DNA of 64,000 nt from Gammaproteobacteria bacterium (GTDB lineage Bacteria > Pseudomonadota > Gammaproteobacteria > JABCZS01): the NCBI GenBank assembly GCA_021773275.1, contig JAJFKJ010000013.1, positions 2,092-66,091 on the forward strand. Direction: 5' to 3'. A program made the translations under genes and the position numbers. Positions within the stretch are counted from its first letter, which is position 1. Each line of letters starts with the position of its first letter. This document shows, piece by piece, positions 1 to 64,000 of the stretch. A model generated the notes under the pieces. It saw only the letters and a program-made list of their open reading frames with translations. It did no database searches and was not told where the DNA came from.

Positions 1-9549: not shown

Positions 9550-11520
9550 TTATCCCACCCACGCGTATAACCACCACGACATCAAGCCCAATAGGCCGAT
9601 AATCATGATTTGGACATATTGATTTAAGAAACCGCTTTGCACATAACGTGAAAGCTTTGCGATGCGCCCCACTAAGTGCGCCGAACCATTAACCATGGCG
9701 CCATCGATGATTTTAATATCACCGACCTTCCAAGCCACGTTGCCGACACCCCGTGTGCCCTTGCCAAAAAACCAATCGTTAAAGATATCAAAACCGTATT
9801 TTTCAACAAGGATTTTGTAGATGATCGAAAAATGGTTTTTGATTTTTTCAGGTATACCCGGCCATTTAATATAAAGCGCCCACATCAGGGCAATGCCGCC
9901 TACGGCTAACCAGAACACTAAGGTCATCGGTGCATGCAAAGTAAATGCCAAGGCACCATGAAAGTGCTCACCCAGCTTTGCTAATACATCGTTTTGTGGC
10001 AGCACGTATAAGCTCGGGTTCAAGAATGCATGCTCAGCAAACAACATTGGGCCAATTAAGATATACCCGATAACCAGCGAGGGGATCGCTAATAAAATCA
10101 GTGGCACGGTCACTACCCACGGCGATTCTTTTAAGTGTGATTTTGTTTTATCGTCCATTCTTGGTTTTGTATGGAAAACCATAAAGAACAAACGGAAGGT
10201 ATAAATTGCTGTTACTAATACACCGGCAACCGCAGCAAAGTACGCATAGCCTGCGCCTGGTATTGTCGAAAGCTTTACGGCTTCGATAATCGAATCTTTT
10301 GAGTAGAAACCTGCAAATGGCGGAATACCTGATAATGCCAAAGAACCTATCAACATCGTAATATAAGTGATCGGCATGTAACGCCACAAACCACCCATCT
10401 TACGCATGTCTTGCTCGTGATGCATCGCGATAATCACCGAACCCGCACCCAAGAACAATAATGCTTTAAAGAACGCATGTGTCATGAGGTGGAAAACACC
10501 GGCTGCGTAGGCCGACGCACCGACCGCAATCATCATATATCCGAGCTGCGACAAGGTTGAATATGCAATGACGCGCTTGATATCGTTTTGCACAATACCT
10601 ACTAAGCCCATAAATAAAGCGGTGGTACCACCAATCACCAAGATAAACGTCAGCGCTGCTGTCGACTGCTCAAACAGCGGCGACATCCGTGCGACCATAA
10701 ACACACCTGCCGTTACCATCGTGGCGGCATGGATAAGTGCTGAAATAGGTGTGGGGCCTTCCATTGAATCCGGTAGCCAGACATGCAGCGGCACTTGCGC
10801 TGATTTACCCATCGCGCCGATGAACAATAAAATACAGGCTGCGGTTGCCATTGAAACCGTGGTACCAGACCATAAGGTTAAGGTTTCGTTAGAAAGTAAT
10901 TCCGCATGACCAAACACTTCGCCGTAGTTAAGCGAGCCGAACACCAAGAACACGGCCGCGATACCTAATAAGAAACCAAAGTCGCCGACGCGGTTAACGA
11001 TAAATGCTTTAAGGTTGGCATAAATTGCTGTTGGGCGTTTAAACCAAAAACCGATCAGCAAGTACGATGTCACACCTACAGCTTCCCAGCCAAAGAACAG
11101 CTGCATAAAGTTATTCGACATCACCAGCATTAACATCGAGAATGTAAAAAACGCGATATAAGCGAAGAAACGTTGATAACCTGGGTCATCACACATATAA
11201 CCAATCGTGTAGATATGCACCATCAAAGATACAAAAGTGACTACGCACATCATTGCAATCGTCAGGCTGTCGATGTAAACGCCGACTTCTATCGGTATAC
11301 CGGCACTCTGCCCCCAGATGTATAAGGTTTTTTCAAAGACTTCGAAAGGTTGCGCGATGTAGATGCCCAGTATCCACACTGATGCTGCAAATGAAATAGC
11401 AACGGATGTAATCGTGATCCAATGCGCTGGCGGGCGGCCCATCACTCTACCCAATAGGCCAACGCTGATAGCGCCCGCTAGAGGTGCCAAAATAATAATT
11501 ATACTTAGCCAGGTTAACAT
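9550..11520 (-). CDS. nuoL: NADH-quinone oxidoreductase subunit L
   Basis: 656 aa, antiporter-like subunit with a long C-terminal extension. Confidence 0.9.
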   Translation of the reverse strand: MLTWLSIIIILAPLAGAISVGLLGRVMGRPPAHWITITSVAISFAASVWILGIYIAQPFEVFEKTLYIWGQSAGIPIEVGVYIDSLTIAMMCVVTFVSLMVHIYTIGYMCDDPGYQRFFAYIAFFTFSMLMLVMSNNFMQLFFGWEAVGVTSYLLIGFWFKRPTAIYANLKAFIVNRVGDFGFLLGIAAVFLVFGSLNYGEVFGHAELLSNETLTLWSGTTVSMATAACILLFIGAMGKSAQVPLHVWLPDSMEGPTPISALIHAATMVTAGVFMVARMSPLFEQSTAALTFILVIGGTTALFMGLVGIVQNDIKRVIAYSTLSQLGYMMIAVGASAYAAGVFHLMTHAFFKALLFLGAGSVIIAMHHEQDMRKMGGLWRYMPITYITMLIGSLALSGIPPFAGFYSKDSIIEAVKLSTIPGAGYAYFAAVAGVLVTAIYTFRLFFMVFHTKPRMDDKTKSHLKESPWVVTVPLILLAIPSLVIGYILIGPMLFAEHAFLNPSLYVLPQNDVLAKLGEHFHGALAFTLHAPMTLVFWLAVGGIALMWALYIKWPGIPEKIKNHFSIIYKILVEKYGFDIFNDWFFGKGTRGVGNVAWKVGDIKIIDGAMVNGSAHLVGRIAKLSRYVQSGFLNQYVQIMIIGLLGLMSWWLYAWVG

Positions 11521-11525
11521 AGGTT

Positions 11526-11831
11526 CTACCCTTTCAATTCATCAAGTTCTTCAACATTAATCGTATTGCGCTGACGGTACAAGACCACCAATATTGCCAA
11601 ACCGATCGCTGCTTCTGCTGCAGCCACCGTTAAAATAAAGAATACAAAAATCTCACCCGTGGTTTGGTCCAAAAAGCGCGAGAAGGCCACAAAGTTGGTG
11701 TTCACGGCCAATAAGATCAGCTCGATGCACATCAACAGTACAATGACATTTTTGCGGTTAATCGCAATGCCCATGGTGCCGATGCCAAACATCAAACCTG
11801 AAAATATTAAATAATCTACTATGCTCAACAT
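11526..11831 (-). CDS. nuoK: NADH-quinone oxidoreductase subunit K
   Basis: 101 aa, 3-TM protein with a conserved Glu in a TM helix. Confidence 0.9.
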
Positions 11832-11834
11832 AAT

Positions 11835-12455
11835 TTATGCCTTTAAGTCTGAATCTGGGCCAACATCTTTTATCACCCGCAAACGGTCATCTTTGCGTGT
11901 CGCCACCTGAACGGCAATGTTCTGGCTACGACGGTTTTGCGGGCCACGGAACGTCAATGCTATCGCCGCAATAATTGCTACCAGCAAAATCACACCCGCG
12001 ATTTCAAATGGATATAAATAATCGGTATACAATGCCAAACCCAGCTCCGTGATGTTGCTATAATCCGCTGGTTTTTGTGCAAGCTCACCCAGATGCAATG
12101 CTGCCATGTCTGTATTCTTGTAAACCCAAACGAGCTGCGCAACAATCGTAGCCGCAATCAGAATACCTAAAGGCAAATAGCGCACAAAGCCCTCTTTTAA
12201 AGGTGAGAGGTTCATATTCAGCATCATTACCACAAACAAGAACAGTACCATCACCGCCCCGACATACACCAATATCAGTATCAGCGCTAAGAACTCGGCT
12301 TGCAACAACATCCAAAGCCCTGCGCTTGCCACAAAGGTTAATACCAAAAATAATACTGCACGTACGGAGTTACGAGAAAATATCACCATCGTAGCGCCAA
12401 AGAGCGCTAGTGCTGCGTAGCAGTAAAAAAAGAATTTTAACCAATCAATTTCCAT
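11835..12455 (-). CDS. nuoJ: NADH-quinone oxidoreductase subunit J
   Basis: 206 aa membrane subunit in operon position. Confidence 0.85.
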   Translation of the reverse strand: MEIDWLKFFFYCYAALALFGATMVIFSRNSVRAVLFLVLTFVASAGLWMLLQAEFLALILILVYVGAVMVLFLFVVMMLNMNLSPLKEGFVRYLPLGILIAATIVAQLVWVYKNTDMAALHLGELAQKPADYSNITELGLALYTDYLYPFEIAGVILLVAIIAAIALTFRGPQNRRSQNIAVQVATRKDDRLRVIKDVGPDSDLKA

Positions 12456-12461
12456 CGCTTC

Positions 12462-12959
12462 CTACCTGTAAGGTGCATCTGCTGCACGATCTTTCGCAAT
12501 TTGCTTCTCGTATTTGTCGCCTATTTCTAGCAGCTTCTCTTTGTTTATAATCTGCTCACCGCGGTTCTCAAAATGAAATTCTGCAATGTTTGTCTCCACG
12601 ATTGAATCCACTGGGCAAGACTCTTCACAAAATCCGCAATAAATACATTTAAATAAATCGATATCGTAGCGTGTAGTACGGCGCGTGCCATCTGCACGTG
12701 GCGCAGACTCAATGGTAATAGCCAATGCTGGGCAGACCGCTTCGCACAGTTTACAAGCAATGCAACGTTCTTCGCCATTAGGGTAACGGCGCAAAGCATG
12801 CAAGCCGCGAAAGCGTGGTGACTTCGGTGCTTTTTGGCGCGGGTACATCAGCGTCATCTTTCGCTTAAAAAAATATTTACCGGTCACGCCCAGCCCTTGG
12901 AACAACTCCCAAAGCAAGAAACTTCTAATGTAGAACTTCAGTTTTTTCATGAGAACCAT
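12462..12959 (-). CDS. nuoI: NADH-quinone oxidoreductase subunit I (2x[4Fe-4S] ferredoxin)
   Basis: Two CxxCxxCxxxCP motifs ([12 protein letters not shown] and [12 protein letters not shown]). Confidence 0.9.
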
Positions 12960-13975
12960 GGTCCTATTTTAAATTGTACCAACAGTGCGACGACAACAAT
13001 CCATACCAGCGTCACAGGGATATAAACCTTCCAACCTAAACGCATTACTTGGTCGTACCGGAAACGTGGGAATGTCGCGCGGAACCACAAGTACAGGAAT
13101 AAGAACAAGCATGTTTTTAGAATCAACCAGATTGGCCCTGGTACAAATGCGAACCACTGACCTAGGTAAGGGATGCCTTCGAAAGGCGATAACCAACCAC
13201 CCATGTAAAAAATAGCGGCTAACAATGCTAGCAGGATCATGTTTGCATATTCTGCCAAGAAGAAAACCGCAAAAGCCATACCTGAGTATTCTACATGGAA
13301 GCCAGCAACAATTTCAGATTCACCTTCAGCGATATCAAAGGGTGCGCGGTTAGTTTCGGCAACCGATGAAACCCAATGCACAACAAATAAAGGCAATAAT
13401 GGTATCCAGTACCAATGCCAGAAGCCGCCCTGCTGCGCCATAACGATTTCAGTTAAATTTAAAGAGCCTGCTGCCATCAAGACCCCGACTAAAGCAAAGC
13501 CCATCGCAATTTCGTAAGAAATCATTTGTGCTGAACAACGCAAGGCGCCCAAGAAAGCGTATTTCGAATTACTAGCCCAGCCAGCAATGATCACGCCGTA
13601 CACGCCTAAAGACATAACCGCTAATATATATAACACGCCGGCATTGATGTTTGCTAACACCAAGCCCGTACCAAATGGCACAACCGCCCAAGCTGCCATT
13701 GCCGCAGCCATAGTGATCATAGGCGCCACTATAAAAAGATATTTATTTGAACTGCTAGGCACTAATACTTCTTTAAAAAGCAGTTTGATACCATCCGCCC
13801 AGGGTTGTAGCAAACCGCGGTAACCCACGCGGTTCGGCCCAACACGGGCCTGCATAAAACCGATGACCTTACGCTCAAAATACATCAGGTACACAATCGT
13901 CAAAATCACCGGCACAATAATTGCGACGATTTTTACTAAAATCCAGCCTATTGTTTTGATCAGCTCTAAATCCAT
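12947..13975 (-). CDS. nuoH: NADH-quinone oxidoreductase subunit H
   Basis: 342 aa, homologous to NuoH/ND1. Confidence 0.9.
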
Positions 13976-13978
13976 AAA

Positions 13979-16264
13979 CTATGCTCGCTTAATTTCAATG
14001 GGGGCATAAGCCGCGCCCAAGGTTTTATGTTCAGCTAAACCTTGTGCAATATAAACCGTGTTGTCTGCCAGGCAGTCATTAATAACCACTGACAAAGTAA
14101 TCTCGTTGTCATTTTGTGAAACAATCACTGCATCACCTGTGTTCACTTGCAAACCACTGGCTGTTGCTTTGTTAATGTGCGCGCCCTGAACTTTTGTTGC
14201 ATCGTGCGTTTCTTGCAATGGCTTGGCCCGGCGTACTATTGGATCAATGGCATAAATTGGCATCTCGGCAATGCGTATTGTGCCTCTTGGTGCTGTGTTT
14301 TTAGAATCAGCCGTCCATTTAGCTGCTTCGGGTTCGGCGATGTGCTGCTGCGCTGCTTCAAATACATCGGCAATCGTCATGAACTTCGCGATTTCGTCGA
14401 TTTGACAAAGTTGTGCCAAGATGCGGAAGATCTTCCACGCTGGGCGAGACTCACCTTTAGGTGGAATCGCTGCATTAAACTGTTGGCAATCGCCTTGCGC
14501 ATTAATCATATGACCGCTGATTTCATTAAACGGCGCCGCTGGCAAAATCACATTAGCATATTGCAACATGTCATCTGTCGTAAACGTATTTACCGCTAGT
14601 ACAAATTCAGCATTATTCATTGCTTGCAAAGCTTGGCCTGTATTGGCGCAATCAAATTCTGGCTCAACGTTCAACAACACATAAGCTTGTTTTTGGTCTT
14701 GCAACATGGCTTGTGCATCTTGGCCTTCATTGCTGGCTGCTTGCTTGCCTGGCAAGCGATGCGGAACCACGCCCGTCAGCCAAGCACCGGCGCTATTACT
14801 ACCGCTAGTAACCAAACCCAGCGTAGCACCAATTTTATCTGCGAGCTTTTGTGCCAAGCTGCGCAATGTTGCCGCTTGCGGATGATTCATCGCTAAAGCA
14901 CCTAATAAAATCACTGGCTTAGTTGCCGATTGCAAACCTTCAGGAATATGCTCGAGAAGCTGTGTTAAACCAGCAACCAGGTCGCCACTTTCTGGGACGA
15001 TGTTTTTTTCAAAAGCAAAAATTAAATTAAAATCCACCGGGTTCACGGCAAACATTTTTGCGCCATTCTGGCTGGCTTTGTGTAAACGGTGCCATAACAT
15101 GGGTTGTTCTTTGCGCGTGTGTGAACCTATCAGCACAACGGCATCTGATTCTTCTATTTTCTCAAATGTCGTACCCATGTGTGGGTAAGCCGGGAATGCG
15201 CTCTGATCAGAAAAATCTTGCTGCTGCAAACGGTGGTCAATGTTGTTGATGCCCAAGCTGCGCAAGAAATACTGGAACATATAATAGTTTTCGACCGTCT
15301 CGCTTTGCGATGCTAATGCACCGACAGCTTTCTCGCCGTGTTTATGAATAACAGTTTGCAGGCCAGCAACCGTATGCTCTAGCGCTGTCGCCCAATCAAC
15401 TGTTTGCCATGTATCATTAACTTTAATCATGGGCTGTGTTACACGATCAGGCGTATACAAAGCAAAGTGGCTATAACGATCGCGATCGGCAATCCAAGTT
15501 TCGTTAATCGCTTCGTTCTCTGCAGGCACAACGCGCATCACTTCATTGCGGCGCTCGTGCATCATCAAATTGGAGCCCACACAATCGTGCGGTGCAATTG
15601 TTGCATGCTGCTTCATTTCCCATGTGCGGGCTTTAAAGCGAAACGGTTTATTGGTTAATGCGCCTACCGGGCAAATATCGATTATATTACCTGATAGTTC
15701 TGATTCAATATTCTTTTCTACGTAAGTCGTAATCTGGCTCTTCTCGCCGCGGTTTACGAGTCCAAGTTCGCGCATGCCTGAAATTTCATCGCCAAAACGT
15801 ACGCAGCGTGTGCAGTGTATGCAGCGCGTCATAAACGTTTCAATAAGCGGGCCAACATCTTGGTCAGCAACGCTACGCTTACCTTGGTTGTAACGCGATA
15901 CATCTTCGCCATAACCCATCGAGATGTCTTGCAACTCACACTCACCACCTTGGTCACACACAGGGCAATCAAGCGGGTGATTAATCAGTAAAAATTCCAT
16001 CACTGCTTTTTGTGCTTGCAATGCTATTGGTGAACGGGTTTTTACAACCATGCCATCTGTGATCGGCGTAGCACAGGCCGGTAAAGGCTTTGGTGCTTTT
16101 TCCACCTCAACCAAACACATGCGGCAATTTGCAGCAATCGATAAATTTTTGTGATAGCAAAAACGTGGAATGCGAATGTTTTCGCGATCAGCCACTTCAA
16201 TGACCATCTCACCTTGTTCAGCGGCTACTTCTTTACCATCAATTGTAATCGTTGTATCGTTCAC
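13979..16264 (-). CDS. nuoG: NADH-quinone oxidoreductase subunit G
   Basis: 761 aa, N-terminal 2Fe-2S and 4Fe-4S cysteine clusters, molybdopterin-oxidoreductase-like fold. Confidence 0.9.
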
Positions 16265-17517
16265 TTTTTCACCAATGCATCAAATTCGCTGCGGAAATGC
16301 TTAATAAAACTTAACACCGGCATTGCTGCCGCATCTGCCAAAGCACAAATCGTGCGGCCCATCATATTGTTGGACACATCTTGTAATAAATCTAAATCGG
16401 CTGGCGTGCCTTGCCCGTGTAAAACTTTGTGTACCGTGCGTGACAGCCAACCCGTACCTTCGCGGCAAGGCGTGCATTGTCCGCACGACTCTTCATCGTA
16501 AAACTCTGAAATGCGTGCCAAGATTTTTACCATATCAGTGGTTTCATCCATCACGATCACTGAGCCTGCACCTAACATGCTGCCTGCTTTACCTATAGAT
16601 TCATAATCCATATTAGTTTCCATCATGATGTCTGCAGGAACAACAGGCACCGATGAGCCACCAGGAATGACTGCTTTCAGCTTGCGGCCATCTAACATGC
16701 CGCCGGCAAGTTCTAATAAATCTTTAAATGGTGTGCCCATCGGCACTTCGTAGTTGCCGGGTTTATTGACATGACCTGACACCGAAAATATTTTTGTGCC
16801 GCCACTTCTTTCTGTACCCACATTTAAAAACCAATCAGCACCCTTTTCTAAAATCACCGGTACTGATGCAAAGCTTTCGGTGTTGTTGATGATTGTCGGG
16901 CGGCCATACAGACCAAAATTAGCTGGGAAGGGTGGCTTGAAGCGCGGAAACCCTTTTTTACCTTCAAGCGATTCTAGTAGTGCCGTTTCTTCGCCACATA
17001 TATAGGCGCCGGCTCCAATCATATTGTGCAATTCAAAATCAACACCTGAACCCAAGATGTTGCTGCCCAATAACCCTGCTGCACGTGCCTCGGCAACTGC
17101 TTTCTCGCAGGCTTGGAAAGGTTCCCAATATTCACCACGGGTATAGTTGTAACCTGTAGTTGCACCTAATATATAACTTGCAATGGCCATGCCTTCGATC
17201 ATTTGATGCGGGTTGTAACGCATGATGTCGCGATCTTTAAAGGTGCCAGGTTCACTTTCATCAGAATTACACACCACATATTTTGGGCCGTCCAGATGAC
17301 GTGGCATAAAGCTCCACTTCAAACCTGTCGGAAAGCCTGCACCACCACGGCCACGCAATACGGATTTTTTAAGCTCTTCAATTAGATCTTCAGGCGATGG
17401 TTTTTCTTTTAAAATTTTACGCCATACTTTATAGCCACCGACTTTTTCTTCGTAAGTCTTCAGTGATGCTGGGTCATCAAATTCGAGTGAGCGAAAGCAT
17501 ACTTGGTTTAATTTCAT
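16261..17517 (-). CDS. nuoF: NADH-quinone oxidoreductase subunit F
   Basis: 418 aa with an NADH/FMN-binding GxGxxG region and a C-terminal 4Fe-4S cysteine motif. Confidence 0.9.
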
Positions 17518-18008
17518 GCTTCACCCTTCAGTTTGTCTAAAATTTCATCCACTTTTTTTGGTGTAAGGTTCTCATGGTAGTCTTTGCCAATTTGCATCAT
17601 CGGTGCTGTGCCACATGAACCTAAACATTCAACGCTGCGCAAGGCAAACATATCATCTTTCGACGTTTCACCCACATCAACCCCTAAACGATTTTTCAAG
17701 TGGCCCATAATCTCATCGCTGCCACGCAACATGCATGACACATTAGTACAAACATCGATGCGATGTTTGCCACGTGGTTTCAAGTCATACATCGTGTAAA
17801 AAGTACCGACTTCATATACAGCGATACGTGGAACACCTAAATAATCAGCAATGGCGTCCATCATCGGTTCAGACACATGTTGTTCAAGATCTTGTACCAT
17901 GTTCATCGCGGGAATGACCGCAGATAATTTACGATCGATTGGAAACTTCGCGACCCAGTGGTCGATTTCTTTTTTCAGTTCATCGCTGAGTAGATATGCA
18001 TCAGACAT
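17514..18008 (-). CDS. nuoE: NADH-quinone oxidoreductase subunit E
   Basis: 164 aa thioredoxin-like 2Fe-2S subunit (CxxxxC...CxxxC). Confidence 0.9.
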
Positions 18009-19258
18009 TAGCGGTCTATCTCCCCAAAAACAATATCTTGTGTACCAATCAGTGCTACTACGTCGGCCAACATATGGCCACGCGCCATTTCATCCAAGGC
18101 AGACAAATGCGCAAAACCAGCCGCACGTACTTTTAAGCGATACGGTTTATTTGCGCCGTCAGAAACCAAGTACACACCAAACTCCCCTTTCGGATGTTCG
18201 ATTGCGGCATAAGCTTCACCTGCAGGAATACACATGCCTTCTGTAAATAGTTTAAAGTGGTGGATCAGCGCTTCCATGCTGTTCTTCATGACGTCACGCT
18301 TAGGTGGCACGACTTTATGATCGTTGATCATGACTGGGCCCGGGTTTTCACGCAACCACTTTACGCACTGGCGAATAATTTTGTTAGATTGACGCATTTC
18401 TTCAACGCGTACCAGATAGCGATCATAACTGTCGCCGTTTTTACCAACAGGAATGTCGAATTCCATTTGGTCGTAAGCCGCATAAGGTTGCTTCTTGCGT
18501 AAATCCCAAGCAATGCCGGAGCCTCGCAACATCGGGCCTGTAAAACCTAACGCTACTGCGCGTTCAGGTGAAACAACACCGATACCCACGGTACGTTGCT
18601 TCCAGATACGGTTATCACTTAATAAGGTTTCATATTCATCAACACATTTCGGGAAGCGTTCAGTGAAGTCCCAAATAAAATCTAATACGGAACCTTGGCG
18701 ATTTGCGTTGCGCCATTTTTCTTGGCTTTTGGTAAATTGTTTAGGATCGTATTGCGGCATCTGATCAGGAATGTCACGATGCACACCCCCAGGGCGATAA
18801 TACGTCGCATGCATACGCGCGCCAGATACAGCTTCGTAGATATCCATTAGATCTTCGCGCTCGCGGAAGGTATAAAGCAATACCGTCATCGCGCCTATAT
18901 CAAGGCCGTGTGCGCCTAGCCATAACAGATGATTTAATATGCGCGTGATTTCATCGAACATGGTACGAATGTATTGCGCGCGAATCGGCGCCTCGATGCC
19001 CAGCAATTTTTCCATCGCTAAAACATAACCATGTTCATTACACATCATTGATACGTAATCAAGGCGGTCCATGTAACCAATGCTTTGATTGTAAGGTTTG
19101 GTTTCTGCTAATTTTTCTGTGCCACGATGCAATAAGCCCACGTGTGGATCGGCGCGCACCACTGTCTCACCATCAAGCTCTAATACCAAACGCAATACAC
19201 CGTGTGCCGCAGGGTGCTGCGGGCCAAAGTTCATGGTGTAAGTCTTAATCTCAGCCAT
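18008..19258 (-). CDS. nuoD: NADH-quinone oxidoreductase subunit D
   Basis: 416 aa, 49-kDa subunit. Encoded separately from nuoC, not fused as in E. coli. Confidence 0.9.
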
Positions 19259-19962
19259 TAGCTTTTACCTTCTTCTTTTTCGATCAAATAACGGTGATCG
19301 TCGCGAATCACTTTCGGCACTAAAACACGTGGCTCTATTGTAATGGGCTGATAGATCACCCGCTTTTGCTCTGGGTCATAACGCACTTCTACATGCCCAG
19401 ATAAGGGGAAGTCTTTGCGGAATGGATGCCCCATAAAACCATAGTCGGTTAAAATACGACGTAAATCAGGGTGTTTGCGGAATAAAATGCCAAACAAATC
19501 GAATGCTTCTCGCTCGTACCAGTTTGCCACCGGCCAAACATCTACAACAGAGTCAACAATAGGTGGCTCATCTGTTGTGTAAGTCTTAACGCGTAAACGA
19601 TGGTTGTGCTCTAAAGAAAGCAAATGATACACCACCGCAAAACGACGATTCGGATCAGGTTTTTCATTATCTGCAAAGCTGTCTTCGCGTACTTGCCGGC
19701 CTTCAACGCCGCGGCTAAAACCAGAGTCGGTTGCGCTGTCAGTTTTCCATTCTGTTTTACCGTAAGCTAAATAATCAACACCGCAAACATCGATCAGTTG
19801 TGCAAAGCCAAATTTTTGTGTGTCGCGTAGCGCAAGCAAAACGGCGTGGCAATCGTGCGCAGACACTTCGATGGTTAATTCACCCACGTGAACAGCATCA
19901 GCGACGATCTTGTCACCAAAATGTTCTTTTATCTGTTTTGCTAAGCTTGCCACATCTGTCAT
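19258..19962 (-). CDS. nuoC: NADH-quinone oxidoreductase subunit C
   Basis: 234 aa, 30-kDa subunit motifs ([14 protein letters not shown]). Confidence 0.9.
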
Positions 19963-19971
19963 GGCACTTCC

Positions 19972-20472
19972 TTATGTTCTAGCAATTGTTTCTGTTTGCT
20001 TGATTTTATTTTGCAACTGTAAAATACCCCATATCAACGCTTCCGCTGTCGGTGGGCAACCAGGCACATAAATATCAACCGGTACAATGCGGTCACAACC
20101 GCGCGTCACCGAATAAGAGTAATGGTAATAGCCGCCGCCGTTGGCGCAAGACCCCATCGAAATCACCCATTTTGGATCAGCCATTTGGTCATAAACTTTG
20201 CGCAATGCTGGCGCCATTTTATTGCACAGTGTACCGGCAACAATCATCACATCGGATTGCCGCGGGCTGGGGCGAAACACAACACCGAAACGATCAAGAT
20301 CGTAACGCGGCGCGGCCGCTTGCATCATTTCAACGGCGCAACAGGCTAAACCAAAAGAAACGGGCCATAATGAACTGGTGCGCGCCCAATTAATCAGCTG
20401 GTCCGCCGAGGTGGTGACAAAACCTTTTTTTAGTAAACCTTCTATTCCCATTCTAAGGCTCCTTTCTTCCAC
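19972..20472 (-). CDS. nuoB: NADH-quinone oxidoreductase subunit B
   Basis: 166 aa with CCAVEMM and [10 protein letters not shown] cysteine motifs (N2 cluster). The annotated start overlaps the nuoA end by 31 bp, so the internal Met (MGIEGL) may be the true start. Confidence 0.9.
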
Positions 20473-20798
20473 TCATATATAAAGCCGACGGTTAGCAATA
20501 ATAAAAATACACCCATGGCAAAAATGGCAGGCCAACCCAGTTGTTGAAAGACTACTGCCCAAGGAAATAAAAATGCGATCTCTAAATCGAAGATAATAAA
20601 TAAAATAGCGACGAGGTAAAAACGTACATCGAACTGTGCACGCGCGTCTTCAAAAGCTTCAAAGCCACATTCGTAAGGCGAGAGTTTTGCGGTATTGGGT
20701 TTGTTAGGGCCGAGCAACTTACCTAACACGATAGGTGCAACGCCGATGACCATGCCAACTGCAATGAATACCACGATAGGAAGATAGTTTTCCAACAT
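20442..20798 (-). CDS. nuoA: NADH-quinone oxidoreductase subunit A
   Basis: 118 aa, 3-TM protein, first gene of the operon. A 139-bp promoter region lies upstream. Confidence 0.9.
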
Positions 20799-20937
20799 TT
20801 ACTTAGCGCCCCCAACTGATGCGCGCAAATTATAGCATTGTATTGCCATCGGAGACAATAAGTAAGTTTTATAGGGTAAACACTGGCGGACCGTTATATT
20901 TTTATGCTAGAATTTGAGCACATTGGAGATATGTCAG

Positions 20938-21537
20938 ATGAGTCTTGCAGAATCACGTATTGATAACAGTAAAACCAAAAATGAAGAAAACTTCATACTT
21001 GCTTCTATCTATGCTTCGATCACTGCTTTCCCCTATTGGCTCATCGCTCGCCCTGCTTGGATCAAGAAAAACCCGAAAGAAACCGCTGGCGGTATGGTTG
21101 CAGCAGCTGGTGTATTATACGCCGTTAGCCACTTAGCAGGCTGGTTTTATGATATGAAAGATATCGACACCGACCGAGGCTGGAGCCCACCTGATGATTG
21201 GGAACCCCCTGTTTGGCCTGGCCCTGGCAAACCACCCGATTGGTGGCCATGGGAAGGCGCACCTACTGAAAATACAGGTGACAACGATTTTGGCACTTAC
21301 AACGAAAGTCACAGCTACGATATTTTTAGTGGTATGGATGAGACAGAGATATTCGTAACGCTTGTTCTCTTTGCAGTGGCCTTGGCTGCACTATTCAAAG
21401 CTTTCCAGTGGTGGAACAATAAAGAAAATGATGCCACAAGCACTGCGGCGCCGAAGCTGTTTAGCAACAGTAATGCAGATGATGATTTAAGTGTTGATAC
21501 TCCGGGTCTTGTTACAGATAGAACACCTAGGTTGTAG
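20938..21537 (+). CDS. Hypothetical membrane protein with a Pro/Trp-rich segment (PPDDWEPPVWPGPGKPPDWWPWEG)
   Basis: ATG at 20938 is preceded by GGAG (20925-20928); the ORF track starts earlier at a TTG. Hydrophobic helices lie on both sides of the P/W-rich low-complexity insert. The stop codon TAG is the GTAG head of a REP. Confidence 0.5.
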   Translation: MSLAESRIDNSKTKNEENFILASIYASITAFPYWLIARPAWIKKNPKETAGGMVAAAGVLYAVSHLAGWFYDMKDIDTDRGWSPPDDWEPPVWPGPGKPPDWWPWEGAPTENTGDNDFGTYNESHSYDIFSGMDETEIFVTLVLFAVALAALFKAFQWWNNKENDATSTAAPKLFSNSNADDDLSVDTPGLVTDRTPRL

Positions 21538-21690
21538 GGGTCGCATTGCATGCGACCCGGGTGGCATACAATGCCACCCCTACAATACCGCTCTCTGACG
21601 TTCGCGGCTCTCGTATTAAATCATTGCGAGATTAATAGCATATACGGTCTACATGCCATACAACCGCTTGCTCACGCGCGCGGCTCTGAC
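21534..21690. repeat. Composite repeat R1: REPIN doublet (21534-21583) plus a ~100-bp tail (tcattgcgagat ... caaccgctt ... gcgcggctctga)
   Basis: gtaggggtcgcattgcatgcgacccgggtggcatacaatgccacccctac, followed by sequence ~80% identical to 23100-23174. Confidence 0.7.
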
Positions 21691-21769
21691 ATAAGACAAG
21701 CGCAAGCAAATCTAGCAGATCATTTGCAAGCATCCCCCCTCCTAAATCTATGATAAAATCATCGCTCTA

Positions 21770-21852
21770 GCCGAAGTGGTGGAATTGGTAGACACGCCAT
21801 CTTGAGGGGGTGGTGGGCTTTGCCTGTGCGGGTTCGAATCCCGCCTTCGGCA
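21770..21852 (+). tRNA. leuU: tRNA-Leu(GAG)
   Basis: GCCGAAGTGGTGGAATTGGTAGACAC... is near-identical to the E. coli tRNA-Leu(GAG) 5' half. Anticodon loop CTTGAGGG, long variable arm, acceptor ends ...CTTCGGCA. CCA is not encoded. Confidence 0.85.
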
Positions 21853-21962
21853 GATTTCCTCAAACCCCACACATTTGATCTCAGAACGCACACAGTGAAT
21901 CTCCTAACAAAAGCCACCTAGTCGGCTGAAATCGCTAGGTAATTAACTAGATTCGTGGTAGT

Positions 21963-23033
21963 ATGGTAACTATGTTAAGTAGTACCGTATTACAGCAGTT
22001 TCGTAATATTTCTGGCTACGCCTATACCGCCACTTTAGCAGTAATGGCAGGCCTGGAAGTCTGGTCTACGTATGCAAGAAACGCAGAAGAGTTCGATAAC
22101 CAAATCGGTATTATCGATGAAGATACACCTGAAGCTGCACACCTTGTTGAAGTTGCACCAGCTGCTGAAGAAAAACCTGAAGTTGCGCAACTTGCTGAAG
22201 TTGCCCCAGCCGTTGAAACTACGCCACTTTTCGAATCAAATGAAAACTTACCTGTTACACCTGAAGTAAGAGAACGTTTTAATACGTGGTTGCGGGAAGC
22301 GATTAAAAAAGATATTAACATCAGCGAAGCTTATAAAATATGGAAAAAAGAAGACAAACCCGCTCACCATATATTTGCTTATGATCGTTGGCATGCGCTC
22401 CAGCAGCTAAGATTAGAAGAAGATTCAGCATATACTGACGCCTTTGAAATAAGCCAAGAAGCTATCGTTGCGCTTGCTACAAAACCAGGAGAAATCACTA
22501 CGCAAGAAATAGCTAATGCACGCATGCAAAGACACGAAGACCGTCAAAGAATACATCCAAAAAATATTATTCAAAAAAATGAATCCGGATTCTTTTCAGA
22601 TCGTGAAAAGTTTAGCTTGTCTGTATTTGGTTTTCTTTTGACCCTAGTAGCCGCTGGCTTCGGCATAGCTGCAGCAGAAGATGCATTTAATAACAACAGC
22701 TCCCAAATAGATGAATCGGGTGACTGCGTTAGCTTGCCTTACGAACCCGTTCGCCCTGGACCCGGGCCTGATCGCCCTGATCAAGATTTCTCTGATTTTG
22801 CTGTTGAGCAAGAAGGTTCTAGCGAAGGCTTTGAACTTGCAATGAACACCGAACTTGGTATTGCCTTGATTGCGGTTGTTAGCTTGATTGCATTACTGGC
22901 TGCTGCGGGCTTTGCGGCGTATCAAAATAATTCAAGTGCGACAACAAGCCCCGTTCGTGCTTCTGTTGATAGCAGTGGTGTTGATGTGCTTGATTCTGCA
23001 AATGTACAACCGTCTGCTTTGCGCCTCACTTAA
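21963..23033 (+). CDS. Hypothetical protein with tandem 16-aa acidic repeats and C-terminal hydrophobic segments (effector-like)
   Basis: 356 aa. DNA tandem repeat at 22128-22223 encodes PEAAHLVEVAPAAEEK / PEVAQLAEVAPAVETT. Two hydrophobic stretches near the C-terminus. The gene is flanked by composite repeats R1 and R2. Confidence 0.5.
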   Translation: MVTMLSSTVLQQFRNISGYAYTATLAVMAGLEVWSTYARNAEEFDNQIGIIDEDTPEAAHLVEVAPAAEEKPEVAQLAEVAPAVETTPLFESNENLPVTPEVRERFNTWLREAIKKDINISEAYKIWKKEDKPAHHIFAYDRWHALQQLRLEEDSAYTDAFEISQEAIVALATKPGEITTQEIANARMQRHEDRQRIHPKNIIQKNESGFFSDREKFSLSVFGFLLTLVAAGFGIAAAEDAFNNNSSQIDESGDCVSLPYEPVRPGPGPDRPDQDFSDFAVEQEGSSEGFELAMNTELGIALIAVVSLIALLAAAGFAAYQNNSSATTSPVRASVDSSGVDVLDSANVQPSALRLT

Positions 23034-23071
23034 GATTCAAAAAACCCTTGGCAATTACATTGCTGCGCAAT

Positions 23072-23174
23072 GTCGGGTCGCACAGGGTGCGACCCCTACG
23101 TTAAGATCATTGCGAGATAACAGCAGATACGTCTTGCATACCATGCAACCGCTTACTAGCGTGCGCGGCTCTGA
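23072..23174. repeat. Composite repeat R2: single inverted REP (ends cccctac at 23098) plus the same ~80-bp tail as R1
   Basis: gtcgggtcgcacagggtgcgacccctac, then taagatcattgcgagataacagcagatacgtcttgcataccatgcaaccgcttactagcgtgcgcggctctga. Homologous to 21584-21690. Confidence 0.7.
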
Positions 23175-23177
23175 TAG

Positions 23178-23528
23178 CTACTGTGGAATAGCAGGCTCAT
23201 CTACTTCGATGATGACTTCAGGTGCAGTTTGTTGCTGCTGCATCTGTACAGGTGCAACAGGAATTTCCGAAATACGTGCTGCTTTGCTACGCTGCACAGC
23301 AATACCGCTTAAGGTTAAGCTGGTGATAAAAAACGCTGTAGCAAGAATCGCTGTAACGCGGGTAAAAAAGTTACCGGAACCTTGGCTACCAAATAGTGTT
23401 TGAGAACCACCGGCACCGCCGCCGCTGCCGCCTAAAGCACCCATGCCGCCTTTACCTTGTTGCATTAACACCATCACGATCAGTGAACCGGCAATAACAA
23501 CGTGAATCATCAAAATTATTTCATACAT
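23178..23528 (-). CDS. secG: Preprotein translocase subunit SecG
   Basis: 116 aa with a Gly-rich loop between two TM helices. Downstream of tpiA, as in Pseudomonas and Legionella. Confidence 0.9.
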   Translation of the reverse strand: MYEIILMIHVVIAGSLIVMVLMQQGKGGMGALGGSGGGAGGSQTLFGSQGSGNFFTRVTAILATAFFITSLTLSGIAVQRSKAARISEIPVAPVQMQQQQTAPEVIIEVDEPAIPQ

Positions 23529-23531
23529 GTC

Positions 23532-24275
23532 TTAACTCGCTGCTTGTACGATAGCGGCAAAGGCTTCTGGCTGCAGTGCAGCACCACCAATTAAACCACC
23601 ATCAATATCTTTCTGTGAAAACAATGCTGCTGCATTATCAGGCTTAACACTGCCGCCATACAATATTTGTAGGCCTTCGGCAACTTCAGCATCTTGCTTG
23701 TGCAACCACTGGCGCAAGCTCTGATGCACTTCTTGCGCTTGCTCTGTGCTAGCAGCTTTGCCTGTACCTATCGCCCAAACAGGCTCATAGGCGAGCACAG
23801 CCTTGGCTAATGCCTTGATGCCACAACGCGCAACCACCGCCTTGAGCTGGCCCACAACCACGTCTTGGGTTTGCCCTTGCTCACGCTGGAACAGCGTCTC
23901 ACCAACGCACAGTACGGGAATTAAGCCCTTAGCCTGCACTTGCACAAATTTCTCAGCTACGTCTTCACTCGTTTCCGCACACATGGCGCGGCGCTCAGAA
24001 TGGCCAATGATAACATATTTGCAGCCCTGCTCGTGTAACATTTGGGCAGAAATCTGGCCTGTATAGGCACCTTCGGCATGGTCGCTGGCGTCCTGTGCGC
24101 CCAAGGCTACATTCGTATCAGCCAGATGGTGCTGCGCGGCGTGCAGGTACACAAATGGCGGGCAGATAGCAACCTCTGCTGTAAACGCTGTATCCGCAAG
24201 CTGCTCGCGATGAGCCACAACCAAATCAGCATTGCCGTTCATCTTCCAATTTCCGATAACCAGTTTTTGTCTCAT
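23532..24275 (-). CDS. tpiA: Triosephosphate isomerase
   Basis: 247 aa. Active-site context AYEPVWAIGTG and GGSVKPDN. Confidence 0.9.
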   Translation of the reverse strand: MRQKLVIGNWKMNGNADLVVAHREQLADTAFTAEVAICPPFVYLHAAQHHLADTNVALGAQDASDHAEGAYTGQISAQMLHEQGCKYVIIGHSERRAMCAETSEDVAEKFVQVQAKGLIPVLCVGETLFQREQGQTQDVVVGQLKAVVARCGIKALAKAVLAYEPVWAIGTGKAASTEQAQEVHQSLRQWLHKQDAEVAEGLQILYGGSVKPDNAAALFSQKDIDGGLIGGAALQPEAFAAIVQAAS

Positions 24276-24282
24276 GACTCCC

Positions 24283-25686
24283 TCATCTTGTTTTCATCTG
24301 AAAAGCATCCAACGTTGCATTGTTTTTATTATCGGTATACATCGCGTAATCATCGCCTGCACTCGGGTAGCACACGTATATCGTATTAACAGGTACGCCA
24401 CTGTACTCCCTGGGCTGCGATGAACAAAAACCAAACGCTGCTCGAATAGTGCTATCAATGCGACGCGAATAGTTATCGCTAAAATCTGGTCTAGCAATAA
24501 CATTGAGCACCACAATGCCATCAGGCTGCAATACTTTTTCGATATCTTTAAAATATTCTATTGTTACCAGATGCTGGGGTATCGCTAGCGGGCTGTTGTA
24601 AGCATCGACGACAACCACATCAAAACGTTTTTGGGTTGTTTGCAGATACTGCCTTGCATCTTGGGCAACAAACTCGCCGTGCACTGGGCCTGAAAAATGT
24701 TCTTCAGATATATCTTTGATATCTGGGTCAATATCGATGTATACAAAGCGATTGTTGTCTTGCGCATTTATGGTTAGGGTAAAGCCTCCTGCGCCGAGAA
24801 TTAGAATATCTGCATCATTCATATTTAAATCATTGAACAAGATACTTTTGATGGCTTCCACATAAGGATAACCGCGACCATACGTATCGAGCATGGAGCT
24901 ATAGCTGTTATTAATCTCGAGCTGTTTCACCAGATTATTTTCTGTTAGAAAGTTAGTGACACGATAATTCGCATAGTTATTGGTTTTCAAAAAATATGAT
25001 TTTTCAGTCGATGCATTGAGCATGACGGTAGCTGGCAGGACAAGCACCAAGGCCAAACCACAAACGATGGCATCGGCCCGTTTGCGAATTAAGAACGCGG
25101 CCAGGAATATCAGCAAAAAGGTATTAATGATCACGGTAGCCGCAACACCTAATAAAGTAAACAAGACTATGCTTGTCACTACTGCGCCCAAAAACGAACC
25201 CAGGGTGCTCATGTGCATAATGCGGCCACCAAGCAAACCCGTTTCGATTTCTTTACTGCCTGGGAATAAATGCAAAGTCAAAGGTACTGTTTGCCCCAAA
25301 AAATACACAAGAGGCGCCGTGATAAGCAATAAATAACTTAACAAGGGGATCATGTCATGAATAGGTAAGTAACGATAAGCCAGCACAAACCATTGATGAA
25401 TAAAAAAGTAAGACAAACCAAAGCCGATCAACACGGCTGAAATAAGAAGGTTACGCGCGAGTATTCTGGCATGATTTTCTTTGATCATGCCGCCTTTGCG
25501 ATAACCGTAAGCCAAAAACAACAAAAATATACCAATGATGATGCTGGTCACAACAACACTGTTACCAACGAAAGGGATCAGCTGCCTGATCGTTAAGATC
25601 TCCGCTGAGATAGTGACAAACCCTTCGATTAACACGATGGCGAGCAAAATGAATGCTTGAAGCTTCGTCCCTGAAATGTTGCGCAT
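24283..25686 (-). CDS. Polytopic membrane protein fused to a spermidine-synthase-like (AdoMet-dependent aminopropyltransferase fold) domain
   Basis: 467 aa. About 8 N-terminal TM helices, then DILILGAGGFTL ... FDVVVVDAY, characteristic of the SpeE-like fold. Confidence 0.65.
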   Translation of the reverse strand: MRNISGTKLQAFILLAIVLIEGFVTISAEILTIRQLIPFVGNSVVVTSIIIGIFLLFLAYGYRKGGMIKENHARILARNLLISAVLIGFGLSYFFIHQWFVLAYRYLPIHDMIPLLSYLLLITAPLVYFLGQTVPLTLHLFPGSKEIETGLLGGRIMHMSTLGSFLGAVVTSIVLFTLLGVAATVIINTFLLIFLAAFLIRKRADAIVCGLALVLVLPATVMLNASTEKSYFLKTNNYANYRVTNFLTENNLVKQLEINNSYSSMLDTYGRGYPYVEAIKSILFNDLNMNDADILILGAGGFTLTINAQDNNRFVYIDIDPDIKDISEEHFSGPVHGEFVAQDARQYLQTTQKRFDVVVVDAYNSPLAIPQHLVTIEYFKDIEKVLQPDGIVVLNVIARPDFSDNYSRRIDSTIRAAFGFCSSQPREYSGVPVNTIYVCYPSAGDDYAMYTDNKNNATLDAFQMKTR

Positions 25687-25705
25687 GCTTCCTTCCTTTT
25701 ACATT

Positions 25706-27061
25706 CTATACTGGTTCGTGCGTCAGCACGTTTTTCACAATGCCGGCAAGTACAGTGGCATTGTGACGCACTTGCTTGTTATCGCGGCCTTCGACCATCA
25801 CGCGCACCACAGGTTCGGTGCCAGAGCGGCGCAATAGCACCCGGCCATCACTGCCCATTTGTTTTTCTATATCTTCTATAGCTTTAACAATATCAGGCTG
25901 TTTTAGTGGGTCTTGCGAACACTTAACGGCAATGTTAATCATCACCTGCGGGTGCATCACTAATTCTGTTAGTGCATCGCGAAGTGATATTTTCCAAAAC
26001 TGTAATGCCTCTAGCACTTGCAAGGCTGCCATGATGCCATCACCTGTAGAGTTACGTTGCATTTGAATAATATGGCCTGAAGATTCGCCACCCAGTTGCC
26101 AACCCGCTTCTTGCAGAGCAGCCAAAACAAATTTGTCACCCACATTTGTGCGGGTAAACTTTAAGCCCATTTTTTTAATGGCTTGTTCAAGTCCGAGGTT
26201 ACTCATCTGGGTGCCTACAACACCTTTTTTAACTGTCTTTTTCTCAGCGCCATATTTGGCCATAATATACACAAGTTGATCGCCATCGATCACTTCGCCA
26301 GTGTGGTCAACCATAATTACGCGATCGCCATCACCATCGAAAGCGATGCCAACATCTGCTTTTTGCTTAACGACAGCTTGTTGAAGATTTGTTGTATATG
26401 TCGAACCACAATGGTCGTTGATATTCAGGCCGTTAGGTGAAACACCCAAGGTTTCGATTTGCGCACCGAACTGTGCAAACAATTGTGGCGCAATATGATA
26501 ATTTGCACCATTCGCGCAATCGACAATAATTTTTAAGCCATGCAGCGATAAGTTTTTAAATTGTTGTTTGCAAAAATCAATATAGCGTTGCTGCGCATTT
26601 TCGATGCGGTAAGCTTTACCCAAGTGATCGGGCGCAACCGTCACCAAAGGTATCGCTAAATGTTGTTCTATAAGTTGTTCAGTATCCGCATCCAACTTTT
26701 CACCTTTGCTGGAGAAAAACTTAAAGCCATTATCCGTGTAAGGATTATGAGAAGCGCTGATGACAATACCTGCATCGGCTTTCAATTCTCGGGTTAAGTA
26801 AGCGATGCCTGGCGTTGGCATAGGGCCTAATAAACAAACATCAACGCCCGCTGCAGACAAACCTGCTTCCAGTGCTGACTCGAACATGTAACCCGAGATA
26901 CGTGTATCTTTACCGATCACAACTTTGCTGGTGCCTTGTTTTGCCAATACTCGCCCTGCAGCCCAGCCTAGCTTTAAAATATAATCTACGGTAATGGGTG
27001 CTTCACCTACGCGACCGCGTATGCCATCGGTGCCAAATTTTGTTTTGAAAGTCATTGTCAT
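25706..27061 (-). CDS. glmM: Phosphoglucosamine mutase
   Basis: 451 aa. FGTDGIRG, and the phospho-Ser loop SASHNPYTDNGFKFF. Confidence 0.9.
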   Translation of the reverse strand: MTMTFKTKFGTDGIRGRVGEAPITVDYILKLGWAAGRVLAKQGTSKVVIGKDTRISGYMFESALEAGLSAAGVDVCLLGPMPTPGIAYLTRELKADAGIVISASHNPYTDNGFKFFSSKGEKLDADTEQLIEQHLAIPLVTVAPDHLGKAYRIENAQQRYIDFCKQQFKNLSLHGLKIIVDCANGANYHIAPQLFAQFGAQIETLGVSPNGLNINDHCGSTYTTNLQQAVVKQKADVGIAFDGDGDRVIMVDHTGEVIDGDQLVYIMAKYGAEKKTVKKGVVGTQMSNLGLEQAIKKMGLKFTRTNVGDKFVLAALQEAGWQLGGESSGHIIQMQRNSTGDGIMAALQVLEALQFWKISLRDALTELVMHPQVMINIAVKCSQDPLKQPDIVKAIEDIEKQMGSDGRVLLRRSGTEPVVRVMVEGRDNKQVRHNATVLAGIVKNVLTHEPV

Positions 27062-27062
27062 C

Positions 27063-27863
27063 TTAAGCTGTCTCCAGATGATTTAAAGCCGAAACAACTT
27101 TTATAGCGTCGAGCGTGCCCGCAACATCGTGCGTGCGAACAATGTCAACACCTTGTAGTAATGCAACAACGGTTGCCGCTAAACTACCTGCAAAGCGTTC
27201 TTCCACAGGCTTACCCGTAATATTTCCAAACATCGACTTGCGTGACAAGCCAATTAGAATACGACAGCCTAGTTGCTGAAAATGTTTCAAGCTTTTTAAT
27301 AATTTTAAATTGTGTTGCAGTGTTTTGCCAAAACCAAAACCCGGATCAATTATGATGCGAGACTTATTGATGCCTTGTTGTTCGCAAGCTTGTACGCGTT
27401 GTTCTAAAAAATCGAATACGTCCTTGACCACGTCGCTATACTCAGGGTTTTCTTGCATTGTGTGAGGTTGCCCTTGCATATGCATGATGCAAACATCAGC
27501 ATTGCTGCTTGCCACTGTCTCTAGCGCTTGCTCATCTTGCAATGCATCAACATCGTTAATCGTCTGCACACCCAGCTGCAACACTGCTTGCATGACTTGT
27601 GTACGACGCGTATCAACTGAGATAGGTTTACCTAATGATTTAATTGCTTCGATTACCGGTAAAATACGATCGAGTTCTTCTTGCACTGAAACCGGCTGCG
27701 CACCCGGGCGTGTTGATTCACCCCCAACATCAAAGATATCGACGCCTTCATGCAACATTTGTTCGGCACGCATATAACCACCCGCAACAGTATTGTACTG
27801 CCCGCCGTCAGAAAATGAATCGGGCGTGATATTAAGCACGCCCATAATTTGTGTGTTTTTCAT
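27063..27863 (-). CDS. folP: Dihydropteroate synthase
   Basis: 266 aa. MGVLNITPDSFSDGG pterin-binding motif. ftsH-folP-glmM order is conserved. Confidence 0.9.
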   Translation of the reverse strand: MKNTQIMGVLNITPDSFSDGGQYNTVAGGYMRAEQMLHEGVDIFDVGGESTRPGAQPVSVQEELDRILPVIEAIKSLGKPISVDTRRTQVMQAVLQLGVQTINDVDALQDEQALETVASSNADVCIMHMQGQPHTMQENPEYSDVVKDVFDFLEQRVQACEQQGINKSRIIIDPGFGFGKTLQHNLKLLKSLKHFQQLGCRILIGLSRKSMFGNITGKPVEERFAGSLAATVVALLQGVDIVRTHDVAGTLDAIKVVSALNHLETA

Positions 27864-27877
27864 CTTGTTACTAGCCC

Positions 27878-27962
27878 AAATCCCCCGATAATGACTGCGT
27901 CATTATCTGCCCGCCTTACAAAAGGGGGGCGATTAAAATAAATATTACGCCGTCCCCCCGAG
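27878..27962. repeat. Family-2 structured repeat (copy B), overlapping the ftsH stop codon
   Basis: aatcccccg-[gataatgactgcgtcattatc]-tgcccgccttacaaaaggggggcga. Shares both conserved flanks with copies at 543-589 and 38924-38986, but the internal palindrome differs. Confidence 0.6.
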
Positions 27963-29879
27963 TGAATCAGGGTTCTTCATCGAGCTCGTCTTTTTTACGG
28001 GGTCGGGTTCCAAAGCTGTGGGAGCAGTGGGTGTTGTGTTATTGTCATCTTCTTCTTCAAAGTGCTCTGGCGGCTGTGGTTCACGGCCTTCCATAATATC
28101 TTGAATCTGTTCTGCATCTAAGGTTTCGTATTTGATAAGCGCTTCAGACATCGCATGCAAAATATGAATATTATCTTTAAGAATTTTTTCTGCGGTAGCA
28201 TAAGCCTTGTCGATAATAGCGCGCACTTCTTCATCAATTGCTTTTGCTGTTTCGCCTGAAACCGCTTTATGTTGGGTAACGGAACGGCCTAAGAATACCT
28301 CGCCTTCGTCTTCACCATAAGCCAATGGGCCTAAGCGCTCAGACAAGCCCCATTTTGTAACCATATTATGTGCTAGCTCTGTTGCCTTTTCAATATCGTT
28401 TGATGCACCCGTTGTGATCGCATCTTTGCCAAAAATTATTTCCTCGGCAATACGGCCACCATACAGTGATGCCAATTGGCTGCGCAAACGTTGCACTGAA
28501 TAACTGTAGCGATCCCTTTCTGGCATATGCATGGTTACACCCAATGCGCGACCACGCGGGATAATTGTTACTTTATAAACTGGGTCATGTTCTGGCACCA
28601 AACGACCAACAATTGTGTGCCCTGCTTCATGGTAGGCTGTGAGTTTTCTCTCGTCTTCATCCATTACCATCGACTTACGCTCAGCACCCATCATGATTTT
28701 ATCTTTGGCTAACTCCATTTCATGCATCGTGATTTCTTCTTTGCCACCACGCGCCGCCAGCAAGGCTGCTTCATTCACAAGATTTGCTAAATCAGCACCA
28801 GAAAACCCGGGTGTACCTCGAGCAATCACTTCTGGTTTAAGAGAATCGGCAAATGTAACCTTCCTCAAGTGCACTTTTAAAATTGCTTCGCGGCCACGGA
28901 TATCTGGCAAACCCACCACAACCTGGCGATCAAAACGACCCGGGCGCAATAAAGCGGGGTCTAATACATCTGGGCGGTTAGTAGCTGCAATAACAATCAC
29001 ACCTTCGCCACCTTCAAAGCCATCCATCTCGACGAGTAATTGATTAAGCGTTTGTTCACGCTCATCATGCCCACCACCTACACCGGCGCCACGATGGCGG
29101 CCCACGGCATCGATTTCATCGATGAAAATAATACAAGGCGCTTGTTTTTTAGCTTGTTCAAACATGTCACGAACACGTGAAGCACCAACACCGACGAACA
29201 TTTCAACAAAATCGGAACCGGAAATTGTAAAGAATGGTACTTTCGCTTCACCCGCGATTGCACGCGCTAATAAAGTTTTACCGGTACCTGGTTGGCCAAC
29301 CATCAAAATACCGCGCGGAATACGTCCGCCTAAGGTTTGAAACTTGCTTGGGTCACGCAAGAAATCAACAAGTTCAACTACATCTTCTTTGGCTTCCTCA
29401 GCACCGGCAACATCTTTGAATGTTACTTTCACTTCATTCTCACCTAACAGTTTCGCGCGACTCTTACCAAATGACATCGCGCCGCCTTTGCCGCCGCCTT
29501 GCATTTGTCGCATGAAGAAAATCCAAACACCGATGAATAATAATATCGGGAACCAGTTAATAAAAATTTGCATCAATAGGCTGGTTTGCTCGGGCGCTTT
29601 GCCCTCGATTGCAACATCGTTGCTTAATAAATCGCTGATCAGGCCTGGGTCTTCCATTGGCATGTAAGTAGTAAAACGTTGATTGTCACGGGTGAGGCCA
29701 CTGATTGATTGCTTCTCGATAACTACAGACTGCACATAGCCATTATTTACCATGCCCAAGAACTGCGAATAATCGTAGTTATTGCCCGCTGAGGTACGTT
29801 GGCTAAAGTTGCTGAACACCGACATCAGTACAGCAGCGATGATTAACCATAAAAACAAATTCTTCAGCATATCGTTCAA
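27945..29879 (-). CDS. ftsH: ATP-dependent zinc metalloprotease FtsH
   Basis: 644 aa. Two N-terminal TM helices, AAA Walker A GQPGTGKT, second region of homology, HEAGH zinc-binding motif. Confidence 0.95.
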
Positions 29880-29889
29880 GTTGTCGTCC

Positions 29890-30504
29890 TCAGTATTTTT
29901 CTAGAGCTATCAAGTATACCTCTCTTGAGCGCGCTCTTGAAGCTTTAGGCTTATAAATCTTCACTTTTGTATACTTTTTTCGTATATCTAACACAAAAGC
30001 ATCAAAACCGACCCCGTGAAACAGCTTAATACACAGGCTACCACCTGGCCTTAATACCCTGTCAGCCGTATCCTGTGCTATCTGGGCTAAATTAAGGGCT
30101 CTCAAGACATCTGTGTCCTTGTGACCCATCATGTTCGGCGCCATGTCAGATAATACAACATCAATGCCACCTCCCGTAGTACTCAAGATATCGGCCAGAA
30201 GCGCATCATCTTGAATATCACCTTGCCAAATGGTGGCGTTATTAATGGGGTCCATCTCTAGTAAATCAATGGCATAGACATGGCCCGAGTTACCTATCTC
30301 TTGCACCAATACCTGCGTCCAGCCGCCGGGTGCCGCACCGAGCTCAAGCACGCGCATACCAGATTCGATAAGCTTATGTTTTTCTTGGATTTCTTTCAGT
30401 TTAAAAGCCGCTCGCGAACGATAGCCCTGCTCTTTAGCCTGCTTTACATAAGGGTCTTTAAAGTGACGGTCAAGCCACTGACCAGATGATTTCGATTTAG
30501 CCAT
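29890..30504 (-). CDS. rlmE: 23S rRNA (uridine2552-2'-O)-methyltransferase RlmE (FtsJ)
   Basis: 204 aa. RSRAAFKL, and the AdoMet-binding [11 protein letters not shown]. Confidence 0.9.
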
Positions 30505-30542
30505 GCGGCTATTATACCATGGCTGCTTGCGGTAATCTCACT

Positions 30543-31325
30543 GCGCCAGCGAACGAGCAGCTGAATCAGCGATATAGCTTCTGCAGCTGCAAGCTTTTAA
30601 CTCATCTGATCGCGCACTAGCGTTTGCGCTCGCTTAATAACTTGTCGCAAGCACATGGGCGAGCGTGAGCGCCAGCGAACGAGCAGCTGGGCCTTCTGTT
30701 GTGAGATAAAGCTAAAAATAGTACCATGCAAAGAAAAGAGAATAATATGAATAGCAATAACCCATATGCATACTTTATAACGTTCACTTGTTATGGTGCA
30801 AGATTACACGGTGATGCTAGAGGCACAGTTGATAGACATCACAATATCATTGAAACACCCTGTATAACACAGAATATTAAACGCAGCTCTTTGGCAAAAG
30901 CAAGAATGAAAGGTAAAAATTATTTGCTTGATGCACCAAGAAGAGACATCGTGCTAAAAGAAGTTAAAAGAACCTGTACATATAATAACTGGCTTCTAAT
31001 TGCAGCTCACATTAGATCAAATCATGTTCACATTGTTTTACGCGCAATGGAACCTCCTGAGTTTATACTAAAGCAATTAAAATCCTACATATCACGTTCA
31101 TTAAATAAACATTTTCCTGAAGATAAAACAAGAAAAAAGTGGACAAAACACGGAAGCACTCGATATATATGGGCTCCCTTACTTGTCGAAGCAGCCATTG
31201 AATATGTTCTACAGAGGCAAGGCAAACCCATGAGTATTTATTCGAATTCAGATTACATGAAAAATATGATTGATGACCTTGATTCATTGCTCATCTGATC
31301 GTTCGCTAGCGCTCACGCTCTCTTA
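30543..31325 (+). mobile_element. RAYT (REP-associated tyrosine transposase, IS200/IS605-like HUH) gene with structured flanking repeats, including perfect 22-bp inverted repeats (30655-30676 / 31302-31323)
   Basis: Left flank: gcgccagcgaacgagcagctg occurs twice (30545, 30663), and ctcatctgatcg (30591) recurs at 31292. Inverted repeats gagcgtgagcgccagcgaacga / tcgttcgctagcgctcacgctc bracket the ORF. The element sits in the rlmE-yhbY divergent intergenic region. Confidence 0.65.
30726..31298 (+). CDS. RAYT/IS200-like HUH single-tyrosine transposase
   Basis: 190 aa. YAYFITFTCYG matches the RAYT N-terminal motif (YYIKGGTWFFT in E. coli YafM). HUH motif is SNHVHIVL. The tyrosine motif TRYIW...IEYVLQRQGKP corresponds to the RAYT DYIYINPVKHG motif. 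Confidence 0.65.
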   Translation: MQRKENNMNSNNPYAYFITFTCYGARLHGDARGTVDRHHNIIETPCITQNIKRSSLAKARMKGKNYLLDAPRRDIVLKEVKRTCTYNNWLLIAAHIRSNHVHIVLRAMEPPEFILKQLKSYISRSLNKHFPEDKTRKKWTKHGSTRYIWAPLLVEAAIEYVLQRQGKPMSIYSNSDYMKNMIDDLDSLLI

Positions 31326-31343
31326 CGTGATATACTCCCCCTT

Positions 31344-31634
31344 ATGACTGACTTATCGAAACAAGACATTAAAGACCTGAAGCAAAAGGCCCATCATTTG
31401 AAGCCTGTGATTCTTATGGGTGATAAAGGCCTTTCTGAGGCGGTGCAAAAAGAGATTGGCGTGGCACTTGGCGCCCATGAGCTGATCAAGATTCGTGTTA
31501 GTGCTGAAGATCACACCGAGCGTGACACCACTATCAAAACCATCTGCGAACATCACAACGCTGTGCTGATCCAACAGATTGGCCATATGGCGACGATTTA
31601 TAAAGCTAAAGCTGCTAAAGCTAAAGAAGTCTAG
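31344..31634 (+). CDS. yhbY: RNA-binding CRM-domain protein YhbY
   Basis: 96 aa. KPVILMGDKGLSEAVQKEIGVAL...HELIKIRV is characteristic of YhbY. It is the divergent neighbour of rlmE in enterics. Confidence 0.85.
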   Translation: MTDLSKQDIKDLKQKAHHLKPVILMGDKGLSEAVQKEIGVALGAHELIKIRVSAEDHTERDTTIKTICEHHNAVLIQQIGHMATIYKAKAAKAKEV

Positions 31635-51544: not shown

Positions 51545-52582
51545 CTACGTTTTATTCAATGCATCACCCAATAATTTTGAGGTGATATCAACAATCGGGA
51601 TAAGTTTATCATAAGGCATGCGGCTAGGGCCAATGACCCCCAATGCACCCACCATCTCACCGTCCACCGAGTAAGGGGCCGTAATCAAGCTGTATTGCCC
51701 AAATATCTCATAACCCGACTCACCGCCCACAAAAATCTGCAAACCTTCTGCTTGCTGGCAAGCCTCTAGCAGCTGGCACATATCACGCTTTTGTGAAAAG
51801 GCATCGAACAGCGTTTTAAGATTATCAACCCCTGCTTCGTCAAGCGCATCAAATAAATGTGAGGTGCCCGAAACCACGTAATCTTCTTTGCTGGGCGCTT
51901 GCTTAAAAGCACTGGCGGCAACATCGATGATCTTTTGCATGACCGAATCCATATGGGCTTTATCTTCCGATAAGGCTGTGACTAAGGCTTTTTGAATGCT
52001 GCTTAAATCTTTACCCGCAAAATGTTTTGTCAAATAATTCCCGGCACGTTCTAGTTCTGGTTTACTGTACACACGCTTTAATTCGATAATGCGGTTCTGC
52101 ACTTCGCTATCGTTGATCACCAACACCACTAATACGCGGTTTTCTGACAAAATAATAAATTCAACATGCCGTAATATTTGCAACTCACGTCGCGGTAACG
52201 AAACCAAACCTGCCAAGTTTGTAATTTTTGACAACATATTAGATGCGGTAGTCACCAGCTCTTGCGTTGATTGCGGCAAGCCAAACGCTGCCTTATAATT
52301 TTTTACCGTACGCTCGTCTAAAGGTTGTGTCGTCAGCAGGCTATCGACAAATAAACGATATGCCTGAGGCGTGGGAACGCGGCCAGCTGAAGTATGGGGT
52401 GAATGCAAAAAACCCAGGTCTTCAAGTTCGGCCATCACATTACGAACACTGGCTGAGCTTAAGTGCAATTGGCAATCTTGTGCAACTGTTTTTGAGCCTA
52501 CGGGCTGGCCTTCACGAATATACCGCTCGATCAAGATTTTTAAGATATGTTGCGCTCTATCGCTAACTGGCTCGCTTTTCAT
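51545..52582 (-). CDS. hrcA: Heat-inducible transcription repressor HrcA
   Basis: 345 aa. N-terminal winged helix (GQPVGSKTVAQ...SSASVRNVMAELE). It lies 10 bp upstream of grpE. Confidence 0.9.
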   Translation of the reverse strand: MKSEPVSDRAQHILKILIERYIREGQPVGSKTVAQDCQLHLSSASVRNVMAELEDLGFLHSPHTSAGRVPTPQAYRLFVDSLLTTQPLDERTVKNYKAAFGLPQSTQELVTTASNMLSKITNLAGLVSLPRRELQILRHVEFIILSENRVLVVLVINDSEVQNRIIELKRVYSKPELERAGNYLTKHFAGKDLSSIQKALVTALSEDKAHMDSVMQKIIDVAASAFKQAPSKEDYVVSGTSHLFDALDEAGVDNLKTLFDAFSQKRDMCQLLEACQQAEGLQIFVGGESGYEIFGQYSLITAPYSVDGEMVGALGVIGPSRMPYDKLIPIVDITSKLLGDALNKT

Positions 52583-52607
52583 GCGCCCATTTTAACATGT
52601 TTTGAGC

Positions 52608-53498
52608 TTATTTATGCTTTGGTATTTGCCTGTCTTCTGCAGGTTTCATCTCGACCTGAGTGCGAGCTTCACGCTTTGCTTTGGTCCCAAAGCAGTTAAA
52701 ACAACCCCATCCTGAACTTTGTGTTTCATTTGTAACTGCTGGCCCCTGATCATTGCCGGTAGGCGATACATACTGTGGCTCCTCCATAATATCCGGGCCC
52801 CCAACTGGCAAGCCTTCTTGCAGTCTGTCCGTGTCACTCAAGCTAGAATTACTTGCGCTCCCAGGAATGCTATTGTGCGAAGTACTCGTTGAAACCCCAG
52901 CTGCAGAACCATGGCTGTCCCTACTACTTGAGCTGTTTCGTGTTCTTTTCATTACAGCTCTTTCGCTCGCAGATGGCCTGCTACTAAAACTGCTGCCTGC
53001 TCTGCGCCGAGAGGCAGCGGGTAACGCAGCTTCTTTTTCAGTATTTTCAGTTTCAAATTTAAACTTAAATTTTATTTGACGATGCAGGTTTGCCCCTTCA
53101 TTCTTCTCCAGCACTGCCAAAATACCTTCTAAATTTTCTCCATTTACAAATACAGCTGCTGCTAAATCGGCCCCTTTCTTGTCGTCAATTTTTTTAAGGC
53201 GATCATTAAATTCATCGATCGCTTGCTTAATGAAAGTGTTTTTATTTTTGGGTTGATTCATTGCACTCGCGACTGCTTCTAAAAATTCTTTTGCAGCTGC
53301 CGGGTTAGCCTCTTGCGAGTTATATTTTATTGTTTTATCTTTACTCTTCTCTGCAGCATCACAAACTTGAGCCCAAGATTTGATCTCGCGTGGCGAATAC
53401 GGCATGCCCTCCTTGCTTGCATCAAAAACCAACATTTCTACAACCACTTTTGTAATGTCTGAACCCATGATGCTCCCCTTGACCTCTGGATATGTCAC
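52608..53498 (-). CDS. Hypothetical Ser-rich, largely low-complexity protein with a C-terminal GCFNCFG motif (effector-like insertion between hrcA and nadK)
   Basis: 296 aa. Structured N-terminal ~150 aa, then a Ser/Arg-rich disordered region and a Cys-Phe-Asn-Cys-Phe motif. No homolog occupies this position in the E. coli/Pseudomonas grpE-nadK-recN synteny. Confidence 0.5.
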   Translation of the reverse strand: MTYPEVKGSIMGSDITKVVVEMLVFDASKEGMPYSPREIKSWAQVCDAAEKSKDKTIKYNSQEANPAAAKEFLEAVASAMNQPKNKNTFIKQAIDEFNDRLKKIDDKKGADLAAAVFVNGENLEGILAVLEKNEGANLHRQIKFKFKFETENTEKEAALPAASRRRAGSSFSSRPSASERAVMKRTRNSSSSRDSHGSAAGVSTSTSHNSIPGSASNSSLSDTDRLQEGLPVGGPDIMEEPQYVSPTGNDQGPAVTNETQSSGWGCFNCFGTKAKREARTQVEMKPAEDRQIPKHK

Positions 53499-53608
53499 CT
53501 GGCTAAGTATATAACGTCAACACTAGCATTTTCTTGAGTCAAAAAGCAAACACTTGGCGTTTATGGCAATTTAGTCGATAATGTAAGAAGTAAACAAAAA
53601 GGAGCCTT

Positions 53609-54502
53609 ATGGCTAGCAAATTCAAGCGTATTGCCCTGATGGGGCGTTACAGCACAAAACAAGCACAGGACACGCTGGAAAAACTTATCAGTTTCTTAAG
53701 CAAGAAATCTGTTGAACTACTGATTGAAAATGAAACCGGCGCAACTTTACCTGAACATGATTTACCCATCGTTGACCGAGAACAGCTCGGCACTGCCTGC
53801 GACCTAGTGATTGTAGTCGGCGGTGATGGCAGCTTACTAAGCGCGGCGCGTGCGGTTGCGGAGTCCGAGGTGCCTGTCATCGGTATCAACCGTGGTCTAC
53901 TCGGATTTTTAACAGATCTATCTCCTGATAATTTTGAACAATGCTTGGATGATATTTTGCAAGGCGATTACCAAGAAGAAAATCGGTTTTTGCTGTGTGC
54001 CGACATCTATGCTGATGATAATATTTGCCGCGTCGGTAGTGCGCTCAACGATGTTGTATTGTATGCCGGTGAAGTCGCGCGCATGATCGAATTTGAATTA
54101 TATATCGATGATCAGTTTGTTTACAGCCAACGTTCTGATGGTTTAATCATTGCAACCCCTACAGGTTCAACGGCTTATTCACTGTCTGGCGGTGGCCCGA
54201 TTATGCATCCATCACTTAATGCCATGGTACTGGTACCGATGTTCCCGCACACTTTAACAAGCCGCCCAATCGTCGTCAGCTGTGACTCGATCATCGAATT
54301 ACGTGTTGCTGCAACTACATCTGACATACACCCGGGCATTAGTTGCGACGGGCAACAGGTGGTTGCTTTAAGTCCCGGTGCAAAACTGCGCATTCATCGT
54401 AAAGATAAAGGCTTGAGGTTAATTCACCCGAAAGATTATAATTATTACAATACGCTTCGTACCAAATTAGAATGGGGTAGTAAATTAGGTAAAGCAAAAT
54501 GA
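53609..54502 (+). CDS. nadK: NAD kinase
   Basis: 297 aa. The GGDGSLL motif and the NE/D short motif. Divergent from the heat-shock operon and followed by recN, as in E. coli. Confidence 0.9.
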   Translation: MASKFKRIALMGRYSTKQAQDTLEKLISFLSKKSVELLIENETGATLPEHDLPIVDREQLGTACDLVIVVGGDGSLLSAARAVAESEVPVIGINRGLLGFLTDLSPDNFEQCLDDILQGDYQEENRFLLCADIYADDNICRVGSALNDVVLYAGEVARMIEFELYIDDQFVYSQRSDGLIIATPTGSTAYSLSGGGPIMHPSLNAMVLVPMFPHTLTSRPIVVSCDSIIELRVAATTSDIHPGISCDGQQVVALSPGAKLRIHRKDKGLRLIHPKDYNYYNTLRTKLEWGSKLGKAK

Positions 54503-54509
54503 GATTGAC

Positions 54510-56165
54510 ATGCTCACACACATCCAAATTAAAAACTTCGCAATCATCGATGAGCTAAATATCGAGTTGCACCCCGGCATGACTGTAATGACCGGCGAAA
54601 CCGGTGCCGGTAAGTCTATTATGATCGATGCACTATCACTTTGCATGGGCGATAGAGCTGATGCAACTTTTGTGCGCGCTGGCGCGCAGCGGGCCGACAT
54701 TTGCGTTTCGATTGACATATCCCGCTTGAGCTTTATTCAGCAATGGTTGGCAGAGCACGAACTAGAAAGCGAGGCTGAATGCGTTGTGCGCCGTACTATC
54801 AGCAAAGATGGCCGCTCACGTGCTTACATTAATGGTCATTCTGTGCCGCTGACAAAACTTAAAACTCTCGCGCAAGATTTTATTGACATTCATAGTCAAC
54901 ACGCGCATCACGCTTTACTAAAACCTGAAACGCACGGCAAGTTATTAGATATTTTTGGCAAACAGCAGCCTCAGCTTGCGATCGTCAAGCAACATTACGA
55001 TCGTATGCGTGAAATCACTGCAGAAATAACAAGTCTAAAATCTAAAGAAGCGGACAAAGCACATGAGATGGAGCTATTGCAGTTCCAAATCGAAGAACTT
55101 GATAAGCTCGATTTAAAACCCGATGAATGGAGCGATCTTACCCAAAAACACGACGCCCTTTCGCACAGTGAACAAATCATCAGCCACGCACAAAGTATTT
55201 TAGACACACTATTCGAGGACGAGTCGCACTCCCTGGTGCAAACCCTGGCACAACTCAAACACAAATTAGACACTATCGCCAAACTCGATGGGAGCTTACG
55301 CGATATTAGCAAACTAATCAGCGACGCACACATCAATTGCGATGAGGCTGCCAGCAGTTTACGGGCGTATATATCTGGCATCGAAAATGACCCGCAAACA
55401 CTGAAAGACATGCATGATCGCATCAGTTTGTTGCATGATCTCTCGCGCAAACACCGCTGCGAACCTGAAGCATTATGCGAAAAACTAGCAAGCTTGCAGG
55501 AAAGATTTGCTGGCCTACAATCGCAAGAAGAAGCAATTATTGCCTTAGAAGCTGAATTGAAGTCAGAGCAACAGGCCTATCAAGCTGTCACTACAAAACT
55601 CAGCAAAGCACGGCAAAATCACGCGACTAATTTAAATAAACAAATCACTGAGATGATGCAAGAACTTGGCATGCCCAGCGGCGAGTTTTTTGTGCAGCTT
55701 AAGCCCCTAACTGAACCCAGCAGCAATGGCCTGGAACAAATAGTGTTCATGGTTAAAACAAACGCCGGGCAACAAGCGCATCCATTGCAAAAAGTCGCCT
55801 CTGGCGGCGAGCTTTCACGTATCTCACTTGCATTACAAGTAACGATTGTACAAGATGATATGCTGCCGGTGATCGTGTTTGATGAAGTCGATGTAGGTAT
55901 TGGTGGTGGCACCGCTGAAATAGTCGGTCATTTATTGCATTGCCTTGGTGAAAAAGCACAAGTATTGTGTGTAACGCATCTACCACAAGTCGCTGCCCAA
56001 GGTGATCAACATTTTTTCATTAGTAAGCAAACTACTGACAACCAAACCCGCACGCAAATGTCTGTGCTCAGCAAAGAACAGCGCATCGAAGAAATCGCCC
56101 GTATGCTAGGCGGCGTCAAGATCACCGAAAAGACCCTGGAGCATGCTCAAGAGATGTTGGGTTAA
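54510..56165 (+). CDS. recN: DNA repair protein RecN
   Basis: 551 aa. Walker A GETGAGKS, coiled coil, C-terminal signature/Walker B (LSGGELSRISLAL...IVFDEVDVGIGG). Confidence 0.9.
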   Translation: MLTHIQIKNFAIIDELNIELHPGMTVMTGETGAGKSIMIDALSLCMGDRADATFVRAGAQRADICVSIDISRLSFIQQWLAEHELESEAECVVRRTISKDGRSRAYINGHSVPLTKLKTLAQDFIDIHSQHAHHALLKPETHGKLLDIFGKQQPQLAIVKQHYDRMREITAEITSLKSKEADKAHEMELLQFQIEELDKLDLKPDEWSDLTQKHDALSHSEQIISHAQSILDTLFEDESHSLVQTLAQLKHKLDTIAKLDGSLRDISKLISDAHINCDEAASSLRAYISGIENDPQTLKDMHDRISLLHDLSRKHRCEPEALCEKLASLQERFAGLQSQEEAIIALEAELKSEQQAYQAVTTKLSKARQNHATNLNKQITEMMQELGMPSGEFFVQLKPLTEPSSNGLEQIVFMVKTNAGQQAHPLQKVASGGELSRISLALQVTIVQDDMLPVIVFDEVDVGIGGGTAEIVGHLLHCLGEKAQVLCVTHLPQVAAQGDQHFFISKQTTDNQTRTQMSVLSKEQRIEEIARMLGGVKITEKTLEHAQEMLG

Positions 56166-56233
56166 AAAACAGCTTGTGCGCCCCACCAGAATATGTTAGA
56201 ATACGAACTTACCCTGTAGTCCTGGTACAAGCT

Positions 56234-59200
56234 ATGCCTAAAGATTTAACACATGCTCGTCAGCTTATCATAGATTTTCTTGATAAAGATCATGATCTTA
56301 TCGGTGAAATGACCGACGAAATCCGTAACCTTGCCGCTACTGAGCTTGAGCTCAGCAAAGGCTACCTGCTCGATCAGCTTAAAGCCATAGACCCAAAAGA
56401 AGATGAGGCGCTACAAAAAGCCATCCGGCGGTTCTTTATATTACGCTGGTCGATAGTCATGCACAGCAACATTGACTACACAAACATGCCACACAGCCCG
56501 ATGAACCAGTTCTGCATGGAATTGGCATCGCTCATCCGCGACAAAGATGAAGATGGTGAAGACGAACTATTAGCCCACCTCCTGATGCCAACCTTAGAAG
56601 ACTATATGTATCATGTAGAGCAACTGCAACAGTTAACAGAAAAGGATGGCAGGCTCACACCTTGGCGCTTCATTGTCAGCGAAGACGGCAAAGGCGTTAT
56701 GCCGATTGAAGAATTTTTTAGGCACCATGCGCAAACAAGAAGCAAACCTGATCAGCATTACTATGCTGTCAGCGACAGATTCCCAGCATTAAGTCCGCAA
56801 GAAAAACAGTGGCTTGGCCAAAGTGTTACACCCTACGCAGAACAATTTTTGGAGCAATTTGATGAGCTGAGCAAAATAAGCTTTGCTAAAAACTCTTTAG
56901 GAGAAGCCGTACTTGATCTCACACAGGCATTGGGCCGAGCAGGACTAGCCATGCGCGGCGAAAATGATGAAGCAGATTTTGCAGTTTATCAGCATATCGA
57001 ACGTTTTATCAATAAGCTAAGTGCCTTTGAGAAAGCTTCGCCAGGCACAAAAGAAAAACTGTTTAAACTAGAACACCCCAATAAAACTGAGACCTTTGGG
57101 AGTTATTACAAAAACTTAACTGAGAATAAAGTGGGCGGCCTTAAAACCTGCGTCGAGCTAAATAAGGCTGGAATAGAATCGGTCATTAGAAATGAGCTTA
57201 ATAAAAAAAGTTCCGGTGAAATTCATTCCAGTATACTCGACACCGTCATTGAAAGCCCCGACAACGAAGAACAAGAAGGCGATGAAAATAACGCTTCAAT
57301 GTTGTTCGCTTACCTAGGGTTAGTCTCAGGCGGCCTCGGGGATCGTGAACAAGCCATCAACGCCTATTTGCATGATAAAAGTGCGAGAAACTTTGAAAAG
57401 GCTCAAAAGACACTGTATAAATTTGAAAACGATATACACCTTAACGAAAGAATAACGGCATGCAAGCAGCATTTAGACAATAACTTAATTATCGACGGCA
57501 ATGCCTCGGATGAACAGCTTGAGTTTTTGTATCGCTTATTGCAGACGAGTAAATCTATACAAAAATTTGCTGAAATAAGTAAATTAGATATTAATACTGC
57601 AAAAGATGTGGCTACGCGTGCGTTCAGAAACAAACCCAAACAAATGGGATTCCTATTAGAAGAACCAGACTTCCCCATTCTGGAAGACACCTACTTTTTT
57701 GCTGTTAAACAACACGCCACCGACCTTTTAGATGCTTTAGCCAAAAGCAGTAAGCCAAAGCCTGATATCAATGCTACAGACAGCGATGGCTCTACTGCTC
57801 TGCAAATAGCAGCAATGAAAGGCTATCGGGGATGTGTTGGGAAGCTTCTGGATGCGCGCGCAAATACCGACAGCGGCACCCCTAGGCCTTTGGAAGCCGC
57901 ACTTAATAAAAACCATGCAGAAATCGCGGTTGACCTCGTGAACCATGGCGCTGCGGTCTGCGCCACAGACATTAACACGGCCTCCCGGGGAAGCATGGCT
58001 GAAGTGTTAAAAACCATTTTTGAAAAACATAAAGGTAAGCTTCAGCTCAATGAAAGTAAGTTTGCAGGTGAAGTTTTTGATATTGTGGCACTGCTTAAAT
58101 CTCTAGCTAGCAATAACAATGTTGAATTGCTTGGTTTTCTTCTGGAAAATGGTCTGCTATTAAACAAAATTGATCCAGACGGCCAGATTTTGAATGCAGC
58201 TCTGGAAGCAGGACATGATGATTTTGCCTTAAAGGTGCTGAAGCATTACACAACTGCAAACAATGAAGCAGCAAAGTTAGCAGCCACTAAAGGCTGCCCC
58301 AATTCATTAGCACGCATTTTAAATTCAAACAGTGCTGCTGCAACAAGAGATTTATTGCAAGGCGCAATAAAGAGTCGGAATGATAAAACTGCTGTCCTCT
58401 TGCTACAGCATGAAGCACAGCATACTTATGACGATTTTATCGATGCCATATCATTATATAGAGATGAAGACGGTTATCGAAAAACGCAAAATCCACTGAC
58501 AGAAACCATGCGATTTTTGTTAAAAAATACAAACTACGTTAAGGTTACCACCTCGACACCCCCCGCCTTGCATCACGCAGTATTGCATTCCACTGTAGAA
58601 GCTGTTGATTTACTGCTTGAAAATGAGGTAGAGGTTAATAGCCAAGGTTATGGTGCCACTGCTCTTGATCTAGCGATATATAAAATTCACTACGCACATC
58701 CATGGCGTATCCAGCAAGACAGATCAGACGCCCGTGCTAAGATAAAAAGCATTGCTCTTGCCGGCGGAAAACCTTCTACAAAAATACCTACATGCTTTGG
58801 TGATTATTATATATCAAAACCGAGCTTGCCCCTTGCTGTTGAGGAACTAGATGCAGATAGCCTTGAGCTAGTTTTAAAAAATAGTAGTGACATCTTGGAT
58901 CATAAATATTGTAGCGTAACAGCCTTGGAAGGCGCGATAAGATCTAATAAAGCAGGGGCATCGCTTGCTTTGCTTAATGCAGAATTTCCTAACGTTGAGA
59001 CAGACTACCCTTGCCCCATTCTTGACTTACAGGACCGATTATTAACGCCCACTATCATTTCTGCACAAAAACGTGCAAAAACAACCAGCTTTCAACTCTT
59101 TAGTCTTTTTATTCAATACGTTATTGATGTACGCGAAAATGAAGATATTTGGCGGTCTATTGCAAAAACATTAATTCGAGATCACGCATGGCATCTTGAT

Positions 59201-60739
59201 ATTGCGCTAAATGAAGCTGCAAAATACAATAATATTTTTATGCTTGAACTTTTGCTGGGCAATGGCGCAAACATTAATTCTCACCCAGGCGATATGCCCA
59301 CACCACTGCAGACTGCAGCGATACATGGCAATGTCACCGCAGTAAGATTTCTATTAGAAAAAAATGCCAATATATCTGCACCATTTTATAATAAAGATGG
59401 ATATAAACTACATATTTTTAAATACCTTACCCTGCTCTCTTTATCATCGCCTAAACATGAAAAACCCGATATTGATAAAGTTTGCGCGCTGTTTATTCAG
59501 TCTGGCGTTAGCACAGACCAGATCGCCAGCGGCCCTGAAGATAAAAATTGCGCGCTATATATTCAGTCTAGCCCTAACATAGACCGGATCACCAGCGGCC
59601 CTCAAAGAGGAGCGCTACAAAACCTAATGGCTTACGAACTGAGTGAAGCCGCTGCCGCCTATCTGCCAAAAGCTTCTCAAGAGGAGAGATTTTTTGCTTT
59701 TGAAGATGCACTAAAAATGGGATACGATGAGCTTGCATCTCGTATTTATGCCAGTACGGCAGGGCTTTATGTAAAAAGAGCATATTCTTTAATACAAGCT
59801 GCACGCAATAGAAAAGCTCTGCCCAAAACTTTTTCGCTATTAATTGAACCTGGCTATGTAGACAAAGAAGACATTCATGGGAAATCAGCACTTGTTTATG
59901 TTGTTGAGAATAATGATCTCAACGCTATTTCACGCTTGGCTGATAAAGGCGCATGCCTGCAAAAGAAAGTCGCTTATTCAGATGCGGTCGGCATCCTTCG
60001 TTTTGCGCCAGCACATATGAGAAACATATCTATCCTGCATTATGCGGTTCTACATAAATGTAGCTATCAAACCTTGAGATTTCTGGCAAATAAAATCGAT
60101 TTAAAAAATGAAAGCAAAGAAAATCTAAATATGTTTTTTGATTACATCCTGGATAAACCGCAAACAGATGATAACCATCCTCCAGATCGGGAAAAACGAG
60201 TATTGCCGCAACTTATTACTCGACTGCTCGTTGCCGGCGCAGAACTAAGCGTTGAAAGAATTAGACAATTGCGGCGCTTAGACGACACAATTTTTCACCC
60301 TCTTTTCACTAACAGGTCGATTCCAGAAAACCGGCTTCTGCAGCTTGACAGCCCCAATGATATATTTGCCCTTTCAGGCTTGAAACATGCGATTCACGAT
60401 CATGATACAGAGACATTTAGTAATCTTTTAGAAATTGCTCGCCCAGCTAGCAGTGATTTTTCATATAAAATATACGCCGCTTGTGTTGCCGACCGCCTGG
60501 GTCCTGATAAACAAAAAGCAAAAGATTTAAAATCGGCGCTTGCAGACGACAATATGCCAAAAATATGTTGGCTGTTAAAACAAAAGCAAAATCGATTCTT
60601 CTGGAGCCCGCCTGATTCCTATACATTTTTTAGTACACCTAATAAGGCCACTAGAATTATTGACTTGCAGGCTAATCTGTACACGCCTACTGATGACGAT
60701 ATCAACAACTACCCAGCTGCCCACCGCCGACGGCCTTAA
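56234..60739 (+). CDS. Large ankyrin-repeat protein (~1500 aa), eukaryotic-like effector candidate
   Basis: Multiple ANK repeats (TALQIAAMKGYRGCVGKLLDARANTD, LHHAVLHSTVEAVDLLLENEVEVNSQG, TPLQTAAIHGNVTAVRFLLEKNANI, SALVYVVENNDLNAISRLADKGA). The ORF track starts at TTG 56174, immediately after the recN stop; ATG 56234 is more plausible. An internal 66-bp tandem repeat lies at 59483-59608. Confidence 0.75.
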   Translation: MPKDLTHARQLIIDFLDKDHDLIGEMTDEIRNLAATELELSKGYLLDQLKAIDPKEDEALQKAIRRFFILRWSIVMHSNIDYTNMPHSPMNQFCMELASLIRDKDEDGEDELLAHLLMPTLEDYMYHVEQLQQLTEKDGRLTPWRFIVSEDGKGVMPIEEFFRHHAQTRSKPDQHYYAVSDRFPALSPQEKQWLGQSVTPYAEQFLEQFDELSKISFAKNSLGEAVLDLTQALGRAGLAMRGENDEADFAVYQHIERFINKLSAFEKASPGTKEKLFKLEHPNKTETFGSYYKNLTENKVGGLKTCVELNKAGIESVIRNELNKKSSGEIHSSILDTVIESPDNEEQEGDENNASMLFAYLGLVSGGLGDREQAINAYLHDKSARNFEKAQKTLYKFENDIHLNERITACKQHLDNNLIIDGNASDEQLEFLYRLLQTSKSIQKFAEISKLDINTAKDVATRAFRNKPKQMGFLLEEPDFPILEDTYFFAVKQHATDLLDALAKSSKPKPDINATDSDGSTALQIAAMKGYRGCVGKLLDARANTDSGTPRPLEAALNKNHAEIAVDLVNHGAAVCATDINTASRGSMAEVLKTIFEKHKGKLQLNESKFAGEVFDIVALLKSLASNNNVELLGFLLENGLLLNKIDPDGQILNAALEAGHDDFALKVLKHYTTANNEAAKLAATKGCPNSLARILNSNSAAATRDLLQGAIKSRNDKTAVLLLQHEAQHTYDDFIDAISLYRDEDGYRKTQNPLTETMRFLLKNTNYVKVTTSTPPALHHAVLHSTVEAVDLLLENEVEVNSQGYGATALDLAIYKIHYAHPWRIQQDRSDARAKIKSIALAGGKPSTKIPTCFGDYYISKPSLPLAVEELDADSLELVLKNSSDILDHKYCSVTALEGAIRSNKAGASLALLNAEFPNVETDYPCPILDLQDRLLTPTIISAQKRAKTTSFQLFSLFIQYVIDVRENEDIWRSIAKTLIRDHAWHLDIALNEAAKYNNIFMLELLLGNGANINSHPGDMPTPLQTAAIHGNVTAVRFLLEKNANISAPFYNKDGYKLHIFKYLTLLSLSSPKHEKPDIDKVCALFIQSGVSTDQIASGPEDKNCALYIQSSPNIDRITSGPQRGALQNLMAYELSEAAAAYLPKASQEERFFAFEDALKMGYDELASRIYASTAGLYVKRAYSLIQAARNRKALPKTFSLLIEPGYVDKEDIHGKSALVYVVENNDLNAISRLADKGACLQKKVAYSDAVGILRFAPAHMRNISILHYAVLHKCSYQTLRFLANKIDLKNESKENLNMFFDYILDKPQTDDNHPPDREKRVLPQLITRLLVAGAELSVERIRQLRRLDDTIFHPLFTNRSIPENRLLQLDSPNDIFALSGLKHAIHDHDTETFSNLLEIARPASSDFSYKIYAACVADRLGPDKQKAKDLKSALADDNMPKICWLLKQKQNRFFWSPPDSYTFFSTPNKATRIIDLQANLYTPTDDDINNYPAAHRRRP
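59483..59608 (+). repeat. Intragenic 2 x ~63-bp tandem repeat within the ankyrin gene
   Basis: tgcgcgct[g/a]t[t/a]tattcagtct...agacc[a/g]gatc[g/a]ccagcggccct, encoding CALFIQSGVSTDQIASGPEDKN / CALYIQSSPNIDRITSGPQRGA. Confidence 0.7.
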
Positions 60740-60742
60740 CCA

Positions 60743-60991
60743 TCAACACACCTTTAGTGCCTTCAAAATAACCACCTTGCTGTGCAAACTCAGCAACTTT
60801 TTCAAAGCCGGCTTTTGCGTAAACATGAATGGCGCATCGCCTTTTAAACCTAACCAATAGGTGTTCGACCCACCGAAATATTCAGAGCATGTTTTCCTGC
60901 CATGCATGAAATTCACAATATCATCGCGATGGCCTTGGCTGTTGTCCCAAAACTCTTGCGTATGCGGCTCGTCCAGCCATGAATAGATCAT
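60743..60991 (-). pseudogene. GNAT-family N-acetyltransferase gene fragment (AAC(6')-like N-terminus), truncated
   Basis: MIYSWLDEPHTQEFWDNSQ...NTYWLGLKGDAPFMFTQ resembles the AAC(6')-Ib N-terminus (MLYEWLNRSHIVEWWGGEE...TPYIAMLNGEPIGYAQS). The ORF reaches only ~83 aa before running into the converging ankyrin gene end. The upstream extension in the ORF track translates a REP element. Confidence 0.45.
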
Positions 60992-61053
60992 GTCTTTGTC
61001 GGCGAACGCTGTTTTTTGAATGTGAACATTTGCCAATATTAGCACATACCTTG

Positions 61054-61128
61054 TACAGGGGCGGCATTGCATGCCGCTTGCACGGAGGTAAACCCGTGGC
61101 AATCGCATCGCTACGCAATGTCGGGTCA
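61054..61128. repeat. Degenerate REP/REPIN remnant abutting the recN-3' duplicate
   Basis: gtacaggggcggcattgcatgccgc (REP with a 2-bp insertion), then ...ctacgcaatgtcgggtcacc (compare R2 ctgcgcaatgtcgggtcgcac), truncated exactly where the recN-homologous segment begins. Confidence 0.5.

Positions 61129-64000: not shown

What the first reader, a model, noticed from the sequence alone, without database searches (positions are those of the whole stretch)
21534..23177. tRNA-Leu(GAG) plus a repeat-containing secreted-like gene, bracketed by two copies of a ~100-bp composite repeat, next to secG in rearranged synteny
R1 (21534-21690) and R2 (23072-23174) share a REP plus an ~80-bp tail (tcattgcgagat...caaccgctt...gcgcggctctga) in direct orientation. 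They flank tRNA-Leu(GAG) and a 356-aa gene with 16-aa acidic tandem repeats. In E. coli and Pseudomonas, leuU lies directly downstream of secG on the same strand. Here the tRNA is on the opposite strand and separated from secG by the bracketed gene. This suggests repeat-mediated inversion or insertion at a tRNA-associated hotspot. Fragments of the tail modules also occur at 4551-4584 and 36841-36870.
Basis: partly seen in the sequence, partly recalled or inferred. Interest (0 to 1): 0.55.

Follow-up and report, generated by a model that had tools for sequence, protein, structure and literature searches.

The report
Inverted tRNA-Leu cassette among REP repeats
In this uncultured gammaproteobacterium the tRNA-Leu gene that almost always follows secG is flipped and now sits in front of a lineage-specific membrane-protein gene; this is an old, inherited rearrangement whose junctions are filled with ordinary REP-type repeats, and the two repeat copies that were flagged did not cause it.

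Summary
R1 and R2 share a GTAG-type REP hairpin plus a 70-nt tail (81% identical, blastn E about 1e-13) in direct orientation. They bracket tRNA-Leu(GAG) and a 356-aa ORF. The tRNA is on the strand opposite secG.

This is derived. tRNA-Leu(GAG) follows secG on the same strand in 39 of 40 proteobacterial loci and in five relatives (TpiA 64-85% identical).

It is also old. A relative (contig L172, TpiA about 80%) has the same order: nuoA(-), ORF207 ortholog(+), tRNA(+), ORF356 ortholog(+), REP array, secG(-). That relative lacks the 70-nt tail at both junctions. The tails are direct repeats and arrived after the inversion, so they did not mediate it.

The tail is a mosaic built from a 47-nt hairpin module (M). 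M is dispersed: it also occurs at 36834, and in a relative's ftsH-folP spacer where the window has none. A Y1-transposase-like gene lies at 30726-31298.

A REP positionally shared with relatives sits at the secG-side breakpoint, so REP-associated inversion is plausible but unproven.

ORF356 and ORF207 are real, fast-evolving paralogous membrane proteins and are not shown to be secreted.

Verdict: an ordinary BIME/REPIN-like repeat landscape at an unusual but fixed rearrangement. Interest is modest.

The parts
20442..20798 (-). nuoA, first gene of the nuo operon. A sigma-70-like promoter lies at 20858-20829.
   Evidence: Pfam Oxidored_q4, E 1e-40. Promoter-like site TTGTCT-18-TATAAT with a TG motif.
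20938..21537 (+). ORF207 (199 aa from the ATG at 20938). A lineage-specific membrane protein with a Pro/Trp-rich loop. Its stop codon lies inside the GTAG of the first REP.
   Evidence: Only a self hit among 5.8e9 proteins. No Pfam or NCBIfam family. A positional ortholog, ORF235, exists in L172 (Smith-Waterman score 152, z=16).
21534..21583 (.). REP doublet (REPIN/BIME-like): GTAGGGGTCGCA-N5-TGCGACCC followed by its inverted partner.
   Evidence: Arms of 27 nt, 89% complementary. 89% identical to REP doublets in L172 and L083.
21585..21633 (+). Module M, copy 1 (AACCGCT-loop-CGCGGCTCTCGTATTAAATCATTGCGAG).
   Evidence: 87% identical to a copy in the ftsH-folP spacer of L083. Profile score 46 bits, but this copy was in the profile's training set.
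21615..21689 (+). Tail of R1 (unit U). It consists of the 3' end of M copy 1, a 28-nt spacer, and the 5' hairpin half of M copy 2.
   Evidence: 81% identity over 70 nt to 23106-23174, E about 3e-13. Only two copies in the window and none in the relatives' loci.
21662..21708 (+). Module M, copy 2 (diverged). Its 3' part (GCGGCTCTGACATAAG) is positionally conserved upstream of the tRNA in L172.
   Evidence: Profile score 34 bits, but this copy was in the profile's training set. Alignment to L172.
21724..21754 (+). Putative promoter of the tRNA. The -10 TATGAT(AAA) at 21749-21754 is conserved in L172. TTGCAA lies 19 nt upstream.
   Evidence: Conserved block 21741-21984 versus L172 8294-8550, 73% identity. 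Promoter function is inferred; the simple scan did not call it.
21770..21852 (+). tRNA-Leu(GAG), inverted relative to secG and nuoA. CCA is not encoded.
   Evidence: ARAGORN and Rfam, 53 bits. Identical to the canonically placed tRNA of L090.
21963..23033 (+). ORF356. Layout: variable N-terminal linker with a 16-aa x 2.1 tandem repeat (22118-22217), a conserved helical region, a membrane helix, a DCVxLPYEPxRP...PGPGPDRPDQ loop, a second membrane helix, and a tail.
   Evidence: One homolog among 1.84e9 representative proteins (P0123, E 4e-40). Alignment. Tandem repeat. C-terminal half paralogous to the ORF207 family (z=9.4, 0/3000 shuffles). AF2 model unusable (pLDDT 38.6).
23075..23099 (.). 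REP of R2 (head ...CCCCTAC). It is followed on the secG-sense strand by GGGTTTTTT, so it probably acts as a bidirectional terminator between secG and ORF356.
   Evidence: Positionally shared with the REP after secG in L083 and L090. Terminator role is inferred.
23100..23174 (+). Tail of R2 (unit U). It ends 3 nt before the secG stop codon. Its distal part is an M-type hairpin (23147-23182).
   Evidence: Profile hit E 1.5e-5 for a copy that was not used to build the profile. Absent after secG in L083, L090 and L089.
23178..23528 (-). secG, preceded by tpiA (23532-24275), a spermine-synthase-like membrane protein gene, glmM, folP and ftsH.
   Evidence: Pfam SecG. Same upstream synteny in L083.
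36834..36871 (+). Another copy of module M (the half CGCGGCTCTCGTATAAACTTATCGCAGG), upstream of a solute-binding-protein gene.
   Evidence: blastn E 0.003. Profile score 30 bits, but this copy was in the profile's training set.
30726..31298 (+). Y1 (HUH) transposase-like gene, a possible RAYT. It is flanked by 36-nt direct repeats (30601 and 31290) and an inverted copy (30652-30692). Given here as context for the repeat families.
   Evidence: Pfam Y1_Tnp, 32 bits against a cut-off of 23. Below the NCBIfam cut-offs for IS200 and REP_Tyr_transpos. Flanking repeats.

Best explanation
This is a fixed, lineage-specific remodelling of the otherwise near-universal tpiA-secG-tRNA-Leu(GAG)-nuoA junction.

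In this clade of uncultured Gammaproteobacteria, two fast-evolving paralogous membrane-protein genes (ORF207 and ORF356) occupy the secG-nuoA spacer on the opposite strand. The tRNA gene sits between them, flipped. It has its own conserved -10 element and lies directly upstream of ORF356. tRNA and ORF356 therefore probably form one transcription unit in place of the usual secG-leuU co-transcript (inferred).

The non-coding junctions are filled with two families of short hairpin repeats:
- classical GTAG-type REPs, often as inverted doublets (REPIN/BIME-like);
- a second 47-nt module, M.

R1 and R2 are two copies of a mosaic made of a REP, the 3' end of one M, a spacer, and the 5' hairpin of the next M.

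The inversion predates the split from a relative that has the same gene order but lacks the 70-nt tails. The tails are therefore later additions (local copying, gene conversion or insertion of repeat modules). They are not the agents of the inversion and not att-like scars.

The most likely mechanism for the original event (inferred, about 35-40%) is inversion of a [tRNA-ORF356] cassette by recombination at inversely oriented REPs. One breakpoint lies within about 40 nt of a REP that is orthologous in canonical and inverted genomes.
For: Canonical order:
- 39/40 loci carry tRNA-Leu(GAG) on the same strand right after secG.
- So do the relatives L089 (14 nt after secG), L090, L085, L174 and L176.
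- In E. coli, secG and leuU are co-transcribed (PMC2241853).

Same inverted order in a second organism:
- L172 reads nuoA(-), ORF235(+), tRNA(+), ORF341(+), REP array.
- Its array units are about 99% identical, by my reading of the two sequences, to the array that follows secG in L083 from the same sample.
- There is no tRNA within 229 nt after secG in L083.

Orthology of the unit:
- Window 21741-21984 versus L172 is 73% identical.
- ORF356 versus P0123 gives E 4e-40.
- ORF207 versus ORF235 gives z=16.

Paralogy of the two ORF families: z=9.4, 0/3000 shuffles.

Tails:
- They are in direct orientation.
- They are absent from L172 and L083 at both junctions.

Repeat families:
- REP occurs 6 times against 0.09 expected.
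- The GTAG head and inverted doublets are present, matching the published REP/BIME definition (PMC3333891).
- M shows an insertion polymorphism in the ftsH-folP spacer.
- A Y1-transposase-like gene lies in the window.

Other:
- The REP after secG is positionally shared by the window, L083 and L090.
- Base composition is not unusual.
- Independent assemblies cover tRNA-ORF356-REP and REP-secG identically (L082 and L001).
Against: - The phylogeny does not fit a single event cleanly. TpiA, a 551-column concatenate (informative sites 15 vs 8 vs 5) and the tRNA sequence itself (window identical to L090; both lack encoded CCA) place the window nearer to the canonical L089/L090 than to the inverted L083/L172. 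This needs a reversal, a two-copy ancestor with differential loss, or recombination between lineages.
- L172 and L083 are joined only through a repeat array, not by a contiguous contig.
- No read-level or genome-wide data exist for the window's organism. The copy number of U and M outside 64 kb is unknown.
- The REP role in the inversion rests on position only.
- Promoter function and co-transcription are inferred.
Confidence: 0.7

Rival explanations
1. Recombination between the R1 and R2 composite repeats inverted or inserted the tRNA-ORF356 segment at a tRNA-associated hotspot.
For: - R1 and R2 sit exactly at the two junctions of the segment that differs from the canonical order.
- The REP parts of R1 (first REP) and R2 are inverted relative to each other (26 nt, 81% complementary).
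Against: - The 70-nt tails are direct repeats. Recombination between them would delete or duplicate the segment, not invert it.
- L172/L083 have the same arrangement without the tails.
- There is no integrase, and the repeats do not duplicate the tRNA 3' end.
Confidence: 0.1
2. This is a duplication-based origin, similar to a tandem-inversion-duplication (TID). A snap-back or template-switch event at REP hairpins produced direct-inverted-direct copies of [ORF207-like gene + REP + tail + tRNA]. Later deletions kept the two direct ORF copies (ORF207 and ORF356, each followed by REP and tail) and only the tRNA from the central inverted copy. The original tRNA after secG was lost.
For: - ORF207 and ORF356 are paralogous in their C-terminal halves and in direct orientation.
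- Each is followed by REP and then the tail, in the same order and orientation.
- The tRNA between them is inverted.
- A transient two-copy state would also explain why the window's tRNA is identical to the canonically placed tRNA of L090.
Against: - The divergence does not match. The ORFs share about 25% of amino acids, yet the tails are 81% identical in DNA.
- The tails are absent in L172, which has both paralogs.
- The model needs many steps.
- No remnant of a tRNA or of an inverted ORF copy is visible.
Confidence: 0.2
3. This is a mobile-cassette model. A circular element carrying one tail plus tRNA-Leu plus ORF356 integrated by recombination at a resident tail next to secG (Campbell-type), producing the flanking direct repeats. 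The resident tRNA was then lost.
For: - Direct repeats spaced 1485 bp apart bracket exactly the tRNA and ORF356.
- ORF356 is nearly an orphan.
Against: - The cassette is at the same place, with orthologous flanks, in a relative whose ORF356 ortholog is only 36-40% identical. That is vertical inheritance over a long time.
- The tails are missing in that relative.
- Base composition matches the flanks.
- No recombinase gene is present.
Confidence: 0.05
4. This is an assembly artefact. The MAG contig was mis-joined at the repeats, so the inverted tRNA is not real.
For: - Short-read contigs of the same organism break at the R2 REP and inside the tRNA.
- REP arrays break contigs in the relatives too.
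Against: - Logan contig L082 (21786-23086) independently joins the tRNA body, ORF356 and the REP in the window's orientation. L001 (23070-26805) joins REP, tail and secG.
- L172, from another sample, spans nuoA through the ORF356 ortholog uninterrupted with the same order and strands.
Confidence: 0.03

Closest known systems
REP / BIME elements of E. coli and their Y1 transposase TnpA_REP (PMC3333891; PMC2817692)
   Same: - A short imperfect palindrome with a conserved GTAG 5' of the stem.
- Strictly intergenic, often at the 3' ends of genes.
- Occurs singly and as inversely oriented pairs separated by conserved linkers, building mosaics and arrays.
- A Y1-transposase-like gene is present nearby.
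   Different: - The stem sequence (GGGTCGCA...TGCGACCC) is specific to this lineage.
- The mosaics include a second, non-GTAG hairpin module (M) and a 70-nt unit seen only twice.
- The Y1 gene here is a weak match: it is below the NCBIfam RAYT cut-off, and its flanks are a third kind of repeat rather than the GTAG REP.
REPINs and RAYTs of Pseudomonas fluorescens (PMC3116915; PMC3337134)
   Same: - REP doublets in inverted orientation act as the repeated unit.
- The family is conserved between related genomes (89% identity between window and L172/L083 doublets).
- Presence/absence differences occur at orthologous sites (shown here for module M).
   Different: - Genome-wide population structure cannot be assessed from 64 kb.
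- Mobility is inferred from one insertion polymorphism only.
The secG-leuU operon of E. coli (PMC2241853)
   Same: The same two genes and the same tRNA isoacceptor (anticodon GAG). The surrounding synteny ftsH-folP-glmM-tpiA-secG is also shared.
   Different: - Here the tRNA is on the other strand, 1.3 kb from secG, so it cannot be co-transcribed with secG.
- It has its own conserved -10 element.
- It precedes a protein-coding gene.
tRNA-led mixed operons such as thrU-tyrU-glyT-thrT-tufB of E. coli (my own knowledge, not checked here)
   Same: A tRNA gene lies directly upstream of, and is co-oriented with, a protein gene, with no predicted terminator between them. The spacer is conserved.
   Different: Co-transcription has not been shown here. 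The downstream gene is a lineage-specific membrane protein of unknown function.
tRNA-targeted genomic islands and integrative elements
   Same: There is extra DNA next to a tRNA gene, flanked by direct repeats.
   Different: - No integrase is present.
- The repeats do not contain the tRNA 3' end.
- Base composition is native.
- The segment is vertically inherited and includes the only tRNA-Leu(GAG) copy seen.

Membership tests
REP / BIME / REPIN repeats | Imperfect palindrome of about 20-40 nt with a conserved GTAG tetranucleotide 5' of the stem | tested here: met
   GTAGGGGTCGCA-N5-TGCGACCC at 513, 4585, 4652, 21534, 21559, 23075 and 48878. Definition taken from PMC3333891.
REP / BIME / REPIN repeats | Many copies, confined to intergenic DNA | tested here: met
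   6 pattern matches against 0.09 expected in shuffles. All copies lie between the long ORFs. The genome-wide count cannot be tested.
REP / BIME / REPIN repeats | Pairs in inverse orientation separated by short linkers; clusters and arrays | tested here: met
   Doublets at 21534-21583 and 4585-4676. Arrays after secG in L083 and at the end of L172.
REP / BIME / REPIN repeats | A cognate Y1 transposase (RAYT/TnpA_REP) flanked by the same REPs | tested here: inconclusive
   A Y1_Tnp-like ORF at 30726-31298 passes Pfam (32 vs 23 bits). It is below the NCBIfam REP_Tyr_transpos cut-off (23.7 vs 80). Its flanking repeats are not the GTAG REP. Their similarity to module M is at noise level (7 bits, E 0.7; shuffles reach 10 bits).
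REP / BIME / REPIN repeats (applied to the tail U and module M) | Dispersed hairpin module that varies in presence at orthologous sites | tested here: met
   M has a conserved CCGC/GCGG stem with a variable loop. Copies lie at 21585, 21662, 23147 and 36834, and in L172 and L083. M is present in the ftsH-folP spacer of L083 but absent from the window's orthologous spacer. The full 70-nt U is seen only twice. M has no GTAG.
tRNA-targeted integrative island | Integrase or recombinase gene within the bracketed segment | tested here: not met
   The only ORF in the segment, ORF356, has no Pfam or NCBIfam family. Neither does ORF207.
tRNA-targeted integrative island | Flanking direct repeats that duplicate the 3' part of the tRNA | tested here: not met
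   R1 ends 80 nt upstream of the tRNA 5' end. No tRNA-derived sequence occurs in R2 or elsewhere in the window.
tRNA-targeted integrative island | Foreign base composition and patchy distribution among close relatives | tested here: not met
   GC is 0.39-0.49 inside the segment against about 0.45 outside. The cassette is conserved in place in L172, with an ortholog at 36-40% identity.
Invertible DNA switch (inverton) | Inverted repeats at both ends of the segment | tested here: inconclusive
   Only the REPs qualify: 21534-21559 versus 23074-23099, 26 nt, 81% complementary. The longer tails are direct repeats.
Invertible DNA switch (inverton) | Both orientations present within one population; an invertase nearby | not testable with these tools
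   No read data are available. No recombinase is seen in the locus. The contig break inside the tRNA at 21786 is explained by a co-occurring tRNA variant (T/C at 21785).
secG-leuU co-transcription unit | tRNA-Leu(GAG) directly downstream of secG on the same strand | tested here: not met
   In the window the tRNA is on the + strand and secG on the - strand, 1325 nt apart. The feature is met in 39/40 loci and in L085, L089, L090, L174 and L176.

The most novel reading that the evidence does not exclude
The [tRNA-Leu(GAG)-ORF356] cassette may be a REP-bounded segment that has changed orientation or position more than once among closely related lineages. This is suggested by a conflict. The inverted state occurs in the window and in L172. 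The canonical state occurs in L089 and L090, which by TpiA and by tRNA sequence are nearer to the window. In the same reading, module M/U would be a second, non-GTAG hairpin repeat family mobilised by the divergent Y1 transposase at 30.7 kb. Together these would show REP-type elements repeatedly re-wiring transcription of a single-copy tRNA.
Probability: 0.12. Interest if true: 0.55.

Novelty: new member of a known kind. Interest (0 to 1): 0.28.

Why it matters
The secG-tRNA-Leu(GAG) linkage is one of the most conserved gene-tRNA adjacencies in Proteobacteria, seen here in 39/40 loci plus five relatives. In E. coli it is a single transcript.

This clade shows that the linkage can be broken stably. 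The tRNA gains its own promoter and becomes the leader of a lineage-specific membrane-protein gene.

The locus is also a compact example of how REP/BIME-type repeats accumulate and turn over at rearrangement junctions. It is a caution that repeats bracketing a rearranged segment need not have caused the rearrangement.

It does not reveal a new kind of system.

Tried and rejected
1. Metagenome scan with the tRNA sequence returned nothing. My pattern had 11 N where the variable arm needs 10, so this result is void and says nothing.
It recovered no close relative (best NuoC 63%).
3. Genome-collection scan with TpiA found no relative above 57%. It was useful only as a broad synteny sample.
4. ORF207 has no homolog by word-indexed search. 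Its ortholog was found only by position in L172.
5. The AlphaFold2 model of ORF356 built from a 2-sequence alignment had pLDDT 38.6, so no fold search was run.
6. Rfam found nothing beyond the tRNA. The mir-33 hits on the REP doublet are below threshold and spurious.
7. The tail does not behave as a structured RNA. The folds are dominated by REP hairpins. Only one compensatory pair separates R1 from R2, and the internal TTGCAT/ATGCAA hairpin of R2 is not kept in R1.
8. The tail does not behave as coding sequence. All seven codon differences in the shared frame change the amino acid (read directly from the sequence).
9. I tried to link module M to the flanks of the Y1-transposase gene. nhmmer gave 7.0 and 5.7 bits, within the range of shuffled controls, so this is inconclusive.
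10. I tried to assign the truncated ORF after the tRNA in L090 to the ORF207 or the ORF356 family. It gave z=6.7 and z=4.2 respectively, which is ambiguous.
11. I tried to resolve the phylogeny of window, L089, L090 and L083. The 551 columns gave informative sites of 15, 8 and 5, which is unresolved.
Full report
**What is in the sequence**

The region reads, on the + strand:
- nuoA (20442-20798, -);
- ORF207 (20938-21537, +);
- R1;
- tRNA-Leu(GAG) (21770-21852, +);
- ORF356 (21963-23033, +);
- R2;
- secG (23178-23528, -);
- tpiA, a spermine-synthase-like membrane protein gene, glmM, folP and ftsH, all on the - strand.

R1 and R2 each contain a REP hairpin, GGGTCGCA-N5-TGCGACCC, with a GTAG/CTAC head. 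R1 carries an inverted doublet at 21534-21583. R2 carries a single copy at 23075-23099.

Each REP is followed by a tail. The tails 21620-21689 and 23106-23174 are 81% identical over 70 nt with one indel. They are in direct orientation. blastn gives E about 3e-13 against the window.

The 48-nt tandem repeat in ORF356 is real: 2.1 copies at 82% identity.

**How unusual the tRNA orientation is**

I sampled 40 proteobacterial loci retrieved with TpiA. In 39 of them tRNA-Leu(GAG) follows secG on the same strand within about 60-900 nt of the end of tpiA. The fortieth contig ends too early to tell. In E. coli the two genes are co-transcribed (PMC2241853).

The source organism has no close relative among the species-representative genomes (best TpiA 57%). 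The large protein collection does hold relatives with TpiA identities of 85% (L089), 82% (L090), 80% (L083/L084) and 66-64% (L085, L174, L176).

L089, L090, L085, L174 and L176 all have the tRNA on the secG strand, 8-60 nt after the stop codon. In L085, nuoA follows immediately. The window's state is therefore derived.

**The same derived state exists in a second organism**

An exhaustive HMMER scan of 1.84e9 representative proteins found exactly one homolog of ORF356. This is P0123: 341 aa, E 4e-40.

Its contig, L172 (10 kb, from the same sample as L083 and L090), reads:
- nuoG..nuoA (-);
- ORF235 (+);
- a REP-like hairpin;
- tRNA-Leu(GAG) (+);
- ORF341, which is P0123 (+);
- M-type modules;
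- a REP array at the contig end.

About 100 nt of that array match, with one mismatch by my reading, the array that begins 60 nt after secG in L083. L083 shows no tRNA in the 229 nt after secG. L172 and L083 are therefore very probably the two sides of one locus.

Other evidence for orthology:
- ORF235 is the ortholog of ORF207 (Smith-Waterman score 152, z=16).
- Window 21741-21984 (the -10 element, tRNA, spacer and start of ORF356) is 73% identical to L172 8294-8550.

The inverted tRNA-ORF356 unit is thus orthologous, old and vertically inherited. Base composition is also unremarkable.

**What the repeats are**

The REP is a textbook REP by the published definition: a GTAG tetranucleotide 5' of an imperfect palindrome, and inverse pairs forming BIMEs (PMC3333891). 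It occurs 6-7 times in 64 kb against 0.09 expected. It is always intergenic. Its doublets are 89% identical to those of L172 and L083.

The tail breaks down into pieces of a second module, M, of about 47 nt: AACCGCT-loop-CGCGGCTCTCGTAT.AA.T.AT.GCGAG.

R1 consists of:
- the REP doublet;
- M (21585-21633);
- a 28-nt spacer;
- a diverged M (21662-21708).

R2 consists of:
- a REP;
- the last 19 nt of an M;
- the spacer;
- the hairpin half of an M, which abuts the secG stop codon.

M also occurs at 36834 in the window, three times in L172, and once in the ftsH-folP spacer of L083. The window's orthologous ftsH-folP spacer lacks it. This is an insertion/deletion polymorphism that marks M as a dispersed, probably mobile, element.

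The complete 70-nt unit (U) was found only at R1 and R2.

No Rfam family matches. The tail shows no convincing conserved RNA structure or coding signal (and direct reading).

A Y1 (HUH) transposase-like gene lies at 30726-31298. It is flanked by its own short repeats. It is absent from the corresponding rlmE-yhbY spacer of L083. It is a weak match to RAYT models. Its flanks resemble M only at noise level.

**Did R1 and R2 cause the rearrangement?**

They did not, for the tails.
- They are direct repeats. Recombination between them would delete or duplicate the segment, not invert it.
- L172/L083 have the same gene order but lack U at both junctions.
- Upstream of the tRNA, L172 keeps only a different REP-like hairpin and 'GTGGCTCTGAAACAAG', which aligns with the end of the window's second M.
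- After secG, L083 has an unrelated hairpin where the window has U.

U therefore spread or was copied after the inversion.

REPs remain candidates. A REP directly after secG is positionally shared by the window, L083 and the canonical L090. In L090 the tRNA follows it. In the window the 3' end of ORF356 follows it within 40 nt. The breakpoint therefore coincides with a REP. The first REP of R1 and the REP of R2 are inversely oriented.

The simplest model is a single inversion of a [tRNA -> ORF356 ->] cassette lying between secG and a convergent ORF207. It would give exactly the present order. It would keep the conserved tRNA-ORF356 linkage.

**What does not fit**

Several lines place the window nearer to the canonical L089/L090 than to the inverted L083/L172:
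- TpiA identity: 85% and 82% against 80%.
- A 551-column concatenate: informative sites 15 for (window, L089), 8 for (window, L083), 5 for (L083, L089).
- The tRNA itself: the window and L090 are identical and both lack an encoded CCA, while L172 and the outgroup L085 encode CCA and share a variable-loop base.

SecG gives no clear signal.

If that tree is right, one of three things must have happened:
- the inverted state is ancestral and L089/L090 reverted;
- an ancestor carried two inversely oriented tRNA copies that were lost differentially;
- the region recombined between lineages.

A duplication-based (tandem-inversion-duplication-like) origin would also explain two facts. ORF207 and ORF356 are paralogous in their C-terminal halves (z=9.4). 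Each is followed by REP and tail in the same order. It does not explain why the tails are so much better conserved than the ORFs, or why L172 lacks them.

The truncated convergent ORF after the tRNA in L090 resembles both paralogs and cannot settle the question.

**The genes**

ORF356 and P0123 share these features:
- the start MVT...;
- a helical region (residues about 90-200);
- two membrane helices;
- a strictly conserved loop motif DCVxLPYEPxRP...PGPGPDRPDQ.

The acidic tandem repeat lies in a non-conserved linker. There is no conserved signal peptide. The protein is therefore a membrane protein of unknown function rather than a secreted one.

ORF207 and ORF235 share a Pro/Trp-rich loop (PPDWEPP.WP.PG.PP) between membrane helices. 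No family, defence-system or structural assignment was possible.

**Artefact check**

Independent short-read contigs from SRR15505519 reproduce two stretches exactly: 21786-23086 (tRNA body, ORF356, REP) and 23070-26805 (REP, tail, secG and beyond). L172 spans the whole equivalent region in another sample.

The contig break at 21786 coincides with a T/C difference between tRNA variants of co-occurring relatives. It is not evidence of structural heterogeneity.

**Verdict**

The finding is a real, derived but fixed rearrangement of a very conserved gene-tRNA junction. It is decorated by REP/BIME-like mosaics that are new members of a known kind. The specific causal reading, in which the two composite repeats mediated the event, is not supported. 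REP involvement at the breakpoints is plausible but only positional. Interest is modest. The unresolved conflict between phylogeny and arrangement is the one point worth following up.

Noticed in passing
window 30601-31329: A 190-aa Y1 (HUH) transposase-like ORF (30726-31298) has an HVH motif. It passes Pfam Y1_Tnp but is below the NCBIfam IS200 and RAYT cut-offs. It is inserted between rlmE/ftsJ and yhbY, and the corresponding spacer in L083 is only about 200 nt. It is flanked by 36-nt direct repeats (30601 and 31290, 81% identical), by an inverted copy (30652-30692), and by a perfect 21-nt direct repeat (30543 and 30669).
   Followed up: partly
L083 6362-6409 versus window 27864-27944: Module M is present in the ftsH-folP spacer of the relative but absent from the orthologous spacer of the window. 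The rest of the spacer is conserved (CCCCCGATAATGACTGCGTCATTATCTGCC). This is a clean insertion/deletion polymorphism.
   Followed up: yes
window 21852-21855; L090 1253; L172 8405-8407; L085 11283-11286: The tRNA-Leu(GAG) gene does not encode its 3' CCA in the window or in L090, but it does in L172 and L085. The window and L090 also share a T in the variable loop where L172 and L085 have an A.
   Followed up: partly
window 24283-25686 (-); L083 8590-9993; L085 8621-9994; L174; L176: A 457-469-aa protein lies between glmM and tpiA throughout this clade. It has many N-terminal membrane segments and a spermine/spermidine-synthase-like methyltransferase domain. It interrupts the usual glmM-tpiA adjacency.
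   Followed up: no
L083 10748-11233: SecG of the 80% relative is 161 aa, against 112-126 aa in the others. The difference is a Q/P/A-rich insertion before the conserved C-terminal PAIPQ.
   Followed up: no
window 568-590, 27908-27932; L090 1268-1290; L172 9775-9800; L083 11262-11282: A third hairpin family, GCCCCCTTT..AAAGGGGGC, recurs at gene ends in the window and in relatives. It is probably a shared terminator-type repeat.
   Followed up: no
window 609-2870 (-) and 4772-5203 (-): A 753-aa protein has protein-kinase domain hits and a weak TCAD9 (ternary-complex-associated domain) hit. It lies next to tRNA-Met and a REP. A PIN-domain protein lies next to the REP doublet at 4585-4676.
   Followed up: no
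window 21535-21537: The stop codon of ORF207 (TAG) is part of the GTAG head of the first REP. The REP insertion therefore defines the present C-terminus of the protein.
   Followed up: no
L172 9677-9786: Two M modules lie in inverted orientation back to back, forming a palindrome of about 100 nt. This is the M-family counterpart of a REP doublet. A further M-type hairpin at 9610-9643 is in the orientation opposite to the window's R2 copy.
   Followed up: partly
(method note): My tRNA pattern for the metagenome scan had one N too many (11 where the variable arm needs 10). The zero-hit result carries no information.
   Followed up: yes

Follow-up and report, generated by a model that had tools for sequence, protein, structure and literature searches.

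A probable class 3 TnpAY1 gene with its own hairpin flanks in the rlmE-yhbY spacer of a gammaproteobacterium

The HUH gene between rlmE and yhbY

The window, i.e. the whole 64-kb stretch of DNA that was analyzed, carries between the divergent genes rlmE and yhbY an open reading frame (ORF) with an HUH motif, which is surrounded by short repeats named here hairpins A to D. The features of the locus are the following:

29890-30504, minus strand: rlmE
30543..30563, plus strand: copy A, an extra copy of hairpin C that is 5'-truncated (loop, 3' arm and tail only) and lies outside the unit shared with the L139 locus
30601..31327, plus strand: the whole unit (hairpin B on the minus strand, hairpin C on the plus strand, gene, hairpin D on the minus strand), about 727 nt, with nucleotide homology to the L139 unit
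30601..30636, minus strand: hairpin B, reverse complement AAGCGAG-CGCAAAC-GCTA-GTGCGCG-ATCAGATGAG
30661..30689, plus strand: hairpin C (left, gene-proximal), with foot GAG at 30661-63, arm CGTGAGC at 30664-70, loop GCCA at 30671-74, arm GCGAACG at 30675-81 and tail AGCAGCTG at 30682-89
30747..31298, plus strand: HUH ORF, 183 amino acids from the likelier start (190 from an alternative start at 30726)
31290..31326, minus strand: hairpin D (right), reverse complement GTAAGAGAG-CGTGAGC-GCTA-GCGAACG-ATCAGATGAG
31344-31634, plus strand: yhbY

The 183-amino acid product of the HUH ORF is identical to a public protein (P0001) that forms a singleton cluster known from one contig. The Pfam family Y1_Tnp (PF01797), whose cut-off is 23 bits, matches residues 64-142 with 32 bits. 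In the AlphaFold model (pLDDT 87), HVH is part of the strand formed by residues 100-106, and Tyr160 belongs to the helix 151-163. When this model was compared with the PDB by Foldseek, the best matches were the IS200, IS608 and ISDra2 TnpA proteins and TnpA-REP (4ER8), each with a probability of 1.0 and with target-normalized TM-scores of 0.5-0.66 for 2F4F, 2XMA, 2VIH and 4ER8; a weak profile match to IS200-family structures also aligned the HUH motif. The translation contains SNHVHIV (NHVH), KKWTKHGS (W-T) and YVLQRQ (Y----Q), and the motifs YFITFTCYG, HVH and IEYVLQRQ quoted in a previous sequence-only reading of this DNA are present as quoted. The HVH codons lie at 31023-31031, that of the candidate catalytic Tyr160 (190-residue numbering) at 31203-31205, and the TGA stop codon (31296-31298) falls within the tail of hairpin D. 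In a family alignment of 23 sequences, whose profile spans 168 positions, the window protein keeps the 12 invariant columns out of 12; Tyr160 is invariant and Gln165 is conserved in at least 90% of the members. The N-terminal YFITFxCYGxRLHGD is conserved in the family and present in the window protein, which also shares YFITFTCYGARLHGD...VDR with all homologues. Judging from its sequence and its predicted model, the window protein is an HUH/Y1 single-strand transposase-like protein. Its nearest homologue, encoded at a locus hereafter called L139, is 58% identical, and every other sequence found is at most 58% identical to it. The G+C content of the ORF (35%) is lower than that of the window (45%).

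The distance between rlmE and yhbY is 839 nt. Its median over 53 other gammaproteobacterial loci is 128 nt, and all of these fall between 29 and 271 nt except for one outlier with 1624 nt. The long gap of this outlier, locus L029, holds an unrelated ABC-ATPase-like ORF. These length statistics from 53 distant loci, instead of a comparison with sister genomes, are the basis for regarding the spacer as enlarged; a scan of GTDB species genomes for RlmE reached a best identity of 54% and retrieved neither a close relative nor the genome of the window. The nucleotide homology with the L139 unit begins at about 30601-30610 and stops at about 31327; the flanking sequences are unrelated and the gene neighborhoods of the two units differ. 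The intergenic DNA without the unit amounts to about 112 nt, near the median of uninterrupted spacers, and the gene does interrupt the divergent region, as the sequence-only reading had proposed.

The outermost repeats leave just 38 nt to the start codon of rlmE and 17 nt to that of yhbY, and the promoters of both genes must therefore now be located inside or across repeat-bearing DNA. At the genome level, the practical result is that foreign DNA now contains or adjoins the promoters of rlmE-ftsH and yhbY. The counts of predicted promoters and terminators in the region were at chance level, and the promoter scan (2 sites versus 2.5 expected) was uninformative. Rfam gave only two tRNAs for the entire window and no family for this region; the flanks of the HUH gene are not a known RNA element. 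By tblastn, no relatives of the gene appeared in 72,556 plasmid and 50,697 phage records, and no vector was identified.

Hairpins around the gene and their relatives

The segments 30661-30682 (GAGCGTGAGCGCCAGCGAACGA) and 31299-31320 are inverted repeats of each other that match at 21 of 22 positions, with one G/A mismatch, and over 41 nt they are still 80% complementary. Such 22-nt inverted flanks were never obtained in 100 shuffles (expectation 0.00). The flanks announced by the sequence-only reading stand, but not the perfect match that it gave them. The duplicated flank modules also exist, although at other positions than those given before: GCGCCAGCGAACGAGCAGCTG is found at 30543 and 30669 (not 30545 and 30663), and CTCATCTGATCG at 30601 and 31290 (not 30591 and 31292), the latter module being part of a 36-nt direct repeat whose copies are 81% identical.

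Each flank can be drawn as an imperfect hairpin: a GAG foot is followed by 3 bp, the tandem mismatch G.A/A.G, 2 more bp and a tetraloop. The stems of hairpins C and D are identical, the only difference being one base of the loop, and hairpins B and C stand foot-to-foot in a doublet similar to that found upstream of the gene in L139. The foot is GCGA(G) in C and B and GAGA(G) in D, and only the stem-adjacent GA(G) is common to them. The minimum-energy DNA fold of hairpin D has the expected (((..((....))..))) shape; nevertheless, the folding energy of each window hairpin was weak and no better than that of shuffled sequence (z from -0.6 to +0.8). Since energy alone gives no support to the structure, the support comes from covariation. 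Among 138 distinct copies of the family hairpin, 94% of the cells were paired and five of the six pairs had changed on both sides, and the covariation values were reached by none of 500 shuffles, which supports the pairing of the class 3 hairpin at the level of sequence comparison. The same architecture surrounds the homologues, in agreement with the view that the inverted flanks belong to the HUH gene: about 50 of 80 metagenomic homologue loci have GAGCCGCGACCGTAAGGGAGCGG upstream on the plus strand and its reverse complement downstream. The homologues, distributed over several phyla, carry this GAG-footed hairpin and not GTAG-footed REPs, and, as far as the sequences compared indicate, the class 3 hairpin is nearly invariant across phyla. 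In one homologue subfamily, further inverted repeats (GGGTGCGCGACGTAGAAGTG...) lie outside the hairpins, and the sequences diverge beyond them; no such outer repeats were seen in the window.

A covariance model built from the 138 family hairpins had no match in control loci totaling 440 kb. In the window it located three gene-less hairpins of the consensus type (GAGCCGCGNNCGNNAGNNAGCGG):

21585..21616, minus strand: orphan consensus-type class 3 hairpin, reverse complement GAGCCGCGAACGTCAGAGAGCGG; 31.5 bits, E 1e-5
21661..21692, minus strand: orphan consensus-type class 3 hairpin, reverse complement CAGAGCCGCGCGCGTGAGCAAGCGG; 34.8 bits, E 1.5e-6
23146..23177, minus strand: orphan consensus-type class 3 hairpin; 34.1 bits, E 2.3e-6

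The first of them lies between genes, directly beside a GTAGGGG REP pair, and the third one ends a module of about 57 nt that is also present at 21633-21689; the feet of the orphans are CAGA and GAGA. Gene-less class 3 hairpins are found dispersed and in arrays, as REPs are. The hairpins next to the gene are of another type (GAGCGYRARCGCYAGYGMRCGA), a variant with 7-nt arms and compensatory changes that is shared with L139. With the same covariance model, hairpin C (30664-30681, plus strand) reached 10.5 bits and hairpin D (31296-31326, minus strand) 11.3 bits, i.e. the fifth and fourth best matches in the 64-kb window; both flanks were matched in the expected orientations, and neither match is significant singly (E about 1). 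A degenerate-pattern search of the 64-kb window for the variant retrieved only B, C, D and the truncated copy A; with no copies elsewhere in these 64 kb, nothing here shows spreading of the variant.

These observations raise the question of whether the unit is by now a stranded relic or a co-opted one, immobile despite its intact ORF and with hairpins that at most serve the expression of rlmE and yhbY. The distance of the flanking hairpins from the consensus (about 11 bits versus 31-35 bits for the orphans) would agree with such a fate, as would the incomplete right-hand doublet, where hairpin D lacks the plus-strand partner present in L139, the truncation of copy A, the lack of other variant copies in 64 kb, and the 38 and 17 nt that place the promoters of the neighboring genes inside or across repeat DNA. 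In contrast, all invariant residues of the protein are retained, the stems of C and D are identical, and L139 preserves the same variant by compensatory changes, a point in favor of selection on pairing; the promoter scan, as stated above, does not inform on a regulatory role. A relic or co-opted unit is regarded as possible, although on balance rather unlikely.

Comparison with known TnpA classes

The sequence-only reading had described the gene as RAYT-type and had offered, as one of two options, that it is a domesticated mobilizer acting in trans on the GTAGGGG repeats of the window, i.e. a canonical class 2 (TnpA-REP, RAYT) gene with a REP/REPIN family as its substrate. A GTAG-footed REP family does exist in the window, where GTAGGGG occurs 9 times versus 2.3 expected; most of these sites belong to GTAGGGGTCGCA....TGCGACCC hairpins, several of them in inverted pairs. 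Moreover, the six-frame translation of the 64 kb revealed no other HUH...Y ORF, and JGI labels the homologues as 'REP element-mobilizing transposase RayT', a generic label derived from COG. The window gene also resembles the REPtrons (class 2; E. coli TnpA-REP, PDB 4ER8) in its HUH-Y1 fold, in the inverted hairpin repeats that bracket it, in the foot-to-foot doublets, in the dispersed gene-less repeats, and in the usually low copy number of the gene. However, class 2 proteins have a Y---NP motif and GT[AG]G-footed REPs, and their genes typically lie between REPs of their own (PMC6006769), whereas the window protein has Y----Q, no Y...NP was found downstream of any HUH in the six-frame translation, and the GTAGGGG nearest to the gene, at 23093, is separated from it by more than 7 kb. 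The REPs of class 2 are, in addition, usually stronger palindromes and species-specific, unlike the class 3 hairpin, which varies little in sequence between several phyla and whose GAG foot is found around the homologues in place of GTAG REPs. In the profile searches, Y1_Tnp recognized the window protein, but the NCBIfam RAYT model REP_Tyr_transpos (NF047646) gave 23.7 bits, far below its cut-off of 80. Since GTAG REPs are the cognates of class 2 enzymes and none adjoins the gene, a role of the window HUH protein as trans mobilizer of the GTAGGGG REPs is not supported; these REPs are a separate canonical family and not its substrates, and the RAYT reading is largely refuted and retains hardly any credibility. 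What the sequence-only reading had right is that the flanks differ from the GTAGGGG REPs, and its second option, a separate unit with its own inverted repeats, was essentially correct and corresponds to an arrangement already described.

Both the nearest solved structures and the top NCBIfam match are of the IS200 type, which, together with the atypical G+C content, the position in a conserved spacer and the IS-like divergence beyond the outer repeats of one homologue subfamily, might suggest an ordinary IS200/IS605 element (class 1.1 TnpA) that moves only itself. IS608 and ISDra2 TnpA also share with the window protein a Y...Q-type tyrosine helix with a glutamine, and with its locus the imperfect hairpins with a 5' guide-like foot as presumed recognition elements. 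Nevertheless, transpos_IS200 (NF033573) gave 29.3 bits against a cut-off of 55, and the spacing from Y to Q is one residue longer than the Y---Q of IS200/IS605. The end hairpins of these elements lie on the same strand and those of the window are inverted; many identical copies and often a tnpB gene are usual for them, and neither tnpB nor a second copy was seen in the 64-kb window, while the gene-less hairpins are dispersed and arrayed like REPs. An ordinary IS200/IS605 element is accordingly very improbable.

The class that agrees with the data is class 3 of TnpAY1, described by Quentin, Siguier, Chandler & Fichant (2018, BMC Genomics 19:475, PMC6006769) from 14-24 proteins. Its members are characterized by NHVH, W[TA] and YV[VI][AENY]EQ (Table 1), a median length of 178 amino acids, an extended conserved N-terminal region and a core of about 155 amino acids. 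[quoted passage not shown] The authors termed this arrangement intermediate between IS and REPtron and proposed class 3 as an evolutionary link between IS200-type insertion sequences and domesticated REP/RAYT (PMC6006769). The window protein likewise has NHVH, W-T, Y----Q, the extended N-terminal conservation and about 180 amino acids, and its gene likewise lies between atypical weak hairpins of the form foot-((((..((....))..)))), with gene-less copies elsewhere. Class 3 is known from Proteobacteria (Legionella), Acidobacteria and Planctomycetes. The window unit differs from the described members in the 7-nt rather than 8-nt arms, in other stem bases (compensatory), in the feet GCGAG/GAGAG rather than CnGA, in the tyrosine motif YVLQRQ, three positions of which do not fit YV[VI][AENY]EQ although the Y-Q spacing is kept, and in the low G+C content of its gene. 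The unit is thus an intact, divergent gammaproteobacterial member of the rare family described in 2018 and not a new kind of element. We consider it probable that the window gene is a class 3 TnpAY1 gene with its own hairpin flanks, which landed as a unit of about 727 nt in the rlmE-yhbY spacer and works as proposed below. Clustering at 50% identity gave 781 clusters at E<=1e-30, and class 3, as judged from these protein sequences, is much larger than thought.

Proposed mechanism and wider setting of the unit

By analogy with the IS608/ISDra2 TnpA proteins and with E. coli TnpA-REP, class 3 TnpAY1 would act as a single-domain HUH/tyrosine endonuclease-ligase of single-strand DNA. The protein, probably as a dimer, would bind the imperfect hairpin that each repeat forms in single-stranded DNA, with a metal ion held by His100 and His102 (with Gln165). 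Tyr160 would then cut beside the hairpin and become covalently linked to the 5' phosphate, and rejoining of the strand elsewhere would move the hairpin doublets and possibly also the gene-carrying unit. The enzymatic activity, the cleavage site, the dimerization and a present-day mobility of the unit are inferred from these relatives; a literature search on class 3 enzymes found no biochemical test, and no other branch of the HUH-Y1 transposases has been studied less. The hairpins of the window have changed compensatorily along with the protein, which makes them a natural specificity variant for tests of hairpin reading.

A broader proposal is that class 3 units are self-contained and travel horizontally, as their almost constant hairpin in at least four phyla and their intein-like in-frame presence in essential genes might indicate, and that the window copy represents a separate specificity lineage, in which the protein and the 7-nt-arm hairpin have co-varied, residing beside the consensus hairpins of a second, unseen class 3 enzyme. 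We advance this proposal as speculation and hold it to be doubtful.

Relatives of the unit were observed in frame inside the genes for AlaRS (at one fixed site), ValRS, HrpA, AddB and DUF1156 methylases; the AlaRS chimera occurs, for instance, in the planctomycete lineage of MCH7721036.1. Published in-frame intragenic insertions of REP and Rickettsia palindromic elements (RPE) consist of the hairpin only and add 20-80 amino acids (Di Nocera et al. 2013, PMC3733652). The relatives of the unit are likewise read through in frame in conserved genes (aminoacyl-tRNA synthetases, helicases, repair), but they carry the whole HUH gene, and the window copy is free-standing and intergenic. A literature search on class 3 biochemistry or on whole-unit in-frame insertions retrieved only PMC6006769 and, for REP-only inserts, PMC3733652. 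In a wider survey, whole class 3 units appear to be recurrently tolerated in frame within essential genes. The inserts comprise the HUH gene with both hairpins, about 200-250 amino acids, and the hairpins themselves are translated as the short peptides SRDRKGA / AATVRER ... PLPHGRGS.

The HUH gene between rlmE and yhbY and its class

The rlmE-yhbY spacer is 839 nt long in the window and holds one ORF, the HUH gene, which is accompanied by four repeat modules.

Features of the rlmE-yhbY region (window coordinates)
29890-30504, minus strand, rlmE (Pfam FtsJ match, 181 bits)
30543-30563, plus strand, module A, a 5'-truncated copy of C
30601-30636, minus strand, module B, a direct repeat of the right end at 81% identity
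30661-30689, plus strand, module C, the left hairpin
30726..31298, plus strand, HUH ORF, 190 aa from the first start
31290-31326, minus strand, module D, the right hairpin
31344-31634, plus strand, yhbY (CRS1_YhbY match, 78 bits)

The G+C content of the HUH ORF is 35%, compared with 45% for the window, and translation more probably begins at 30747 (183 aa) than at 30726, since public data contain a protein identical to the 183-aa product (P0001). The motifs YFITFTCYG, HVH, and IEYVLQRQ, from which the sequence-only reading had proposed a RAYT-type transposase, were all found in the ORF, and its product passed the Pfam Y1_Tnp profile (32 bits versus a cut-off of 23). The RAYT designation is not supported in the strict sense, since the protein failed the NCBIfam model for REP-associated tyrosine transposases (23.7 versus a cut-off of 80); it also failed the NCBIfam IS200 TnpA equivalog model (29.3 versus a cut-off of 55).

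A database search retrieved 88 homologues, the majority of them metagenomic proteins of about 164 aa, the nearest of which (locus L139) is 58% identical; the JGI label 'RayT' that they carry is a generic COG name. In a 23-sequence family alignment, Y16, T19, G24, L27, H28, G29, W89, H100, K119, W139, S144, and Y160 (190-aa numbering) are invariant, and H102 and Q165 are kept in at least 90% of the sequences. In the AlphaFold model, which has high confidence (pLDDT 87), HVH is part of a strand and Tyr160 part of a helix, and the closest solved structures are the TnpA proteins of IS200, IS608, and ISDra2 and the E. coli REP-associated enzyme 4ER8 (probability 1.0 each). A profile search of PDB sequences aligned the HUH motif with IS200-family structures.

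The HUH-Y1 family comprises three classes (Quentin et al. 2018, PMC6006769), i.e. class 1 (IS200-type, Y---Q), class 2 (TnpA-REP/RAYT, Y---NP, associated with GT[AG]G REPs), and the small new class 3 (NHVH, W[TA], YV[VI][AENY]EQ, median 178 aa), which is found in Planctomycetes, Acidobacteria, and Proteobacteria. According to the same study, the hairpins that bracket class-3 genes are atypical and weak, have a CnGA foot, and number about 600 in Solibacter, and the authors likened the class to both IS and REPtrons. Class 3 is not among the RAYT groups that Bertels et al. (2017) defined, and neither later work nor biochemistry on it was found in the literature searched. The window ORF shows every protein feature and the hairpin feature of class 3, with deviations from the published form in the hairpin foot and the inner Y-motif residues. 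It falls short of the tests that define class 2 and class 1.1 (IS200-type TnpA). Therefore, it is a divergent, previously undescribed member of an already known class.

Flanking hairpins and extent of the unit

The flanks had been described as perfect 22-nt inverted repeats with partially duplicated modules. The inverted repeats are real (30661-30682 and 31299-31320, none expected by chance) and match at 21 of 22 positions, and the duplications were also confirmed, at slightly different coordinates. The flanks were surveyed at 80 metagenomic loci that encode homologues with 42-50% identity and have a G+C content of 34-70%. The most frequent upstream 7-9-mers spell GAGCCGCGACCGTAAGGGAGCGG and the downstream ones its reverse complement, with a plus copy 30-100 nt upstream and a minus copy 20-60 nt downstream of the gene at about 50 of the loci. 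This 23-mer forms an imperfect hairpin with a GAG foot, a CCGC/GCGG stem, a tandem G.A/A.G mismatch, a CC/GG stem, and a GNRA-like loop. Among 138 distinct copies, 94% of the cells are paired and five of the six pairs vary on both sides; the observed values were not attained in any of 500 shuffles, and slid registers dropped to 30-49% paired. The hairpin, derived independently here, is exactly that listed for Legionella pneumophila in Table S1 of PMC6006769 (CCGAGCCGCGACCGTAAGGGAGCGGA, fold .....((((..((....))..)))).), where close variants are given for Solibacter and Planctomyces.

Hairpins C and D read GAG-CGTGAGC-GCCA/GCTA-GCGAACG and share the family design, except that each arm is a base shorter and the stem carries compensatory substitutions. 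Among its hits across the window, the family covariance model placed D fourth and C fifth, both oriented as expected, each alone being a weak match of about 11 bits. The L139 hairpin is the same short-arm variant (GAG-CGCGAAC-GCTA-GTGAGCG-ATCAGCTG) and is arranged in foot-to-foot doublets to either side of the L139 gene. Homology between the window and L139 is confined to about 30601 to 31327, which delimits a unit of about 727 nt and leaves a native spacer of about 112 nt, in agreement with the median of 128 nt found at 53 further gammaproteobacterial rlmE-yhbY loci. A second, independent assembly of this organism (L001, Logan assembly of SRR15505519) is identical to the window over 3668 nt and starts at 30631; a further copy of the repeat elsewhere in the genome would be expected to cause such a break inside hairpin B, which is weak evidence for one.

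Repeat A lies 38 nt from the rlmE start and repeat D 17 nt from that of yhbY, and therefore both promoters must be located within or across repeat-bearing DNA. A consensus promoter scan was uninformative. Read-through from the HUH gene may now contribute to yhbY transcription.

Other repeats in the window and possible mobility of the unit

The flanks are distinct from the GTAGGGG REPs, as had been proposed, the latter forming a third family, which is unrelated and of the classical type with a GTAG foot. These REPs (GTAGGGGTCGCA(N6)TGCGACCC) are intergenic and often form inverted pairs (REPIN-like), and no cognate class-2 RAYT gene was found for them in the 64-kb window.

Repeats away from the HUH gene (the three hairpins were found with the covariance model and score 31-35 bits)
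513-609, GTAGGGG REPs
4585-4676, GTAGGGG REPs
21534-21583, GTAGGGG REPs
21585-21616, consensus-type class-3 hairpin
21661-21692, consensus-type class-3 hairpin
23058-23099, GTAGGGG REPs
23146-23177, consensus-type class-3 hairpin
48861-48902, GTAGGGG REPs

The consensus-type hairpins are all intergenic and adjoin GTAGGGG REPs and a tRNA gene, and a half copy lies near 36838; the model gave no match in 440 kb of control loci. Within the 64-kb window, the variant hairpin is confined to the HUH gene and the consensus type to other places, and the genome thus holds two versions of class-3-type hairpin. Two composite clusters (21530-21700 and 23040-23180) consist of a GTAGGGG REP followed by a module of about 57 nt (21633-21689 and 23118-23174, 79% identity) with a consensus-type hairpin at its end, and the first cluster lies directly upstream of a tRNA gene (21770-21852). 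The longest repeat of the window is a 161-nt direct repeat (55996-56156 and 61129-61289, 94% identity, 5.1 kb apart).

In the best-supported mechanism, which draws on the analogy to IS608/ISDra2 TnpA and TnpA-REP, the class-3 enzyme would recognize its own hairpin in single-stranded DNA, Tyr160 would cut beside it with the HUH-bound metal, and the strand would then be rejoined; we infer the activity, cleavage site, and present mobility of the window unit. Because the flanks are inverted, the two ends of the unit carry the recognizable G.A hairpin form on opposite strands, as in REPtrons and unlike in IS200. The window copy may equally be stranded, as its right-hand doublet is incomplete and no other variant hairpins were seen in the 64 kb. 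Two findings argue for horizontal travel of the whole unit, namely that the hairpin-gene-hairpin arrangement is conserved across phyla and that the window and L139 units lie in unrelated gene neighborhoods, and the gene-less dispersed and tandem hairpins argue for an additional spread of hairpins by themselves.

In a metagenomic contig of 44% G+C (L088:2122-4256), the class-3 hairpin has been amplified into tandem arrays around the gene; the upstream array, beside tandem tRNA genes, has 7.4 copies of a 64-nt unit and the downstream array 2.8 copies of a 240-nt one. One homologue subfamily (L081, L090, L093, L096, L100, L103, L108, and L122) has a second, outer inverted-repeat pair (GGGTGCGCGACGTAGAAGTG... 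and, at the opposite end, ...CTCCACTTCTACGTCGCGCACCC), at distances from the hairpins of about 100 nt on the upstream side and 25-40 nt on the downstream side. The loci are unrelated beyond these repeats, which suggests an IS-like unit with defined ends enclosing the hairpins.

Relatives embedded in frame in other genes

A profile search of 1.84 billion representatives yielded 781 clusters at E<=1e-30, and about one-tenth of the best 150 are long proteins enclosing a complete class-3 domain. None of this embedding applies to the window copy, which is free-standing. The hosts, in which the domain lies in frame, are essential or conserved proteins and include alanyl-tRNA synthetase in five clusters (P0134, P0139, P0129, P0115, and P0187), split always exactly between Pfam tRNA-synt_2c positions 262 and 263, valyl-tRNA synthetase in two (P0208 and P0165), a HrpA-type helicase (P0160), and AddB (P0216). 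In these units both hairpins are translated (left, SRDRKGA or AATVRER; right, PLPHGRGS), and the HUH and Y....Q catalytic residues persist. The contigs of one AlaRS chimera cluster, which comprises 31 members, are up to 778 kb long, and P0129, representative of a related cluster, is NCBI MCH7721036.1 from a planctomycete MAG. The topology is intein-like, but these proteins showed no splicing domain. In-frame inserts of hairpins only are known (PMC3733652), and no report of a whole class-3 unit in frame in a gene was found in the literature searched.

The orthologous DUF1156/methyltransferase ORFs L059:2083-5889 and L067:1357-5754 (46-57% identical) each contain a whole HUH unit in frame. Because the units are at different positions, with a hairpin-only insert in L059 where L067 has its unit, these insertions seem to be independent events that preserved the frame. 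They possibly persist because the cell would die without the methylase. L067 also contains an in-frame GIY-YIG nuclease domain (aa 259-325).
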